A DNA stretch of 64,000 nt, taken from contig NZ_CANMVN010000007.1 in the NCBI RefSeq assembly GCF_947501425.1, positions 98,197 to 162,196 on the forward strand, given 5' to 3'. This document shows positions 1-64,000 of the stretch, one piece after another (within the stretch, counting starts at the first letter, position 1; every line of letters starts with the position of its first letter). Under the pieces are notes generated by a model. That model was not told where the DNA came from. It worked only from the letters and a program-made list of their open reading frames with translations, and did not search any database. Origin of the DNA: an uncultured Psychroserpens sp. Lineage in GTDB: Bacteria > Bacteroidota > Bacteroidia > Flavobacteriales > Flavobacteriaceae. A program made the translations under genes and the position numbers.

Positions 1-1
1 T

Positions 2-715
2 CTGAATCAATTCTGAAATAGGATCTACTTTAGAGTCTTCGATATAAAAATGCACGATATAGGTTAATTTTATAGCATTAGCCACGTAGTTTTTATTAAA
101 TCTTTCTATATAACTTGAGTGTAATTGAGGATCTGCAAAACGATTAATATCCCAGTTGGAAATATCTGCATTATGAAAACCAAACTGTTGGTTCCAAATA
201 CCATTCTCTACCGAAAATTGCCTAGCTATGTCTAATGTCGCAAATTTGATGCCTTTGGACTCTAAATACGATTTATAAGTAACACAAATTTGAATGTCTT
301 CCGGATGATGTTCTTTAATGTGTTGATCATTTGCCAACAACTTCAACAACTTTTTAGATCTCAAGCTAAATCCACCATTTCCAATTCCCCAATTGCATGG
401 AGCTCCAATATAGTCGTAATTAAGAAAATCACTTGTCCATGCCTGAGGATTAAGAACATAACCATCAAATTGTATGATTAGAACAAACTCCGTTTCAATA
501 TATTTATGTAATTCCTCAATCACAAATTGACTATAAGCTTCTATAGAATCAATTTTAGGAATCTTAACAACACTTTCATGTTTTGAATCAAGATGGGATA
601 ATAATTTAACCGACTTAAAATTAATTTCCTTTTGTGAAATCTGAGAGGCATAAATAAGTCTATCAATATTTACGCAATCTATTCCTAATAAGGTAACATT
701 ATCTAAATTAATCAT
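2..715 (-). CDS. DUF5672-like putative glycosyltransferase fused to a second (GT2-like?) domain; 3'-truncated by window edge
   Basis: Not in the ORF track. Hand translation from ATG at 715 (6 nt after the GT9 stop) is open for 238 codons to the window edge: MINLDNVTLLGIDCVN...IIQFDGYVLNPQAWTSDFLNYDYIGAPCNWGIGNGGFSLRSKKLL...PED...FSVE...FGFH. A new domain appears to begin at KLTYIVHFYIED. Confidence 0.8.
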   Translation of the reverse strand, partial: MINLDNVTLLGIDCVNIDRLIYASQISQKEINFKSVKLLSHLDSKHESVVKIPKIDSIEAYSQFVIEELHKYIETEFVLIIQFDGYVLNPQAWTSDFLNYDYIGAPCNWGIGNGGFSLRSKKLLKLLANDQHIKEHHPEDIQICVTYKSYLESKGIKFATLDIARQFSVENGIWNQQFGFHNADISNWDINRFADPQLHSSYIERFNKNYVANAIKLTYIVHFYIEDSKVDPISELIQ

Positions 716-721
716 GGAATA

Positions 722-1894
722 TTAACTTTTAACCTTAGAAATAAACTCAGGAATAGCGGCAAAAAGATGTAATTGAAGCATGGCATCAAATACAGATTTG
801 AACTGTGATGGCATGTGCTTAATATCGAAAGGTATTTGCTTAACGTGATCTAACATAAACGTTCTACTGTCTAGGTCACTTATCTCAATGAGGTATTCGT
901 TTTCATGACTTTTAAAAATAAAACTATCGTCTTCAATATGAATTTGATAATCTGGGTTTAACATATACATATTGGAAGTCTCATTTAAAATCCGATTTAG
1001 AAGTTTCATTAAATAAAACATCATTTTAGACGGCTTCACATTATTAAGACAAACTCTATCCTCGCAGTTTAGAATGACATTGTAGTTGCATCGTAAAGAA
1101 CAATTACCTCGTTTTCCCCAGATAAGTTCCACATGTTCAGAGAAAGCTCCCCAAGAACCAGGACCTGTTGGTCCATAAATGGTCAAAATTGGAATATTAA
1201 AAGCTCCAGCTAAATGCGTGATTCCTGCATCATTCCCTATATGAAATTGTGCTCCAGAAACTGCTAAGGCCACCTCATCAATATCACCTGTAACTAATTC
1301 ATAATTCAAATTAGAGGTTTTAAAATGTGGCTCTGGATTAGGATCATTGGGACCAATAATGATCTTAGCTTTAAGATATGGATAACATTCGTTTATAAGT
1401 TCAATGAGCTCTGCATAGTAGTCAATTGGCCATGCTTTTAATAAAAACCCAGCACCTGGATGAATTGTGTAATACAACTCAGAGGCTTCAACTTTATCAA
1501 AATAAGGATACCTCTCGTTAGTTTTTTTTATATGAGGAAACTCTGCTACGATACCATCTTTATAATGCTCAATAGAATGCTGCTTGACTTTTTTATGTGT
1601 ATGATAAACTATTTGTGGTCGTTTCTCAAGGTCATTATTGAACCTTGGATAATTACCTAATTCTATAACTGTATCGTAATTAGATTCATCAACAGAATTT
1701 TCATCAATAACTGAAATACCTTTTAAATGAGTTTGAAATAAGTTGACCAAACGCGGTTGTGTAGCAAAAGTAATTGTCTTAAACTGCTGTTTCAACATGT
1801 ATATTGATGGCAAGGTAAAGAAAATATCACCTATACCACCATAACTTTTATAGACAAGTATCGAATCTGCTACAGCACTTTTTTCAGTGTTCAT
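722..1894 (-). CDS. Glycosyltransferase family 9 (heptosyltransferase-like) with ~80 aa C-terminal extension
   Basis: GGIGDIFFTLP, HPGAG..KAWP..Y and IGNDAGITHLAGAFNIPILTIYGPT motifs; Cys cluster C265/C269/C277/C282; no signal peptide. Confidence 0.85.
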   Translation of the reverse strand: MNTEKSAVADSILVYKSYGGIGDIFFTLPSIYMLKQQFKTITFATQPRLVNLFQTHLKGISVIDENSVDESNYDTVIELGNYPRFNNDLEKRPQIVYHTHKKVKQHSIEHYKDGIVAEFPHIKKTNERYPYFDKVEASELYYTIHPGAGFLLKAWPIDYYAELIELINECYPYLKAKIIIGPNDPNPEPHFKTSNLNYELVTGDIDEVALAVSGAQFHIGNDAGITHLAGAFNIPILTIYGPTGPGSWGAFSEHVELIWGKRGNCSLRCNYNVILNCEDRVCLNNVKPSKMMFYLMKLLNRILNETSNMYMLNPDYQIHIEDDSFIFKSHENEYLIEISDLDSRTFMLDHVKQIPFDIKHMPSQFKSVFDAMLQLHLFAAIPEFISKVKS

Positions 1895-2052
1895 TTTTAT
1901 TGCTTTTTATCATTCATAGAATGGTGACAGTTTAATACATACGGCCATAACTAAAAGTGTTTTTCAAATTACACTTGACAGCATAACTTAAAAAACACCT
2001 TGTATCTCGAATTTTATATTGTATCGCTAACTCAAGTTATTGACTGCTCATA

Positions 2053-2322
2053 CTAATAACCATCGTCATAGTAGCCATCATCGTAGTAACCATCATCGTA
2101 ATATCCGTCATCATAGTAACCATCATCATAGTAACCATCATCGTAATATCCATCATCATAGTACCCATCGTCGTAATATCCGTCATCATAATAGCCATCA
2201 TTAAACATTGAATCGTCGTCAGAATCTGTAGAACAAGATGTTACAGAGATTCCAACAATACTAGCAACAGACGTTATTAATAGCGTCTGACCTGCTTTTT
2301 TTATAAAGTTCCTTCTTTTCAT
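2053..2322 (-). CDS. Twin-arginine/lipobox-leader peptide with ten (D/N)DGYY repeats; putative precursor or surface lipopeptide
   Basis: KRRNFIK motif, hydrophobic stretch, VTS-C30 lipobox, acidic STDSDDD, then NDGYY-(DDGYY)8-DDGY. Synonymous codon variation within the repeats and a dedicated -7 promoter motif support a real gene. Confidence 0.85.
   Translation of the reverse strand: MKRRNFIKKAGQTLLITSVASIVGISVTSCSTDSDDDSMFNDGYYDDGYYDDGYYDDGYYDDGYYDDGYYDDGYYDDGYYDDGYYDDGY
2056..2202 (-). repeat. 15-bp coding tandem repeat, ~10 units
   Basis: Units of the form GAY GAY GGN TAY TAY. All four Gly codons and both Asp and Tyr codons are used; only units 5=6 and 2=7 are identical at the DNA level. 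Confidence 0.97.
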
Positions 2323-2346
2323 ACCTTTATAAATAATGGTTCAAAA

Positions 2347-2354
2347 CAAAAATA
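2347..2354 (-). promoter_or_regulatory. Bacteroidota -7 promoter element (TATTTTTG) for the repeat-peptide gene
   Basis: Matches TAnnTTTG, 24 nt upstream of the ATG at 2322, with a TTG 18 nt further upstream. Confidence 0.6.
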
Positions 2355-2383
2355 GCATTTTTTAAATAGTAACAATAAAATAA

Positions 2384-3424
2384 TTACATTTTATCTTGAT
2401 GCTTTGCGTAATCTCGCCATTTTTCGATACACTGCTGCATATCGTCTGGGATAGGTGAATCAAAACTTAACTGTTCTCTTGTTACTGGGTGTTTAAATCC
2501 GAGGGTCTTAGCGTGTAATGCTTGTCGTGGTAAAATCTTAAAACAATTATCTACAAACTGCTTGTATTTTGAGAACGTAGTCCCTTTTAAAATACGCTCA
2601 CCTCCATAGCGCTCATCGTTAAAAAGTGTATGACCAATATGTTTCATGTGTACACGTATCTGATGTGTACGACCTGTTTCGAGCTTACAGGATACCAAAG
2701 TGACATAACCCAAACGTTCAATCACCTTATAGTGTGTTACAGCAGGTTTACCCTTGTCCTGATCATCACCTTCAAAAACAGTATTCTGTAATCTATTCTT
2801 TGGATGCCTACCAATGTGACCTTCAATAGTACCTTCATCTTCAGAAACATTTCCCCAAACTAATGCTACGTATTCTCTCTCACTAGTTTTATTAAAAAAC
2901 TGTTTAGACAGGTGAGTCATAGCTTGTTCGGTTTTAGCAATAACAAGTAATCCGCTAGTATCTTTATCAATTCGATGTACCAAACCAGGTCGCTCGCTGG
3001 AGTTATTAGGTAAATTTTCAAAATGAAATACCAAAGCATTGATTAAGGTGCCCGAATAATTCCCATGACCAGGATGTACAACCATACCAGCAGGTTTATT
3101 GATAACTAAAAGTGCATCATCTTCATAAACGATATTTAATGGAATATCTTCAGGTGTCAACAAGTATTCATAAGGCGGATGCTCAAATAACACACGAATC
3201 TTGTCAAAAGGTTTGACTTTATAATTCTGTTTGACCTGCACATCATTGACATAAATACTTCCTTCTTTTGCTGCCGTTTGTATCTTATTACGTGTGGCAT
3301 TCTCAATACGATTCATTAGGTATTTATCAATACGAAGTGGTGCCTGACCTTTATCTACTGTAAAAGCATGGTGCTCGAATAACTCATCGTCATTCTGATC
3401 TCCTGATGTATGTTCTGTGGTCAT
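2384..3424 (-). CDS. rluD: RluA/RluD family 23S rRNA pseudouridine synthase
   Basis: S4 domain (RIDKYL), NKPAGMVVHP, VHRIDKDTSGLL catalytic motif, LETGRTHQIRVH. Confidence 0.92.
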   Translation of the reverse strand: MTTEHTSGDQNDDELFEHHAFTVDKGQAPLRIDKYLMNRIENATRNKIQTAAKEGSIYVNDVQVKQNYKVKPFDKIRVLFEHPPYEYLLTPEDIPLNIVYEDDALLVINKPAGMVVHPGHGNYSGTLINALVFHFENLPNNSSERPGLVHRIDKDTSGLLVIAKTEQAMTHLSKQFFNKTSEREYVALVWGNVSEDEGTIEGHIGRHPKNRLQNTVFEGDDQDKGKPAVTHYKVIERLGYVTLVSCKLETGRTHQIRVHMKHIGHTLFNDERYGGERILKGTTFSKYKQFVDNCFKILPRQALHAKTLGFKHPVTREQLSFDSPIPDDMQQCIEKWRDYAKHQDKM

Positions 3425-3428
3425 TTTT

Positions 3429-3989
3429 TTAGTTCGATCCTCGTTTTCCGTTTCCTAAAACAACATCGATTTTTGAAGTTAATGGGAGTAATACGCCTGC
3501 TTTAATCGTTTTACCTTTGTGTTTGATAGCAATGACTTCTTCTTTTCCTATATCATCTACATAAGTCACATCTCCAACAACAAATCCTAAAGTTTCCAAT
3601 GTTGGTTTTGCCTGTCGAAATGTTCTTCGTACAATATTTGGCACAGCAACTTTACGATAGCCCGATGGGTTTAAGGTGAGGTATATTTTTCGATTTTCTT
3701 TGACCTGAGTTCCTGCTTTTGGATACTGTTCTATTACAGAATATTTTGGATATTTCGGATTGTAATTGGCTGAGTCCTGAATTTCCATAACCAAATCATT
3801 ATCGTCCAATTCAATCTGAACAGTTTCTAATGTTTTTCCTTTGAGGTTAGGCACTTTGATAAACTCACCATGATTAGTTGTACTATTTAACCATTGCATG
3901 GTGAAAAAAATGATGAGCACTAACGCAACAGCAGCTAATGCTAGCTGTTTGAAAAATGTTTTGCTTTTAAGAAACTGTACGAGGCTCAT
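3429..3989 (-). CDS. PASTA domain-containing protein
   Basis: N-terminal TM helix, then two PASTA-like repeats (VPNLKGKT..., VIEQYPKAGTQVK; VPNIV). Confidence 0.85.
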   Translation of the reverse strand: MSLVQFLKSKTFFKQLALAAVALVLIIFFTMQWLNSTTNHGEFIKVPNLKGKTLETVQIELDDNDLVMEIQDSANYNPKYPKYSVIEQYPKAGTQVKENRKIYLTLNPSGYRKVAVPNIVRRTFRQAKPTLETLGFVVGDVTYVDDIGKEEVIAIKHKGKTIKAGVLLPLTSKIDVVLGNGKRGSN

Positions 3990-4009
3990 GTTATAAATTT
4001 ATACTGCGA

Positions 4010-4017
4010 CAAATATA
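4010..4017 (-). promoter_or_regulatory. -7 element (TATATTTG) for the PASTA-rluD transcript
   Basis: TAnnTTTG consensus 20 nt upstream of the ATG at 3989. Confidence 0.6.
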
Positions 4018-4134
4018 TAAAAACGAAAGCGTTTTTTTTATGGGTTTATTTGGTATTTTAGCTTAACTGATAATGAGCAACTATATTGCTTAACAATCTA
4101 ATTAAAACAGGATACTATCTTTTCGGTAAAAATT

Positions 4135-5109
4135 ATGAAAAAAAATATTGCCATCATTATGGGAGGTTTTTCTAGTGAATATGAAATTTCTCTTAAAAGC
4201 GGACAAGTAGTTTATGATACTTTAGACAAGTCTAAGTATACCCCCTACCGCATACAGATATTCAAAGACAAATGGGTTTTTGTTAATGAACAGAACGATG
4301 AGTTTCCTGTTGATAAAAATGATTTTTCCATCAGAGTAAATGGTACTAAGGTAAGTTTTGACTGTGTGTTTAATGCCATTCATGGATCACCTGGCGAAGA
4401 TGGTATGATGCAAGGATATTTTGAATTGCTTAATATACCTCATACGAGTTGTAATATGTATCAGGCAGCGCTTACCTTCAACAAAAGAGACTGCTTGAGT
4501 GCCTTAAAGCCTTATGGAATTAAAACTGCCGAATCTTATTTTTTAAATCTTGGAGATGATATAAATGAAGATGCTATTGTAGATAAAGTTGGCTTACCTT
4601 GTTTTGTAAAAGCCAATAGAGCTGGAAGTAGTTTTGGAATTAGTAAAGTCTATAAGAAAGAAAATCTCAAAACGGCAATTAACGATTCTTTTAAAGAAGA
4701 TGATGAAATTATAATTGAATCTTTTTTAGATGGCACTGAAGTATCTGTAGGTGTGATTACTTACAACGGACAGGTTAAGGTGTTACCAATTACTGAAATC
4801 GTCACAGACAATGATTTCTTTGATTACAAAGCAAAATATCTAGGAGAATCCCAAGAAATAACTCCAGCAAGAATTGATGACAACCAAGCTGAAAAAGTTA
4901 GAATTATTGCCAAAAAAGTCTATGAAGTACTCCGTTTAAAAGGATTTAGCCGAAGTGAATACATTTTTAAAGATGGTGAACCTCATCTTCTTGAAGTCAA
5001 TACTGTCCCTGGCTTAACCACTGCTAGTATTTTACCACAACAAGCTGCACAAGCAGGCATTAGTCTGAGTGAATTGTTTGAAAATGCTATTGAAGAAGCA
5101 CTCCAATAA
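4135..5109 (+). CDS. ddl: D-alanine--D-alanine ligase
   Basis: IMGGFSSEYEISLKSG, AIHGSPGEDG, GSSFGISKV, FDYKAKY, LEVNTVPGLT. Confidence 0.96.
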   Translation: MKKNIAIIMGGFSSEYEISLKSGQVVYDTLDKSKYTPYRIQIFKDKWVFVNEQNDEFPVDKNDFSIRVNGTKVSFDCVFNAIHGSPGEDGMMQGYFELLNIPHTSCNMYQAALTFNKRDCLSALKPYGIKTAESYFLNLGDDINEDAIVDKVGLPCFVKANRAGSSFGISKVYKKENLKTAINDSFKEDDEIIIESFLDGTEVSVGVITYNGQVKVLPITEIVTDNDFFDYKAKYLGESQEITPARIDDNQAEKVRIIAKKVYEVLRLKGFSRSEYIFKDGEPHLLEVNTVPGLTTASILPQQAAQAGISLSELFENAIEEALQ

Positions 5110-5116
5110 TATTAAG

Positions 5117-5124
5117 TATCTTTG
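5117..5124 (+). promoter_or_regulatory. -7 element (TATCTTTG) for coaD
   Basis: TAnnTTTG consensus 37 nt upstream of the coaD ATG. Confidence 0.6.
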
Positions 5125-5161
5125 AATACGTAACTAACAAACCTGGTTTTACACTCCAACT

Positions 5162-5617
5162 ATGAAACGAGCAATCTTTCCTGGATCTTTTGATCCTATA
5201 ACCTTAGGCCATTACGATATTATTGAACGTAGCGTGAAACTTTTTGACGAAGTTATTGTAGCTATAGGTATCAATGCAGATAAAAAGTATATGTTCTCAA
5301 TAGAAGAACGTCAGCAATTTATCGAAGATGCGTTTAAAGATGAACCTAAAGTAAAAGTGGTTACTTACAAAGGACTGACTGTTGATTTTTGTAAAAAAAA
5401 TAATGTAGAATTTATTTTAAGAGGCTTACGAAATCCTGCCGATTTTGAGTTTGAAAAGGCTATTGCACATACCAACAGAGATTTGGCTCCTATAGAAACG
5501 GTATTTCTATTAACTGCAGCTAGCACGTCATACATTTCGTCTTCAATTGTGAGAGATGTGATTAGGAATGATGGCGATTACACCAAATTGGTTCCTAAAA
5601 GTGTGAGAGTTAAATAA
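5162..5617 (+). CDS. coaD: Phosphopantetheine adenylyltransferase
   Basis: AIFPGSFDPITLGHYDII, RGLRNPADFEFE, ISSSIVR. Confidence 0.97.
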   Translation: MKRAIFPGSFDPITLGHYDIIERSVKLFDEVIVAIGINADKKYMFSIEERQQFIEDAFKDEPKVKVVTYKGLTVDFCKKNNVEFILRGLRNPADFEFEKAIAHTNRDLAPIETVFLLTAASTSYISSSIVRDVIRNDGDYTKLVPKSVRVK

Positions 5618-6260
5618 GATTATTGCGTTTTGCTTTTTGTACCGCTTCAAGCTTACTATGCACTTGTAGTTTTTTGTAAATGTTTTCGATGTGCTTTCTA
5701 ACTGTACCTTTTGAAAGAATCAAGTTATCAGCAATTTGAATGTAATTGAGTCCTTTACTCAAATGTTCTAAAACTTCAGTTTCACGATTTGTTAATTTAA
5801 TATCTTCTTTATCTTTTTCATTTTCTATACTCAACGGGTTGCGAAGTAACTTCAAAGTTTTTAGCGCTATTGAGGGATTCATCGCTGCGCCTCCATTGAG
5901 TGTCTCTAAAATACCATCGTGTAAATCTTTCGCATTAATTTCTTTGAGTAAATAACCATCTGCTCCAGCTTTTATTGCATTAAAAATATGCTCATCGTTA
6001 TCAAACACAGTAAGCATAATAATCTTAATATGTGGATATTTTTGTTTGACTATTTCAGTAGTTTCAATACCATTAAGTACTGGCATTTCTATATCCATTA
6101 AGATCAAATCCAAATGATGATTATCTTCTAATTTAATCATTAAATCAGACCCATTCATTGCAGTAAATTTCAAATTGAACTCATCAAAAAAAGATAGTTT
6201 TTCCTTAATGGTATTTATTAAAAAGGTATTGTCATCTACAATGGCTATCTTAATACTCAT
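5610..6260 (-). CDS. NarL/LuxR family response regulator
   Basis: Receiver domain (IVDD, LMDIEMP, GYLLK) plus LuxR HTH (LTNRETEVL...TVRKHIENIYKKL). Confidence 0.93.
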   Translation of the reverse strand: MSIKIAIVDDNTFLINTIKEKLSFFDEFNLKFTAMNGSDLMIKLEDNHHLDLILMDIEMPVLNGIETTEIVKQKYPHIKIIMLTVFDNDEHIFNAIKAGADGYLLKEINAKDLHDGILETLNGGAAMNPSIALKTLKLLRNPLSIENEKDKEDIKLTNRETEVLEHLSKGLNYIQIADNLILSKGTVRKHIENIYKKLQVHSKLEAVQKAKRNNLI

Positions 6261-6328
6261 ATCATTTATATTTTGATTTAGAAAGTTACAATTTCAGCAA
6301 TAAAGAAACGATACGCTTTATGACGTAT

Positions 6329-8275
6329 TTAATCAATTCTTATCTTTAAAGACATCTGTGTTCCTGCATTTATTTCAGAATTCAGTTCAATCTCTGCGCC
6401 TATATCATGAGCACGTTTTTTTATATTATTTAGACCGTTTCCTAACTCGACTTTAGTCATATCAAATCCTTTACCATCGTCGCTGACAGAAGCGTATACA
6501 AAACCCTCTCTTATGTCAAAGTCTACGGAAATATGCTTTCCTTCAGAATATTTAATTGCATTATTGATACTTTCCTGAATGATACGATAGATATTCATTC
6601 CTTCAACAGAGGTGAATTTTAAGTGTTCCACTTTTGAAGAATTAGAATTAAACTTAAAACTCATATCATCTGAGGCTAAATTTGCTTTTTCAACGAAATT
6701 AGATATTCTGGATTTAAGATCTTCAACTGATATTTCGGTTTTGTTCATGGCCCAAATCGTATCCCGCAATTCATAAATAGTTGATGTTGTGAACTGACTT
6801 ATTGTATTGAGTTTTGTATTCAATTTATCATCCTTGATATCAAAACCATATTTCAAATTATCAATAGAGGAAATAATGAAAGTCAGTTGGGCTCCAATAT
6901 TGTCGTGTAGATCTCTGCTAATTCTGAGTCGTTGTTCCTGCAAACGATTTTGAGTTTCTATTTTTAAGAGCGCGTCCTTGAGTTCATTTTCCTTAAGGAG
7001 TTGATTATTTTTGAGTTTTTGCTGATTATAGAACAAAAAACCCAAAAGTCCTAATAGTAAAGCAAATCCTATTGAACCATATAGCTGATAATTTTGTTTC
7101 TGGATGGTTAATTCTTGCTCAGCAATTTCAGCTCTTTGAACTAAAATTTCACGTTCTTTTTTTTCAGTTTCATATTTAATTTCAAAATCTGCAATAGCAT
7201 CAGCATTGTTTTTAGAAAAAACAGAGTCTTTCAATGTGAGAAAGTTTTGTCTATGCATTCTTGCTTTTGAAAAATTATTAAGCATGTAATGACTCTCTGC
7301 ACAGGTTAAATGTAAGTCGGCAGAAATAAGCTCAATTTCGGGATAGAGTTTTACCAATTCAAAGCCTTTTTTGGCATAGTTTAAAGCTACTTGAGGTTGG
7401 TTCATTTCGTTATATAATGCTGAAATATTATTTAGTGTTATTAATTCTGATTTTTGTTCAGAATCATAGTCCTCTGGTTTGCTCAAAGCTTTGAGGTAGG
7501 TTTGAAGTGCTAAATTAAGATTCCCATTTTCATTATAGGCATTACCAAGATTATCGAGTAGTTTATAATATTCGATCAAATTATTTTTTCGTTTAGCCAG
7601 ATCAATTCCTTTTTTATAAATCAAAATTGCCTCGTCTGTTCTCCCAAGATCTTTAAGATTAATTCCAATATTATTTAAGGATGTAATTTGTTCATTTTGC
7701 ATATCATATTTCTCTCTAATTACGAGAGATCGCTTATGATACTCCAATGCTTTTTCACTAAAATTCATTTCTTGATAAATAAGACCAATATTATTTAAAG
7801 ATACTGATGTAGACTTTTCATCACCTTTTTCCTCGTTCATTTTTAGAGCTTCAAAAAAATACTTCAATGCCTCATCATAATTAGCCCTGTTCCAATGATA
7901 CATCCCCAAATTATTAACACACATAGACTCTATGATATCAAATTTATAATCACGACTCATTTTGAGTGCCTTTTTAAAATAATATCCTGCAGAATCAGAT
8001 TTACCAGTAACATCCATATAAATACCATGTGTATTAGTAAGTTCTGTTAATCCAAAATTAAATTGGGCTGCTTTAGCTAATGTTTTACCTTCATTAATCA
8101 CCTCTATTGCCTTCTTAGTATCATTAAAAATATAGCTGAATGCTATTTTATTTAACATCCTGATTTTAGCAGAATCATTTTTTGTCTCTCTAGCAACAGT
8201 TAAAAGACTATCAAGATTTTGTGAGTAACTTACAGCATTTACGATGCACAAAAAAAATAAAAATGCAGGTCTCAT
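6329..8275 (-). CDS. TPR-repeat sensor histidine kinase (HisKA_3 type)
   Basis: Signal peptide, several TPR repeats (NNLG/NNIG), one TM helix, RISRDLHDNIG H-box, QESINNAIKYS / DDGKGF / GNGLNNIK ATPase boxes. Confidence 0.92.
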   Translation of the reverse strand: MRPAFLFFLCIVNAVSYSQNLDSLLTVARETKNDSAKIRMLNKIAFSYIFNDTKKAIEVINEGKTLAKAAQFNFGLTELTNTHGIYMDVTGKSDSAGYYFKKALKMSRDYKFDIIESMCVNNLGMYHWNRANYDEALKYFFEALKMNEEKGDEKSTSVSLNNIGLIYQEMNFSEKALEYHKRSLVIREKYDMQNEQITSLNNIGINLKDLGRTDEAILIYKKGIDLAKRKNNLIEYYKLLDNLGNAYNENGNLNLALQTYLKALSKPEDYDSEQKSELITLNNISALYNEMNQPQVALNYAKKGFELVKLYPEIELISADLHLTCAESHYMLNNFSKARMHRQNFLTLKDSVFSKNNADAIADFEIKYETEKKEREILVQRAEIAEQELTIQKQNYQLYGSIGFALLLGLLGFLFYNQQKLKNNQLLKENELKDALLKIETQNRLQEQRLRISRDLHDNIGAQLTFIISSIDNLKYGFDIKDDKLNTKLNTISQFTTSTIYELRDTIWAMNKTEISVEDLKSRISNFVEKANLASDDMSFKFNSNSSKVEHLKFTSVEGMNIYRIIQESINNAIKYSEGKHISVDFDIREGFVYASVSDDGKGFDMTKVELGNGLNNIKKRAHDIGAEIELNSEINAGTQMSLKIRID

Positions 8276-8596
8276 GTTAAAAAGGATTAATTAATAGCAT
8301 CTTCAAGATACTACTTTTCAGTAATATCATTAATTCGCAATAGATAAAGTAAATAGAATTTGTAGAGAAGCTTCTGAAAACAAACTTCACTTTAAGGCAT
8401 AAAAAAAGCATCAGATTTGATAGGCCTTTTTGGGACAACAAAATTAACTGACGCTCTTTTAAAAAATTGATTAATAGCAATGCGAATATAGAATTTAATG
8501 GTTATGATGTAAGTTTTTTTCGACAAGAAGCAATTAAAAAAGATTAAGCGTAATCTTATAAAAAATCACGCCTAATCATAATCTCAACAACAAGAT

Positions 8597-10489
8597 TTAA
8601 TTATTAAGATTGTAAGCATAGATAGTTCTATCATTTGCCTTGTAATACAAATAGCCTCCAAACTCATCAACTTGATAATCAGGTTTTTTATCTTTTAATA
8701 TGATCTCTTTTTCTTTTGAACCGCTATCCTTATTTAGCTTAACTAAACCAACGCCATCGTCTAATTTTGTTAATACAAATTGAGAATTTTGAGTAGCAGC
8801 AGTGGCTTTAAAACGTTTAAGCATCTCTGCTACCGAAGCTCCAGTTGCAGCAGCCATTCCATTTCCTAAATTAGCATATCGTTGACCAGTGGTTGTATAA
8901 TTACCTAACATATTTCTATTTTGATTTGCCACTTGATAAGCACTTGAAGCGACTGCAGCTGTGGCTACAGCTGTTACTCCAGCCAAAATAGCTCCAAAAG
9001 CACTTTTACCTGGTGCTCTGTAGTATTCGTGCCATTGGGTTTCACCATCCCAATCTAGCATCATCATATTTTGTGATGATGTTAAAAGAATCCCATTATC
9101 TCTAACTTCAACAGATGTTGGATCCTCTTTTCCATCAAAATCCAATTCAGCTAAAAGTTTATAGTCTCCAGAATCTGCATTGATTGCAAATAATTTATCA
9201 TCAGCACTAATTAAAAAATTATTGTGGGTTTTATCTAAATCTGAACTTACAACATCAGCTCTTTTAAACTTTAAAGGCTTTTTCCATACTTGATCACCTG
9301 TCTTGAGATTAACTATATTAGCATCTTCAGAAGTGATATAAATTAAGCCCTGAGATGTTTGAGCCATAGTTAAAATATTTTCTCCTGTCTTTAAGGGCTT
9401 CTTAAATAGTGTTTGACCATCGTAAGAAATTTTATTTATACCACCTTCTTTTATTCCGAAGAGAATACCATCATCCATGATATAAAAGTGTTGGACATAA
9501 CCTTTCGTTTTTGGCGCCTTTTCCCAAAGATCTTCTCCAGTGCTGGCACTAAACATCGTTATTTTTGATTCAGCTCTACTTGCTGCCAATTTAGCTAAAC
9601 CTTTCTTCCCTGAATCTGCAACATCACTAACTACTGCCAATCCTTGAGGTAAAATTTGAAAGTTAGATACACTTCCTTTCACTTTTCTTTCTTCAGACCA
9701 AGCTTCGCTCCCATTAGAATTTAGTTTATATATTCTGGTATTTTTCCCATTAGCCGTTGCTGCAAAGGCATATATATCTTTTTCAGATGCATCACTTGTC
9801 ATCCAATTCACATTTTTGATTTTATTCTCCCAAAGTGTTTCACCCGACTTAGATTTTGCTATTACTCCCTGACTAGTAGGTATGAGTAATTTATCGTTTA
9901 ACAATAGTGGTCGTCCTGTAACAGCAAAATACTTCATTGATACTTTACCAGGTTTTATCAGAAAAAAAGCGTAATCTTCATTGCCTGTAACTAAATCATA
10001 AACAGCTACTTTAGGCGTAACGCTTTCCGCTTTTCCACCTCCTTTTTGAAAACCACTTACAATAAGTTTGTTTTCTGGCATTATAATATTGCATGTCATT
10101 ACGTTTTTCCAACCTTTAGATTCTGTTGTAAACAGTATCTTTCCAGACATGTAGTCTATAACCGCCTTTTTTGAAGAAAGATTTGCAAATCCAGTTTGCC
10201 CCACCATAACGTAAGGTGCTTGTGGTATAAACGTAAGCTCTTCTGGCTTAACTCTGCCATAATCTGTAAAATTAAATAGTAATCCATCTTGACCTGGTTT
10301 AATTCCAACTAAACCGTCATTTGTTGCAACCACAACAGTTCCTCCTTCTGTGATGGTCATCTCATTTATCTTTGCTCCCAAATCATAACTCTGATCTGGA
10401 GTCTCTGCTTTTTGAGCATATAATGAGGTTACGCCAAAAATAAGCGCAACCGTCACTAAGCTCTTCATTTGAATTAATAGCGTTTTCAT
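8597..10489 (-). CDS. Secreted PQQ-like beta-propeller repeat protein
   Basis: Signal peptide; repeated blade motifs (SGETLWE, TGEDLWE, TGDQVWK, GETQWH). Confidence 0.7.
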   Translation of the reverse strand: MKTLLIQMKSLVTVALIFGVTSLYAQKAETPDQSYDLGAKINEMTITEGGTVVVATNDGLVGIKPGQDGLLFNFTDYGRVKPEELTFIPQAPYVMVGQTGFANLSSKKAVIDYMSGKILFTTESKGWKNVMTCNIIMPENKLIVSGFQKGGGKAESVTPKVAVYDLVTGNEDYAFFLIKPGKVSMKYFAVTGRPLLLNDKLLIPTSQGVIAKSKSGETLWENKIKNVNWMTSDASEKDIYAFAATANGKNTRIYKLNSNGSEAWSEERKVKGSVSNFQILPQGLAVVSDVADSGKKGLAKLAASRAESKITMFSASTGEDLWEKAPKTKGYVQHFYIMDDGILFGIKEGGINKISYDGQTLFKKPLKTGENILTMAQTSQGLIYITSEDANIVNLKTGDQVWKKPLKFKRADVVSSDLDKTHNNFLISADDKLFAINADSGDYKLLAELDFDGKEDPTSVEVRDNGILLTSSQNMMMLDWDGETQWHEYYRAPGKSAFGAILAGVTAVATAAVASSAYQVANQNRNMLGNYTTTGQRYANLGNGMAAATGASVAEMLKRFKATAATQNSQFVLTKLDDGVGLVKLNKDSGSKEKEIILKDKKPDYQVDEFGGYLYYKANDRTIYAYNLNN

Positions 10490-10503
10490 ACTAACTGTAA
10501 TGT

Positions 10504-11037
10504 TTAGTTTACTTGTTTATTCAAGTTAAATGAACCCTCTGTGATTGTTTTTACAGATTGGTCACCATTTACATTTTTACATGTAAACTCAAAGGTTCCT
10601 ATTACTTTAGTGTCGGTTTCTTCAGACACTCTAAATTCACCCACCATAGTATCATCATATGGCGCTTGCCAGATTTCTGTTGTAGAGTTTTGCGGATTAT
10701 TTAAATCGACATCTGTTTCTGTATAAGACCCAGAGTTAAAAATATTCGCACCTCCACCTAAAGGGTAAGTTCCTACACCATCATAACCCAATATGGTAAA
10801 TGCAAAGGCATTACCATCACTATTAGAAGCAATTATGATTAAGTTTTGACCTCCATTTGCTACTGTAGCCGATGATGATATTTCTAAAGATTGAAATGAA
10901 GTTCCATCTACTTTAGCAGCTAATACGCCTGAACCAGCACTACCTGGAGCACCTCCATCGTCATCGCTTGAACATGATGTGAATGTTACTAATGAAACTG
11001 TCATTACAAGTAACATGAATTGTCTTAAATTTCTCAT
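10504..11037 (-). CDS. Surface lipoprotein (DUF6252-like)
   Basis: FTS-C lipobox followed by SSDDD; AKVDG..F, GTFEF and ITEGSF motifs. Confidence 0.65.
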   Translation of the reverse strand: MRNLRQFMLLVMTVSLVTFTSCSSDDDGGAPGSAGSGVLAAKVDGTSFQSLEISSSATVANGGQNLIIIASNSDGNAFAFTILGYDGVGTYPLGGGANIFNSGSYTETDVDLNNPQNSTTEIWQAPYDDTMVGEFRVSEETDTKVIGTFEFTCKNVNGDQSVKTITEGSFNLNKQVN

Positions 11038-11117
11038 TGTTGATTAATTTTGTGGTTAATAATGAGACAAAGTTGCGTTTTAAGACAGGGCAAGACAATA
11101 CGGCAAATGTCGTATTT

Positions 11118-12068
11118 TTAAAATGTAATGTGAGAAACCCTTGATTTTAAAAGGGTTTTCTTCGTTTCTAATTGTTGAAGAAAAGTAAGATGCGCATCAG
11201 ATTCTGGATTAAAAGGTCTATGTGTTAACCCTTTTTGAATCTCCTCGACGTCTTTCATTGTGGTTTGAGCATCCGATGACATCCAAACCTGTTGAAAGCG
11301 CTCCCAAATATATTGAACTGCAATAGGATTAGGATGGATCATATCAGGATTATAAAATCTATAATCGCGTAACTCATCCATCATAATTTCATAAGACGGA
11401 AAATAGTAACACTGATGTCTCGGGTCTACAATGTGATGAATTGCAGTTATCAAATGAGATTTACTCTGCGTATTTTCAATAAAACCGTCTTTAATATGTC
11501 TTACTGGAGATACGGTGAATATAAAAGACACTTCAGGATTAATACCCCTAATCAAACTTATAATAGCATCGAGAGACGCTCGTATTTGTTCAACAGATAA
11601 TAATTCTTTTAAAAATTGTTTCTGCAGAACTTTATGACAATTTGCTACAATTGTATCTGTATCTATGAAACGATAAGCCCAAGCCGTTCCTAAAGTAATA
11701 ATGACATGCGTGGTCTCTTTTAAAAATTGATGCGTAGTCTTGATTTGAGCATTTAGATCATTTAGGAGTTGATCTTCGCTACTATGACTCCGTTTGGAGT
11801 GTGCATCAAAACAATGCCATTGTTCATTATGAAAGAAAATGTCATTTTTTGTGTATACTTTTTCATTGATGGCATTGGTAATTAATCGCTCAATAGCCAA
11901 AGGATGAAACAAAATTCCAAAGGGGTTTTGTAGCTTCTGAAACTTGAAGTATTCAAACTTTTCGCCAATGTTTTCAGCAAAGCAAGAACCCAACAATACG
12001 AGTTTAGAATGATAATCAATTTGATCATACTGTTGTTGAGGAAGGGGTATGTTGGTTTGAAGATTCAT
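11118..12068 (-). CDS. GSCFA domain protein
   Basis: LLGSCFAENIG, ITLGTAW, TVSPVRH, YFPSYEI, DMIHP. Confidence 0.9.
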   Translation of the reverse strand: MNLQTNIPLPQQQYDQIDYHSKLVLLGSCFAENIGEKFEYFKFQKLQNPFGILFHPLAIERLITNAINEKVYTKNDIFFHNEQWHCFDAHSKRSHSSEDQLLNDLNAQIKTTHQFLKETTHVIITLGTAWAYRFIDTDTIVANCHKVLQKQFLKELLSVEQIRASLDAIISLIRGINPEVSFIFTVSPVRHIKDGFIENTQSKSHLITAIHHIVDPRHQCYYFPSYEIMMDELRDYRFYNPDMIHPNPIAVQYIWERFQQVWMSSDAQTTMKDVEEIQKGLTHRPFNPESDAHLTFLQQLETKKTLLKSRVSHITF

Positions 12069-12088
12069 CCTATTTGCTTATCGATACC

Positions 12089-12115
12089 CACACTTCGACT
12101 GCGCTCAGTGTGACA
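12089..12115. repeat. REP-like imperfect palindromic intergenic element
   Basis: Minus strand reads TGTCACACTGAGCGCAGTCGAAGTGTG: a CACACT/AGTGTG stem with a GA bulge. GC-rich island in an AT-rich spacer; single copy in this window. Confidence 0.55.
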
Positions 12116-12129
12116 ATGTGAGACACAAT

Positions 12130-14745
12130 TTATTTTAAATAATTTTTAGCAGCCATTAAAGCCGTTTCAATACCTTGCGGATGTTTACCTCCTGCTGTCG
12201 CAAAGAAAGGTTGTCCGCCACCTCCTCCTTGGATGTGTTTACCAAGTTCTCTTACAATAGTTCCTGCATTAAGATCTTTATTCGCTACAATTTCTTTTGA
12301 AATGTAACAAGACAAGATTGCTTTACCATTATTTTCTGCTCCAAATAGCAGAAATAAATCATCAAACTGGCTTCCTAATTCAAAACATAAATCTTTAATA
12401 CCACCAGCGTCTAAATCTAATTTCTTAGCTAAAAATTGAACACCATTAATAGTAGTGAGTTCACTTTTTAAATCGCCTTTAATAGATTTGGCTTTTTCTT
12501 TTAATAAACTCTCAATTTGTTTCTTAAGATTCGTGTTTTCCTGCTGTAGATTTTGTAATGCTTTGACAGGTTCTTTAGAATTATTGAGCAGATCTTTCAT
12601 TTCAAAGTATGCTCTGTTATTATCGTAATAGAATTCTTTTACAGCATCACTAGTAATAGCTTCAATACGTCTAACACCAGCTGCAACTGCGCCTTCAGAT
12701 ACAATTTTAAAGTGCCATATATCTCCTGTGTTTTGAACATGTGTACCACCACACAACTCAATGGATTGCCCAAAACGTACCGCACGAACCGTATCACCAT
12801 ACTTTTCGCCAAAAAGCGCCATAGCACCTTCATCGATAGCTTGTTGCATTGGAATATTACGTTTCTCCTGTAGTGGCAATTTTCCATCAATACGTCTGTT
12901 GACAAAATTCTCAACCTCACGTAATTCTTCAACAGTTAACTTTGAAAAATGTGAAAAATCAAATCGTAAATACTTAGAGTGCACTGCAGATCCTTTTTGC
13001 TCAACATGTGTTCCTAAAACCTCACGAAGCGCTTGATGTAGTAAATGGGTTGCTGTGTGATTACATTCTGTTCTGTATCGTTGTTTAGCGTCAACTGAGG
13101 CTTTAAATGTTCCATTGACATCCTTTGGAAGGTTTTTAGCAAAATGAACCGATACATTATTTTCTCTTTTAGTGTCAATAATATACACCACATCACCGTG
13201 AGCATCTTCTAAGTATCCCTTATCACCAACTTGCCCGCCTCCTTCGGCATAAAATGGTGTGATATTAAATACCAACTGATAAAGCTCACCATCCTTCTTT
13301 GAGGTTACTTTTCTATACTTTGCAATTTTAACCTGAGCTTCCAAAGCATCATATCCTATAAACTCTTGTTCTTCATCCTCAATTAAAACCGTCCAGTCGT
13401 CAAATTTAACAGCTGTAGCTTTTCTACCATCTCCTTTTCTATTGTCTAGATGTTTTTTAAATTCGGTTTTGTTGTATTGATACCCTTTTTCTCTGAGTAT
13501 TAATTCGGTTAAATCTTCAGGAAAACCATAAGTGTCTTTAAGTTCAAATACTTTTGCTCCTGAAATTTCTTTACTTTTTGAATTTTCAATAATACGATCT
13601 AAAAGCACCAAACCTTGATCTAAGGTTCTTAAGAATGAACTTTCCTCTTCCTTGATCACATTCTCAATCAATTGACGTTGTGCTTTTAACTCTGGAAAGG
13701 CTTTTCCCATTTGTTTAACGAGCACCTCAACCAATCTGTAAATAAAGGGTTCTTTTTTATCTAAAAATGTAAATCCGTAGCGAACGGCACGACGTAAAAT
13801 TCGTCTTATAACATAACCAGCTCCTGTATTACTCGGAAGTTGACCATCGGCTATAGAAAAAGCAACAGCACGAACATGATCAGCAATCACACGAATAGCG
13901 ACATCTATCTTTTCATCTGTTCCGTAATCTTTATCTGTTATGGTCTCAATCTCACGAATAATTGGTGTAAAGACATCGGTATCATAATTAGACTGAACAC
14001 CTTGCAATACCATACAAAGACGCTCAAACCCCATACCAGTATCGATATGCTTGTCAGGAAGATTCTCCAGAGTTCCATTAGCTTTTCTATTGTATTGCAT
14101 GAATACCAAGTTCCAGATCTCAACCACTTGTGGATGATCCATATTGACTAAAGATTTTCCGTCAACTTTTGCTTTTTCCTCATCAGAACGTATATCAACA
14201 TGGATCTCACTACATGGTCCGCAAGGACCTTGATCTCCCATTTCCCAGAAGTTATCACTCTTGTTTCCCATAAGAATGCGATCTTCAGGAATAAAAGCTT
14301 TCCAGAAATCATAAGCCTCCTGATCCATAGACAGGTTATCCTTATCATCACTACCTTCAAAAACAGTAATGTAAAGAATATCCTTATCGATACCAAACTT
14401 TTCAGTTAACAACTCCCAAGCCCAGGCAATAGCTTCCTTTTTGAAATAATCTCCAAAACTCCAATTTCCAAGCATTTCAAAAAGCGTGTGATGATACGTA
14501 TCATAACCTACTTCTTCAAGATCATTATGTTTACCAGACACACGAAGACATTTTTGAGTATCTGCAATACGATTGTTCTTTGGCTGAGCATTTCCGAGGA
14601 AAAACTCTTTAAAAGGTGCCATACCAGAATTGACAAACATTAAGGTTGGATCATCTTTTAAAACCATTGGTGCAGAGGGCACAATGCTGTGTTTTTTTTC
14701 TTCAAAGAAGTTTAAAAAAGTTTTTCGAATGTCTTGAGACTTCAT
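12130..14745 (-). CDS. alaS: Alanine--tRNA ligase
   Basis: [49 protein letters not shown]1 tail. Confidence 0.98.
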
Positions 14746-14801
14746 AATCAGTTGTTAAAAACCTTGTTTCTATTTAATTCCTTTAAATAAGAAACAATTT
14801 A

Positions 14802-14838
14802 TATATTTGTGTTACGTTCTATTATTCTTGCAAAAATA
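14802..14838. promoter_or_regulatory. Divergent -7 elements: TATATTTG (+, 14802-14809, M23 operon) and TATTTTTG (-, 14831-14838, alaS)
   Basis: Two face-to-face TAnnTTTG matches in the alaS/M23 intergenic region. Confidence 0.5.
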
Positions 14839-14852
14839 GAACTTTTTAAGAT

Positions 14853-15824
14853 ATGTCTAAAGTAAAATATTATTACGATCCAGAAACACTTTCTTACCGC
14901 AAAATAGAGCGAAAGAAAGGCAACACCATTAAGTTTGGAATGGTATTTTTATTAGCATCGGCACTATTTGGTTTTTTGTTCGTCTTTATTGCCAGTCAGT
15001 ATATTGAATCTCCTCGAGAACGCGCTTTAAAACATGAGCTTACCAATTTACAGTTACAATACGACTTATTGAACAAGCGTGTTGACAATGCATTTGCAGC
15101 TTTAGAAAGTGTTGAAGAACGCGATAATTCAATTTACAGACTATATTTTGAGGCTAATCCAATTCCTGAAGAGCAACGACGTGCTGGTTTTGGAGGTGTA
15201 AACCGTTACCAAAAATATGAAGGATTTGACAATTCTAAATTGATTATTGAATCGAATAAACGCATTGATCAATTACAAAAAGCCATTGTGGTACAATCAA
15301 GGTCTTTAGATGAAATAGCTGTTTTAGCAGAAGATAAAGAGAAGTTTTTATCCTCAATTCCTGCAATTCAACCTGTAAGAAACAAAGATCTCAAACATAT
15401 GGCATCTGGCTATGGTTATCGAACCGATCCATTTACTAAAGTTAGAAAGTTTCATTTTGGTATGGACTTCACTGCACCACGAGGCACACCTGTTTATGCT
15501 TCTGGAGATGGCGTTGTAAAGCGTGCAGATAGCAATTCGTCTGGTTATGGAAAACACATCAGAATAGATCATGGCTATGGTTATGTCTCATTATATGCGC
15601 ATTTGTACAAATACAATGTAAAAGCCAATCAGAAGGTAAAACGTGGTGATCTCATTGGTTATGTTGGCAGTACAGGACGCTCTGAAGCTCCACATTTGCA
15701 TTACGAAGTATTTAAGGATGGTGATCGTATTAATCCTATAAATTTTTACTACGGAAATTTGACTGCTGAAGAATATGCTCGATTATTAGAAAAAGCATCA
15801 TTAGAAAATCAATCTTTAGACTAA
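14853..15824 (+). CDS. M23 family metallopeptidase
   Basis: TM helix, coiled coil, HFGMD, HGYGY.SLYAHL, GRSEAPHLHYEV. Confidence 0.93.
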   Translation: MSKVKYYYDPETLSYRKIERKKGNTIKFGMVFLLASALFGFLFVFIASQYIESPRERALKHELTNLQLQYDLLNKRVDNAFAALESVEERDNSIYRLYFEANPIPEEQRRAGFGGVNRYQKYEGFDNSKLIIESNKRIDQLQKAIVVQSRSLDEIAVLAEDKEKFLSSIPAIQPVRNKDLKHMASGYGYRTDPFTKVRKFHFGMDFTAPRGTPVYASGDGVVKRADSNSSGYGKHIRIDHGYGYVSLYAHLYKYNVKANQKVKRGDLIGYVGSTGRSEAPHLHYEVFKDGDRINPINFYYGNLTAEEYARLLEKASLENQSLD

Positions 15825-15828
15825 GACT

Positions 15829-16158
15829 ATGCACATTGACCTTCCCGAAAAACGCTATTATGGTATTGGCGAAGTCGCTAAAGCTTTTAATGTTAACACT
15901 TCATTGATTCGCTTTTGGGAAAAAGAATTTGATATCCTCAAACCCAAAAAAAACGCAAAAGGTAATCGTAAGTTTACACCAGAAGACATTAAGAACCTTA
16001 AGTTTATCTATCATCTGGTTAAAGAACGTGGTTTTACTTTAGAAGGTGCAAAAACACATCTTAAAGAAGGGAAAAAACAATCACTTGATACATTTCAGAT
16101 CATTGAAAAACTGGAAGGTATCAAAGCACAACTTATCAAAATTAAAACACAACTTTAA
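15829..16158 (+). CDS. MerR family transcriptional regulator
   Basis: YGIGEVAKAFNVNTSLIRFWEKEF HTH; GNRKF. Confidence 0.9.
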   Translation: MHIDLPEKRYYGIGEVAKAFNVNTSLIRFWEKEFDILKPKKNAKGNRKFTPEDIKNLKFIYHLVKERGFTLEGAKTHLKEGKKQSLDTFQIIEKLEGIKAQLIKIKTQL

Positions 16159-16170
16159 AACTATATCATC

Positions 16171-16770
16171 ATGAAAAAGTGGCTACCATGGATTATTATC
16201 GTAATAATCGCATTTGGATTATATTCAAAAGGTTCTGGATTTTATAATAATGTAATAGCTGAAGAAGAAAATATTGGGGAACAATGGTCTAAAGTAGAAA
16301 GTGCCTATCAATTGAGAAGTGACTTGATCCCAAATTTAATGAAGATTGCTGAACGTTATGCAGAATATGAACAAGAGACCTTTAAAAGCGTAACCGAAGC
16401 AAGATCAAAAGCAACTAGTATTCAAATAGACCCCTCAAATATTACACCAGAACAATTGGAACAATTTAAGCAAGCACAAAGTTCTATGACCTCTGCTTTA
16501 TCTAGGTTATTAGCTGTTTTTGAGAGGTATCCAGATTTAAAAGCTAATGAAAATTATAAAGAAGTCATGAACTCTTATGACCGAGTTGAAAAACGTATTA
16601 AAGTTGAACGTGATCGCTTTAATGAGGCCATAACTCCCTACAATAATCTGGTAAGAAAGTTTCCAAACAACTTATTTGCTTCCGTATTTGGTTTTGAAAA
16701 GAAAGTACGATTTGAAGGTGATGATGGTATAGAAGTTGCTCCAGATATTAATGATAGCATTAGAGAATAG
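16171..16770 (+). CDS. lemA: LemA family protein
   Basis: QWSKVESAYQLRSDLIPNL, ERYPDLKANEN, RFNEA..YN..VRKFPNNLFA. Confidence 0.9.
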   Translation: MKKWLPWIIIVIIAFGLYSKGSGFYNNVIAEEENIGEQWSKVESAYQLRSDLIPNLMKIAERYAEYEQETFKSVTEARSKATSIQIDPSNITPEQLEQFKQAQSSMTSALSRLLAVFERYPDLKANENYKEVMNSYDRVEKRIKVERDRFNEAITPYNNLVRKFPNNLFASVFGFEKKVRFEGDDGIEVAPDINDSIRE

Positions 16771-16775
16771 CAATC

Positions 16776-17213
16776 ATGCCTAATATTGAAGATTTTCTAT
16801 CACCACAAGAAGAACAAGACATCATAGATGCCATAAGAGAGGCTGAAAAAAACACCTCAGGTGAAATACGTATTCACATAGAACATGATGCTGAACTTGA
16901 TCCAGTTGATCGTGCCATAGAAGTCTTCCACTATCTTAAAATGGATAACACCAAACTTCAAAATGGTGTCCTTATTTATGTAGCTGTTGATGCGAAAACA
17001 TTTGTGATTTATGGTGACAAAGGCATCAATGATGTGGTGCCATCAGATTTTTGGAATAGTACCAAAGACATCATGCAGTCACATTTCAAAATCAATCAAT
17101 TTAAACAGGGGCTTATTCAGGGCGTATTAAAAGCTGGTGAGCAATTAGAAAAACATTTTCCTTGGGATCATAGCGATCTCAACGAACTCTCTAATAAAAT
17201 CTCTAAAGGATAA
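16776..17213 (+). CDS. TPM domain protein
   Basis: AEKNTSGEIRIH, NGVLIY, GDKGIN, D.NELSN. Confidence 0.85.
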   Translation: MPNIEDFLSPQEEQDIIDAIREAEKNTSGEIRIHIEHDAELDPVDRAIEVFHYLKMDNTKLQNGVLIYVAVDAKTFVIYGDKGINDVVPSDFWNSTKDIMQSHFKINQFKQGLIQGVLKAGEQLEKHFPWDHSDLNELSNKISKG

Positions 17214-18056
17214 ATGTTGAAGTTTAAGCACATATTGTTAATTGTTTTTATCAGTTTTTTTAGTGGTTTAACATCTACTATTCAGGCGCAGTATAACATT
17301 CCTCCTAAACCAAATAAATTAAAAGATCAAAAAAGTGTTTATGACTATATTGGATTACTATCAAAAAATGATAGTTTAAGTCTAGAGCGCAAACTCATTA
17401 GATACTCTGACACAACTTCAACTCAAATTGTTGTTGCTATAGTTAGTACACTCAATAATGATGATATCACTTTAGTTGGTGCTGAATGGGGGCAAAAATG
17501 GGGTATTGGTCAAGCTAATGAAGATAATGGCATACTTATTTTACTCGCTAAAGATGATAGAGAAATAGATATAAATACGGGGTACGGAATTGAATACCGT
17601 TTGAGTGATATTGATGCTGAACGAATTATCAATAGAATAATCATACCTGAATTTAAGAATGGTAATTTTTATGGTGGTCTCGACAAAGGAACAGATGCTA
17701 TGTTTCAAATACTCAATGGTGAATTTGAAGGTACAAGCGATCAGTACTCGACCAGATTTCCATTTGAAATCTTCATTTTTTTGATTCTATTTTTCATCAT
17801 ATTCTTTATTGCTTTAACAAAAAATCGAAAAGATGGCGGCAATAATAGACGTGGTGGTGGCCGTACTAATGGTACCAGCCTTCTAGATGCAATTATCCTC
17901 AGTAATATGGGTCGTGGAAGCTACGGAGGAGGAAGCTCAACTGGCGGTATCTTCGGTAGCGGAAGTTCTTCTGGTGGTAGCTTTGGCGGCGGCGGATTTA
18001 GTGGCGGCTTCGGTGGTGGCGGATTTGGTGGTGGTGGCGCCTCAGGCAGTTGGTAA
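17214..18056 (+). CDS. TPM domain protein with TM helix and Gly-rich C-terminal tail
   Basis: TSTQIVV, WGIGQ..DNGILILLA..DRE..INTGYG.E, ending GGFSGGFGGGGFGGGGASGSW. Confidence 0.88.
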   Translation: MLKFKHILLIVFISFFSGLTSTIQAQYNIPPKPNKLKDQKSVYDYIGLLSKNDSLSLERKLIRYSDTTSTQIVVAIVSTLNNDDITLVGAEWGQKWGIGQANEDNGILILLAKDDREIDINTGYGIEYRLSDIDAERIINRIIIPEFKNGNFYGGLDKGTDAMFQILNGEFEGTSDQYSTRFPFEIFIFLILFFIIFFIALTKNRKDGGNNRRGGGRTNGTSLLDAIILSNMGRGSYGGGSSTGGIFGSGSSSGGSFGGGGFSGGFGGGGFGGGGASGSW

Positions 18057-18103
18057 TCCTAAGTCAAAGATTACCATGAAGACTAATCTCTAAATTGAAC
18101 CAA

Positions 18104-20884
18104 TTAATCTAAGAAAAAGAAATTGTTTTGTTTAGGCTCACCTTTCGATCCAAGACTATTAAATTTCCAACTAAAACTTAGCATAAAGAACTGTTGCAGC
18201 ACTGTACTTTGTGAATCTTGAATAAAGTTTTGTGTAGCTCTTCGCCTTGCATTCGTATTTTGATTTAGTAAATCATACACTTTTAATGTTAATACAGCAT
18301 TGTCTTTCATAAACGAATAGGCTAAGGTAGAATTCCAAAACCATGCACTCCGCTGAAAACCTGGTGCAACATTAGGGTTGTATGCAAAATCTATGTTATT
18401 GGTCCATTCAAAATGTTTAGGTAGAAAGGTCGTTAAGTTTAAATCTAGATCGTGTCTAACGAAATCAACATCTTCAAACGTATCAATGTCATAACTATTC
18501 TTTGTAAATGTCAATCGGTATCTCGGTCTTAATTCTAGTACTTTTTTCCATGTAAAACGCAAACCTGCACTTGGTGTTAATGACGTCACGTTACTTTTGT
18601 ATTTCACCTCGTTATTAAAGTTGATATTTCGATTTAAACTTGTTGAAAACCCTAGGTCATACTTTATCGTTCTTAAAGAATCTGCTTTAAAGGTTTTACT
18701 GTAGTTGATATTTCCGTAGATATTATAATTTCCGCTAACATTAGCATAAGTTGTAGTACGCTTTAATGTTTCAGGATCCACTATGGTTCTTGACACCACT
18801 TGATTATTTTCAAAATTAGCACTCAAATAACTGTATACTCCTGTTTTTTTCTGAAAATCAAATGCGTTGTAACCAGCGTAGATTCTATGTCTGTTAGTAG
18901 GTTCTAAATTAGGGTTACCAGTTACAGTATTCAATGGGTTAGAGACATCTTCAAAAGGTTGCAACTGTGTTAAGCTAGGTGGCGAATTATTTAAAGAATA
19001 ACCACTGTAGATTGATGCTTTTTCACTAAATCTGTAGTTGAAATTTGTTCGTAATTCTAAGGCTTGAAAGCTTCGTTTTAAACTGAGTTCTGGTCTTAGA
19101 AAATCCTTATTCTCAAGAGTTCGAAACACATATCGCGTAGTAAAGCTTGTTGACCACTTCTCTTTTCTGTAGGTCAGCTTAACCGATGGTGTACTCTCTT
19201 GATTTAAATACTCAAAATCTGTACTGAGGTCAAAATTGAAATCATCAAACTCATTGGTATTAGTATCTCTATCAAAGGTACTTCTCAGACTTGTACGTTT
19301 ATCATCATTATAACTAAACTGAAAATCTAAAAACAATTCTTTAGCTTTGATGGGCAATCGATAAGTAGATGACAATCTCAACCTTCTAAAACTGGTTTCA
19401 CTATCCGTAAACTGATCTCTTATGATATCATCATCTGTACTATTAAAAAAGTTGGTTTCTGAGTTTAGAAAATCTTCAGACTCAGTGGTATCATAATCAT
19501 TGTTCATTGAAAACTTAAGAAAAGCGCCATTTGATCCAAACCGTTTTGTCAAATTAATACGATTCCCGAAATTCTTAGCGGTACTCTCTGTAAACGTAGC
19601 TAAAACAGATTGGTTGGTTGGATTATTATCTTCATCTCGTGTTTCTTCATTTTGATCGAAGGCTCTTTTAGATGAAGACCATCTAAATGAAGGGTCAATA
19701 TTGATTAGAAATGTAGAATCAACTTCAATATCAAAACCTACATTAGCACTATGATTTTCACCTTCGCTTAGAGATTTAGATCTGGAGTCTGAAAAGAAAC
19801 GCGAATCAGGTAAAATATTCTCTCGCTGCGTTACAGTTTCATTCTCAGAATCGCTAGCAGAAAGAAAATAATCTGCATTAACCTCGAGTTTCTCGCCAAT
19901 TGCATCGGCATAATTTGCACCAACATTTCTTGACGTTGTAATTCCTTGTCCGCCTCCAAATCCGCGACCATCAATTGAAAAGGAGCCATTACTACTTACA
20001 CTCATACTACTGGCATTACCAAACATGTTTTGGATTTCTCCAAAACTAAATCCGGGAGAATTAATATTGTTGCCTCCTGCGAGCACACTAATGCGTCTAT
20101 CGTTATTAAAAAAATTGATCATTCCTGCAAACTCATAGCGTTCATCTGTTCCGGCTCCTGCAGCTACACGTCCAAAGACACCTTTATTGTTTTCTTCCTT
20201 GATGGTAAGATTGATGGTTTTATTTTCTTTATCACCTTCTTCTCCTGCAAAGGCTTCAGATTTTGTTTTTGTGTCAGTAATCTGAACTTTCTCAATGATA
20301 TCTTTTGTTAAATTTCGAGTAGTAATGGTTGGATCATCACCAAAAAAGGGTTTACCATTAACCAGAATTTTGCTTACATCTTTACCGTTTATAGTGATCT
20401 TCCCTGCTTCATCGACCTCTACACCTGGTAACTGTTTCAGTAAGTCTTCAACATTCGCATCTTTCTTAGTTTTAAAAGAGGCTACATTAAACTCTAATGT
20501 ATCCTTTTTTACAGTAATAGGTGATCTGGATTTAATGATAACCTCATCTAAGGCATTACTAATTTCCAATTGAATGGTTTTTAAATCAAAATTCTCTTTG
20601 TCAATTGTTATTTGTTTGTAGTAAGTTTTATAGCCTACGTAATCTATAAATAAATTGAGTTTATCATCATAAGTTTCATTAATCAATTCAAACTTTCCGT
20701 TTTTATCTGAAATGGTGTACGTCACTAAGCTACTATCTTTAATCCGTTCAAGATATATGGTAGCTGACTCTAGAGGTTCCTTATTATCTTCGGAAAGTAT
20801 TGTTCCAAAAATTTTAAAGGATTTAGATTGTGAAAAGGATAGTGAAACACTGAGAAGTGCGATGAAAAAAACGATTTTCTTCAT
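18104..20884 (-). CDS. Outer-membrane beta-barrel / TonB-dependent-receptor-like protein
   Basis: Signal peptide, carboxypeptidase-regulatory-like domain, plug (EDLLKQLPGVEVD), GNPNLEP, C-terminal FSWKF strand. Confidence 0.82.
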   Translation of the reverse strand: MKKIVFFIALLSVSLSFSQSKSFKIFGTILSEDNKEPLESATIYLERIKDSSLVTYTISDKNGKFELINETYDDKLNLFIDYVGYKTYYKQITIDKENFDLKTIQLEISNALDEVIIKSRSPITVKKDTLEFNVASFKTKKDANVEDLLKQLPGVEVDEAGKITINGKDVSKILVNGKPFFGDDPTITTRNLTKDIIEKVQITDTKTKSEAFAGEEGDKENKTINLTIKEENNKGVFGRVAAGAGTDERYEFAGMINFFNNDRRISVLAGGNNINSPGFSFGEIQNMFGNASSMSVSSNGSFSIDGRGFGGGQGITTSRNVGANYADAIGEKLEVNADYFLSASDSENETVTQRENILPDSRFFSDSRSKSLSEGENHSANVGFDIEVDSTFLINIDPSFRWSSSKRAFDQNEETRDEDNNPTNQSVLATFTESTAKNFGNRINLTKRFGSNGAFLKFSMNNDYDTTESEDFLNSETNFFNSTDDDIIRDQFTDSETSFRRLRLSSTYRLPIKAKELFLDFQFSYNDDKRTSLRSTFDRDTNTNEFDDFNFDLSTDFEYLNQESTPSVKLTYRKEKWSTSFTTRYVFRTLENKDFLRPELSLKRSFQALELRTNFNYRFSEKASIYSGYSLNNSPPSLTQLQPFEDVSNPLNTVTGNPNLEPTNRHRIYAGYNAFDFQKKTGVYSYLSANFENNQVVSRTIVDPETLKRTTTYANVSGNYNIYGNINYSKTFKADSLRTIKYDLGFSTSLNRNINFNNEVKYKSNVTSLTPSAGLRFTWKKVLELRPRYRLTFTKNSYDIDTFEDVDFVRHDLDLNLTTFLPKHFEWTNNIDFAYNPNVAPGFQRSAWFWNSTLAYSFMKDNAVLTLKVYDLLNQNTNARRRATQNFIQDSQSTVLQQFFMLSFSWKFNSLGSKGEPKQNNFFFLD

Positions 20885-20980
20885 GAGGTTGATTGATTGA
20901 TGGATGATTAATAGTTCTTCTAAAAACGCAAGTAAAGCTATTTTCGTATGAATTTTCTTAATTTTTTTATAAAAGACAGC

Positions 20981-21181
20981 TTATTCTCCTTCTTCTAAAA
21001 AGAATAACTCTTCAACAGGCAATTTAAATAGCTTAGCAATTTTAATTGCTAATAATGCTGATGGCACGTACTTACCCTTTTCGATTGCATTAATAGATTG
21101 TCTGCTCACACCTATCTTTTCAGCAAGATCACCTTGTGTCATATTGTATCTTGCACGTTCTATTTTGATATTATTCTTCAT
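20981..21181 (-). CDS. XRE/Cro-type HTH transcriptional regulator
   Basis: MTQGDLAEKIGVSRQSINAIEKGKYVPS..LA.KIA.LF. Confidence 0.92.
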   Translation of the reverse strand: MKNNIKIERARYNMTQGDLAEKIGVSRQSINAIEKGKYVPSALLAIKIAKLFKLPVEELFFLEEGE

Positions 21182-21647
21182 TGTATGATCTGTATTTTAA
21201 AAAGTTAAATCTGACAATAAAAAACAGTAATGGCGTAAACATATTATAAACTAAGACATCAAAAAAGGTAAACTCATAAATGAAAATTATGGCTAACATT
21301 AAGATAATATAATTAAAGATTATTGCCCAAACTAAGGAGTCTTTTCTAAGTTTATAAATGAATTCATCCTCAACTTTTTCTTTGGAAAACCCAACCATAA
21401 GTCCACCTATAATAATTGCTATGGCAATGATTTCATCTAAAATACTATTCTCAATGATTTTAAAAAATCCTGATTCGTCATCATTTGAGAAAATGGTATT
21501 ATCGTTGTAAATGGCCAATACATTTGTTTTTAATACCTCTGATTCAAATTCAGACAGCATTAAAAAAACACCTACAACGAGACCAACTATCAATAAAATC
21601 CAACCTGGAATCTTGTATTTATTCGATATTAAATAATTTGATTTCAT
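21171..21647 (-). CDS. Four-TM membrane protein co-transcribed with the XRE gene
   Basis: Hydrophobic helices, FSKEKVEDEFI motif; stop overlaps the XRE start. Confidence 0.75.
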   Translation of the reverse strand: MKSNYLISNKYKIPGWILLIVGLVVGVFLMLSEFESEVLKTNVLAIYNDNTIFSNDDESGFFKIIENSILDEIIAIAIIIGGLMVGFSKEKVEDEFIYKLRKDSLVWAIIFNYIILMLAIIFIYEFTFFDVLVYNMFTPLLFFIVRFNFLKYRSYNEE

Positions 21648-21669
21648 GAGTTTTAAATTAAAATTACAT

Positions 21670-21722
21670 TACAAAAGTAAACAAAAATTTACAAAATGTA
21701 AACTTTACTTTACTTTTTGTAA
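21670..21722. promoter_or_regulatory. Putative operator with clustered GTAAA/TTTAC inverted half-sites
   Basis: GTAAA at 21677 and 21698; TTTAC at 21688, 21704 and 21709; upstream of the membrane protein-XRE operon. Confidence 0.45.
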
Positions 21723-21779
21723 AAAATAATTACTTTTCACATCAAAAAAAATCGAGCTAAAAGGTATAACGATTAGGTC

Positions 21780-24215
21780 TTATCGCTTTAAAGTGAAGTG
21801 ATTCTTAAATGTTCTACCATCTTCTAAGGTAGCTGAAAACCAATAGTCGCTGGATGGAAGTGGTTCTCCATTGAAGGTGCCATCCCAAAAATCAAAAGGC
21901 GAGTTTAACGTGTAAAGTAATTTTCCGAAGCGATCAAAAATAAAGACTTTACTATTGGGCTGAAATTGTTCTGATAGTCCTTTTAGTTGCCAAGTATCAT
22001 TAAATCCGTCGCCATTTGGTGTAAAAAACTTGGGATAACCTATTACAGATACATCTTCTGCTACAACTCCACAATCATTTTTAACATCTTTAATATAAAC
22101 CGTGTAGATTCCAGCATTGATATTTTGGAATGTATTAGATTCCTGATAAGGACCATCACTACTCACATTAGAGTATTCGTATTCACCCTCTCCAGACACC
22201 AAAATACTAATGGAGTTGTTAGAGGATACATCTTCAACAATAATATCTTCTACAGTAGCAATATTGGAAGCCTGTACATTAATAATACGTTCATTGGTAC
22301 AGCCATCAGGCTCTGTTACTTGAACAGTATAAGTACCAACCTCATTAATTTCTATAGTCATCGTGGTTTCTCCAGTAGACCAGTTATAGTAAAAATTATT
22401 AGGAATATCATTCACTATGCCACCACTTAGTGTTATGGTTTCAGGAAAAGTGTTCAGGCAATAATAAATGGTTTCAAAAGTATCATTCAATTGTGGTAAG
22501 CCTTTAACCCTTAATGTGACTTCGTTAATACCATAACAATCTGAGTCATTATTAACTCTTGCGAAAATAATTTGTTCATTTTGAACTTCATTGAAATACA
22601 TATCGGGCAAACTATTTTCTTCTAATAAAGCATCTTCATAAGTGGCATAATACGCTACTGAGGCTCCCAAAGGGGCTCCTGACAAGACTTGATTATCTGC
22701 CATAGACAGATCAAAGAATACAAATCCGTCCTCAACAAGATCATCACAAGTTTCAATAACTGCGGTACTACTTCCGGAGACAACAACCTCCAGTGTAACC
22801 TCTGCTAAATTTATACAACCAGTTTCTGTATCTACAACTTGTGCATAAATAATTTGCGGATTTAAGGTGTTTGTATAATCGCCTGCATTGATTTGAATCG
22901 TTAATTCGACATCTTCATAATACTCAATAGTTCTATTTTCAGTTGTACCACCAGAAATCAGTTCGAAAGAATTATTGATATTGAATGAAGTAATTCCATC
23001 CTGAACACTATCATCACATTGCACAATAGTAGTATCAATGGCATCTGGAAGATCAGGAACAGTGACTGTTATTGGTGTTCTCGGACCACTAGCACATCCA
23101 TCAAAAAGCGGCAACACCCAAAAAGTCGTCGTGCTCTCTAGAAAAACATCATAATTGAGGCCTTCATTCAAAAGCTCTGATGATGACGGTGTTTCATACC
23201 ATTGAACAGTATCGGTATTAGAAGTTAAGCTTACACTTGCACTACCTTCATTACAAATCAGAATATCGTCATATACTAATTTTGGTGTTATTATAATCGA
23301 ACTTGCCGACAAGTTAACCTCAGGATCTCCGGGCATACCTCCAAATTCAACAAAAAACCCTCTTGGATAATACGGACTGTCAGGACCTCCTGGATCTCCA
23401 GCATTCGGGAGGTCGTTCCATGACCCAATATTACCAATACTAGGATCTGTAATATGAGCATAATCCTCATCGCCGAAATTGTTTGGCTCTCCAGCATTCC
23501 AAAATGAAAACTCGTCATTAACAGGCTCACCATTTACCGATCCCATCCAAAATATGGTACCAGCCTCAGGACCAGTAACCCATCTCCAGGTCTCCTCTGC
23601 TCCAGCATCACTAGCGCCAATCCAACCTGTTCCCGGACTTTGTTCTCCAGCAAATTGCGACTCCTCCTCAGATGTTAAAGTTGCCAAATATCCTTGCAAT
23701 CCAAAATATGTAAGATCTTCAGCTGCATTGAGAGCTCCTGTCCAGGTAATACCGTCACTAGGAACATACAGATAATAATGCCCAGTAGATGGTAAGTAGT
23801 TAGCATCTCCTAGATTGATTGAGAATAATTTGTCCTGCGTAAAATTAGTTTGAGTGGTTTGAAATGTGACATTACTTATTGCATCTGTAAATTCTGTGAA
23901 ACTCGCAGGACCTGCTAATGTCAATTTACCTTCGGTCACAGACCAACTTGACGTAATGTTAGGATAGGTTCCGTTTAAAACTAAAAGATCTTGATTGATT
24001 GTATATCCTTCGGAAATTTGAACAAACACATTCTCCAAAGTGTTGTCACCAGCATCAGGATCAGAAATAGAAACACTGGTTACAATGTTCATTGGAGCAC
24101 TTCCGCAGAATTCTTGATTCCCTTCTACAGTAATTGCCGGAGGAACGTTTTGGGCGTAGTTATATTCAGAAATACTGAATATAATGACTAACACCAAAAA
24201 CCACTTCCATTTCAT
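21780..24215 (-). CDS. T9SS type-B cargo protein with C-type lectin-like domain and Ig-like repeats
   Basis: Likely start MKWKW at 24215 (the track's 24251 overlaps der). CTLD: WIGASD...GEPNN...WND. CTD: YPKFFTPNGDGFNDTW...IFDRFGKLL...SDYWF...HFTLKR. Confidence 0.88.
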   Translation of the reverse strand: MKWKWFLVLVIIFSISEYNYAQNVPPAITVEGNQEFCGSAPMNIVTSVSISDPDAGDNTLENVFVQISEGYTINQDLLVLNGTYPNITSSWSVTEGKLTLAGPASFTEFTDAISNVTFQTTQTNFTQDKLFSINLGDANYLPSTGHYYLYVPSDGITWTGALNAAEDLTYFGLQGYLATLTSEEESQFAGEQSPGTGWIGASDAGAEETWRWVTGPEAGTIFWMGSVNGEPVNDEFSFWNAGEPNNFGDEDYAHITDPSIGNIGSWNDLPNAGDPGGPDSPYYPRGFFVEFGGMPGDPEVNLSASSIIITPKLVYDDILICNEGSASVSLTSNTDTVQWYETPSSSELLNEGLNYDVFLESTTTFWVLPLFDGCASGPRTPITVTVPDLPDAIDTTIVQCDDSVQDGITSFNINNSFELISGGTTENRTIEYYEDVELTIQINAGDYTNTLNPQIIYAQVVDTETGCINLAEVTLEVVVSGSSTAVIETCDDLVEDGFVFFDLSMADNQVLSGAPLGASVAYYATYEDALLEENSLPDMYFNEVQNEQIIFARVNNDSDCYGINEVTLRVKGLPQLNDTFETIYYCLNTFPETITLSGGIVNDIPNNFYYNWSTGETTMTIEINEVGTYTVQVTEPDGCTNERIINVQASNIATVEDIIVEDVSSNNSISILVSGEGEYEYSNVSSDGPYQESNTFQNINAGIYTVYIKDVKNDCGVVAEDVSVIGYPKFFTPNGDGFNDTWQLKGLSEQFQPNSKVFIFDRFGKLLYTLNSPFDFWDGTFNGEPLPSSDYWFSATLEDGRTFKNHFTLKR

Positions 24216-24228
24216 AATTAAACACCGA

Positions 24229-25539
24229 TTATTTTTTTCGCATATATACACTCACAGGAACACCTGTAAAATTAAAATGTTCACGTAAATTGTTTTCTAA
24301 AAAACGTTTATAAGGCTCTCTTACGTATTGTGGTAAATTACAAAAAAATGCAAATTGCGGTTGTGGTGTTGGCAATTGCATAATGTATTTGATTTTTACA
24401 AATTTACCTTTGTAAGCTGGAGGTGGATAATTTTCTATGATGGGTAGTAAAACTTCATTAAGCTTACTGGTCTTTATCTTCTTAGTTCTGTTTTCATAAA
24501 CTTCAACTGCAGTTTCAATAGCTTTGAAGATACGTTGCTTATTCAATACTGAAATAAATACAATTGGCACATCTGTGAAAGGTTCAATTTCTTTTCTAAT
24601 CACACGTTCAAAATCTCTTGTAGATTTTGTGTCTTTTTCAATAAGATCCCATTTGTTTACCAGAATTACTATTCCTTTACGATTTCGCTCAGCTAACCAA
24701 AATATGTTTTGAACCTGTCCATCAAAACCACGAGTAGCATCGAGCACTAACAAGCATACATCGCAATGCTCAATAGCTCTAACACTTCTCATTACAGAAT
24801 AGAACTCCAAATCCTCTTTTACTTTAGATTTACGTCGTATACCAGCAGTATCAACTAAATTAAACTCAAATCCGAAACGATTGTATTTGGTATCTATTGA
24901 ATCTCTGGTAGTACCAGCAATATCTGTAACTATATAGCGATCTTCACCAATAAGTGCATTGATAAAAGATGATTTTCCTGCATTTGGACGACCAACTACA
25001 GCAAATCTAGGTAGCTGATCTTCATCGTTTTCTTCTTCTTCTTTTTCAGGAAGTGCTTCAACCAAAGCATCGAGCAAGTCTCCTGTTCCACTTCCATTTA
25101 TACTTGCAATCGTGTAGTATTCACCTAAACCTAGAGAATAAAATTCTACAGCGTCTTCAGCACGTTTATTATTATCTACTTTATTGACTGTTAAAAATAC
25201 TGGTTTATCGACCTTTCTAAGTAGTCGGGCAACATCCTCATCCATACCTGTTACTCCTGTTTCAACATCAACCATAAAAATGATTGCATCGGCTTCATCA
25301 ATAGCCAATTCGACTTGTTTATCGATTTCGGCTTCAAAGACATCATCGCTACCTTTAACATATCCACCAGTATCAATTAGAGAAAACTCCTTACCGTTCC
25401 AATCACTTTTACCGTAATGCCTATCTCTTGTTACACCACTAACGGCATCAACAATAGCCTCTCGACGTTGGATCAAGCGATTAAAAAATGTAGACTTCCC
25501 TACGTTTGGACGACCTACTATAGCAACTATATTACTCAT
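24229..25539 (-). CDS. der: Ribosome biogenesis GTPase Der
   Basis: Two G domains ([18 protein letters not shown]), DTGG/DTAG, NKVD/NKWD. Confidence 0.98.
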
Positions 25540-25678
25540 AACTTTTATTTTCCTTCAGGAATAGTCTGCAAAAATACTAAATATGACACGATGCAGCGTA
25601 AATTTTACGTTAAACATTAGGTTGTATGTCATGTTTGAATAAAAAATAGTAATTTGAGATACTATATCAAAATAAAAA

Positions 25679-26200
25679 ATGTCAACCGCAACTAATGAAA
25701 TCGTTTTAAGACCTCGCTTTAAATTTAAGGTCAAGCAAGACAATGAAAGTCTTTTAAAAATATTTGAGGACACAAAAAACACACAACAAAACTTTGTTGT
25801 ATCGCGTGTAGATGATCATGTATTTATAAAAATACCAAAAGCCAAACAGCATTTTTGGTCGCCACAATTGCATTTAGAAATTAATGAAGACGAGGACACA
25901 AAAGGCAGTACTATATATGGCCTTTTTGGACCCAATCCAACGGTTTGGACCATGTTTATGTTTTTTCATTTTATTGTAGCTGGATTATTTATTGGCTTTG
26001 GCATCTGGACTTATGTCAATTGGTCTTTAGAGACAGACTATGCCATCCAATTATTTGTGACATTACTCATGATAGTACTTTGGTTTGCTCTATATTTTGG
26101 TGGCCGATTAGGAAAAAAAACAGGAATGGGTGAAATGCATGAGTTGCATCACTTTATGCGAGATACCTTAAGAAGTAAAGACATTCATGCTATTGAATAA
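25679..26200 (+). CDS. Hypothetical two-TM membrane protein
   Basis: LRPRF, HFWSPQLHLEI, GPNPTVWT; two C-terminal hydrophobic helices. Confidence 0.7.
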   Translation: MSTATNEIVLRPRFKFKVKQDNESLLKIFEDTKNTQQNFVVSRVDDHVFIKIPKAKQHFWSPQLHLEINEDEDTKGSTIYGLFGPNPTVWTMFMFFHFIVAGLFIGFGIWTYVNWSLETDYAIQLFVTLLMIVLWFALYFGGRLGKKTGMGEMHELHHFMRDTLRSKDIHAIE

Positions 26201-26222
26201 AAACTGGATTCATCAATACAAA

Positions 26223-26251
26223 AAGGTCTTAGCAAAAAACACTAAGACCTT
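26223..26251. terminator. Hairpin between convergent genes, probable bidirectional terminator
   Basis: Perfect 10-bp stem AAGGTCTTAG / CTAAGACCTT with a 9-nt loop. Confidence 0.65.
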
Positions 26252-26271
26252 AAATAGTAAAAAGTCAATTT

Positions 26272-27801
26272 TTATTCTTCGTTCTCGTAAATAGAGATGG
26301 TTCCACTATCTTCATTAGAAATAATCACCAATGGTTTTCCGCTTGGGCTATTTTCTGCTGAAACTGCTAAAACACCTTCAGGTGCATAATCTGTTGCACG
26401 TTGTAATATTTGTACATATTGAGGTGACATTGGATTACTAATATCAAATACCATAACTTGGCTATTGCGTTCAAGACCAACAAATAAAATGGTTTTCTCA
26501 TTAATTTTTATTACTTCTACAGCTTCAGGCTCTGCTCCTTTATCATCGCTTCTTTTATCTGTTTCATTATCTTCCCAATCCCAGTTAAATCGTTCTGGAG
26601 TTTGGCTCAATACAATTTCAGAAATATCATTTCCGCTATCATAAAGTAACCCTCCTGTTGTTGACCATATACTAAATGAACGTGCTCCATAATTGTAGAT
26701 TTCATCTGTATCACCATCGTTATCTGTATCACCTAATGTAGTTGTAATCTTTAATCTACCTAAGTTCACTTCATTTTGATAATCATTAGATTGTGGGAAC
26801 ACTGTTTCATCTAAAGTCAGATCTTCAACACGCTCTTCTTCACTAAATCCATCATAATCTCTGGCATCACCTTCATTAGCAGAAATAATGTACTCAGTGC
26901 CATTTATACTTGTATAAGTAATCGCATCTGGTTGATACATCCCAAAGACTGGCCAATTTTTAAGTGTTTCTTCCTGATCTTTGTCTGATGCATCTATAGA
27001 ATTCATCGGGTTATTATAATCTTTAAAACCTAATGGATAGATTGCTTCTATAGTTTTAGAAACTAGATTAATTCTTGCAATTCCATTATTCTCCTGAAGG
27101 GAGACCCAAGCTGTTTGAGAGTCATCAGATACGGCAATGTATTCTGGTTCCACATCAGTAGCTAAATCTGCTCCTGGACCAAATACTCTAAATCCCTGAC
27201 TTTCGAGAGTTGCTTCCTGAGCATTGAAAGCTGTAAAATCTAATATAGTTACAGAATCATCATTTAAATCGATAATACTGATTGTACCCATAGGATCAAC
27301 ATCATAATCATCATTAGGCTCACCTTCATTAGCTGATAACAACAAATTTCCATCCTTAGAATAGGTTACCATATCTGGAAGCGCACCTACTGTGTATTGA
27401 TTTATCATCATTCCTGTTTCAGTATTAAAAACAATAATTTGACCAGGATTTTGCTTTACTGGTGCTTCAACAGCTACTGCCAAATTACCTTCATATACCG
27501 ACACGCTGTTAGGTGTCCCAAAGGCCGAAATGGATAAAGGAGTTAATAAAACTGGGGAATTTAAATTAGATAAATCATACACCGATATTTCATTACTTTC
27601 AACGTTCACAGTAAATAATTTATTGGTATCTGGATCAAAGGCCGAAATTTCTGAAGATCCTTCACCTCCAACATTAATTGTGGACTTAAACTGAAAATTA
27701 ATTGCAGTTGGTGATGGCGTTGATGCTGAATCATCGTCATCTGCACAACTGCATAGTATTGTTATTAAAAATAATGCTAGAAATCTGTTTAAATGTTTCA
27801 T
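26272..27801 (-). CDS. Choice-of-anchor I family lipoprotein (stand-alone beta-propeller)
   Basis: Likely start MKHLN at 27801; LCS-C lipobox + ADDDD; ANEGEP, VEPEY, LQENN, GMYQPD, RSDDKGAEPE, GLER motifs. Confidence 0.78.
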   Translation of the reverse strand: MKHLNRFLALFLITILCSCADDDDSASTPSPTAINFQFKSTINVGGEGSSEISAFDPDTNKLFTVNVESNEISVYDLSNLNSPVLLTPLSISAFGTPNSVSVYEGNLAVAVEAPVKQNPGQIIVFNTETGMMINQYTVGALPDMVTYSKDGNLLLSANEGEPNDDYDVDPMGTISIIDLNDDSVTILDFTAFNAQEATLESQGFRVFGPGADLATDVEPEYIAVSDDSQTAWVSLQENNGIARINLVSKTIEAIYPLGFKDYNNPMNSIDASDKDQEETLKNWPVFGMYQPDAITYTSINGTEYIISANEGDARDYDGFSEEERVEDLTLDETVFPQSNDYQNEVNLGRLKITTTLGDTDNDGDTDEIYNYGARSFSIWSTTGGLLYDSGNDISEIVLSQTPERFNWDWEDNETDKRSDDKGAEPEAVEVIKINEKTILFVGLERNSQVMVFDISNPMSPQYVQILQRATDYAPEGVLAVSAENSPSGKPLVIISNEDSGTISIYENEE

Positions 27802-27886
27802 GTTTTTTTGGTTTGTTAATTGAACCATAAAAATGAAACAAGCATTTTAAATGAAAGTTAACTTAAATACACTAAACCTTTACGAT

Positions 27887-28768
27887 TTACTTCTGATTGT
27901 AACCAAAACGTTTCAGCTGTCTTTGATCGCTTCGCCAATTCTTATTGACCTTTACATACAATTCTAAATGCACCTGTTTACCAAAAAATTGTTCTAGGTC
28001 TTTTCTAGCTTCAATACCAACACGTTTAAGAGCACTTCCTTTATGACCAATAATGATCCCTTTTTGAGTATCACGCTCTACCATAATTACTGAACGCATT
28101 CTAATAATTTGCTCCTCTTCAAAAAACTCTTCAGTATCAATTTCTACAGCATATGGAATCTCTTTTTTGTAGTGCATTAAGATCTTCTCTCGTATGGTCT
28201 CGTTTACAAAAAAACGTTCTGGTTTATCTGTTAACTGATCTTTAGGGTAAAATGCAGGAGATTCTGGTAATAACTCGATAATGCGATTAAATACCTCTTT
28301 AACATTAAACCCTTCTAATGCTGAAATTGGAAATATTTCAGCATTTGGCACTTTTTCAGACCACAGTTGAACCTGAGCTTCTAATTGCTCCTGATCAGAC
28401 TTATCAATCTTATTCAACAGTAAAAGTACTGGTATCTTTGAATTGGTAATCTTTTTGAAAAAGGCTTCATCTTTAAGTTCTTTCTCTCCAATTTCAACCA
28501 TGTAGATAAGTACATCTGCATCTTCAAAAGCCGATTTTACAAAATCCATCATAGACTGTTGCAACTCGTATGCTGGTTTGATTATACCAGGTGTATCACT
28601 AAGAATGACTTGAAAATTTTCACCATTAACAATACCTAAGATGCGATGTCTAGTCGTTTGGGCTTTTGAGGTTATGATTGATAACTTCTCACCAATAAAC
28701 GCATTCATCAATGTAGATTTCCCAACATTAGGGTTACCAATAATATTTACAAAACCTGCTTTGTGCAT
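27887..28768 (-). CDS. era: GTPase Era
   Basis: GNPNVGKSTL, QTTRHRI, DTPG, NKID, KH domain (IIIGHKG..LK). Confidence 0.98.
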   Translation of the reverse strand: MHKAGFVNIIGNPNVGKSTLMNAFIGEKLSIITSKAQTTRHRILGIVNGENFQVILSDTPGIIKPAYELQQSMMDFVKSAFEDADVLIYMVEIGEKELKDEAFFKKITNSKIPVLLLLNKIDKSDQEQLEAQVQLWSEKVPNAEIFPISALEGFNVKEVFNRIIELLPESPAFYPKDQLTDKPERFFVNETIREKILMHYKKEIPYAVEIDTEEFFEEEQIIRMRSVIMVERDTQKGIIIGHKGSALKRVGIEARKDLEQFFGKQVHLELYVKVNKNWRSDQRQLKRFGYNQK

Positions 28769-28905
28769 AATAATACTTTTTGCAAAGTTACAATCTTTAA
28801 TGCTTAAAGTCTAATACAGTCCAATTACCTCTAACAACATGACAAAAATCAGGCTTTTTGAACTGCAAAAGCCATAATTTTATAGATATATAATTCGTTG
28901 CACTT

Positions 28906-30573
28906 ATGACAGATTTACAAATAGCTAAACGTATACAATTAAAGCCTATAAAAGACATTGCTGAAAAATTTGGAGTCGATCCAGATCGTATAGAAATGTA
29001 TGGAAAAGACAAAGCCAAATTACCATTATCTTGTATCAATAGGAAGAAGGCAAAGCAAAGCAATTTAATCTTAGTATCTGCTATTTCTCCCACTCCTGCT
29101 GGTGAGGGAAAAACTACTATTTCTATTGGGCTATCTGAGGCCTTAAATCAACTTCATAAAAAAACTACGGTTGTTTTAAGAGAGCCTTCTTTAGGTCCGG
29201 TTTTTGGAATCAAGGGTGGAGCAACAGGTGGTGGATATGCTCAGGTTTTACCATTAGAGGATATTAATTTACATTTTACTGGCGACTTTTCAGCTATTGA
29301 GAAAGCGCATAATCTGTTGGCTGCTATTATTGATAACAATCTTCAAAGCAAAACAAATTCATTAGGTCTTGATCCAAGAACCATTACCTGGAAACGTGTT
29401 GTTGATATGAATGACCGATCTTTAAGACGAATCATTGTGGGCTTAGGTGGTACCTCCTCAGGTATACCGAGAGAGACAGGCTTTGATATTACAGCAGCCT
29501 CAGAAATCATGGCGATTTTGTGTATTACAAAGGATTTAGGTGATCTTAAGAAACGCCTCGGAAATATCTTCATTGGCTATACATTTAATAAAAAACCTAT
29601 ATATGCCAAAGACCTAAAAGTTGCTGGTGCAATGGCGACACTATTACAACATGCTATTAAACCTAACTTAGTTCAAACCATCGAAGGTAATCCAGCTATT
29701 ATACATGGTGGACCATTCGCAAATATTGCGCAGGGAACCAATTCAGTTATTGGCACATTAATGGGTATGAGTCATTCGGAATATACCGTTACAGAAGCTG
29801 GATTTGGATTTGATCTTGGTGCTGAAAAATTCTTTGATATCAAATGTCAAAGTGCAAAGATTTCTCCAAAAGCAGTTGTACTTACCACGACTATTAGAGC
29901 GCTTAAATATCATGGTGGTGTTGATCTAAAATCGTTAGACACCCCAAATGTTGGAGCCTTAAGGCAAGGCTTACCTAATCTTGAAAAACATCTTGAAAAC
30001 ATTAAACAGTTTAATGTCACTCCTATTATTGCGATCAATAAATTTAAAACGGATAGCAAAGAAGAAATTCAACTTATTAAAGATCTGGCAAAAATCAAAA
30101 ATGTAAGAGTTGCTGTTGCTAATGTTTGGGCAAAAGGAGGTAAAGGTGCGATTGAACTTGCGCAACATGTTATTGATGTTTGTGAATCCTGTGATACAAA
30201 ATTCACTCCTTTATACGATTGGGATATGGATATTGAAACTAAGATTGAAACTATTGCTCAAAAGATTTATGGTGCCGAACATGTGGATTATAATTCCAGC
30301 GCAAAACGTCAATTAAAACAGATTAAAGCACTGGGCTTAGATAATCTACCAATATGCATTGCAAAAACTCAAAAGTCCTTATCAGATAACCCGAAGTTAT
30401 TAGGTAGGCCTAAAGATTTTATCATCACAGTTAGAGAAATTGAAATTGCCTCAGGCGCTGGATTTTTAATTCCAATTACAGGTGAGATAATGCGAATGCC
30501 TGGTTTGCCAGCTCATCCTGCTTCAGAAGGTATTGATATTAGTGACAGCGGAGACATATCAGGTTTGTTTTAA
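28906..30573 (+). CDS. fhs: Formate--tetrahydrofolate ligase
   Basis: TPAGEGKTT, LREPSLGPVFGIKGGATGGG, HGGPFANIA, MRMPGLP. Confidence 0.97.
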   Translation: MTDLQIAKRIQLKPIKDIAEKFGVDPDRIEMYGKDKAKLPLSCINRKKAKQSNLILVSAISPTPAGEGKTTISIGLSEALNQLHKKTTVVLREPSLGPVFGIKGGATGGGYAQVLPLEDINLHFTGDFSAIEKAHNLLAAIIDNNLQSKTNSLGLDPRTITWKRVVDMNDRSLRRIIVGLGGTSSGIPRETGFDITAASEIMAILCITKDLGDLKKRLGNIFIGYTFNKKPIYAKDLKVAGAMATLLQHAIKPNLVQTIEGNPAIIHGGPFANIAQGTNSVIGTLMGMSHSEYTVTEAGFGFDLGAEKFFDIKCQSAKISPKAVVLTTTIRALKYHGGVDLKSLDTPNVGALRQGLPNLEKHLENIKQFNVTPIIAINKFKTDSKEEIQLIKDLAKIKNVRVAVANVWAKGGKGAIELAQHVIDVCESCDTKFTPLYDWDMDIETKIETIAQKIYGAEHVDYNSSAKRQLKQIKALGLDNLPICIAKTQKSLSDNPKLLGRPKDFIITVREIEIASGAGFLIPITGEIMRMPGLPAHPASEGIDISDSGDISGLF

Positions 30574-31032
30574 TTATTGACGAGGCTTACTGATACCTCT
30601 ATCATACATCACAATACTACCAGCCACTGACACATTTAAACTCAATTCAGATTTGAATTTGACTAAGAAATGGCTTTTGGCAGTCGCTTTATCAGTCAAA
30701 CCATGATCTTCGGCTCCAAGCAAATATACGCATCGCCTTGGATGGTGAAATGTTTCCAAATTTTCGGCTTCGTCTGTGAGTTCCACACCAACTATACGAG
30801 CACCTTTTGGCAAATGCTTGTAGAATTCCTCAAAATTATCGTAATGAAAATAAGGCATTGATTTGACTGCATTATGGGTATCACAAGCTTGTTTTGCATA
30901 TCTATTTCCGATAGTAAAAATAAAACTAGCTCCAAGATTTTGCGCAGAGCGCCACAACACTCCTAAGTTTTCTGGCGTTTTTCCATTTTGAATTCCGATT
31001 CCGAAGAACTCATTTTCGAAGTTATCAATCAT
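30574..31032 (-). CDS. SpoU/TrmH family RNA methyltransferase (minimal SPOUT domain)
   Basis: ENLG.L.RSA, LGAEDHGL, SLNVSVAGSIVMY. Confidence 0.88.
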   Translation of the reverse strand: MIDNFENEFFGIGIQNGKTPENLGVLWRSAQNLGASFIFTIGNRYAKQACDTHNAVKSMPYFHYDNFEEFYKHLPKGARIVGVELTDEAENLETFHHPRRCVYLLGAEDHGLTDKATAKSHFLVKFKSELSLNVSVAGSIVMYDRGISKPRQ

Positions 31033-31145
31033 ACTACAAAAATATAAAACCTCGTACGTTCAGTAAAAATTAAAACACAATACGATAACCCTTTACTGAA
31101 ATTTTGTATATATATTTGATTATCAGCTATTACCAAAATCAACTT

Positions 31146-32162
31146 ATGATGCTTTCAAAATATTTCTCACTCAAGTTTTTAGGCACATGTATCCTATTTA
31201 TCGTTTTAACATCCTTCAGTAAATCTGACCTAAAAAATCCAAAAATTTCAATCATAGATCAAGAACCTGAAGAATTAGTGACTGACGGACTTTACTTTGC
31301 TGAATTTTATGATTATATCTATAGAGGTCATTTTGAGAACCTCACCATCAAACGTATGGACGTAGAGTTTTTAATGATATTTGAACAATATCTCAGAAGA
31401 TTTGGCAGACAATGTCCTAAATTTTTACCTACAAATAAAGTTGAAATAACAGAGTTGGTATGTACAGTAGAAAATGTAACCACTAATGGATTAGGTGTAG
31501 AGACCAGTAGGTATTGTGTAGAGTGGGAATGGATAGGAACAGGTATTTATGCTAAGCCAGATCTGTACTATGCCAAAAAAGAAGTTGAGAAACTTCATCA
31601 GCAAGATGGTCTTCAGGCTGCTTTTAAAATGATAGCTGATCCTAATGCCTTAGGAAATTCTGTTGATGTTATACACAAGGCCAATGGTTTAAAAAATGAT
31701 ATGGCACAAATCTTTAATCTTAATGCCTGTAATGGATCTGCAATAGAACGGTTTGAAAGTAATCTAAGACTATTTGCTCTAGGCAAACCCTCTATACGAA
31801 TGACTAAACAAAGTAAATATGCTAAAATGAAAACCTCTGGAGGACCTACAGGATTGCATAACTATAACAAACTCATAAATGACCTAGTTTCGGATCAGTC
31901 TAAAACATGGAGCTTCAACAGATATATTAGTGGAAGTATTTCTAATCTGACAATCCACTCAAAGGATAGTCAAGGTAGACCTAAAGACCTCAAAGCGAAT
32001 TATAATTACAAAGGCTTTGGTAATAGTGCCAAAGGATGGGTAAGAGTTACATTTAAAAACGGACTTCCTGATTGTATGTATTTCTTCGACTTTCCTAATA
32101 ACTGTAAAACACCTAACAGCAGTATTTTGGCGTCTTATGCGAAAGGTGATTATGCTTTGTAG
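31146..32162 (+). CDS. Hypothetical secreted protein
   Basis: Long ORF; probable start MMLSK at 31146 with a signal-peptide-like N-terminus; several Cys; no family recognised. Confidence 0.65.
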   Translation: MMLSKYFSLKFLGTCILFIVLTSFSKSDLKNPKISIIDQEPEELVTDGLYFAEFYDYIYRGHFENLTIKRMDVEFLMIFEQYLRRFGRQCPKFLPTNKVEITELVCTVENVTTNGLGVETSRYCVEWEWIGTGIYAKPDLYYAKKEVEKLHQQDGLQAAFKMIADPNALGNSVDVIHKANGLKNDMAQIFNLNACNGSAIERFESNLRLFALGKPSIRMTKQSKYAKMKTSGGPTGLHNYNKLINDLVSDQSKTWSFNRYISGSISNLTIHSKDSQGRPKDLKANYNYKGFGNSAKGWVRVTFKNGLPDCMYFFDFPNNCKTPNSSILASYAKGDYAL

Positions 32163-32183
32163 GTGTTTGTTCTGAATAAGCTT

Positions 32184-32214
32184 AAAAAAAACCAACCACG
32201 AAGTTCATGGTTGG
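32184..32214 (-). terminator. Rho-independent terminator of the lipoprotein operon
   Basis: Minus strand CCAACCATG-AACTT-CGTGGTTGG (one U-G pair) followed by T8. Confidence 0.7.
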
Positions 32215-32278
32215 CTTGCTATTAATCAAATATTGTAGGGGCAGAAAACGGGACTACTTGATTAACTATAAACTCAAT

Positions 32279-32764
32279 TTAGTTTTTCTCAAAAGTTAAC
32301 ATATCTGTACCACCATTACCTCCACTAATATCTATGAGCTCTATTCTAGTGGATGATGTAGAAACCACATCCCAGTCGTCATTTAAATCTTCAAAATTAT
32401 TGCTCTCAGGTACAGGAAAGAATATATTGAAATCAATATCATCATCACTACTACTATCATCATTGCTATTACTATCATCTGTAACAGACCAGGTGCCTGT
32501 TAGTGTATTAGAACCATTGGTAGCTACCAGTGACCCATCTGTATTGAACGAAAAATCATATCCTGCAAAGTCTGAGGTTTCATTCTGACCAGAATCGTTA
32601 AAGTTTGTGATACGCCATGTACCAGATTCAGCGGTGTTTTCAATTTGAGCTATTTCCTGACTATTATCATTTGGATTCACTACGTCATCGTCATCTGAAC
32701 AATTAAATGACATTAGTGAAAAGCTAATCATTATCAGAATTCCGAAATAAAGTCCTTTTTTCAT
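32279..32764 (-). CDS. Acidic lipoprotein, single lipocalin-like repeat
   Basis: SFN-C lipobox + SDDDD; GTW...GYDFSF..DG...GTW...DDWDV...SGGNGGTD.LTFEK. Confidence 0.75.
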   Translation of the reverse strand: MKKGLYFGILIMISFSLMSFNCSDDDDVVNPNDNSQEIAQIENTAESGTWRITNFNDSGQNETSDFAGYDFSFNTDGSLVATNGSNTLTGTWSVTDDSNSNDDSSSDDDIDFNIFFPVPESNNFEDLNDDWDVVSTSSTRIELIDISGGNGGTDMLTFEKN

Positions 32765-32792
32765 GATTTTTATGTTTTAAGTTATGTTGTTT

Positions 32793-34577
32793 TTAAAGTT
32801 TTTGCAGTGTTAAGGTATCGGTTCCTCCACCACCTCCGCTTACATCTTGAATAATTACTTCTGTGCTTGATACAGAAATCACGTCCCAATCTTCATCATT
32901 AAATTCTTCGAAAGGTAAATCGGTTCCAAAGTTTATAGCCATTTGGTTACCACCACTAAATACAGTCCAGGTTCCGTTATTGATATTATCACCATTGGTT
33001 GCAACAACAGTTCCTGCCATATCAAAGTTTAATTCATAACCACTATAAATAGCTGTCTGGTCATCAGCATCTTCAGTATAGGATGCTACAAACCAAAGCC
33101 CATCGACTAAAATTGTTGATAAGTCATCGTTCCCATTACCACCATCAAAAGGAGTTCTTTCAAAAGTTAAGAAATCTTCAGAACCGTCACCACCACTGAC
33201 ATCTTTCAATCTTATAATATCGTTGGTCACTTCCAGAACATCCCAATCATCTGCCAATTCATCTAAAGGTATAGAAGTTCCAAAGTTTAAGTTAAGACCA
33301 AGAAGTGTATCGTCACCAGAAGTTGTTGACCATAATCCATTAGTCGTTCCGTTCATATCGGTTGCTGTTGCAGTATTATCTGATGCAAAATTGAATACAT
33401 AATCGGCAAAATCAGAAGTTTCATCTGTGTCATCAAAGAAATAAGTGACATACCAATCACCATTGGTTAGGGCATTAACCAGAGCTGAGTCGTCAACACC
33501 ACCATCAGTTGAGCAATCACTCTCAAATTCTAAACGGTCATCACCTAACCTCAAATCTACTTCAACTTCACCTGGCTCCTGTTCTATTTCATGAAGATTC
33601 CATGTGTCATTAAAGTCTGGTAGACCTGTAATATCGATAGCTACTGAGATTGAGTTACCAGAACCTGAAGCTGACCAAGTCCCACTAAAATTGTTAGTTC
33701 CTTGAACTACAGCTATAGTTCCATCTGAGGCAAATGAGAATGTGTATCCTACATAATTATCTTCAAGATCATCATCATTACGTTCTAACTTGTCAACTGT
33801 CCATTCAGAACAATCAGCAAAAACAGTATCAAGGTCGCTGGTTGTACAATTATCACAATCATCGTCATCAAAATCATTATCATCATCTTCATCACAACTA
33901 TCATCAGCGGTTTCAATGGCTAGTGCCAACTCTTGAATATTGTTAATGGTTTGTGTAGAACCATCTGGATAAATCACTGTTAGAGGGAAATTTATAGTCA
34001 CTGCAACAAACTCATCTAAATCTTCAATAAAATCATGTAAGTCATTATCATTATTAATAGTAATCGTATTGATCAAGTCGTTATTTTCGTCAAATACAGA
34101 AGCTGTTATTGGATATTGAAAATCAATACACTCTATATCATCATCAATTTCATTTTCTCCAATACAGTTGGCTGTAAGCGCTGCTAATTCGGCATCAGAA
34201 TTAACTTCTACAGTTGTAAAATCAACCAGTATCACTGTTATCGGATAAGATATAACGACCGAATCTACATCATCGTCAAAAAGATCTATGATGTCTTCTA
34301 TATCCTCATAGCCATCATCGTCATTGATTTCTAAAACAATCCCATTTACAGTTACTGTTACAGGTAATTGTACTGCTAGACAATTAGCACCATCAATGAT
34401 ATTATCATAAGAGCCATCATTTAATGCTAAATTACTCATAAGTATTGCTACTTCTGAATTAGGCTCAATAGTTTCCTCTACAGGTGGATCTATAGCTAGA
34501 TCGTCTTCCGTTCTACAAGAAGTCATGGATAATAAAATACCAAGAACTAGTAGTAAGATTGGTTTTAATGTTTTCAT
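32793..34577 (-). CDS. Large Asp/Glu-rich lipoprotein with three C-terminal repeats homologous to the downstream lipoprotein
   Basis: MTS-C lipobox; N-terminal duplicated (Y)PITV/FPLTV units; Asp/Cys linker; three W-x-V...Y-x-F-x-F...G-x-W...WDV repeats. Confidence 0.8.
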   Translation of the reverse strand: MKTLKPILLLVLGILLSMTSCRTEDDLAIDPPVEETIEPNSEVAILMSNLALNDGSYDNIIDGANCLAVQLPVTVTVNGIVLEINDDDGYEDIEDIIDLFDDDVDSVVISYPITVILVDFTTVEVNSDAELAALTANCIGENEIDDDIECIDFQYPITASVFDENNDLINTITINNDNDLHDFIEDLDEFVAVTINFPLTVIYPDGSTQTINNIQELALAIETADDSCDEDDDNDFDDDDCDNCTTSDLDTVFADCSEWTVDKLERNDDDLEDNYVGYTFSFASDGTIAVVQGTNNFSGTWSASGSGNSISVAIDITGLPDFNDTWNLHEIEQEPGEVEVDLRLGDDRLEFESDCSTDGGVDDSALVNALTNGDWYVTYFFDDTDETSDFADYVFNFASDNTATATDMNGTTNGLWSTTSGDDTLLGLNLNFGTSIPLDELADDWDVLEVTNDIIRLKDVSGGDGSEDFLTFERTPFDGGNGNDDLSTILVDGLWFVASYTEDADDQTAIYSGYELNFDMAGTVVATNGDNINNGTWTVFSGGNQMAINFGTDLPFEEFNDEDWDVISVSSTEVIIQDVSGGGGGTDTLTLQKL

Positions 34578-34639
34578 AATGAATGATTTTAATTTTAAAT
34601 TCGTTTGTCAATCGGCTTTTAATAATCGCCTCTTTATCC

Positions 34640-34668
34640 TTAAAACAACTCATTAAAAAAATGTCCCA
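34640..34668 (-). promoter_or_regulatory. Putative ECF sigma promoter TGGGACA-N12-GTTGTTTTAA for the lipoprotein operon
   Basis: Both boxes and the spacer length are identical to the site at 35254-35282. Confidence 0.72.
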
Positions 34669-34725
34669 AGAAAAAATAGATTTTTTTTTATTTATCTTTC
34701 TTGTGTAAAATCAAAAACTGAATTC

Positions 34726-35250
34726 TTGCCAAAATCATTGCATCAAGATATCTGCGACAAAATTCGCTTTTCAAAACTGTATGAAAAGTATGCTCAAACC
34801 TTGAGCAATATCTTATTTTACAAGTATGGTGAGCTCTTAAACCCGTCAGATAAGGTACAAGAAGCTTTTATTAAACTATGGGAAAACTGTGCTAAAATAA
34901 AACCAGAAACTGCAAAATCTTATTTGTACACAACAGCAAATAACATGATGCTTAATGAGGTAAAACATCAAAAAGTAGTTTTAAAATACCAACAAGTAAA
35001 ACCTAAAGATTATACAAATGAGTCTCCAGAGTTTATGCTACGGAAAAAAGAATTTCTTAAACGTTTTGAAACTGTATTATCTAGTTTAAAAGAGGAAGAG
35101 AGATCTGCGTTTCTACTTAACAAGGTTGATGGTAAAACTCATAAGGAAGTTGCTGAAATTTTAAGCATTACAAAAAAAGTTGCTGAACATAGGATTTATG
35201 CAGCTTTTAATAAACTTAAAAATGAACTTGAAGAGCTAAATCGAAAATAA
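34726..35250 (+). CDS. ECF RNA polymerase sigma factor (FecI-like)
   Basis: TTG start; region 2 (VQEAFIKLW, SYLYTTANN) and region 4 (LKEEERSAFLL..GKTHKEVAEIL). Confidence 0.9.
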   Translation: MPKSLHQDICDKIRFSKLYEKYAQTLSNILFYKYGELLNPSDKVQEAFIKLWENCAKIKPETAKSYLYTTANNMMLNEVKHQKVVLKYQQVKPKDYTNESPEFMLRKKEFLKRFETVLSSLKEEERSAFLLNKVDGKTHKEVAEILSITKKVAEHRIYAAFNKLKNELEELNRK

Positions 35251-35253
35251 TTC

Positions 35254-35282
35254 TGGGACAATTATAATTTAAGTTGTTTTAA
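35254..35282 (+). promoter_or_regulatory. Putative ECF sigma promoter TGGGACA-N12-GTTGTTTTAA for fecR-TBDR
   Basis: Identical architecture to 34640-34668; ends 17 nt before the FecR ATG. Confidence 0.72.
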
Positions 35283-35299
35283 ATATATAACAGTAAGTT

Positions 35300-36202
35300 A
35301 TGAATAAAGAGCAATTAGTAAAAAAGTGGTTAAATAATGATCTTTCCGACACGGAGTCAAAGGCTTTCAATGTGTTGGAAGATGCCGACTTGTATAAAGA
35401 AATCATTGAGGAAGCTCAGCGCTTTAGTGGACATACAAATGCCAAAGTTGCATCCTTTGATGCATTGGATAATAAATTAGTATCCAAAAAAAGTACTTCT
35501 ATACACTGGATAAAAGTCATCTCTGGTTTAGCTGCTATTTTTGTTGTTGGATTTGCATTATTTACACTAATAAATAAAGACCAAATAAGCTCGTTTGATA
35601 CTGATGTAGCTCAAAATGAAACCATAACCCTACCTGACAACTCAATCGTTAACCTAAACGAGTTATCACAACTAACATACAATAGTTCTAATTGGGATGA
35701 GAACAGGTCGTTAGACCTTAATGGTGAAGCTTTTTTTGATGTAGAAAAAGGAAAACGATTCGACGTGAATACAGAATTTGGTAAAGTAAGTGTTCTGGGT
35801 ACAGAGTTTAATGTGCTATCTAGAGATAGTATCTTCAAAGTATCTTGTTATGAAGGTTTAGTACAAGTTAGATATAAAGATGATGAAATAAAACTACCAG
35901 CTGGCACAGAATTTATTGTATCATCAGGAAAAGGCTTAAAGTTAAATATTGTAATCGCTGAACCTTATTGGCTTAATAATATGAGTGTTTTTGACAATAC
36001 TTCTTTTACAGAAGTCATTGAGGAACTTCAAAAACAATACAATATTAAAGTACAATATCCATCTGATTTAGATATAAAATTCACAGGTGCTTTTGAGCAT
36101 GACAATCTAGAAAATGCTCTAAAATCTATTTCAAAACCCCTTAATTTGACCTACACAATTCAGAATACTAACGAGGTCATCATTAAGAATGGGCAAGATT
36201 AA
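35300..36202 (+). CDS. FecR family anti-sigma factor
   Basis: TM helix, TLPDNSIVNLN..S.L, LNGEAFFDVEK, VLGTEFNV; C-terminal F..VIEEL..QYNI...FTGAF domain. Confidence 0.92.
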   Translation: MNKEQLVKKWLNNDLSDTESKAFNVLEDADLYKEIIEEAQRFSGHTNAKVASFDALDNKLVSKKSTSIHWIKVISGLAAIFVVGFALFTLINKDQISSFDTDVAQNETITLPDNSIVNLNELSQLTYNSSNWDENRSLDLNGEAFFDVEKGKRFDVNTEFGKVSVLGTEFNVLSRDSIFKVSCYEGLVQVRYKDDEIKLPAGTEFIVSSGKGLKLNIVIAEPYWLNNMSVFDNTSFTEVIEELQKQYNIKVQYPSDLDIKFTGAFEHDNLENALKSISKPLNLTYTIQNTNEVIIKNGQD

Positions 36203-38693
36203 ACTCTACATATTTCTATTTCTCTGCCTGATTGTCTTATCAAAATCACAAGGACAAAATACTAAGCAGAATGTTCCAATTTTGGAAGTTTTGCAGCAAA
36301 TCAAAAAGACACATTCAATTACATTTAATTATGAGAGTAGTTTACTAAAAGGAATTACAGTTTTACCAGTATCGCAAGATTTAAGCTTATCAGCGAAGAT
36401 TAAAGATCTCGAAAAGCAAACTAATCTGATTTTTGATAAGGTCAGTAATCTGGTTTATACCATTTCAAAAGCTATACAACTATGCGGTTACATTAAAAGT
36501 TCAGACTTACAACAACCTTTAATGAGAGCAACTATAACAAGTAAGTTTGCATATACAGTGTCTGATGAGAATGGCTATTTTGAAATTGAGCTGAAGTCTC
36601 AGAATGAAGTATTGACTTTAAGACACATTGGCTTTAAAACCATTGAACGTCAAGTAAAGCATTTTAATTTAGAAGATTGTGACACAATTACAATGCTAGT
36701 TCAGGAGGAAGTTATGTCACCCGTTCTTATTGAAACTTACTTAGTTAGAGGAATTGATAAACGTCAAGATTGGACAACCTCAATCGATTACAAACGGTTT
36801 AGTCTTTTACCAGGTCTTATTGAATCTGATGTATTACAAACCGTTCAGGCATTGCCAAGTATTTTGAGTGTTGATGAAACCGTTTCTAACATTAACATTA
36901 GAGGAGGTTCTAATGATCAAAATCTAATCCTGTGGGATGATATAAAGATGTACCAAACAGGGCATTTCTTTGGTCTCATTTCAAGTTTCAATCCACAAAT
37001 GACACAAAGTGCTAATATAATTAATAATGGTTCTGATGTATCATTAACCGATGGAATCTCTGGCACAATTCATATGCAAACAGATAAGCAGATTGATTCA
37101 AAATTCAATGGTGTTTTGGGAGTTAATTTTTTAAATGCTGAATTATTTTCTAACATTCCCATTAGTGATAAGTCATCACTTCAGATTGCATCAAGAAAGT
37201 CTCTAGATAATATTGTTAGAACACCAACTTACGATGTGTATTTCGATAGGATAACCCAAGACACTGAGGCTGAAACCAATGTTTCTAATGTTACTAATTC
37301 TAACCAAAAATTTAATTTCTACGATGCGTCAATACGGTGGCTATATCAACCCTCAGAAAAAGATGTTATAAGATTAAATTTTATTCTTATTAATAATGAT
37401 TTGGGCTTCAATGAAACCGCTATTATTAATGGAACATCAAGAACGAGACGCAGTAATATCTCCCAAAACACTCTTGCGGCTGGACTTAATTATAAAAGAC
37501 AGTGGAACGACAAACTATCCTCTACAGTAAATGTTTATAATAATGAATATAAGCTTGAAGCCTTAAATGCCGATGTGTTAAATAATCAGCTACAATTACA
37601 GGAAAATATAGTTTCAGAGACGAGCATCAAATTAAATAACAGATATATTCAAAATCAATGGCGCTTCAATCTAGGATATCATTTTACAGAAACAGAAATC
37701 ATTAACTTGAACGATATTGATTTACCGCGATTTGTGAGACGAGATGAAGAAATATTGCGAGAACATGGCGTTTTTGGTCAGGCTTGGTATCAAAATCCCG
37801 ACCATAATTTTTTAATTCAAGGAGGTATTAGAGCAAATTACCTCACTAGATTTGAAAAAGTGATTATTGAACCTAGATTGAGTGTAAGACAATCGATTGG
37901 AGATCATATTGAAATTGAAGCACAAAGTGAGTTTAAACATCAAAGCACCTCACAGATTGTTAATTTCCAAAATGATTTTTTAGGAATTGAAAAAAGGCGT
38001 TGGCAACTAACAGATAACGATAGTATTCCAATCATACAAAGCAAACAAGCCTCTGTTGGTATTATGTACAGAAATAGTGGTTGGTTATTGGATGCCAAAG
38101 GCTATTACAAAATTGTTGATGGTATCACGACTCAAAGTCAAAGTTTCACTACTAAATATGAATTTGCTAAAGAAAAAGGAAGCTATAATGCCTATGGTTT
38201 TGAGTTTTTGTGTAGAAAAAAATTCGGCAATTTCAATAGTTGGTTAAGTTATTCCTACATAAATAATACTTACACTTTTGAAGCTCTTGAAGATATTGAG
38301 TTCCCAAGTAATTTTGACATTACACATTCAATAACTTTTGGAACAACCTTTAGCAACAAATCTTGGAATATCTCAGCAGGAATCAATTACAGAACAGGAC
38401 AACCTACATCGATTCCTGTAGCTGGAAATGAAATCTTTGATGATGATGTGAATTTTGATGAAGCCAATAATGAACGGTTAATGAATTATTTGAGAATTGA
38501 TGCTTCAGCCATTTATAAATTTAAAATAAGTAACACCTTCAGGTCAGAAATTGGAGCTTCAATTTGGAACCTTTCTAATAGAGATAATGCTATTAATAAT
38601 TATTACAGAGTTAATGAAAGTGATGTAGTAAACAGGTTTACACGTTTCTCTTTAGGACTAACTACTAATGCTGTTATACGAATTTACTTTTAA
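36189..38693 (+). CDS. TonB-dependent receptor/transducer with N-terminal STN-like domain
   Basis: Signal peptide, ILEVLQQIKK..ITFNY, carboxypeptidase-regulatory-like domain, plug (DVLQTVQALPSI, NIRGGSNDQN), C-terminal IRIYF. Confidence 0.88.
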   Translation: MGKIKLYIFLFLCLIVLSKSQGQNTKQNVPILEVLQQIKKTHSITFNYESSLLKGITVLPVSQDLSLSAKIKDLEKQTNLIFDKVSNLVYTISKAIQLCGYIKSSDLQQPLMRATITSKFAYTVSDENGYFEIELKSQNEVLTLRHIGFKTIERQVKHFNLEDCDTITMLVQEEVMSPVLIETYLVRGIDKRQDWTTSIDYKRFSLLPGLIESDVLQTVQALPSILSVDETVSNINIRGGSNDQNLILWDDIKMYQTGHFFGLISSFNPQMTQSANIINNGSDVSLTDGISGTIHMQTDKQIDSKFNGVLGVNFLNAELFSNIPISDKSSLQIASRKSLDNIVRTPTYDVYFDRITQDTEAETNVSNVTNSNQKFNFYDASIRWLYQPSEKDVIRLNFILINNDLGFNETAIINGTSRTRRSNISQNTLAAGLNYKRQWNDKLSSTVNVYNNEYKLEALNADVLNNQLQLQENIVSETSIKLNNRYIQNQWRFNLGYHFTETEIINLNDIDLPRFVRRDEEILREHGVFGQAWYQNPDHNFLIQGGIRANYLTRFEKVIIEPRLSVRQSIGDHIEIEAQSEFKHQSTSQIVNFQNDFLGIEKRRWQLTDNDSIPIIQSKQASVGIMYRNSGWLLDAKGYYKIVDGITTQSQSFTTKYEFAKEKGSYNAYGFEFLCRKKFGNFNSWLSYSYINNTYTFEALEDIEFPSNFDITHSITFGTTFSNKSWNISAGINYRTGQPTSIPVAGNEIFDDDVNFDEANNERLMNYLRIDASAIYKFKISNTFRSEIGASIWNLSNRDNAINNYYRVNESDVVNRFTRFSLGLTTNAVIRIYF

Positions 38694-38767
38694 ATCATTT
38701 TAGCTTTACAAAACATCTTTGATCTCCAGACAATTTAAATTAAAAATTATTATTGTCTTCAAAAGAA

Positions 38768-38793
38768 AAGCTCCTTGATTTCTCAAGGAGCTT
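38768..38793. terminator. Terminator hairpin between TBDR and tRNA-Met
   Basis: Perfect 11-bp stem AAGCTCCTTGA / TCAAGGAGCTT with a 4-nt loop, A-rich to the left and T-rich to the right. Confidence 0.8.
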
Positions 38794-38798
38794 CTTTG

Positions 38799-38871
<73 letters not shown>

Positions 38872-38882
38872 ATATTGGACTG

Positions 38883-38890
38883 CAAATATA
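38883..38890 (-). promoter_or_regulatory. -7 element (TATATTTG) for tRNA-Met
   Basis: TAnnTTTG consensus 11 nt upstream of the tRNA 5' end. Confidence 0.65.
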
Positions 38891-38922
38891 CAACCCTTTT
38901 TTAGTTCTGCAATGATAATATC

Positions 38923-38956
38923 AAAAAAATAACTCCCAACACTAAGGTGCTGAGAG
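38923..38956 (-). terminator. Terminator of the LRR gene
   Basis: Minus strand CTCTCAGCAC-CTTA-GTGTTGGGAG (with G-U pairs) followed by TTATTTTTTT. Confidence 0.6.
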
Positions 38957-38987
38957 CTACGACTTTCTAATTTAAAACTCTATATAA

Positions 38988-39908
38988 TTAGTTATCATCC
39001 TCGTCTTCCTCTTCATCTAAGGTTACGATAACGCCTTCAGACTTGATATTAATAAAATCATATTGCGCCAAGTTTGGTAACTGTTTTTGTAATTCTACTA
39101 ATTCACCTTTAAAGTCATTATTTCCAATCAATAACACTTTTAAATTAACCAGATTAGCCATCTCGTTTGGCAACTTTCCGTAAAATGCATTATCAGAAAT
39201 TACTAATTCTTCAAGATGTACTAAGCTACAAATGGAGCTTGGTAAAGTTCCGAAGAAATTATTATCAAACACACTAAGTTTTTTTAAACCTTTAGCATTA
39301 GATAATGTGGATGGTAATTTACCTGAGAACTGATTACTACTTAGCAACATTTCTTTTAGGTTGACTAGGTTACCAATAGTAGATGGTAATTCTCCAGTAA
39401 TTTGATTATTGTATAATTCTAATGTTTTTAAATTTGATAATTGTCCGATCGATGTTGGAAGCTCACCTCCAATTGCATTCATGAACAATTTTAGTTTTCT
39501 CAAAGATTCTAATTCTCCTATTTCATTAGGTAAAGGTGCATTCAACATATTGAATGAAATATTCAATGTTTCCAAAGATTTTAAATTTGAAATCGTTGTA
39601 GGAATTGCTCCAGTAATCTTATTTCTAAAAAAATTGATATGTTTTAAATGAACTAGGTTTCCTAATTCCTCAGGAAGTTCGCCTCTAAGGTTATTGAATT
39701 CTAAATTAAGCTCAATAACTTTATCGTCTTTTACAACAACACCATACCATTCTTGTACAGGTTTTTCTAAATCCCAAGTTGTTCTCCAAAGATTTCCGTT
39801 TGTTGAGTTGTATAAGGCTTGTAAAGCTTCTTTTTCTTCTGTAGATACGCTACCAAAGGACAATAAGGCAACGAAACACATTAATAGTGTAATTTTAGCG
39901 GTTTTCAT
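38988..39908 (-). CDS. Secreted leucine-rich repeat protein (24-residue plant-type LRRs)
   Basis: Signal peptide; cap EKEALQALYNSTNG..W...W.GV; ~8 LxxLxLxxNxLxGxLPxxIGxL repeats; acidic tail. Confidence 0.88.
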   Translation of the reverse strand: MKTAKITLLMCFVALLSFGSVSTEEKEALQALYNSTNGNLWRTTWDLEKPVQEWYGVVVKDDKVIELNLEFNNLRGELPEELGNLVHLKHINFFRNKITGAIPTTISNLKSLETLNISFNMLNAPLPNEIGELESLRKLKLFMNAIGGELPTSIGQLSNLKTLELYNNQITGELPSTIGNLVNLKEMLLSSNQFSGKLPSTLSNAKGLKKLSVFDNNFFGTLPSSICSLVHLEELVISDNAFYGKLPNEMANLVNLKVLLIGNNDFKGELVELQKQLPNLAQYDFINIKSEGVIVTLDEEEDEDDN

Positions 39909-40050
39909 AATAATAGATTGTTTAGGGACAACAATTTATAATCACGAATGTAGCAGAATATCGGATATATGACAATTTTTTTCGATGAAATGCATAGCCG
40001 TTCATCGAATAAAAATTTAAATATCTGATTAACAGTAGTTTAACATTTGT

Positions 40051-40233
40051 CTACTGTTCTATGTTTTGGGCTTCAAAACCCGTAATTTCTTGATTTTCTG
40101 TAGTTATATGTAATTGAATAGGATTACAACACACTTCGCAATCTTCAATATAAGTTTGTTGAGACTGAGAGATATCTATAAGCATGGATATGGATTCCCA
40201 GCAATATGGACATTGAAAAAAATACTCTTCCAT
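40051..40233 (-). CDS. CPXCG-motif small Cys-rich (zinc-finger-like) protein
   Basis: CPYCWE ... EDCEVCCNP. Confidence 0.85.
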   Translation of the reverse strand: MEEYFFQCPYCWESISMLIDISQSQQTYIEDCEVCCNPIQLHITTENQEITGFEAQNIEQ

Positions 40234-40241
40234 GGTCTAAC

Positions 40242-41561
40242 TTATAGTTCTACATTAAGCAATTCTCCGCTCAATTGTAAGACGGTTAGCTCGGCCAATT
40301 TCGCATCATATTTGGCTTGATTTCTACTCAATTCAGAATTCAATAAATTGAGTTGCGCTTGTCTAAATTCGATAGACGTTACTTGTCCGATCTTAAATTT
40401 CTCTTGAGTTCGATCAAAATTATTCTGAGCGGTTTTGATATTATCTTCTTGTACTTGATAAATGATTAATTTGTTTTGATAATCATCCCAAGCATTATTA
40501 AAATTACGTTCAATATCTATAAGCAATTGTTCTTTCTGTAACTTTTGATTCTCGAGATTAATTTTAGAATTCCTGATTCGAGTTAATGTTCCGCCTCCAT
40601 CAAATAAATTCCATGTTAAATTGAGTCCGCCAGATAATCCAGTATTGGTGGATACCGCTACGAAAGATGCAGCATTGTTATTATTTTTATTCCAACCGTA
40701 GGTCCCGTTAAGACTGATAGCAGGCAATATTTGAGTCGCTTTATTTATTTTGACATCCAATGCACTAATGGCTATATTCTTTTCAATTTGAAGTAGCGAG
40801 ACGTTATTAGCTTTTGTTTTTGCAAGAAGATCTTCTTTATTTAATTGAAATAAAAAATTAACGTCGGTATCAACATCAAAGAGCTCTGAAAGCTGATTAC
40901 CAATAATCACATTAAGATCACGCTTTGTATTCTTTAATTGTTGCTTTGCATTTATAAGATTAATACTATCGTTGTTGATATCTACTTCAGCATTCAATAC
41001 TTCCAGTTTGGTGCTTTGTCCGTAATCAAACTGATAACCAGCACGTGTAAGTCTATCTCTTGATATCACTATAGTTTGCTCCAAAGCCTCTGTGTTTTCT
41101 GAAAGCTGAGCTACAGTGTAATAGACTGAGAACAGTTGAAGTATCGTGGTCTCAATAGTTTCGCGGGCTTGCAGTTCAGATAATTGGTATTCTTCTTTTA
41201 ATTGCTTGTAGTTATACTTTCGCCCTAGCCCATCAAAAAGGATGTAGTTCAAATTTAATGACGCATTATACCGATTACTTTCCGCACCATCTAAAACTGC
41301 TACCTCTCCGTTTGTAAATTCAGCTTCTGTATTATCGATGTTATAAACTGCACCTGCATTTCCTGTAAGCGTTGGCAAATAACCGGAGTTAAGAATACTG
41401 GTATTATTTTCGGCAACTTCAATAGCATTATTAGCTATTTGTATGCCATAGTTATGCTCTAAAGTAAGTTTGACAGCATCTTCAGTGCTCAATACTTGCT
41501 GAGCATTGGCATACATTCCGAAGAAAACTAAAGTATATGTGATATAAATTCTAATGTCCAT
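40242..41561 (-). CDS. TolC family outer-membrane efflux protein
   Basis: Signal peptide, GYLPTL, LFDGLG/LFDGGG repeats, GQVTSIEFRQAQ. Confidence 0.92.
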   Translation of the reverse strand: MDIRIYITYTLVFFGMYANAQQVLSTEDAVKLTLEHNYGIQIANNAIEVAENNTSILNSGYLPTLTGNAGAVYNIDNTEAEFTNGEVAVLDGAESNRYNASLNLNYILFDGLGRKYNYKQLKEEYQLSELQARETIETTILQLFSVYYTVAQLSENTEALEQTIVISRDRLTRAGYQFDYGQSTKLEVLNAEVDINNDSINLINAKQQLKNTKRDLNVIIGNQLSELFDVDTDVNFLFQLNKEDLLAKTKANNVSLLQIEKNIAISALDVKINKATQILPAISLNGTYGWNKNNNNAASFVAVSTNTGLSGGLNLTWNLFDGGGTLTRIRNSKINLENQKLQKEQLLIDIERNFNNAWDDYQNKLIIYQVQEDNIKTAQNNFDRTQEKFKIGQVTSIEFRQAQLNLLNSELSRNQAKYDAKLAELTVLQLSGELLNVEL

Positions 41562-41570
41562 CGTCTTCTT

Positions 41571-44500
41571 TTATTCTTTTAATTCAGATTCTGATACGTC
41601 AGAAACCTTATGACCTTCATCTAATTTCAATGTCGGTTGTTCTTCTATAAAATGACCCTCGTTTTGTTCTTTGATTGCACGTTCTACTTCCTCTTTGCTT
41701 ACCTCACGATTGGTCCACAACCATTTTATATTTTTCTTTATATCGTTACTAAATGCCAAAAATAGTGGCAATACCAATAAGGTTAAAATGGTGGCATATC
41801 CAATCCCAAAAGAAATAGAAATTGCCATTGGTTTTAGAAATTGTGCTTGCCTACTTTTTTCTAACAATAGAGGTGCAAGACCAGCAATTGTTGTCAGTGA
41901 GGTTAGAAAAATAGCTCTAAACCTTGACTTACCAGCTTCACTAAGCGCCATGTCAAATTTCATTCCCTCCTTCAAATTACTATTAAATTTACCTATTAGT
42001 ACAAGGCCATCATTAACCATAATTCCTATAAGTGCAATGATTCCCAAAAGAGATAATATATTTACGGAAAACCCTAAAAGCCAATGTCCCCATGCCACAG
42101 CTGTTAAACTAAATGGCACCAGTAACAGTAATAAAATAGGCTGACTATAACTTCGGAATGTAAATGCTATAGTAACATAAATCAACAATAAGATTACTCC
42201 TCCTGCAGACTTCAGAGAGCTTGCTAACTTTGAGGCTTCACGATTTTGACCTTCAAAAGAAGCTGTGATTGTTGGGTATTTAGATTGTAAATCTGGAATG
42301 GTATTGTTTCTAATATCATCCAGAATATCTGTAGCACTAGAACTCGGATCTTTAAGATCAGCCGAGATACGAATTTCTCTCTGACCTTCAAGGTGATTTA
42401 CAGCAACATCACCTCTTTCAATAGTATATATTGCAATATCCTTAAGCGTTACACGCTCTCCAGATGGTGTTTGAATACGCATATCATCTAAGTCATTTAT
42501 TGATGCGCGATTGTTCCTGTCATAACGAACCCAAACACGTATTTCATCCTGTCCTCTCTGAAAACGCTGAGCTTGTGCACCAAAAAACCCAGAACGCACT
42601 TGAGTCATGACTGTTCTGAGATCTAAGCCCAGTAAATAAGCACTCTCTTTGAGCTCCAATCGGATTTCTTTAATACCAGCAGGATCATTATCCTCAACAT
42701 CTTTAAGGAGGGGATTTTCCTGGAGCACCTGTTTTAATTCTTCTTTAGCTGCTTTGAGTTCTTCAATATTATTACCTAACAATGCTACGGAAACAGGACT
42801 ACCTCCAAAATTTCCACCAGAACCAAAGATCAATCGCTCTGTTCCAATTACTGGTCCAACCAGTTCTCGTAACCTGTTTGCAACTAATGAGGATTTAATT
42901 TCATCAGGTCGTTCTTCACCTGGCAACATATTTATTACTAATTGAGCACTAGAACTACTATTTAGTGTTAAAATGGTATTTTCAAATAACTCTTTATCAG
43001 TTCCTGATAAGTACTCTTCAGTAAACTCTTTATTGACTATGAATGATTTTTCTTCAATCATAGAAATGATAGAATCTGTGATTTGTACATTGGTTCCATT
43101 TGGCATATCCAATTCTATCGATACACGATCACTGGCAATTGATGGAAACAGCGTCACACCAATAATGCCACCACCTATAGAACCAAATGTCAACACTAAC
43201 AAGGCAATAAAAATACCGAGTGATAACATTTTGAACTTTAAAACAAACCTTAAAACAGGTCCATAGATTTTATCTCTAAGGTAGCCCATTATACGATCAC
43301 CGAAAGCATTTATCCCTCTCATTTTGGCGAAAAACTGCTTGATCTTTGATGGGTTATCATCTTTTTTCTGTTTCCTAAGAGCTTTAGAATGTGCCAAATG
43401 CGCTGGTAAAATAATAAGAGCTTCTACGAGCGACACTGCCAATGTAAGAATCACAATCACTGAAACTTCACTAAAAAACTCTCCAATTCTACTATCCAGG
43501 AATAAGAATAGTGAAAATGCCAATAATGTTGTGACAATGGCCGATACTACAGGTGGAATCACTTCCATGGTACCATCTATAGCTGCTTGAATTGGGGTTT
43601 TACCCTTTTCATAATGTTGATATATATTTTCGGCAATAACAATACCGTCATCTACCAAGATACCAATAACGATAATCATCCCAAAAAGTGATAATACGTT
43701 GATGGTTACATCAAACTGACCTGCAAACATAAACATTCCTAAAAAGGAAATAGGTAACCCAAAAGCTACCCAAAATGCCAATCGGGTATTAAGAAATACA
43801 GATAGAAAAATAAGTACCAGAACTATTCCAAAAAAAGCATTCTCAGCAAGTAAAGCAGTACGTTGATTTAAGGTAATTGATAAATCTCTAACAACGTCCA
43901 GTCTAATATTTTCATATTTCTGATTATAAGACTCAATGTATTCTTTTACTTTATCTGCTGATGCAATTAAGTCTTCATTATTGGTACTTGTAACCGAAAT
44001 ATTGACAGACAACTGCTGATTAAAGTAGGTTGCATTTGGTGTTTCTGAAAAACGATCACGCACAATAGCTACATCTTTTAATCGCACTGTTTTACCATCA
44101 GAAGTAGCTCGAATAATTAAGTTAGACAGTTCATCACCATAGTACGAACGGTTATTTGCTCTAATCAGATACTCTTCAACATCAGTTTTAATATTACCAC
44201 CAGTAACCAGAATATTAGAAGTACTTACAGCTTGTGCTACATCGTTAAATGTCAAGTTATAGGCAAGTAAATCTGTTTCATTCACTGCAATTTCAATTTC
44301 CTCTGCAGGATATCCAGTGACCTGTACTTGAGATATACCTTCAATAGCTCTTAGATCATTCTCTATTTGACGTCCTAATTGTTTAAGAGTAGATAGCGGT
44401 ATATTATCTCCACTTAGTGCAAACGAAATGGTTTCTCGGATAGCTTCCTGTTTTGCAACCACCAATGGCTCCATTCCAGTAGGAAATGTTGGCACACGGT

Positions 44501-44840
44501 CTACAGCATTTTTGACTTCAAGGAGCATGAAGTCAATATTTTCACCTTTCTCAATCTCTACTGTTATGGTTCCGCTATTCTCACGAGATGTAGAGGTAAC
44601 GCGATCTATCCCTTTAAGACCTTTTAAGTTGTCTTCGATTTGTAATACAATTCCTTCCTCAATTTCCTGAGGTGATGCTCCTGGGTACGTAATACTAACA
44701 TTGATAATCTTTGAATCTACAAGTGGAAAGAAAGACGACTTTAGTGATAAATATCCAAGAATACCAAACACAAAGAATGCAAAAATAAAGACGTTAACAG
44801 CAACGTGATAACGAATGAAATAGGCAATTAACTTTCTCAT
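41571..44840 (-). CDS. RND efflux permease (AcrB/AcrD/AcrF family)
   Basis: YPGASPQEIEEGI, GILVDDGIVIAENI, RFRAIFLTSLTT; 12-TM pattern. Confidence 0.95.
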   Translation of the reverse strand: MRKLIAYFIRYHVAVNVFIFAFFVFGILGYLSLKSSFFPLVDSKIINVSITYPGASPQEIEEGIVLQIEDNLKGLKGIDRVTSTSRENSGTITVEIEKGENIDFMLLEVKNAVDRVPTFPTGMEPLVVAKQEAIRETISFALSGDNIPLSTLKQLGRQIENDLRAIEGISQVQVTGYPAEEIEIAVNETDLLAYNLTFNDVAQAVSTSNILVTGGNIKTDVEEYLIRANNRSYYGDELSNLIIRATSDGKTVRLKDVAIVRDRFSETPNATYFNQQLSVNISVTSTNNEDLIASADKVKEYIESYNQKYENIRLDVVRDLSITLNQRTALLAENAFFGIVLVLIFLSVFLNTRLAFWVAFGLPISFLGMFMFAGQFDVTINVLSLFGMIIVIGILVDDGIVIAENIYQHYEKGKTPIQAAIDGTMEVIPPVVSAIVTTLLAFSLFLFLDSRIGEFFSEVSVIVILTLAVSLVEALIILPAHLAHSKALRKQKKDDNPSKIKQFFAKMRGINAFGDRIMGYLRDKIYGPVLRFVLKFKMLSLGIFIALLVLTFGSIGGGIIGVTLFPSIASDRVSIELDMPNGTNVQITDSIISMIEEKSFIVNKEFTEEYLSGTDKELFENTILTLNSSSSAQLVINMLPGEERPDEIKSSLVANRLRELVGPVIGTERLIFGSGGNFGGSPVSVALLGNNIEELKAAKEELKQVLQENPLLKDVEDNDPAGIKEIRLELKESAYLLGLDLRTVMTQVRSGFFGAQAQRFQRGQDEIRVWVRYDRNNRASINDLDDMRIQTPSGERVTLKDIAIYTIERGDVAVNHLEGQREIRISADLKDPSSSATDILDDIRNNTIPDLQSKYPTITASFEGQNREASKLASSLKSAGGVILLLIYVTIAFTFRSYSQPILLLLLVPFSLTAVAWGHWLLGFSVNILSLLGIIALIGIMVNDGLVLIGKFNSNLKEGMKFDMALSEAGKSRFRAIFLTSLTTIAGLAPLLLEKSRQAQFLKPMAISISFGIGYATILTLLVLPLFLAFSNDIKKNIKWLWTNREVSKEEVERAIKEQNEGHFIEEQPTLKLDEGHKVSDVSESELKE

Positions 44841-44843
44841 CTC

Positions 44844-45986
44844 CTATTCGTTTTTGGTTGATTGGTCTTGTTGTTGTTTTGTTTCAAAAGGCTTAACCAA
44901 CATACCAGCATAAGCTCCCGGAACTGGTTTTGATAACATGATGGTGCCATTAGGCACATTTTTTAATACGACCTTAGTATCAGAAAAATACACAGGTTTA
45001 ACATTTATGATATCTAAAATACTATCTCTAACTATATAGATTTGCTCTCCATCTAACATCAAATTTCTATCAACCTCAATAGCATTTTGTTCATCTTTTG
45101 CGTTGAGATTAGCTTCCAGATACATCCCCTCTTTTAATGTTTCATCTTTAACTTCAATAAAAGCAGTAATGGTTTGCGTAGTAGCATCAATACTACCATT
45201 AACACGAGACACAACACCTGAAAAATTTTGAGTTTTTTCCAGATTGTTAAGTGCTACTTTTTCTCCAACCTTTAACAGGCTTGCATAGCTTTTACTTAGA
45301 GCAACTTCCATCTCATACACCGAAGGATCAATATATTCCCCTAATTTTTGTCCGTTTCTAATTAAAGACCCTTCAGTAACTAATGCTTCTGTTAGAATAC
45401 CTGAAAAAGGAGCTCTGATATTATATTTTGACAACCTTTGTTCTAAATTCTTAACATTATAATAATTTGAGACAATACCACGACCTGTAATAAAATAGTT
45501 TTCCTTTTCAGAAGTCATTTCAGGTAACTTGGGTGTTGTTTTATTGAGATCAAAATTATTGAGATAGCTTTGCCACTTCGGAAATACTTCAGGAAAATCC
45601 AATCGTAAATCTGGCATTATAGCTGCAATTGAATTGTAAAGATTACTTTTTGAGGATTGTACACTCGCATAATATTCGGAAGCATCAATACGAATTAAAG
45701 TCTCACCATTACGATATTCCTGACCAGGCTTAAATAGTTTGCCACTTGAATTAAAGACACCTTGAACTTCAGAGAACAATTCAATACGACGTTTTGCCAC
45801 CAAACTACCGTTTGCTGGAATTACAATTTGAACTGTCGAATTCTGAACAGTATCTGTAAAGACCGTTTTTATGACTTTTTCCGGAACTGGTTTAGGTTTT
45901 TTTTTATTCTCAATCAATCGGTTAGCAATGAAAACAGAGCCAGCAATGAGGACAATTCCTAGTACGGAAAGGATAATATTGCGCAT
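44844..45986 (-). CDS. RND periplasmic adaptor (membrane fusion protein)
   Basis: N-terminal TM, SEVQG, IRAPFSG, lipoyl/barrel pattern; first gene of the efflux operon. Confidence 0.9.
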   Translation of the reverse strand: MRNIILSVLGIVLIAGSVFIANRLIENKKKPKPVPEKVIKTVFTDTVQNSTVQIVIPANGSLVAKRRIELFSEVQGVFNSSGKLFKPGQEYRNGETLIRIDASEYYASVQSSKSNLYNSIAAIMPDLRLDFPEVFPKWQSYLNNFDLNKTTPKLPEMTSEKENYFITGRGIVSNYYNVKNLEQRLSKYNIRAPFSGILTEALVTEGSLIRNGQKLGEYIDPSVYEMEVALSKSYASLLKVGEKVALNNLEKTQNFSGVVSRVNGSIDATTQTITAFIEVKDETLKEGMYLEANLNAKDEQNAIEVDRNLMLDGEQIYIVRDSILDIINVKPVYFSDTKVVLKNVPNGTIMLSKPVPGAYAGMLVKPFETKQQQDQSTKNE

Positions 45987-46106
45987 AAATTTATGTAATG
46001 GTTAGTTAATTACAGTATAAAAAACAATATAAAAAATTGTGGTACAAAAGTATCTAAATACGAATGGATTGCAGTTAAAAAAAACTTAAAAGAGCATCCT
46101 CACAAT

Positions 46107-48014
46107 TTAGGATAAGTCTTCCAATTCGTATTGAATGGTTTCCCAATCTAACATTAGCTGTTTAAGTGTTTCTTTTTTAGCTTGGTAGCGATCAAAAAAT
46201 GTTTCATCTGCAACAGTAGTATCATAGTTGGTAGCTAATTCAACATCATCTTCTTTGATCTGCTTTTCCAACTGACTTATTTTTGATTCTATATTGCTTA
46301 GTTTATTATTTAAAGATTTAAGCTTTTTTTGATCTTCATAAGATTGCTTATTACTTGTTTTAGGTGTCTCTTTTATTACTGTTCGTCGTTCTACCTCTCG
46401 CAGGTTTTCAACATTTCGTTGATCTAAATAATAATCAATATCTCCTAAATACTCTTTAATCTTTTGGTCTTTAAACTCATAAACAACATTAGCTAAGCCT
46501 TGTAGAAAATCTCTATCGTGAGACACCAAAATTAGTGTGCCTTCAAATTTTTTGAGTGCCTCTTTAAGGACATTCTTTGATTTGATATCAAGATGGTTTG
46601 TAGGCTCATCCATCACCAACACATTAAGTGGTTGCAACATTAATTTTGCCAAAGCCAAACGATTTCGTTCTCCACCAGAAAGCACGCGAACATATTTCTC
46701 TACTTCATCGCCTCGAAACAAAAAAGAACCTAAAATATCACGTACTTTACTTCGGTTACTCTCATTAGCGGCATCGATCATCGTATCCAAAACCGTTTTA
46801 CTTCCGTCGAGATATTCGGCTTGATTTTGAGCAAAGTAACCAATCTGTACATTATGACCTAACTTCAAATGCCCTTGATATTTGATTTCACCAACAATGA
46901 TTTTAGCCAATGTCGATTTCCCTTGTCCGTTTTGTCCAACAAAAGCTGTTTTACTATCACGTTCAATCATGAGATTGATATTGGATAACACATGATTATC
47001 ATCATAGCTTTTAGACACATTTTCAGCTTCTATCACAACCTTTCCTGGTGTGACCGAAACAGGGAAGTTAAGCGTCATTACACTATTATCATCTGCATCA
47101 ACTTCAATACGTTCCATACGATCAAGCTTTTTGATAAGAGATTGAGCCATCGTAGCCTTACTGGCCTTAGCTCTAAACTTTTCAATCAGTTTCTCTGTTT
47201 GCTCAATCTGTTTTTGTTGATTCTTCTGAGAGGCTAACTGTTGTGCTTTAATTTCATTCCGAAGTACTAAAAATTTAGAATACGGTTTTGGATAATCATA
47301 GATTCTTCCCAAAGAAATTTCTATAGTACGATTGGTGACATTATCTAAAAACATTTTATCGTGAGATACAATCACCACAGCTCCAGAATAATTTTTCAAG
47401 AACCCTTCCAACCAGATAATAGATTCGATATCTAGGTGATTGGTAGGCTCATCAAGTAATAAAATATCGTTATTCTGTAATAATAATTTGGCGAGTTCAA
47501 TTCGCATTCGCCATCCACCAGAGAAGGTATCTGTTAGCTTGTCAAAATCTTCACGTTTGAATCCAAGCCCTTGTAAGATCTTTTCTGTTTCGCCTTGATA
47601 GTTATATCCTCCAATAATCTCATATTGATGCTGCACTTCATTAAGGTCTACCATTAATTGGTGGTATCCTTCACTTTCATAATCTGTACGTTCGGCTAAC
47701 TGCGTATTCACATCCTCCATCTTAGCCTCTAAAGCTTTTATCTCTTCAAATGCTTCATAAGACTCTTCCAGGACTGTTCTTCCATAAACAAAATCAATAT
47801 CCTGTTTTAAAAACCCAAAACTCAAATTCTTATCGGCTGCAATTTGCCCTGAATCAGGCTCTAACTCTTTAGATAAAATTTTAAGCATAGTAGACTTTCC
47901 TGCTCCATTTTTTCCTATCAAACCAATGCGATCGCCTGGACTCAATTTGAATGTGATATCTTCAAAAAGAAATTCGCCTTGAAATGAAATAGAAAGGTTA
48001 TGGATATTGAGCAT
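46107..48014 (-). CDS. ABC-F family ATPase
   Basis: Two NBDs (GKNGAGKST, FSGGWRMR, LLLDEPTNHLD; GQNGQGKST, LSGGERNR), linker and C-terminal coiled coil; no TM segments. Confidence 0.95.
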   Translation of the reverse strand: MLNIHNLSISFQGEFLFEDITFKLSPGDRIGLIGKNGAGKSTMLKILSKELEPDSGQIAADKNLSFGFLKQDIDFVYGRTVLEESYEAFEEIKALEAKMEDVNTQLAERTDYESEGYHQLMVDLNEVQHQYEIIGGYNYQGETEKILQGLGFKREDFDKLTDTFSGGWRMRIELAKLLLQNNDILLLDEPTNHLDIESIIWLEGFLKNYSGAVVIVSHDKMFLDNVTNRTIEISLGRIYDYPKPYSKFLVLRNEIKAQQLASQKNQQKQIEQTEKLIEKFRAKASKATMAQSLIKKLDRMERIEVDADDNSVMTLNFPVSVTPGKVVIEAENVSKSYDDNHVLSNINLMIERDSKTAFVGQNGQGKSTLAKIIVGEIKYQGHLKLGHNVQIGYFAQNQAEYLDGSKTVLDTMIDAANESNRSKVRDILGSFLFRGDEVEKYVRVLSGGERNRLALAKLMLQPLNVLVMDEPTNHLDIKSKNVLKEALKKFEGTLILVSHDRDFLQGLANVVYEFKDQKIKEYLGDIDYYLDQRNVENLREVERRTVIKETPKTSNKQSYEDQKKLKSLNNKLSNIESKISQLEKQIKEDDVELATNYDTTVADETFFDRYQAKKETLKQLMLDWETIQYELEDLS

Positions 48015-48099
48015 TTGCTACTTTTGTTACAATAAATTATTTATTAAAGCGTAAATTTGTACTTCATACTTAAAGCGCAAAAGTAATCAAATTTATATC

Positions 48100-48480
48100 A
48101 TGTTAAAAGGGACTAAAATTTATAGTATTTTCACAGGAGCATGCCCAAAATGTCATCAGGAGTCTATGTATAAAACTAAGAACCCATATGTATTGAATGA
48201 TGTATTAAAAATTAATGATCATTGTTCTCATTGCGGCACTCGCTATCGTTTAGAACCCTCTTTTTTCTATGGTTCTATGTATGTAAGTTATGGTGTTGGA
48301 ATAGCATTTGCAGTTGCTGCGTTTATCATTAGCTATCTCATAATTGAAACGTCCTTATTTATAGCTTTTTTATCAATAGTGGGCGCATTAATTCTCTTTG
48401 GTCCGATTATTATGAGACTTTCCAGAAATATATGGATCAACATGTTTATGAGTTATGATAAAACTCTAGTGAAGAAATAA
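48100..48480 (+). CDS. DUF983-like zinc-ribbon membrane protein
   Basis: CPKC...CSHCG...EPSFFYGSMYVSY followed by two TM helices. Confidence 0.82.
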   Translation: MLKGTKIYSIFTGACPKCHQESMYKTKNPYVLNDVLKINDHCSHCGTRYRLEPSFFYGSMYVSYGVGIAFAVAAFIISYLIIETSLFIAFLSIVGALILFGPIIMRLSRNIWINMFMSYDKTLVKK

Positions 48481-49527
48481 TCAGTGTTGAAATCTCCTGA
48501 TATCAATTTCAGAATCAAGCTCGTCACCCGATTCAATATGTTTAAATAATTGTTCAGCAACATAGGGTGAGATCATGACACCTCGAGTTCCTAATCCATT
48601 TAAAACGAATACATTTTTATGTTCTGGATGTGAACCTACTAATGGGCGACGATCTTTAGTTGTTGGTCTAATACCTGCTACTTGATTAACAACTTCAAAT
48701 GAGCAGCTAATGATCTGCTTTACTTTTTCAATAAGTTCTTCTCTTGCTTTTTCAGAAGTATTATGTGTTTTATCTTTTCTTTCATAAGTAGCACCAATCC
48801 AATATAAATCATCTCCTAACGGAACTATAAACACAGAGGATTTCAATATAAAATTCATCTTAAGATCTGGTGCTTTGATGGTTAACATTTCGCCTTTAGT
48901 GCCATTGAGTGGTAAATGATTAAAGAATGGGTTGTTTGACAAACCATATCCTTCGGCAAAAACAATATGTTTTGAGGCAATATTTTTGTACTGAATACCA
49001 TCAGGAAAGACCTCTAACAATTCATACTGAAATCTATCCTCACTGATCATACCATTATCCTGGAGGTAATTCTTATATGACTTTACTAATTGTGTTGTTC
49101 TGATTCTACCAGAATGTAAAACCTCACCAAAGCCATAATCTGCCCTTATATATGAATTTGTATTCTGTATCAGCTTAGTGGATAAAAAATCACTTAAAAC
49201 AGGCTTATCTGAAGCAATAAACCATTCATTTTGTTCTTCAATGGAAGCAAACTTTCTATAAACAGGTAATTTATAATCTAGTTTAATATTTAATAGTGTC
49301 TCTAAGAGTTTATATTTTGGTAACGCTAATGCCAACTGAGATTTAGCATTCCAAACTTTAGTAAATCGTTTTAAAATAACGGGATTGTATAAACCCGCAG
49401 CGACTTGTGAAGAGTGTTGCGACTGGTTATCAAACACAACAAATGATCGATTAGATGCTCTTAACTGTTCACAGAACGCAATTCCAGCCAAACCACAACC
49501 TACTACAATATAATCTACCTCTTTCAT
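48481..49527 (-). CDS. FAD-dependent oxidoreductase (DAO/glycine oxidase-like)
   Basis: VVGCGLAG, SSQVAAGLYNP, GTKGE, AGIRPTT.DRRPLVG, NGLGTRG. Confidence 0.88.
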   Translation of the reverse strand: MKEVDYIVVGCGLAGIAFCEQLRASNRSFVVFDNQSQHSSQVAAGLYNPVILKRFTKVWNAKSQLALALPKYKLLETLLNIKLDYKLPVYRKFASIEEQNEWFIASDKPVLSDFLSTKLIQNTNSYIRADYGFGEVLHSGRIRTTQLVKSYKNYLQDNGMISEDRFQYELLEVFPDGIQYKNIASKHIVFAEGYGLSNNPFFNHLPLNGTKGEMLTIKAPDLKMNFILKSSVFIVPLGDDLYWIGATYERKDKTHNTSEKAREELIEKVKQIISCSFEVVNQVAGIRPTTKDRRPLVGSHPEHKNVFVLNGLGTRGVMISPYVAEQLFKHIESGDELDSEIDIRRFQH

Positions 49528-49548
49528 GACTGCAAAAATACTGTAAAT

Positions 49549-49586
49549 AAAAAACGCTCACTAAAAATTTAGTGAGCGTTTTTTTT
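49549..49586 (-). terminator. Terminator downstream of gldKLMN
   Basis: AAAAAACGCTCACTAAA-A-TTTAGTGAGCGTTTTTT inverted repeat. Confidence 0.8.
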
Positions 49587-49601
49587 AATTTATGTCTTTA
49601 C

Positions 49602-50501
49602 TTAGTAAGACCACATATCTTGTTCGAAGTTTCTGATCTTTTCTTTAATTCGATCAGACTCTAATAACTGCATCAAAGCATTGTCTGCAATATATTCTTT
49701 CACTTCTCTATCTCCATATACATTTTCTTCTTTGTACATGTAGCCATTGAAACGTCTTGAATTCAACAAATGATCAAATGTGATAGGCATTGCGCTATTC
49801 TTGTTATTAAATGCTTTTCCTTCATGCAAGGCTTCTCTAGCCTCTGGGAAAAACACCCAAAACAATGCATTTGGTACTCTATTTGCTTCATCACTAGAAT
49901 CAATAAAGTTGATATCTGGAGCCGCTGGAGCGATACCAAGAATTCTATACTTTAATTCTCCATGACGCTTATCAAAATACCAAAGTCCTTTAATTAAGTA
50001 AGCACTAATATCAAAAGCTTCAATATTTCTGGTAGTGATATATTCAGGATCTACATAGCCATCAGCATTTAATTGATCATACCCGATATCGAGCGTATCA
50101 ACTTTAGTTGTGATGTCTTTAAGCTCCTTCATTGTACGCTTTTCAGTAAAGTAAGAATCATTATAAACGTTTTTGATTCTTCCATCTTTTACTGCAGCTA
50201 TCAACGTATGGTAAAGTGATCTACGCTCTTTACCGATATTGTTAGTATCTACAGGAAAGTACAATGGAAAGTTCACACGTTCATCTAAAACTACTTTTTC
50301 CCAAGTCATTTTAGAAAACAGTATGTCTCTATCATCAACATAACCGTATTCTAAAGGCTCGTCATTATCTAATGCTAATTGCGCTTCAGTCTTTTTACCA
50401 ACTTCTTGAGGCGTTTTAGCATTCAATATGTTTGCCTGAGCGAACACACCAGATGTGAAACACACAGTGGCAATGATTGATAATACATATTTATAATTCA
50501 T
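49602..50501 (-). CDS. gldN: Gliding motility / T9SS protein GldN
   Basis: YGYVDDRDILFSK..WE, WYFDKR.GELKYRILGIAP, LFWVFFPEAR, FDHLLNSRRF. Confidence 0.95.
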   Translation of the reverse strand: MNYKYVLSIIATVCFTSGVFAQANILNAKTPQEVGKKTEAQLALDNDEPLEYGYVDDRDILFSKMTWEKVVLDERVNFPLYFPVDTNNIGKERRSLYHTLIAAVKDGRIKNVYNDSYFTEKRTMKELKDITTKVDTLDIGYDQLNADGYVDPEYITTRNIEAFDISAYLIKGLWYFDKRHGELKYRILGIAPAAPDINFIDSSDEANRVPNALFWVFFPEAREALHEGKAFNNKNSAMPITFDHLLNSRRFNGYMYKEENVYGDREVKEYIADNALMQLLESDRIKEKIRNFEQDMWSY

Positions 50502-50537
50502 CTTTTATAATTTTTAATTTGGGTTACTAGAAGCTAC

Positions 50538-52100
50538 TTAGTTAGATAATTCTATTACAACTGGTGTTGCAGGTTTGATTATCGGACCATTACTTCTCGA
50601 CTTAATGTCAAATATCTGGATACCTGCACCACGTTTAGCTTTACGTAAAGCTGCTTTTGCTGCACCATTTAATCTGTTACCAGAACAAGACACAGATGGT
50701 TGACCAGGTACTTTAATTTTGAAACTAGTTACTGTTAATGGTAAGTCGAAATCAAAACCGTCTAACTCAGCTGAAACTTTTCCAATCTCAACATTGTTTC
50801 TAGGTAATTTACCTTCACTTTGTCCATTAATTTTTCCTGTTGGTTTAGGAATATCTTTAATTCTGAATAATGCTTTATCACCTACCGTTGAACCATCATC
50901 AAGTGTAGCTGTAACATTAATTGTGACCTCTCTACCAGAAGTTGGCTTCATCACGTATTTACCCATTCCTGAAGCTGGTCTTAATCCAGCAGCTGTTGCA
51001 CGTACTTTATTATCAGGTACTCCTGCAAAAGAAATGGTCATTGGGTTATCAACACCACGGTAAACAACGTTCATTTTATCTGCTGAAATTGTAGCAGAAT
51101 TAGGACGTGGCACAACCACATAGTTACCTTTAATTGGAATATCTAATGGCTTTCCGTCTTCTAAAAATGTGAATTTACCATCAATCTCATGTTCTCCAAC
51201 ACCACCAACGTTAAAATCTAAACGAGCTGCACCAGTTGAATCAATAGCGTTTTCCAAATCTACTGCAGAACCAGATATGCTTAACCCAGTAGGGGTTACA
51301 TTAGCATATTTACCTAATACTACTTTACCTTGAAATTTTTCACCAGCAAAGAAAGCAGATTTATCAGCAATTACAATCGCTGTATAATTTTTTAGAGATA
51401 CCGCCTCATCTAATGTGTTTCCTAGGAATACATTAAACATGTTAGCTTCAGTTACCTTTACATCATTCTGCATAGCAGTTAACTTTGTAAATGATGCAAT
51501 AGCTGGGAAACCTTTGAAATGGTAGTCTAACCAATCAATTGGCTTTCCATCTTTATTTGTAACTTGTTCAGTATTGAATCTTTTTTCAAAGTTCTCAATA
51601 GCTTTAACGTATTTTACATCATCACCAATGATATCTTTCACCTTAGATTTATAGCTATTAATCTTAGCCATAACCTCTTCACCTTTCTTAGTCAATTTAT
51701 CACCAGTAAACCAAGCTTCATCTAAAAGATCGGTTTTGTCCATAGCTTCAAAAGGAAGCTTTCCAGTTTCTGGATCAACAGTATACTTTCCTTTCTTAAG
51801 AAGATCGTTCTTTAAAGTTTCAATATACTTGTAAAATTCATCAGAAGCTGCACTTATTTGCTTCGCTTTGTTTGCAGCTGTAGCAAATTCAGCTGGTTTC
51901 TCTTCTGCTTTAGTTTCTAAGTTAGCTAGTAACTTTTCATTCATGTCTGCAGTTACCACGTTTGCATCTGCAAACTTAGCTTCCATAAGACCAAAAGCGG
52001 ATAGTACTTCTTTCGACATGTTCATAGCCATCATTGCAATGAAGACTAAGTACATTAAGTTAATCATTTTCTGCCTTGCAGATAATTTTCCTCCTGCCAT
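50538..52100 (-). CDS. gldM: Gliding motility / T9SS motor protein GldM
   Basis: RQKMINLMYLVFIAMMAMN, ISADKMNVVYRGVDNPMTIS. Confidence 0.96.
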   Translation of the reverse strand: MAGGKLSARQKMINLMYLVFIAMMAMNMSKEVLSAFGLMEAKFADANVVTADMNEKLLANLETKAEEKPAEFATAANKAKQISAASDEFYKYIETLKNDLLKKGKYTVDPETGKLPFEAMDKTDLLDEAWFTGDKLTKKGEEVMAKINSYKSKVKDIIGDDVKYVKAIENFEKRFNTEQVTNKDGKPIDWLDYHFKGFPAIASFTKLTAMQNDVKVTEANMFNVFLGNTLDEAVSLKNYTAIVIADKSAFFAGEKFQGKVVLGKYANVTPTGLSISGSAVDLENAIDSTGAARLDFNVGGVGEHEIDGKFTFLEDGKPLDIPIKGNYVVVPRPNSATISADKMNVVYRGVDNPMTISFAGVPDNKVRATAAGLRPASGMGKYVMKPTSGREVTINVTATLDDGSTVGDKALFRIKDIPKPTGKINGQSEGKLPRNNVEIGKVSAELDGFDFDLPLTVTSFKIKVPGQPSVSCSGNRLNGAAKAALRKAKRGAGIQIFDIKSRSNGPIIKPATPVVIELSN

Positions 52101-52155
52101 TTTTAATTAGTTTTTAGTAGTTAATTAATTGTGTAATTATAGTTCAAAAAACCAA

Positions 52156-52791
52156 TTAGTTTTTGTTCATTGCAGATAACATTCCACCATATACTCCATT
52201 TAAAGATGATAGGTTTGATGCTAATGATTGCATTTGTTCTTTTAATTTTTCAGCGTTTGCAACTGATTCTTCATTAATAGCAGCTTGACGATTAGCGCTT
52301 TCCATTTGCACTTTGTAAAGACTATTTAAAGATTCCATTTGTGCAGCAGCTAAAGACATTTCTTCGCTGTATTTCTTTTGAGCGTTCATTGCATCTACAG
52401 TTGGGCTAATTCCTTTAGCAGCACCTTCAAAGTTTTTGATACTGTTTCCTAAGCTAGCCATTAATTCACCGTCAATTTTAGCTTCTTTTAACATGTTGTC
52501 TAATTTCTTAGATAATAATCCTTCAGCATCTTTTGGCTCTTCTTTCTTAGCTTTCTTTGCTGAAGTAGCTCCTCCAGCTAATTCTGGATATACTAAAGAC
52601 CAATCTAAATCTGATTGCTGTCTTTCAAATGCTGAATATGTAAATACCAAGGCCTCTACAATCATACCAATAGTTAAGATCAATGATCCATAAGGCCAGT
52701 GCTGAATTTTAAATAAAGCCCCAACAATTACGATTGCTGCTCCTAGTCCATAGACCATGTTTGTGATTGTGATGTTTCCTTTCTGTGCCAT
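52156..52791 (-). CDS. gldL: Gliding motility / T9SS motor protein GldL
   Basis: YGLGAAIVIVGALFKIQHW, GM.VEA.VF, DWSLVYPEL, VYGGMLSAM. Confidence 0.96.
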   Translation of the reverse strand: MAQKGNITITNMVYGLGAAIVIVGALFKIQHWPYGSLILTIGMIVEALVFTYSAFERQQSDLDWSLVYPELAGGATSAKKAKKEEPKDAEGLLSKKLDNMLKEAKIDGELMASLGNSIKNFEGAAKGISPTVDAMNAQKKYSEEMSLAAAQMESLNSLYKVQMESANRQAAINEESVANAEKLKEQMQSLASNLSSLNGVYGGMLSAMNKN

Positions 52792-52860
52792 AATTTTGTT
52801 TTTTTAGTTTTAAGTCGATTAACTTAAGTAGATTAATGTTTATTTAGTTTAGTTAATTGT

Positions 52861-54234
52861 TTAATTAGTAGCTGCATTTTTAGTGACTTCTGTTCCCATA
52901 TAATCCTGAACAGTTCTAAATCCGATGTAACTTCTTGCAGAATCAGCGTATTCGTAATCTCTTGAACTTACTTGTAAGAAGTATGCCACATCTTTCCAAG
53001 ATCCTCCACGAACTACTTTACGTGTGTTTTCAGGGTTATTTACGTTTGGATTGAACGATGCCATATATTCATATGAAGCTGCATCGTAAGATCCTTGTAC
53101 CCATTCGGATACGTTACCAGCCATATTATATAAATTGAAGTCGTTTGGCTCGTATGAGTCAGCTTCTACTGTATACAATGCTTGATCTGCAGCATAATCT
53201 CCACGAAGTGGTTTGAAATTAGCCATAAAACAACCTCTGTCATTTTTAGCATATGGTCCACCCCAAGGGAATGTTGCTCCTTGAAGACCTCCTCTAGCAG
53301 CATATTCCCATTCTGCTTCAGATGGTAATCTGTATGAGTTTACAAAATGCCTTCCTTTTTGTTTTCTGTATTCGTTGTGGTGTAAGGTTCTCCACTGGCA
53401 AAAAGCCTTTGCTTGTTTCCAAGACACACCTACTACTGGATAATCTCCATAAGCATCGTGCCAGAAATAATCATTGTGCATTGGCTCATTATAAGAGTAA
53501 GAGAAATCTCTAATCCAAGCTGTTGTATCTGGATAAACTTCTACCTCTTCTGTAACTATAACATCTTTACGTCTTAAACTACGATCTTTCGCAGCTTTCT
53601 GAATGTCCATATACTTATATTGGAACTTGAATTTTTTAACATCCCAAGTTCTCTGTCCGTTATATGACTCTTCAATTGGTAAATACATAGTGTCCATGAC
53701 CTCAGCATAGTACTCATCTGGGTAATCTGCCGTATCGAAAATTAAATCAACATCTTTGTTTAATTTACGACCTTCATAACCAGTTGGACCTAGACCACTA
53801 TAGTTATTGTACATGTACTTTTCGTAAACAGACATATTTTCAGGATCTGAATCCTTGAATGCAAATTCACCAATACCTCCATTTCCTGGAGTCTCACCGA
53901 TTTCATCAGCCAGAATTGCAAGTTTTGTTCTAAGTGTAGAATCTCTTACCCATTCTACAAATTGACGATACTCACTATTAGTGATTTCAGTTTCGTCCAT
54001 GTAAAAGGCTCTTACTGTTACGGTTCTTGTAGGAGCATCTTGTACTCCTGCTAAATCGTCGTCTGACTTACCCATAATAAATGCTCCACCAGGAACTAGT
54101 ACCATACCATAAGGTTTTTCTGGGTGCCATTTCTTTCCTTTAACTCCTACAAGTTGTCCTCTGTCACCAGAGTTACAACTGCTGACTAGTAGGGCTAAAA
54201 CAGCTGTTAATAAAGCAAACTTCTTAATATTCAT
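52861..54234 (-). CDS. gldK: Gliding motility / T9SS lipoprotein GldK
   Basis: SS-C lipobox; FGE-sulfatase-like fold motifs (FYMDETEITNSEY, YPVVGVSW, RLPSEAEWEYAARGG, MAGNVSEW, RGGSWKD). Confidence 0.96.
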   Translation of the reverse strand: MNIKKFALLTAVLALLVSSCNSGDRGQLVGVKGKKWHPEKPYGMVLVPGGAFIMGKSDDDLAGVQDAPTRTVTVRAFYMDETEITNSEYRQFVEWVRDSTLRTKLAILADEIGETPGNGGIGEFAFKDSDPENMSVYEKYMYNNYSGLGPTGYEGRKLNKDVDLIFDTADYPDEYYAEVMDTMYLPIEESYNGQRTWDVKKFKFQYKYMDIQKAAKDRSLRRKDVIVTEEVEVYPDTTAWIRDFSYSYNEPMHNDYFWHDAYGDYPVVGVSWKQAKAFCQWRTLHHNEYRKQKGRHFVNSYRLPSEAEWEYAARGGLQGATFPWGGPYAKNDRGCFMANFKPLRGDYAADQALYTVEADSYEPNDFNLYNMAGNVSEWVQGSYDAASYEYMASFNPNVNNPENTRKVVRGGSWKDVAYFLQVSSRDYEYADSARSYIGFRTVQDYMGTEVTKNAATN

Positions 54235-54405
54235 AGAAACTCGAGGTTAAATTATTTAGTTGTAATTATGTATTAATTAGTGTCTTGATTTTTTTCAAGG
54301 CAGTAAACATATATATATATTTAGTAAAAACCAATTTTTTTTTCATCTTTTTTGCACTTTATCCCCAAAAGTTAACATTTCGTCGATTAAAAAAGCGTTA
54401 AAATA

Positions 54406-54420
54406 TTCGATGAAATGCAT
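54406..54420. promoter_or_regulatory. TTCGATGAAATGCAT motif upstream of gldK (identical copy at 39981-39995)
   Basis: Exact 15-bp match between two intergenic regions. Confidence 0.45.
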
Positions 54421-55587
54421 CTAAAAACTGTTCTTCTTATAGGCTTTATACCATCTTTCTGGTATTTTACCATGACTTGCCTCGACATAATCATCATGCG
54501 TGCATGGTAATAACGTATGCTTTTTTAATTTATTATTAACATTTGGTAAAAAAGGTATTTCTATCCACCAGCGCCCAGTTTTTATACTTTTATAAAATAT
54601 CAACTCATCATCTTCTATTAGCACATTGTACTTCTGATGATTAGCTTCATTAGTAAAATCGTCATCATTAATTCTACAATTAACACCTTCGATAAAATAC
54701 CATATTATTTGGGAGATTAACATTGGTGTTGCATCTAGTTCGTTCGTCGATTTAAATTCATAGACACCAAATGATGACACCTTATTACTTATACCTGCAT
54801 ATCTTGAAATAGCGCATATCTCTTTTCCATTAAAACCATTTGGAGAATATTTTTGTTTAGCACCTACTTCAGCTGCTCTAACAGACTTCATATCCATAGT
54901 AACTATATGCGCATCTCGCATTACTGGTTCCACCATATTAATATTGTGCGTCACCTCTCCTAATCGATACGCTTCAAAATAAAGCTTCTCCATAAGGTCT
55001 ATTTCCTCTTGAGAATTAAAATAGGTTTGATAACCAACGGCTGAGTAATTAAATAGATTATAAGGTTGCTCTAGAATAATTTTACCAAGAAAACTGTTGT
55101 TCTTCATTTCAACAGAGGCATCTCCTAGATCAAAGTTACTGTCAACATTTACAATATTGATCATAGGTGCCATTGTATCATAAGCTCTGTAATTAGCATA
55201 AGTCAAATCCTGACTTCCTCCAATGATTACAGGTATGACCTTCTTTTCTAATAAAACTGAAATAATTGTACGAACCGCATAATAGGTATCTTCTATTGTT
55301 GATCCTGGAGGAATATCACCGAGATCTGCAATTCCAGTGTGCCAATTTCCTGGAAACAATGCATACAATGAAGTTCTAATGGTGTCGAAACCTAGTTCTT
55401 CTCCCATATAGTTAACATCATTTCGGTTTTCCTTAACCCCTATGATGGCTAACTTAACTCCATCTAAATCTGGAATTCCATTTTGAGTAGAATGAATTTT
55501 TATCTTTTTGCCGAGCGCTTGTTGCGATAGTAGTTCGTTATGAGCTAATACTGCATCTGAAACAGGAGACAAAAAATTAAAATTCAT
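54421..55587 (-). CDS. Arginase/formimidoylglutamase-family protein with degenerate metal-binding motifs
   Basis: Ureohydrolase-like fold cues (IADLGDI, IIGGSQD, NVDSNFD, SPNGF..KEIC). Confidence 0.78.
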   Translation of the reverse strand: MNFNFLSPVSDAVLAHNELLSQQALGKKIKIHSTQNGIPDLDGVKLAIIGVKENRNDVNYMGEELGFDTIRTSLYALFPGNWHTGIADLGDIPPGSTIEDTYYAVRTIISVLLEKKVIPVIIGGSQDLTYANYRAYDTMAPMINIVNVDSNFDLGDASVEMKNNSFLGKIILEQPYNLFNYSAVGYQTYFNSQEEIDLMEKLYFEAYRLGEVTHNINMVEPVMRDAHIVTMDMKSVRAAEVGAKQKYSPNGFNGKEICAISRYAGISNKVSSFGVYEFKSTNELDATPMLISQIIWYFIEGVNCRINDDDFTNEANHQKYNVLIEDDELIFYKSIKTGRWWIEIPFLPNVNNKLKKHTLLPCTHDDYVEASHGKIPERWYKAYKKNSF

Positions 55588-55592
55588 TATTG

Positions 55593-58097
55593 TTATTTTT
55601 TAGTGGTCGCTTTCTTTTTTGTGGTTTTCTTTTTAGCAGCTGTCTTTTTCTTAGGGGATTTCTTTTCAATATGCGCTTTCGCTTCTTCTAAAGTCATTTC
55701 TGAAACATCAACTGTTTTTGGAAGCTCAACTTTTATTTTTCCTTTAATAACGTTATGTCTTCCCCATCTTGCTTTTTCAACGCGAATACCTTCCTCTTCC
55801 CAATGATGAATAAGCTTATCTTTTTCCTTTTGAATCTTATCCTCAATCAACTCCACAATATCACTATCTGATAAATTATCCCAGTCGTATTTCTTATTGA
55901 CATTGATAAACATATTGTTCCATTTTATAAATGGTCCAAAACGTCCTTTACCTTTTTGCACAGGTAAATCCTGATACATATATATAGGTGCATCTGCTTT
56001 TTGCTTTTCTTTGATAAGTTCTATTGCAAGTTCCATTTCCACATCCATTGGATTTGTACCAGCCGGAAGTGACACGAATTTTTTCCCAAATTTCACATAA
56101 GGTCCGAAACGACCATTGTTGACCTCAACAGGCTCACCTTCGTAAGTTCCTAATTGCTTGGGTAACTTAAAGAGATCCATTGCTTCCTCATAAGTAATTG
56201 TGGTTAACTGCTGATCTGGAGACAAACTTGCAAATTGAGGTTTTTCTTCGTCATCTACGGTTCCTATTTGAACCATTGGTCCAAACTTCCCTAAACGTAC
56301 ACTCACTTGCTTTCCGGTTTTAGGATCTACACCCAAAATACGTTCTCCAGATTCACGTTCGGCATTTTCAGCAACGTCTTCAACCCTAGGATGAAAGCCT
56401 TTGTAAAAATCTTTCATCATTTTAGTCCAGTCTTCTTTACCTTCGGCAATTTCATCAAAATCTGCTTCAACTTTCGCAGTAAAATTATAATCTAAAATAC
56501 TTCCGAAGTGATTTACAAGAAAATCAGTTACAATCATTCCGATATCTGTAGGCACTAATTTACCTTTATCACTATTCACTTTCTCCGTCAATGTTTTATC
56601 AGTAAGCTGCCCTTGCTGAAGTAACAATTGAGAATACTCACGCTCCACACCTTCATTAGAACCTTTTTCTATGTAGTTTCTATTTTGAATTGTTGAAATT
56701 GTTGGCGCATATGTTGATGGTCTACCAATACCTAACTCTTCTAACTGTTTTACAAGAGAGGCTTCAGTATATCTATATGGTGCACGTGAAAAACGTTCGG
56801 TTGCTGTAATGTAACTATTCAATAAGGTTTCGTTGACTTTCATGGCAGGCAACATTCCTTCTTGCTCAACATCTTCATCGTCTGTTCCTTCAAGGTATAC
56901 TTTTAAAAATCCTTCAAAAGTAATGACCTCTCCATTAGCTGTAAATGTTTCTTTATGTGTTGTTGCTGCTATCTTTACATTGGTTCGCTCTAATTCTGCA
57001 TCACTCATTTGAGATGCTATGGCACGCTTCCAGATTAAATCATATAAACGTGCTTGATCTCTTTCTATATTGACAGAATGTCTCTTAAAATCGGTTGGTC
57101 TAATTGCTTCGTGAGCTTCTTGTGCGCCTTTAGATTTCCCTTTATAATTTCTTGGTTTACTAAATTTAGAACCATAAGCATCTTCAATCTCGGCTTGCGC
57201 TCCTTTACGAGCTTCATCAGAAAGATTGACACTATCTGTTCTCATATAGGTAATTAATCCAGCTTCATATAAACGTTGCGCATTACTCATTGTTCTACTA
57301 ACTGAAAACCCTAATTTTCTTGAGGCCTCCTGTTGTAGTGTAGAAGTTGTAAATGGTGCTGCAGGTGATTTCTTAGCAGGTTTTTTCTCGAGGTTAGCAA
57401 CTTTAAAATCGGCATTTGCGTTTGACTCCAGAAATTTATAGGCCTCCTCTTTAGTTGAAAAATTCTTCGGAAGTTTCGCCTTAAATGTTTGTCCGTCCTC
57501 ATTAGAGAACTCAGCATCAATCCTATAGGATGCCTTCGGCTTGAAATCTTGAATTTCACGTTCGCGTTCCACAATTAATCTAACAGAAACCGATTGCACA
57601 CGACCTGCAGAAAGACCGCCTTTTACTTTTCTCCATAAGATTGGAGATAATTCATATCCTACTATTCTATCCAGTACACGCCGTGCCTGTTGTGCATCAA
57701 CCAAATCATAATCTATTCCTCTTGGATTCTCAATGGCTTTCTTAATTGCCGATTTTGTAATCTCATGAAATACGATACGTTTTGTTTTTGCTTTATCTAA
57801 ACCCAGCGTTTCAGCAAGATGCCATGCAATAGCTTCCCCTTCTCGATCCTCATCACTAGCTAACCAAACCATTTCGGCTTTTTTAGCAAGATCTTTCAGT
57901 TTTTTAACAACATCTTTCTTGTCTTTTGAAACCTGATATTTAGGTTTAAAATCTCCATCGACATCAACTCCTAATTCCTTTGAAGGCAAATCTGCAATGT
58001 GACCAAAACTAGATTCTACTTTGAAATCTTTTCCAAGAAATTTCTCTATGGTTTTGGCTTTTGCAGGTGACTCTACAATGACTAAATTCTTCGGCAT
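55593..58097 (-). CDS. topA: DNA topoisomerase I
   Basis: LVIVESPAKAKTI, SDEDREGEAIAWH, GLITYMRTDS, GIGRPSTYA; C-terminal repeats and Lys-rich tail. Confidence 0.98.
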   Translation of the reverse strand: MPKNLVIVESPAKAKTIEKFLGKDFKVESSFGHIADLPSKELGVDVDGDFKPKYQVSKDKKDVVKKLKDLAKKAEMVWLASDEDREGEAIAWHLAETLGLDKAKTKRIVFHEITKSAIKKAIENPRGIDYDLVDAQQARRVLDRIVGYELSPILWRKVKGGLSAGRVQSVSVRLIVEREREIQDFKPKASYRIDAEFSNEDGQTFKAKLPKNFSTKEEAYKFLESNANADFKVANLEKKPAKKSPAAPFTTSTLQQEASRKLGFSVSRTMSNAQRLYEAGLITYMRTDSVNLSDEARKGAQAEIEDAYGSKFSKPRNYKGKSKGAQEAHEAIRPTDFKRHSVNIERDQARLYDLIWKRAIASQMSDAELERTNVKIAATTHKETFTANGEVITFEGFLKVYLEGTDDEDVEQEGMLPAMKVNETLLNSYITATERFSRAPYRYTEASLVKQLEELGIGRPSTYAPTISTIQNRNYIEKGSNEGVEREYSQLLLQQGQLTDKTLTEKVNSDKGKLVPTDIGMIVTDFLVNHFGSILDYNFTAKVEADFDEIAEGKEDWTKMMKDFYKGFHPRVEDVAENAERESGERILGVDPKTGKQVSVRLGKFGPMVQIGTVDDEEKPQFASLSPDQQLTTITYEEAMDLFKLPKQLGTYEGEPVEVNNGRFGPYVKFGKKFVSLPAGTNPMDVEMELAIELIKEKQKADAPIYMYQDLPVQKGKGRFGPFIKWNNMFINVNKKYDWDNLSDSDIVELIEDKIQKEKDKLIHHWEEEGIRVEKARWGRHNVIKGKIKVELPKTVDVSEMTLEEAKAHIEKKSPKKKTAAKKKTTKKKATTKK

Positions 58098-58212
58098 ATA
58101 TGATTTTTTGAGGCTACAAATGTATGTTAAAAATAAATTATCTTCCTAATTTTAATACATTTCGATTGTATTTTATCTGAAAAACAGATGCATTTATCTA
58201 TGTTTTTGTCAT

Positions 58213-58238
58213 AAAAAAAGCCTGAAATCCTTCAAGCT
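58213..58238 (-). terminator. Terminator of the lipoprotein-LVIVD operon
   Basis: Minus strand AGCTTGAA-GGAT-TTCAGGCT followed by a T-run. Confidence 0.62.
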
Positions 58239-58262
58239 ATTTTTATATTTTCAAAATTAAAA

Positions 58263-58679
58263 TTATTCATTGTGAATTAATTGTTCGTCCCAATCCTCGA
58301 GAGAATATATTACGGTTTGGGTTTCATTACCTAAATAAAACTGATAGGTTTTAAGAAACCCTGCTTCACATGGTTCCTGACTCGAAAAATTTAAACGTAG
58401 CAATCTATAAGGAGGTGTTGAATCTGTTTGTAATCCGTCGGTAACAAGATCTGCTTGCCATGTGGACATATCACATCCACTAGCAAAAATAGTAATGGCT
58501 ATACAATCATCTGTAATCTCTGCATCAATGATATCAAAATTACTTGGAGAGTCTAGTTGAAATAACGTTGCATCGATTATAATTGAATCACCGCACACCT
58601 CTTCTGCTGTATCATCGTCAGAATTACAACTAAAAAGCAAAAGACTTAGGATGAGATATACAAGGTTCTTCTTTAGCAT
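58263..58679 (-). CDS. Cys-containing lipoprotein, paralog of 59946-60386
   Basis: LFS-C lipobox + NSDDD; ASGCD..TW...PP.R.L.L.F...C.A shared with the upstream paralog. Confidence 0.75.
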   Translation of the reverse strand: MLKKNLVYLILSLLLFSCNSDDDTAEEVCGDSIIIDATLFQLDSPSNFDIIDAEITDDCIAITIFASGCDMSTWQADLVTDGLQTDSTPPYRLLRLNFSSQEPCEAGFLKTYQFYLGNETQTVIYSLEDWDEQLIHNE

Positions 58680-58708
58680 TATATTTGGTAGTTTAAAACT
58701 AGAATTAG

Positions 58709-59935
58709 TTAATTTAGAATAAGTGTACTTAAGAGTTGAATAGAATTTTCAGCATCATATTCATATTGATATAAAGCATTAGCCGAAATCATAAGTAAAC
58801 GATCTTCTAAAGGAATAATATCTCTGCCTTCAACATTATCAAATATCTCAAGTAATTCAAGATCTAAAGGATTGGTTTTATCAAAAACTTTTAACCCAGA
58901 AGCACCATCACAAACAAATAAGCGATTATCTTTAAATCCAAGACCGTAAGGACTATCCATCATATGCTGTGCAACTAGAGTTGGATAATATTTATCACTC
59001 ACGTCAATAACTTCTAACACACTTAATTCTTGACCACATTCATTACCACCTCTTAGTGTTAAATACGCATAATCGCCATCAACAACTACTGGATCACATC
59101 CTTGCCAATGACTAAACTCAGACAGAAACTGTGGAGCTGCAGGGTTTTCTATACTATGAATAAACATTCCGTTTGACCCTCCCAAATACAAATAACCATC
59201 TGCATGGAACATAGTTTCTATCTCCCAACCAGCATAATTGGTCTGAACCAGATTAGGTTGTGACAAACTAGAAATATCAAAAACATTCATCTCATTGACA
59301 CCTACAGTATATAAGTAGTCTTCTACAATTTGAAAACGCGCTAAAGACCCACCTACTCCAACATCACCGCTTTCAAATGCACCTGCATCATTTGGAAAAA
59401 ATACATCTACTGAATTGCTTACCTCCTCTCGTCTTTCTTCAATGGACCAGCCAACAATCACTTGGGTTTCTCTGTCGAAATTACTAAAATCAGCACCTGC
59501 AGCGTCATTTGGTATTTGATAATCATATACTGTAAACACTTCCTGCAAACGTTCAACTTCAGTAATGGTATTGACATTTGAAATATCAAATACTAATAAA
59601 TCAATGGCACTATCAGCAAATAAATAATCGTCTTTAACAGAAATATCCTCATTACCAGGAATATTAATAAAACTTACAGCCTGAGGTGATAGCGGATCAC
59701 TATTATCAAATATATGGACGCCTTTAAATCTTTCATTGATAAAAATCAAATCCTGATAGGCATAAATCTTTCCAACATCTAAAATAGGTTTAGGAGCCTG
59801 AACTTCTACTGCTGTTCGCCATTCAACTTTACTCATGGTTTCAGGAATAGCAATGTTAAATGTTTCATATTGCTTATCATCACTGTTACAGGACCAAAGC
59901 AGTATTACGGTTAGAAATAAGGTTAATTTTTTCAT
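58709..59935 (-). CDS. LVIVD-repeat lipoprotein
   Basis: Likely start MKKLT at 59935; WS-C lipobox; repeated YLFAD..LLVFDISN, GVGGSLARF, CDPVVVDGDYAYLTLRGG..C. Confidence 0.82.
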   Translation of the reverse strand: MKKLTLFLTVILLWSCNSDDKQYETFNIAIPETMSKVEWRTAVEVQAPKPILDVGKIYAYQDLIFINERFKGVHIFDNSDPLSPQAVSFINIPGNEDISVKDDYLFADSAIDLLVFDISNVNTITEVERLQEVFTVYDYQIPNDAAGADFSNFDRETQVIVGWSIEERREEVSNSVDVFFPNDAGAFESGDVGVGGSLARFQIVEDYLYTVGVNEMNVFDISSLSQPNLVQTNYAGWEIETMFHADGYLYLGGSNGMFIHSIENPAAPQFLSEFSHWQGCDPVVVDGDYAYLTLRGGNECGQELSVLEVIDVSDKYYPTLVAQHMMDSPYGLGFKDNRLFVCDGASGLKVFDKTNPLDLELLEIFDNVEGRDIIPLEDRLLMISANALYQYEYDAENSIQLLSTLILN

Positions 59936-59945
59936 TTTAACTGAT

Positions 59946-60386
59946 TTAATTGTAGGTATATGTGATAGATTCTGTGAAGCCTTCAATATGTAATATCACC
60001 TCATTCTCATCATTAGTTTGCAATGGCGAGAGATCAAATGAACGTTCCTGACCAATTACAGCTAAGCAGTCTTCATCGTTAGTAAACACGAGTTTTAAAA
60101 ACCGTTGTGGTGGCGATGATTCAGCAATATCACCAGAGTCAACTAACACCATACTCCAGGTATTACCATCACAGCCACTAGCTGAAATATCAATACTTAA
60201 ACAATTATCGTTGATCACTACATCCACCACACTGAATTCGTCTGATTCAGCCGATTGATAAAAAGCGTTATCTATAATAGCAATTTGATCACAAGGACTA
60301 TCAATGGTATTATCCTCATCACATTGTGTATTCATTAATAGTAAAGCAAAACAAATACAGGTTGTAACAATTTTAACGGTTCTCAT
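59946..60386 (-). CDS. Cys-containing lipoprotein
   Basis: Likely start MRTVK at 60386; NTQ-C lipobox; paralogous to 58263-58679. Confidence 0.75.
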   Translation of the reverse strand: MRTVKIVTTCICFALLLMNTQCDEDNTIDSPCDQIAIIDNAFYQSAESDEFSVVDVVINDNCLSIDISASGCDGNTWSMVLVDSGDIAESSPPQRFLKLVFTNDEDCLAVIGQERSFDLSPLQTNDENEVILHIEGFTESITYTYN

Positions 60387-60432
60387 AAAGTGATTCTTTA
60401 TATGTAGATGCAAAACTCTTGAAATGGTTGCG

Positions 60433-61191
60433 TCACAGGTCTTGGATTTCTCCTATGTATTGAATTTCATCCTCATCTTCAAAACCTACAACATCACGAT
60501 ATATAAAATACACAGGTAGATAGACTATAGAAATTGTAAATAGTAATCCTATTCCGCAAGCTATTATCCCTAGCATTCCCAATATTCCCGTGACAAACAT
60601 TGACCCAAAAGTTATAAGCCACTTCTTAGTTCCTAAATTGAAACTTAATTTTACAATCTCAGTCTCAGTCAATTCTGGGTTATTGGCAAAAACAATAGAA
60701 AAAAATGACAGCGGAATAAAAGCATATAAATATGGAATCAAAAATAATGCTTGAGCTACAGAAGCTATTAAGGCATAAATGAGTCCAAGTACAAATACTC
60801 TTTTGAGGTGTTCACCTCTAAAAAAATAAAACATATCTCCATTTTGCGTTTCCTTTAAATCAACTTGCCTACACATTCTGTAAAATCCTGCTAACATCCC
60901 TAAAGAAAAGGGGGTTAAAATTAATGTTTGAAGGATATTATCAATTGCACTGCTTCCGTAAAAACCAAAAAGACTAAACTCCTCATTCAAATTCACATCA
61001 TAAGGATTTGGAATAAGTCCAATAGTCACAAGTAAAAATGATATTATTCCTCCGAAAATCATTAGAACTAAAATCATCAAAAATCCCTTTAACCACATTT
61101 CTTTGAATAACTTAATTGAGAAATCCAGAATTTTTCCAAAATCTAAATGTTGAGCGTTCCTAATTTTATGTTGAATGTTTTGAAAAGTCAT
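60433..61191 (-). CDS. Multi-TM membrane protein
   Basis: Several hydrophobic helices; G...CGIGLLFTI motif. Confidence 0.72.
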   Translation of the reverse strand: MTFQNIQHKIRNAQHLDFGKILDFSIKLFKEMWLKGFLMILVLMIFGGIISFLLVTIGLIPNPYDVNLNEEFSLFGFYGSSAIDNILQTLILTPFSLGMLAGFYRMCRQVDLKETQNGDMFYFFRGEHLKRVFVLGLIYALIASVAQALFLIPYLYAFIPLSFFSIVFANNPELTETEIVKLSFNLGTKKWLITFGSMFVTGILGMLGIIACGIGLLFTISIVYLPVYFIYRDVVGFEDEDEIQYIGEIQDL

Positions 61192-61280
61192 ATGATTTAA
61201 TTTATGTATTAATCAAATGTAACTATTCTAATTAAGAAAAATAACACACTGACACTTTGTCAGATTACTTAAAATTATAC

Positions 61281-61288
61281 TATCTTTG
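61281..61288 (+). promoter_or_regulatory. -7 element (TATCTTTG) for miaB
   Basis: TAnnTTTG consensus 35 nt upstream of the ATG at 61324. Confidence 0.6.
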
Positions 61289-61323
61289 TATGCTTATTGA
61301 TATAATAAGACTTTCTGAGATTT

Positions 61324-62769
61324 ATGGAGAAAACAATAGATGAAAATAAACAAGGTGAAAGCCTAGTATTAGAACAAAAAAAAGGCAATACTCGTAAGTT
61401 ATTTATAGAAAGCTATGGCTGTGCTATGAATTTTAGCGATAGCGAAATTGTTGCTTCTATACTTTCTAATGAAGGTTTTAATACCACACAAAGTCTTGAA
61501 GATGCAGACCTCGTTTTGGTTAACACCTGCTCAATTCGTGATAAAGCCGAACAAACTGTTAGAAAACGTCTTGAAAAATACAATGCTGTAAAACGTATCA
61601 ACCCAAAAATGAAGGTTGGTGTTCTTGGCTGTATGGCCGAACGATTAAAAACAAAATTCCTAGAAGAAGAAAAGATTGTTGACCTTGTTGTTGGTCCAGA
61701 CGCTTATAAAGATCTACCAAATCTAATAGCTGAAGTGGATGAAGGTAGAGATGCTATTAATGTTATTCTCTCAAAAGAAGAAACTTATGGCGACATTTCT
61801 CCTGTTAGATTAAATAGCAATGGTGTTACTGCATTTGTTTCCATAACCAGAGGCTGTGATAATATGTGTACGTTCTGTGTGGTTCCATTTACACGCGGTC
61901 GTGAACGAAGTCGAGATCCGCAAAGTATTATTGAAGAAGTTAATGATTTGTGGGCTAAAGGTTACAAAGAAATCACGCTTTTAGGTCAGAATGTAGATAG
62001 CTATTTATGGTATGGTGGCGGACTCAAAAAAGATTTTGTCAATGCCACAGAGATGCAAAAAGCAACTGCAGTTAACTTTGCGCAACTCCTAGAGTTATGC
62101 GCCAAGGCACAGCCAAACATGCGCATTCGTTTTTCTACATCTAATCCGCAAGATTTGACACTGGATGTTATTGAAACCATGGCAAAATATGATAATATCT
62201 GCAAACATATTCATTTACCTGTGCAAAGCGGAAGCAATCGTATTCTTAAAGAAATGAACCGCTTGCATACGCGAGAAGAATATTTTGAACTTATCGATAA
62301 TATTAGACGTATCCTTCCAGAATGTGCTATTAGTCAGGATCTAATTGCCGGTTTTCCTACGGAAACGGAAGAAGATCATCAGGATACCTTAAGTTTGATG
62401 GACTATGTTAAGTACAATTTCGGGTATATGTTTACCTATTCTGAACGACCAGGAACATTAGCTGGCAGAAAAATGGAAGATGACGTTCCTGAAGAGACTA
62501 AGAAACGTCGATTAGCCGAAATCGTCCAACGTCAACGTGATCATAGTGAAATTAGAACCAAAGAATATTTAGACACTATTGTTGAAGTGCTGATCGAGCG
62601 TGAGTCAAAAAAATCAGACCAACAATGGTCTGGACGCACCTCACAAAATATAGTTGCAGTATTTCCGAAGGAACACTACAACATAGGCGATCTGGTCAAA
62701 GTAAAAGTAACCGATTGCACCAGCGCAACTCTTATTGGTACAGCACTCGGATATTCTAAGGACAATTAA
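61324..62769 (+). CDS. miaB: tRNA-2-methylthio-N6-dimethylallyladenosine synthase
   Basis: YGCAMN, NTCSIR, GCMA (UPF0004 domain); radical [11 protein letters not shown]; TRAM domain. Confidence 0.97.
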
Positions 62770-62784
62770 TAAAGAAAGAAACAC

Positions 62785-64000
62785 ATGGAATCCATTCAAG
62801 CCATAAAACAACGTTTCGGAATTATAGGAAACGATCCAAAACTCAACCGAGCCATTGAAAAAGCAATTCAGGTGGCACCAACTGATATTTCAGTATTAGT
62901 TACTGGTGAAAGTGGTGTTGGAAAAGAAAGTATTCCGAAGATCATACACCAATTATCTCATCGTAAACACGGCAAGTATATTGCTGTAAACTGTGGTGCG
63001 ATACCTGAAGGAACGATTGATAGCGAATTATTTGGTCACGAGAAAGGTGCCTTTACAGGAGCCACACAAACGCGTTCGGGCTATTTTGAAGTCGCCGATG
63101 GCGGTACCATTTTCTTAGATGAAGTTGGCGAATTACCACTCACCACTCAAGTACGTTTACTACGTGTTCTTGAAAATGGCGAATTTATCAAAGTAGGTTC
63201 GAGTAAAGTTCAAAAAACCAATGTAAGAATTGTTGCAGCAACAAACGTTAATATGTTTGACGCCATTAAAAAAGAAAAGTTTCGTGAAGATTTGTATTAC
63301 AGATTAAGTACTATTGATATCAATCTTCCACCACTTCGGGAACGCAAAGATGATATTCACTTATTATTCAGAAAATTTGCCAGTGACTTTGCGCTTAAAT
63401 ACAAAATGCCAACCATAAAACTCACGGATGATGCTGTTAATATGCTACAAAAACACCGTTGGAATGGAAATATTCGTCAGTTGCGAAATGTAGCAGAGCA
63501 AATTTCAGTATTAGAACAAAACCGAACCATTAGCGCTGCAACATTACAAGGTTATCTACCAAGCGGAGGCAGTAATCTTCCAGCTGTGGTCAATGCTTCA
63601 AAAGCAGAAAGCGATTTCAGTAATGAACGTGAGATCTTATACAAAGTTCTTTTTGATATGAAAAGTGACCTCAATGACCTTAAGAAACTCACTATGGAAT
63701 TGATGAAAAGCGGCAATGTTTCAGACGTACAAAAAGACAATGAAGGTTTGATTGAAAAGATATACGGCACACCTCAAAAGGAATCAACTTCAGAATCATT
63801 TGAAGATCTAGAAATACTAGCTATTCCTGAGCAAACCGAAGACCATTACGATCCTGAAGATAAAAATCAGGACAAATATCATTTTGCTGAAGAAATAGAG
63901 GAAGAAGAAACCCTATCTTTACAAGACAAAGAATTAGAACTGATTAAAAAATCTTTGGAACGCCACCAAGGAAAGCGTAAGTTAGCAGCTGCCGAATTAG
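62785..64000 (+). CDS. Sigma-54-interacting (AAA+) transcriptional regulator without receiver domain; 3'-truncated
   Basis: Not in the ORF track. Hand translation from ATG 62785: MESIQAIKQRFGIIG...TGESGVGKE...NCGAIP...ELFGHEKGAFTGA...GGTIFLDEVGE...WNGNIRQLRN...; Fis-like HTH begins at the window end. Confidence 0.92.
   Translation, partial: MESIQAIKQRFGIIGNDPKLNRAIEKAIQVAPTDISVLVTGESGVGKESIPKIIHQLSHRKHGKYIAVNCGAIPEGTIDSELFGHEKGAFTGATQTRSGYFEVADGGTIFLDEVGELPLTTQVRLLRVLENGEFIKVGSSKVQKTNVRIVAATNVNMFDAIKKEKFREDLYYRLSTIDINLPPLRERKDDIHLLFRKFASDFALKYKMPTIKLTDDAVNMLQKHRWNGNIRQLRNVAEQISVLEQNRTISAATLQGYLPSGGSNLPAVVNASKAESDFSNEREILYKVLFDMKSDLNDLKKLTMELMKSGNVSDVQKDNEGLIEKIYGTPQKESTSESFEDLEILAIPEQTEDHYDPEDKNQDKYHFAEEIEEEETLSLQDKELELIKKSLERHQGKRKLAAAEL

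Follow-up and report, generated by a model that had tools for sequence, protein, structure and literature searches.

Organization of the locus

The window analysed here, a 64,000-nucleotide stretch from an uncultured Psychroserpens sp. (contig NZ_CANMVN010000007.1), carries at its left end a block of genes on the minus strand that reads PASTA, rluD, a gene for an 89-aa peptide, a GT9 glycosyltransferase gene and a gene for a DUF5672+GT2 fusion protein. This arrangement, with the peptide and enzyme genes on one strand, had been described in a first-pass annotation, and was borne out by the open reading frames and by Pfam. The features are as follows.

3429-3989, minus strand: PASTA
2384-3424, minus strand: rluD
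2347..2354, minus strand: putative -7 promoter motif TAnnTTTG (TATTTTTG), Bacteroidota-type (consensus match read from the sequence)
2053..2322, minus strand: predicted 89-aa repeat-peptide precursor (ORF; homologues)
1955..2000, minus strand: hairpin with U-run (terminator scan; RNA folding)
722..1894, minus strand: 390-aa GT9 glycosyltransferase (PF01075; AF2 and Foldseek)
725-1051, minus strand: RRE-like C-terminal domain of GT9, aa ~283-390 (domain structure model)
1..715, minus strand: DUF5672 domain, the N-terminal 238 aa of the 458-aa DUF5672+GT2 fusion (PF18922)

The TAnnTTTG motif at 2354-2347 lies 25 nt ahead of the peptide ATG and is a putative promoter, in keeping with the -7 motif that the annotation had assigned to the 89-aa gene. 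Only 6 nt separate the GT9 gene from the DUF5672+GT2 gene, which starts at 715 and crosses the left window edge, so that its genomic span corresponds to window positions -661..715 (end G000:C7:97536). Extension of the sequence to the left, which the annotation had advised as a way to more enzymes, brought a GT2 domain in the C-terminal half of the DUF5672 protein but no further enzyme: nothing enzyme-like lies beyond it in the genome, and the next gene is yaaA.

The hairpin between the peptide gene and GT9 has a long, perfect stem (-34.1 kcal/mol, z = -2.9 by RNA folding) and is a probable intrinsic terminator, maybe a leaky one, or an attenuator. Counterparts with different stem sequences were found in most type-B loci (10 of 12 folded), and the hairpin is absent from loci L078 and L079 and from Rasiella. 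Because such a terminator-like structure stands between the two genes in Psychroserpens-type loci, co-transcription of peptide and GT9 is not assured.

A tyrosine-rich repeat peptide with predicted export signals

The 89-aa ORF reads MKRRNFIKK...VTSC-STDSDDDSMF-NDGYY-(DDGYY)x8-DDGY, with about 10 units, and its mature part of 60 aa contains 19 Tyr and 23 Asp. At the DNA level the repeat has a 15-nt period and 9.7 copies (TRF). The eight identical DDGYY units are encoded by six DNA versions, and every difference between them is synonymous, so selection acts on the repeat at the protein level and recent slippage does not account for it. Homologues of the peptide numbered 16 in the protein collection, with 76 more from fetched loci. 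Their core is hypervariable in copy number (3-19 units) around an invariant D-G-Y-Y, and DDGYY itself accounts for 490 of ~620 units. In about three quarters of the loci the precursor is 55-100 aa long, the products overall spanning 55-240 aa, and the leader remains ~50% identical among peptides whose GT9 core is 54% identical. This layout, a small precursor that joins a conserved leader to a variable core and lies beside the enzyme, is that of a RiPP-type system. In 20 of 80 loci, the repeat forms the linker of a ~200-aa lipoprotein with a conserved, folded 112-aa C-terminal domain. Neither NCBIfam nor Pfam assigned a family to the peptide or to this domain, and a PDB profile search with the domain gave just a weak match to 4zgf, an uncharacterised protein (E 0.015).

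The N-terminus of the peptide combines a twin-arginine motif RRxFIKK (KRRNFIKK) and a hydrophobic region with a lipobox, VTSC, whose cysteine is Cys30, and an acidic stretch, STDSDDD. Measured against the Tat consensus, (S/T)-R-R-x-F-L-K with a hydrophobic region behind it, R-R-x-F was conserved in 100% of 76 sequences, [IL] in 64% and K in 86%. TatC is encoded in the same genome (224 bits), and the peptide is thus a predicted Tat substrate. The lipobox cysteine is kept in 75 of the 76 sequences, at a fixed position in 71; it is preceded by [ILVA][STAN]S and followed by SSDDD, SSDDS or SDDDD. This acidic stretch matches the consensus of the lipoprotein export signal (LES), SDDDD/SDDFE (PMC5080379), and on such pattern evidence, lipobox and LES together, the peptide would be a surface lipoprotein of the Bacteroidota kind.

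Our analysis revealed no signal or transmembrane segment in either enzyme: the highest Kyte-Doolittle score over 19 residues was 1.27 for GT9 and 1.11 for the DUF5672+GT2 protein, neither of which has a hydrophobic segment, in line with the lack of a signal peptide that the annotation had noted.

The GT9 enzyme and its C-terminal domain

The 390-aa enzyme is a member of Glyco_transf_9 (PF01075, E 2.8e-17, 63.3 bits against a cut-off of 22). Its AF2 model (pLDDT 83.9) has the GT-B fold with two Rossmann lobes, and was matched by Foldseek to 3tov, WaaC and WaaF at E 1e-11 to 3e-13 and to TibC at E 4e-10. The invariant residues D23 and K153 align with D13 and K192 of WaaC, and four near-invariant cysteines, C265, C269, C277 and C282, follow the C-lobe. 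GT9 enzymes are known mainly for lipid-linked acceptors. Among the LPS heptosyltransferase equivalogs of NCBIfam, the best match was TIGR02195 with 42.8 bits against a cut-off of 134.6, and all six models stayed far below threshold. An RfaE-type heptose kinase was not found in 8 system-bearing genomes, where TIGR02198 reached at most 62 bits (generic sugar kinases) against a cut-off of 345; judged by this one search, which covered RfaE domain I, the ADP-heptose pathway is apparently missing from these genomes. In ~110 loci the only constant neighbour was the repeat peptide, and no LPS-core/Kdo neighbourhood was seen. An ordinary LPS heptosyltransferase is ruled out by the cut-offs, the gene context and the missing RfaE; one of the findings that the annotation had named as fatal to its proposal, transferases mapping to ordinary LPS-core loci, did not arise, as GT9 never lies in an LPS locus and falls below every heptosyltransferase cut-off. 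Membership of the BAHT family (TibC/AAH) by sequence was likewise rejected, the GT9 family profile matching TibC at E 2.1 and a single-sequence search giving nothing at E <= 1. Two more GT9 genes are found elsewhere in the same genome.

By fold alone, the modelled C-terminal domain of GT9 (pLDDT 91.4) appears RRE-like. Its best specific Foldseek match was the RRE of PbtF (8t19, prob 0.99, TM 0.60 over 89 columns), followed by the RRE folds of ThcOx, LynD and TruD, with weak E-values of 0.04-0.4. Pfam gave no PqqD/RRE match on 38 such domains, PF05402 searched against the whole genome at E <= 10 left the domain unmatched, and a PDB profile search returned no RRE. The domain family has 33 representatives among 1.84 billion proteins and is exclusive to the peptide-GT9 system. 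In Hanstruepera it occurs as a separate 79-aa ORF within a complete locus; other stand-alone proteins of this type (70-100 aa) mostly look like C-terminal GT9 fragments cut by contig ends. The analogy to RiPP clusters drawn in the annotation thereby gains a feature that it had not foreseen.

Linkage of peptide and GT9 across genomes

Within 401 Flavobacteriaceae genomes, the peptide was present in 27 and the GT9 orthologue in 28. These were the same genomes apart from G145, where GT9 seemingly stands without the peptide because the contig breaks off within the GT gene. We further collected 80 GT9 loci from ~20 genera, three of which, with <410 bp of upstream sequence each, were left out of the adjacency count; in each of the remaining 77, an RR-(xGYY)n ORF immediately precedes GT9 in the same orientation. 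No gene families other than peptide and GT9 are common to all loci, over at least five different neighbourhoods. The synteny test that the annotation had called for therefore shows both genes together in 27 of 27 testable genomes and adjacent in 77 of 77 testable loci, counts that are phylogenetically non-independent although the contexts and architectures differ. Peptide homologues lacking the transferase, which would have spoken against the proposal, were absent from the testable genomes and loci. The genes, their domains and this strict co-occurrence and adjacency are direct observations. With the RRE-domain profile, a phylum-wide sample of 401 genomes yielded a match in the Psychroserpens genome only, which marks the system as rare beyond part of the Flavobacteriaceae.

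The second transferase is less constant. The 458-aa protein matches PF18922 with 68.5 bits (cut-off 24.4), PF10111 with 31.3 (27.3) and PF00535 with 29.4 (23.3), which makes it a DUF5672/GT2 protein; its window-encoded part matches PF18922 at E 3e-19. Such a DUF5672-GT2 gene comes after all 13 short GT9 genes, and most lineages have instead a GT4-like or GT25 domain fused to GT9, the GT4-like fusion and DUF5672-GT2 being mutually exclusive (64 vs 13 loci). Co-occurrence with DUF5672, as the annotation expected, thus holds for the short GT9 genes but not for most lineages, where the GT4-like fusion prevails. Homologues of the GT2 half occur only beside the peptide-GT9 system, and one natural fusion (P0114) unites GT4-like, GT9, RRE-like and DUF5672 domains. 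Each system has two or three transferase domains; the second transferase can be swapped between lineages, and DUF5672-GT2 is not universal.

Proposed mechanism and alternatives

On balance, we consider it probable, by a modest degree, that the locus is a dedicated module which glycosylates a peptide or lipoprotein. We infer that the peptide is the acceptor, with tyrosine as its site, that the RRE-like domain is bound by the leader, and that the product takes the Tat/lipoprotein route to the surface. The 89-aa product would be a precursor, its N-terminal 29 residues forming a Tat signal peptide that ends in the lipobox. In the cytoplasm, the soluble GT9 would grip it through the RRE-like domain, most likely at the unusually conserved signal/leader region. 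With a nucleotide sugar as donor, which is probably not ADP-heptose, it would add a sugar to the DGYY units, where the Tyr hydroxyls are the likeliest acceptors. The glycan may then be extended by the second transferase, DUF5672-GT2 here and the GT9-fused GT4-like or GT25 domain in most relatives. Tat would export the bulky modified chain, Cys30 would receive the lipid, and signal peptidase II would cut off the signal; the SSDDD-type stretch behind the cysteine would then send the chain to the cell surface as an acidic glycosylated brush or stalk, which in some genera would bear the 112-aa globular head. More tentatively, and with odds that we put below even, the locus may represent a new class of ribosomal glyco-lipopeptide or glycoprotein, in which an RRE-like domain reads the Tat signal as a RiPP-style leader and guides a cytoplasmic GT9 that O-glycosylates the (DDGYY)n tyrosines, with interchangeable extenders that include DUF5672 as a new type of glycosyltransferase, and with Tat used for cargo bearing a bulky glycan. 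The Tat rationale is not compelling by itself, since AIDA-I and HMW1, which are glycosylated in the cytoplasm, leave by Sec; we know of no natural glycosylated Tat substrate. Literature searches on DUF5672, DDGYY-type repeats, bacterial Tyr glycosylation, Tat with glycosylation and RRE-glycosyltransferases returned no description of the system.

The transferases might alternatively make a non-protein glycan, such as a glycolipid, a variant LPS core or an exopolysaccharide, with the repeat lipoprotein as partner and not acceptor, for example as the surface anchor, receptor or chaperone of the glycan, or as a Ca2+/Fe3+-binding acidic matrix protein that needs a glycan nearby. GT9 enzymes of solved structure are indeed mostly LPS-core transferases, LPS and EPS loci typically contain members of the GT9, GT4, GT25 and GT2 families, and strict gene linkage indicates a shared function while saying nothing of the acceptor molecule. 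We nevertheless regard this explanation as rather unlikely: none of ~110 loci has a flippase, polymerase, lipid-carrier transferase or exporter, no segment for membrane association is present in the enzymes, and GT9 carries a peptide-binding type of fold, RRE-like, that is exclusive to the peptide-GT9 system. Moreover, with the enzymes and the pre-export precursor both in the cytoplasm, the precursor is the simplest acceptor.

If the peptide is the acceptor, the system could still be a true RiPP, in which Tat signal and lipobox serve as leader only and the repeat is cut into glyco-peptides or released as a soluble glycopeptide for signalling, metal chelation or antimicrobial action. The short precursor with its conserved leader and 3-19 variable copies, the RRE-like domain on the enzyme and the terminator-like hairpin behind the precursor gene, which resembles many RiPP operons, all fit this picture. 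Against it, no protease, ABC/MFS exporter or immunity gene was found in any of ~110 loci, the lipobox cysteine and LES-like stretch conserved in 75 of 76 sequences favour a lipid-anchored product, and a folded 112-aa domain after the repeat suits a stalk and not a cleaved core. A true RiPP therefore seems improbable, and the released glyco-pentapeptides that the annotation had offered as one outcome find no protease or transporter gene to produce them. Because about a quarter of the loci use the repeat as a lipoprotein stalk, a dedicated glycoprotein system is likelier than a released natural product, and the locus fits a module devoted to lipoprotein glycosylation better than it fits a classical RiPP cluster. 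We also hold little expectation that the peptide is modified otherwise than by Tyr O-glycosylation, be it with a sugar or sugar-phosphate on Asp or as a glycogenin-like primer for a long displayed polysaccharide. In favour of such a modification, an Asp stands ahead of G-Y-Y in almost all units, and each system has two or three transferase domains; glycosyl esters on Asp are labile, however, and to our knowledge none is a stable protein modification, while no processive synthase-type membrane GT is present and a long polymer is unlikely as Tat cargo.

Comparison with known systems

One close parallel lies in the BAHT systems (TibC/TibA, AAH/AIDA-I), where the gene of a soluble GT-B enzyme with heptosyltransferase fold likewise adjoins that of a repetitive exported protein. 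TibC and AAH glycosylate their repeat proteins inside the cell before export, and require a Cys4 iron finger (PMC4358343). There the adjoining protein is the substrate of cytoplasmic hyper-glycosylation, a role that is proposed here for the peptide adjacent to GT9 in 77 of 77 loci. The BAHT metal finger follows the C-lobe, as do the four cysteines of our enzyme, which are known from sequence and are spaced C-x3-C-x7-C-x4-C as against Cys339/342/358/370 in TibC. In contrast to the Ser acceptor in a beta-helix and the Sec-exported autotransporter of BAHT, the acceptor here is likely Tyr in DGYY and the substrate a predicted Tat lipoprotein; the GT9 system has in addition the RRE-like domain and a second transferase.

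The serine-rich-repeat glycoproteins of Gram-positive cocci also consist of a low-complexity repeat. A dedicated GT-B enzyme, GtfA/GtfB, primes the heavy O-glycosylation that this repeat receives in the cytoplasm. Their extending transferases vary between lineages, one of them having formerly been DUF1792, and the products leave by a non-standard route, accessory Sec, for surface display. Phylum, enzyme families and repeat (DDGYY here, SASASAST there) differ, as do the predicted Tat export and lipid anchor from SecA2/Y2 and LPXTG, and the products here are much smaller (55-240 aa).

With RRE-dependent RiPPs, our system shares a short precursor of conserved leader and variable core beside an enzyme with RRE-like fold. 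Fusions of RREs to glycosyltransferases have been predicted bioinformatically (PMC7470986, PMC12710340), these being to GT2 (PF00535) and uncharacterised, whereas the fusion here is to GT9. Glycosylated RiPPs include the glycocins and cacaoidin, the latter with a Tyr-linked disaccharide and hence Tyr-O-glycosylation. Unlike in RRE-dependent RiPPs, the leader here would be a Tat/lipoprotein signal that general machinery takes off, it is accompanied by no protease or exporter gene, about a quarter of the precursors are lipoproteins with a folded domain, and the RRE-like domain has no sequence match to PqqD/RRE models. Sequence and fold both place the enzyme closest to the LPS-core GT9 transferases WaaC, WaaF and WaaQ, with the aligned catalytic Asp and the nucleotide-binding Lys/Asp conserved; its scores nevertheless lie 3- to 25-fold under the equivalog cut-offs, its gene adjoins the peptide and never an LPS locus, it has the additional Cys4 motif and RRE-like domain, and no RfaE kinase was found.

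The Tat proofreading chaperones TorD, DmsD and NapD each remain bound to the signal peptide of a single Tat substrate until that substrate has fully matured. By analogy, the RRE-like domain may hold a specific Tat signal in the cytoplasm until the peptide is modified, though its fold is unrelated and the maturation would be glycosylation, not cofactor insertion.

A few pathogen adhesin systems (AIDA-I/TibA, HMW1, serine-rich-repeat) are known to glycosylate repeat proteins in the cytoplasm with dedicated enzymes, and Tyr O-glycosylation is rare in bacteria. If our proposal is true, free-living marine Bacteroidota would have invented such a system independently, with a Tyr-rich pentapeptide acceptor, a GT9 retargeted from lipid to peptide, an RRE-like recognition domain that ties protein glycosylation to RiPP logic and Tat as export route, all of them unusual. 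The more tentative reading as a new class would add the first natural glycosylated Tat substrate, the first RRE-guided GT9 and a Flavobacterial surface covered by a dense brush of Tyr-linked glycans. The system raises the questions of whether Tat naturally carries glycosylated cargo, whether one peptide can be both an export signal and a RiPP leader, and what DUF5672 does. Its enzyme, being modular, directed by a leader and active on a simple repeat, could serve glyco-engineering. Surface variation is suggested by the variable repeat number and the exchange of the second transferase, and may bear on encounters with phages or grazers.

Results

The repeat peptide and the GT9 glycosyltransferase form a linked pair of genes, which in the window stands among the following features:

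3429-3989, minus strand: PASTA-domain protein
2384-3424, minus strand: rluD
2354-2347, minus strand: TAnnTTTG motif
2053-2322, minus strand: 89-aa ORF, the repeat peptide
722-1894, minus strand: GT9 protein, 390 aa (PF01075, E 2.8e-17)
From 715 to beyond the window edge, minus strand: DUF5672 protein, after a gap of 6 nt behind GT9

The first-pass annotation had described this gene content accurately overall, except for the last gene, which the window edge had truncated. The flanking sequence that we fetched showed its product to be 458 aa long, with a DUF5672 N-terminal half and a GT2 C-terminal half. The gene after it is yaaA, and thus no further enzymes, proteases or transporters are present at the window locus.

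We ran the co-occurrence and synteny check that the annotation had proposed by screening 401 Flavobacteriaceae genomes for presence or absence of peptide and GT9. The peptide was detected in 27 genomes (three weak matches, E > 1e-4, were excluded) and a GT9 orthologue (E < 1e-80) in 28. The two sets were identical except for genome G145, where no peptide was detected because the contig breaks off within the GT gene and lacks the upstream region. A GT9 homologue lay downstream on the same strand in each of the 27 fetched peptide loci. An adjacency scan with the GT9 alignment against one genome per species yielded 80 loci, from Psychroserpens, Algicola, Aureisphaera, Mangrovimonas, many Flavobacterium, Altibacter, Aequorivita, Formosa, Xanthomarina, Hanstruepera, Planktosalinus, Subsaxibacter, Zunongwangia, Kordia, Bizionia, Moheibacter and one Chitinophagales MAG. 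An RR-(xGYY)n ORF lay directly upstream of GT9 on the same strand in 77 of them, and the other three had less than 410 bp of upstream sequence. When all ORFs in the ±7 kb flanks were clustered, peptide and GT9 were the only families common to all loci. The neighbourhoods numbered five or more; that of the window, rluD/yaaA, occurred in a subset of loci only, and in Rasiella the same trio lies between VanY-type and S51 peptidase genes. Since co-occurrence, adjacency and varied contexts all hold, we found neither peptide homologues living mostly without the GTs nor GTs mapping to ordinary LPS-core loci, two patterns that the annotation had named as refuting its proposal.

The window peptide reads MKRRNFIKKAGQTLLITSVASIVGISVTSC, then STDSDDDSMF, then NDGYY(DDGYY)x8 DDGY, and its mature part has 60 residues, including 23 Asp, 19 Tyr and 10 Gly. 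TRF gave 9.7 copies of a 15-nt period. Six DNA versions, which differ only synonymously, encode the eight identical DDGYY units, and hence the repeat is maintained as protein. A protein-collection search returned 16 homologues of 55-74 aa from Rasiella, Hanstruepera, Psychroserpens and metagenomes, all with the same leader and 3-7 repeat units. We further collected 76 sequences from the fetched loci. In this second set R-R-x-F is invariant, a Cys stands at the same position in 71 of 76 and is missing in just one (from the Chitinophagales MAG), the residues before it are [ILVA][STAN]S, and those after it are SSDDD, SSDDS or SDDDD. The lipoprotein export signal (LES), SDDDD in B. fragilis and SDDFE for F. 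johnsoniae, routes Bacteroidota lipoproteins to the cell surface (PMC5080379). The acidic stretch behind the peptide Cys matches it. Copy number ranges from 3 to 19, and the units comprise DDGYY (490), GDGYY (52), NDGYY (31) and DNGYY (15), around an invariant core of D-G-Y-Y. D-S-M, which precedes the repeats of the window peptide (2206-2214, minus strand), fits D-(S/T)-(A/I/L/V/M/T), the motif for general O-glycosylation in Bacteroidota. This match is probably incidental, as D-S-M is not conserved among the homologues.

A longer lipoprotein form was found in 20 of the 80 loci (Aequorivita, Altibacter and others), in which a conserved domain of 112 aa, which received no assignment in family searches, comes after leader and repeat. 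In some genera the repeat is therefore a stalk linking lipid anchor to head domain; in others it makes up the mature product entirely. In Altibacter, short and long precursor genes stand in tandem; at the A. lentus loci L042/L095 (7001-8031 in L042), two such genes, for a 95-aa repeat-only peptide and a 236-aa protein with 17 units and the 112-aa domain, precede one GT fusion.

The AF2 model of the GT9 protein (33-sequence alignment, pLDDT 83.9) has a GT-B fold, with Veillonella GT9, WaaC and WaaF as best matches (E 1e-11 to 3e-13) and the protein heptosyltransferase TibC next (E 4e-10). D23 and K153 are invariant and align with D13 and K192 of WaaC; a GNDxGxxH motif is likewise invariant. Identity with an LPS-core heptosyltransferase was rejected, all six NCBIfam equivalog models scoring far below their cut-offs; two further GT9 genes lie elsewhere in the window genome. 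A search of eight genomes carrying the system turned up no RfaE-type heptose-7-phosphate kinase, which makes ADP-heptose an unlikely donor. Behind the C-lobe lie four near-invariant Cys (C265-x3-C269-x7-C277-x4-C282). In TibC, assembly and activity depend on a four-Cys iron finger in a comparable position (PMC4358343). The Cys residues are spaced differently there and by sequence TibC is no relative (E 2.1), so the likeness is one of analogy and not of membership.

Residues ~283-390 of GT9 form a separate domain, which was modelled alone from 38 sequences (pLDDT 91.4) as four beta-strands and then helices. Its best specific fold matches were all RiPP recognition elements (RREs), namely the isolated RRE of PbtF, ThcOx, LynD and TruD; PbtF RRE (8t19) matched with prob 0.99 and TM 0.60 over 89 columns. 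We call the domain RRE-like, short of a confirmed RRE, because E-values were weak (0.04-0.4) and none of the PqqD/RRE sequence models matched. Among 1.84 billion proteins, a profile of the domain recovered no more than 33 representatives, all of them C-termini of system GT9 proteins or fragments thereof, and a phylum-wide sample of 401 genomes contained none apart from the window genome. In Hanstruepera ponticola (L004/L005/L064, 6001-7252), a second, decayed locus at the rluD/yaaA site keeps only three parts: the peptide, an ORF of 79 aa that stands alone and corresponds to the RRE-like domain, and a GT2 of 253 aa. The existence of this ORF on its own marks the domain as an independent unit. 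Another contig of the same genome (L056/L121) carries a complete system of the fusion type.

In the fusion-type loci, the distance from peptide stop to GT start can be as short as 3 to about 30 nt. At the window locus, the stretch that separates peptide gene and GT9 holds a perfect 21-bp hairpin with a U-run behind it (1955-2000, z = -2.9). An equivalent hairpin was present in 10 of 12 folded loci of the window type and lacking in L078, L079 and Rasiella, and it is kept despite different stem sequences. It may act as a leaky terminator, giving more precursor than enzyme.

Discussion

We rate the system as a probable case of dedicated cytoplasmic glycosylation of a repeat protein, with an unusual combination of parts and easily testable. 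Its genes, domains and linkage are observed, and we infer acceptor, site, donor, leader binding and localisation. The precursor would be synthesised in the cytoplasm and bound by GT9 through the RRE-like domain, with the signal/leader region as the likely handle; conservation of this region (~50%) is about equal to that of the enzyme core (54%). GT9 would glycosylate the DGYY units, most plausibly on Tyr, and the second transferase would lengthen the glycan. No hydrophobic segment was found in either GT9 or DUF5672-GT2, and TatC is encoded in the window genome. Tat would export the bulky product, which would be lipidated and processed at Cys30 and directed to the surface by its SSDDD stretch. 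Taken as a whole, this mechanism of dedicated peptide/lipoprotein glycosylation seems to us slightly on the probable side.

Other readings of the same genes were considered. The acceptor might be a non-protein molecule, with the lipoprotein as a partner, which we regard as unlikely. That the product is a released RiPP appears improbable, and we give an equally low chance to modification of the peptide by a different chemistry. Returning to glycosylation of the peptide, the system works like three known kinds and is a member of none: the bacterial autotransporter heptosyltransferase/autotransporter pairs, the serine-rich-repeat glycoprotein systems, and RRE-dependent RiPP tailoring. Bioinformatic work has pointed to fusions of an RRE with a glycosyltransferase, for GT2 and uncharacterised (PMC7470986, PMC12710340). 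Our literature search found nothing on the DDGYY repeat, DUF5672 function, or a natural glycosylated Tat substrate.

Variation among lineages

The second transferase varied among the 80 loci as follows, with N-terminal fusion domains assigned by Pfam PF00534 and PF01755:

64/80: GT9 as the C-terminal portion of a ~690-aa fusion whose N-terminal domain is GT4-like
2/80: GT25-like N-terminal domain (one beside GT4-like, one cut by the contig end)
13/80: short GT9 of the window type, with DUF5672-GT2 behind it in every case
1/80: no partner visible (contig end 207 bp upstream of GT9)

The GT4-like fusion and DUF5672-GT2 never stood together in one locus. Three contexts or more contain the short form; one and the same site, rluD/yaaA, holds the GT4-like fusion in Mangrovimonas-type genomes and the short form in Psychroserpens. 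Homologues of the GT2 half were found in only 6 of 401 genomes, each beside a system GT9, and the metagenomic protein P0114 (894 aa) joins GT4-like, GT9, RRE-like and DUF5672 parts in a single chain, the last 55% identical to that of the window. Chitinophagales versions add a C-terminal GT4 domain instead. These architectures follow a pattern of a constant priming enzyme and lineage-specific extending enzymes. The annotation had counted DUF5672-GT2 as part of the system; architectures and fusion tie it there, as a replaceable part only.

Several single loci add to this picture. A Flavobacteriaceae genome without the peptide/GT9 system (G288:C4:364798-365439) encodes a stand-alone 227-aa DUF5672 that is 57% identical to the window domain, so that DUF5672 occurs outside the system too, in contrast to the GT2 half. 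The GT4-like domain of the fusion enzymes (e.g. L042 8121-10193) has a conserved Cys-rich stretch, YDYNFC..R....C.......V..CCH, which suggests a possible second metal site. In the out-of-family version of the Chitinophagales MAG (L146, with P0103/P0105), the precursor has the Tat motif without the lipobox Cys, and in the GT of ~1060 aa the extra GT4 (PF00534/PF13692) follows the RRE-like domain. Locus L059 (genome G291, 7001-7291) has a divergent precursor in which hydrophobic residues replace the first Asp (VDGYY, MDGYY, EDGYY), with a Cys at each repeat end (..NLCGGYY....GGYPC) and only D-G-Y-Y invariant; its GT fusion is shorter, 559 aa. Some precursors at L043, L058 and L124/L125 have a terminal poly-Asp tail (…GYYDDDEDDD, …GYYDDDDDDDDD) and no final DDGY. 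Finally, G066 and G350, from the GTDB genus of the window genome, carry a fusion-type system (L038/L060) whose GT9 shares just 38% identity; its neighbourhood is another one and includes a convergent GT2 gene. Either type is present in P. mesophilus strains (L072, L116). These differences among congeners and strains suggest that whole modules were gained, lost or transferred within the genus.

Follow-up and report, generated by a model that had tools for sequence, protein, structure and literature searches.

In the FecI/FecR/FecA system of E. coli, an ECF sigma factor is combined with a FecR-family regulator and a TonB-dependent transducer that has a signalling-domain fold; the sigma factor is not autoregulated and the regulon is local and very small (PMC9249621). 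FecI acts at the fecA promoter only; its own gene and fecR are transcribed together from a sigma70/Fur promoter. In the HasI/HasS/HasR(-HasA) system of Serratia marcescens, the sigma factor drives its anti-sigma factor and the receptor from a promoter placed before them and does not drive itself, an arrangement that is thought to shut off quickly, and an extracellular ligand-capture protein, the secreted haemophore, is co-regulated (PMC9249621). In the phylum Bacteroidota, the FecI-like groups ECF239 and ECF240, which take part in trans-envelope signalling linked to PULs, have SusC-like transducers, a gene order of sigma factor, FecR-like anti-sigma factor and TonB-dependent transporter (TBDT) with STN and NTE domains, and several paralogs per genome (PMC7826278). 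In a large covariation study, Todor et al. found FecI-like sigma factors to be over-represented among the ECF sigma factors without significant promoter predictions (PMC7776599), and Bacteroides thetaiotaomicron had no known ECF promoter motif as of 2020 (PMC7366714). Our literature search found no published description of the TGGGACA/GTTGTT motif that is the subject of this analysis. In Flavobacterium psychrophilum we found no FecR-type module, and none is covered by the published start map of that species.

The window analysed here is a stretch of 64,000 nt, in which genes for an ECF sigma factor, a FecR-type regulator and a TonB-dependent transporter follow each other on the forward strand and two lipoprotein genes diverge from them (Table 1). 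The ORF map and the domain scans agree with these five genes as they had been described from the sequence alone. What we observe are the sites listed in Table 1, their conservation, their class-specific co-variation with the sigma factor, and the domain content of the products. At the level of sequence, the locus shares with Fec an ECF sigma factor, a FecR-family regulator, a TonB-dependent transporter with a predicted signalling-domain fold, a sigma gene that is not its own target and a very small local regulon; it differs in that a predicted ECF promoter lies between the sigma gene and fecR and a second copy lies before the lipoproteins, and also in the letters of the −35 and −10 elements. 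With Has it would share the lack of sigma autoregulation, the promoter before anti-sigma factor and receptor, and the co-regulation of an accessory surface protein. It belongs to another phylum, however, and its promoter sequence is another one; the sigma gene stands between two predicted promoters that are identical and divergent, the accessories are acidic lipocalin-like lipoproteins instead of a secreted haemophore, and the transporter is predicted to have an extra SusC-type NTE domain. Phylum, gene order and the presence of several paralogs in the genome are as in ECF239 and ECF240, but the module has no SusD partner, no match to the SusC/RagA model and no glycan enzymes; when compared by the group descriptions, its lipocalin-like neighbours suit ECF239 better than ECF240. 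A SusC/SusD locus was also considered and rejected, as there is no SusD-like gene and no NCBIfam match for the transporter, of which only the NTE is SusC-like.

Table 1. Genes and predicted signals of the module, with positions in the window.
Feature	Positions	Strand	Details
Intrinsic-terminator-like hairpin closing the lipoprotein operon	32217-32189	-	13-pair stem, then TTTTTT
Acidic lipoprotein, 161 aa	32279..32764	-	ORF; one lipocalin-like unit
Acidic lipoprotein, 594 aa	32793..34577	-	ORF; lipobox LSMTSC; weak META match (Pfam)
Lipoprotein-operon site, ECF-type promoter (predicted)	34668-34640	-	TGGGACATTTTTTTAATGAGTTGTTTTAA; exact match
-35 of lipoprotein-operon site	34668-34662	-	TGGGACA
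Spacer of lipoprotein-operon site	34661-34650	-	
-10 of lipoprotein-operon site	34649-34640	-	GTTGTTTTAA; core TGTT
Candidate housekeeping (sigmaA-type) -7 box	34693..34700	+	TATCTTTC (TAnnTTTc), inside block TTTTTTATTTATCTTTC
ECF sigma factor, 174 aa, FecI-like Bacteroidota type	34726..35250	+	Pfam; TTG start
fecR-TBDR site, ECF-type promoter (predicted)	35254-35282	+	TGGGACAATTATAATTTAAGTTGTTTTAA; exact match
-35 of fecR-TBDR site	35254-35260	+	TGGGACA
Spacer of fecR-TBDR site	35261-35272	+	
-10 of fecR-TBDR site	35273-35282	+	GTTGTTTTAA
FecR-type anti-sigma factor / sigma regulator, 300 aa	35300..36202	+	Pfam FecR 1.9e-17, FecR_C 1.6e-14
TonB-dependent transporter, 834 aa	36189..38693	+	Pfam, Foldseek, N-terminal model

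A pattern search on both strands of the window for TGGGACA-N12-GTTGTTTTAA returned two exact matches. Twin identical sites flanking the sigma gene had been proposed in the sequence-only reading, and their positions, strands, 17 specified bases and spacing were all verified; the two sites are identical at 17 of 17 specified bases and in the 12-nt spacing, with the spacers themselves agreeing at 5 of 12 positions only. The reverse-strand site ends 62 nt from the ATG (34577) of the 594-aa lipoprotein gene, and the forward-strand site begins 4 nt past the sigma stop (35250), its end lying 17 nt short of the fecR ATG (35300). The genome-wide scan suggested there gave the full pattern at these two places only, and even on relaxing it to GGGACA-N11-13-GTTGT the two window sites are the only ones in the whole genome of 3,697,590 bp. 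Among 7.39 million positions the half-sites taken singly are found 203 and 48 times, from which about 0.001 joint matches would be expected.

Conservation was checked at orthologous loci in 16 other genomes that have a full-length ortholog of the 594-aa lipoprotein (the same-genus set; the protein records of the organisms read Psychroserpens or Winogradskyella). Both sites were kept in all 16, with (T/C)TGGGA(C/T)A and GTTGTTTTAA retained at constant spacing and a free 12-nt spacer. Of 29 loci from two paralog families, 26 have GTTGT at 22 nt from the fecR ATG and three at 21-24 nt; the distance from GTTGT to the lipoprotein ATG is 44-87 nt in the family of the window and mostly 40 nt in one paralog family. 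A wider set of 80 loci was obtained from a scan of named genomes with an alignment of the sigma factors, and spans Winogradskyella, Hyunsoonleella, Algibacter, Tenacibaculum, Zobellia, Flagellimonas, Aequorivita, Lacinutrix, Mariniflexile, Aquimarina and others. Using the loose pattern GG[AGT]-N14-[GA][TC]TGT, we found the site between sigma and fecR in 76 of these 80 Flavobacteriaceae loci (within 170 nt after the sigma gene), an oppositely oriented site upstream of the sigma gene in 64 (mostly 55-65 nt from the sigma start), and both in 62. From base composition about 0.02 matches would be expected by chance per 170-nt window, or about 1.5 in the 80 loci, and the background elsewhere in the loci agrees with this estimate (64 unclassified matches in ~1.1 Mb). 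The spacing does not vary among more than 200 sites, the sequence of the spacer is free, and the half-sites are conserved, with spacers and flanks diverged, in loci where sigma identity falls to ~55%.

ECF promoters typically follow the spacing GGAAC-N16/17-CGT or GTT. The geometry of the window sites becomes GGGAC-N16-GTT when the −10 element is taken as the second GTT of GTTGTT; the letters of the half-sites differ from the textbook GGAAC and CGT(C), with GAC in place of AAC and TGTT in place of CGT. Since the fecR site of a paralog module on contig C12 of the same genome retains TGTT alone of the downstream half, TGTT is taken as the −10 core. The earlier proposal of a bipartite promoter stands, but for the −10 element the reading TGTT is to be preferred to the whole GTTGTTTTAA. 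The behaviour of the sites in silico is that of bipartite, orientation-specific elements before genes, with conservation across genera and a free spacer, in line with what had been proposed; in loci with additional sites each extra copy precedes an extra gene in the correct orientation. TGTT also occurs at about −10 of mapped starts in non-canonical promoters of B. thetaiotaomicron, the 'PM2' promoters, which resemble the window sites in having elements near −30 and −10 (PMC12596196, PMC7366714). PM2 differs in being a broad near-palindromic motif of stationary-phase and oxidative-stress genes without an assigned sigma factor, whereas sites of the window type are specific to a module and have a defined −35 class for each sigma factor.

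The genome of the window (G000; in the following, L### denotes loci and G### genomes) has three further sigma/FecR/TBDT modules, each carrying a twin pair of its own at the two corresponding places. The −35 and −10 elements are TGGGACA and GTTGTT in the window module, TCAGGA(G/A)T and GTTGTT in module C2a, GTAGGGT and GTTGTC in module C2b, and GTAGGA(G/C) and (G/A)(T/C)TGTT in module C12. The sites match within a module; between modules the −35 half differs and the −10 half is common, a pattern that would be expected if the −35 element is read by region 4, which varies between the paralogs, and the −10 element by the conserved region 2. On comparing 110 loci, the −35 class was found to track a single residue in the helix of region 4.2 (...AE-X-RIY..., position 155 in the window sigma factor). 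Sigma factors with H155 go with a G immediately upstream of GGA (at both positions, in 41 of 41 sites each), those with Y155 mostly with CA before GGA, and those with K155 with TA. It may be noted that residue 155 changed only twice on the sigma tree, giving three clades, so the association is compatible with co-inheritance alone; a phylogenetically corrected test of the co-variation between residue and −35 class had one independent pair and no power. The genome G013 has no H-type sigma factor (best sigma match 56% identical), and its locus L015 (G013:C73:328348-333123) holds an ortholog of the 594-aa lipoprotein, 72% identical, beside a Y-type sigma/FecR pair, with a small lipoprotein behind the large one and with TCAGGAG (Y-type) sites. 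This reads as a natural swap in which the class of the site follows the neighbouring sigma factor and not the target gene, and it goes beyond co-inheritance. In L029 the two sites have unlike −35 halves, and the half at the lipoprotein site is H-like though the sigma factor is of Y type. A one-residue code, in which the choice of H, Y or K at position 155 would determine the bases before GGA (GGGAC, CAGGAG and TAGGA), is a tentative proposal that we hold to be somewhat doubtful. If true, three or four paralogous modules could run in one cell without cross-talk and, with feedback on the anti-sigma factor and not on the sigma factor, would form natural, readable orthogonal promoter/sigma pairs for Bacteroidota.

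We also scored the whole genome with a weight matrix built from 99 H-class sites, leaving out the window locus. The lipoprotein site scored 42.0 bits and the fecR site 41.3 bits. The next-best positions are sites of the Y class, with 26.4 bits at module C2a and 23.6 bits on contig C6, and all other positions of the genome have at most 14.5 bits. By these scores the H-type sigma factor of the window has exactly two candidate promoters and the Y-type paralog three, one of them remote, so that the regulon can be read from the genome. The remote site is an unlinked one of the TCAGGAG class at ~132,680 (-) of contig C6, and lies ~50 nt upstream of a gene for a 141-aa lipoprotein (MKKVFLILLTVTLFNCSSDD...). 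This gene probably belongs, as a remote member, to the regulon of the Y-type sigma factor encoded on contig C2.

Taken with the ECF-like geometry, the two sites are very probably promoters read by RNA polymerase carrying the sigma factor that is encoded between them. They might instead be real elements read by another ECF paralog or by a classical DNA-binding regulator of both divergent units, which would fit with the co-variation amounting to just two evolutionary events and with the hint of possible cross-talk given by the H-like −35 half beside a Y-type sigma factor in L029. We consider this improbable, as the two halves are unlike each other and have a direction, which would be unexpected for a dimeric regulator, the spacing is that of an ECF promoter, each paralogous sigma factor in the genome has its own matching pair, the site class in G013 follows the neighbouring sigma factor, and the module has no further conserved regulator gene. 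Chance identity, or a recent local duplication of functionless AT-rich intergenic DNA, is easier to imagine in a genome with 34% G+C and intergenic DNA of low complexity, but the expected number of matches given above and the retention of the half-sites against diverging spacers and flanks, down to the lowest sigma identities, make it a very unlikely explanation.

The inverted copies bracket a 586-bp segment with exactly one gene, as would the arms of an invertible sigma segment or the termini of a small mobile element. In recombination sites, however, conservation extends over the whole length, whereas the 12-nt spacer within these arms is unconserved; also, directly oriented copies, each followed by a gene, number three to five in many loci, one copy stands alone and unlinked, and the arrangement is syntenic and stable across genera. 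An inverton was thus rejected, both for the incomplete conservation of the arms and for the lack of a recombinase among the neighbours, and DNA rearrangement in general is hardly to be believed.

Returning to promoters read by the local sigma factor, the protein itself contains regions 2 and 4 only (Sigma70_r2 1.1e-9 and Sigma70_r4_2 1.5e-10 in Pfam) and has ...KKVAEHRIY... (H155) in its region 4.2 helix. Among NCBIfam models it matches Sig70_bacteroi1 (6e-24) and FecI models (~1e-11), all below the cut-offs. Its TTG start is confirmed by orthologs: in L005, L017 and L033 the corresponding codon is ATG. That the sigma factor does not switch on its own gene had been proposed, and it is upheld here at sequence level, for the motif is absent upstream of the sigma gene on the strand of that gene in every ortholog examined, and a conserved sigmaA-like −7 box is found instead. 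An alignment of the regions upstream of H-class sigma genes showed block TTTTTTATTTATCTTTC to be conserved ~25 nt before the start codon; the TATCTTTC inside it is one letter off TAnnTTTG, the housekeeping −7 consensus of Bacteroidota (PMC7366714, PMC9723704), and we infer that it may serve as the sigmaA box of the sigma gene. A scan for sigma70-type hexamers gave matches no commoner than in shuffled sequence, this consensus not being applicable to the phylum. As no terminator-like hairpin was found in the 49-nt gap between sigma and fecR, the basal sigma transcript probably reads through into fecR and the transporter gene.

FecR has one membrane helix at residues ~72-92, and the transporter ORF overlaps its gene by 14 nt. 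The earlier view that the sigma factor switches on the transducer is kept in so far as the forward-strand site precedes the transporter gene, but fecR comes first; as this site would drive fecR first and the transporter behind it, the anti-sigma factor is itself a predicted sigma target. The transporter was also said to carry an STN domain, which Pfam does not detect in it (it gives CarbopepD_reg_2 and a weak Plug match); no NCBIfam model matches it, SusC/RagA included, none of 120 homologs has a precomputed STN match, and searching the PDB with a profile made from N-terminal domain sequences gave noise only. The full-length AF2 model is poor (pLDDT 58), with a barrel that matches TonB-dependent transporters in Foldseek, and the N-terminal 150 residues were therefore modelled separately. 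The model of residues 23-172, made with 37 relatives from the fetched loci, has a pLDDT of 93. Its first domain (beta-alpha-beta-beta-alpha-beta-beta) matches the FecA signalling domain 1zzv (E 7e-3, TM 0.70, target-normalised) and also a secretin N-terminal domain, and its second domain matches the SusC NTE 9hfj (E 2e-6). The N-termini of relatives give weak matches to Pfam FecR_C in 17 of 38 cases (best 4e-6) and to STN in 4 of 38. The STN-bearing transducer is thus not borne out by Pfam, while the FecA-like fold of the model and the weak FecR_C and STN matches in relatives speak for it. The evidence leans towards a layout, at fold level only, of signal peptide, STN-like domain (~28-95), SusC-type NTE/CarboxypepD_reg (96-169), plug and barrel. 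Tail-to-tail with the transporter gene lies a gene for a 306-aa leucine-rich-repeat protein with a signal peptide (38988-39908, -); no motif was found upstream of it, and the protein is probably outside the module.

On the divergent side, the 594-aa protein consists of an N-terminal domain common to the paralog modules and C-terminal lipocalin-like repeats, to which the 161-aa protein is 38% identical. The gene of the latter lies 28 nt behind that of the former, no motif was found in this gap by pattern or weight matrix, and the two genes are probably co-transcribed. Homologs of the 594-aa protein are annotated as 'hypothetical' or 'lipocalin-like', and our searches found no PDB or informative Pfam relatives of the lipoproteins. 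The leader of the operon (34578-34639, -) has two blocks conserved among orthologs, AATAAAGAGGC and AAACGAAC, and a possible hairpin of 3-4 bp (GGC...GCC, sometimes GCC...GGC or GGTT...AACT); RNAalifold gave no consensus RNA structure for it.

In the circuit that we infer, from transcription starts and sigma dependence to signal path and ligand, region 4 of the sigma factor would bind (T)GGGAC at −35 and region 2 a TGTT-centred −10 element 16 nt downstream. One promoter would drive fecR and the transporter gene, and the divergent one the 594-aa and 161-aa surface lipoproteins. In the basal state sigmaA would transcribe the sigma gene with read-through into fecR and the transporter gene, the ECF promoters giving the induced expression. 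By analogy with described systems, a ligand may bind the transporter, perhaps handed over by the lipoproteins, which may capture it at the surface; as in FecA/FecR/FecI and HasR/HasS/HasI, the signal would pass via the STN-like N-terminal domain to FecR and the sigma factor would be released. The freed sigma factor may then amplify sensor, transporter and lipoproteins, and as it would also amplify its own anti-sigma factor, a self-limiting response is to be expected.

For a FecI-like subfamily of marine Flavobacteriaceae this gives an unusually clean promoter rule, with three −35 classes that track one residue, and it connects an acidic lipocalin-like lipoprotein family with TonB-dependent uptake and signalling. 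The rule permits regulon assignment in hundreds of marine Bacteroidota genomes and lends itself to simple specificity swaps. The remaining biology is the expected logic of cell-surface signalling with ECF promoters, which is already known; the value of the analysis lies in the class-resolved promoter rule and the regulon assignments made from it.

Some related loci deserve mention for what their sites precede. In the K-class module of G000 (L033:4526-4650, equal to ~21,019-21,150 of contig C12) the divergent site is kept with no gene after it; ~90 nt past the site is a strong terminator hairpin (AAAAGGATTGTTGGCTACAACAATCCTTTTTT), followed by the start of ffh. The same site in other genera precedes a ~380-aa lipoprotein, and the orphan site may be either a relic of gene loss or the promoter of a short sigma-dependent RNA. 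The divergent lipoprotein of the third paralog module (L032:4751-6229 and 6311-6790, on contig C2 of G000) has 492 aa, with repeated Cys-rich units that resemble Kazal-type inhibitor domains (…CVEITAPDGQSFVVTYPNACYAQCDGF…) and then a lipocalin-like end; a Dps-like gene lies after it on the opposite strand. In four loci (L004:3300-3700, L017:1100-1410, L015:1050-1460 and L005:3300-3720) the stretch that separates lipoprotein and sigma genes contains a third site, which precedes a ~78-aa ORF for a predicted coiled coil without a signal peptide (e.g. MHSTSEVISKITLLKKEEIFHCKRKIKKLEVLLEKEH...). This ORF is ~100 aa long and more divergent in L015, has a premature stop in L005, and is absent from the window. 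In L048 (Winogradskyella sp. R77965; 1750-2500 and 3010-3200) three tandem cassettes of ~206 bp lie upstream of the lipoprotein gene, each consisting of an H-class site and a 37-41-aa ORF (MHTTLNEVLVQLKLESSNYNPNMSNVLQELQTKGLKY), and two sites stand in series between sigma and fecR; a similar site array is present in L052.
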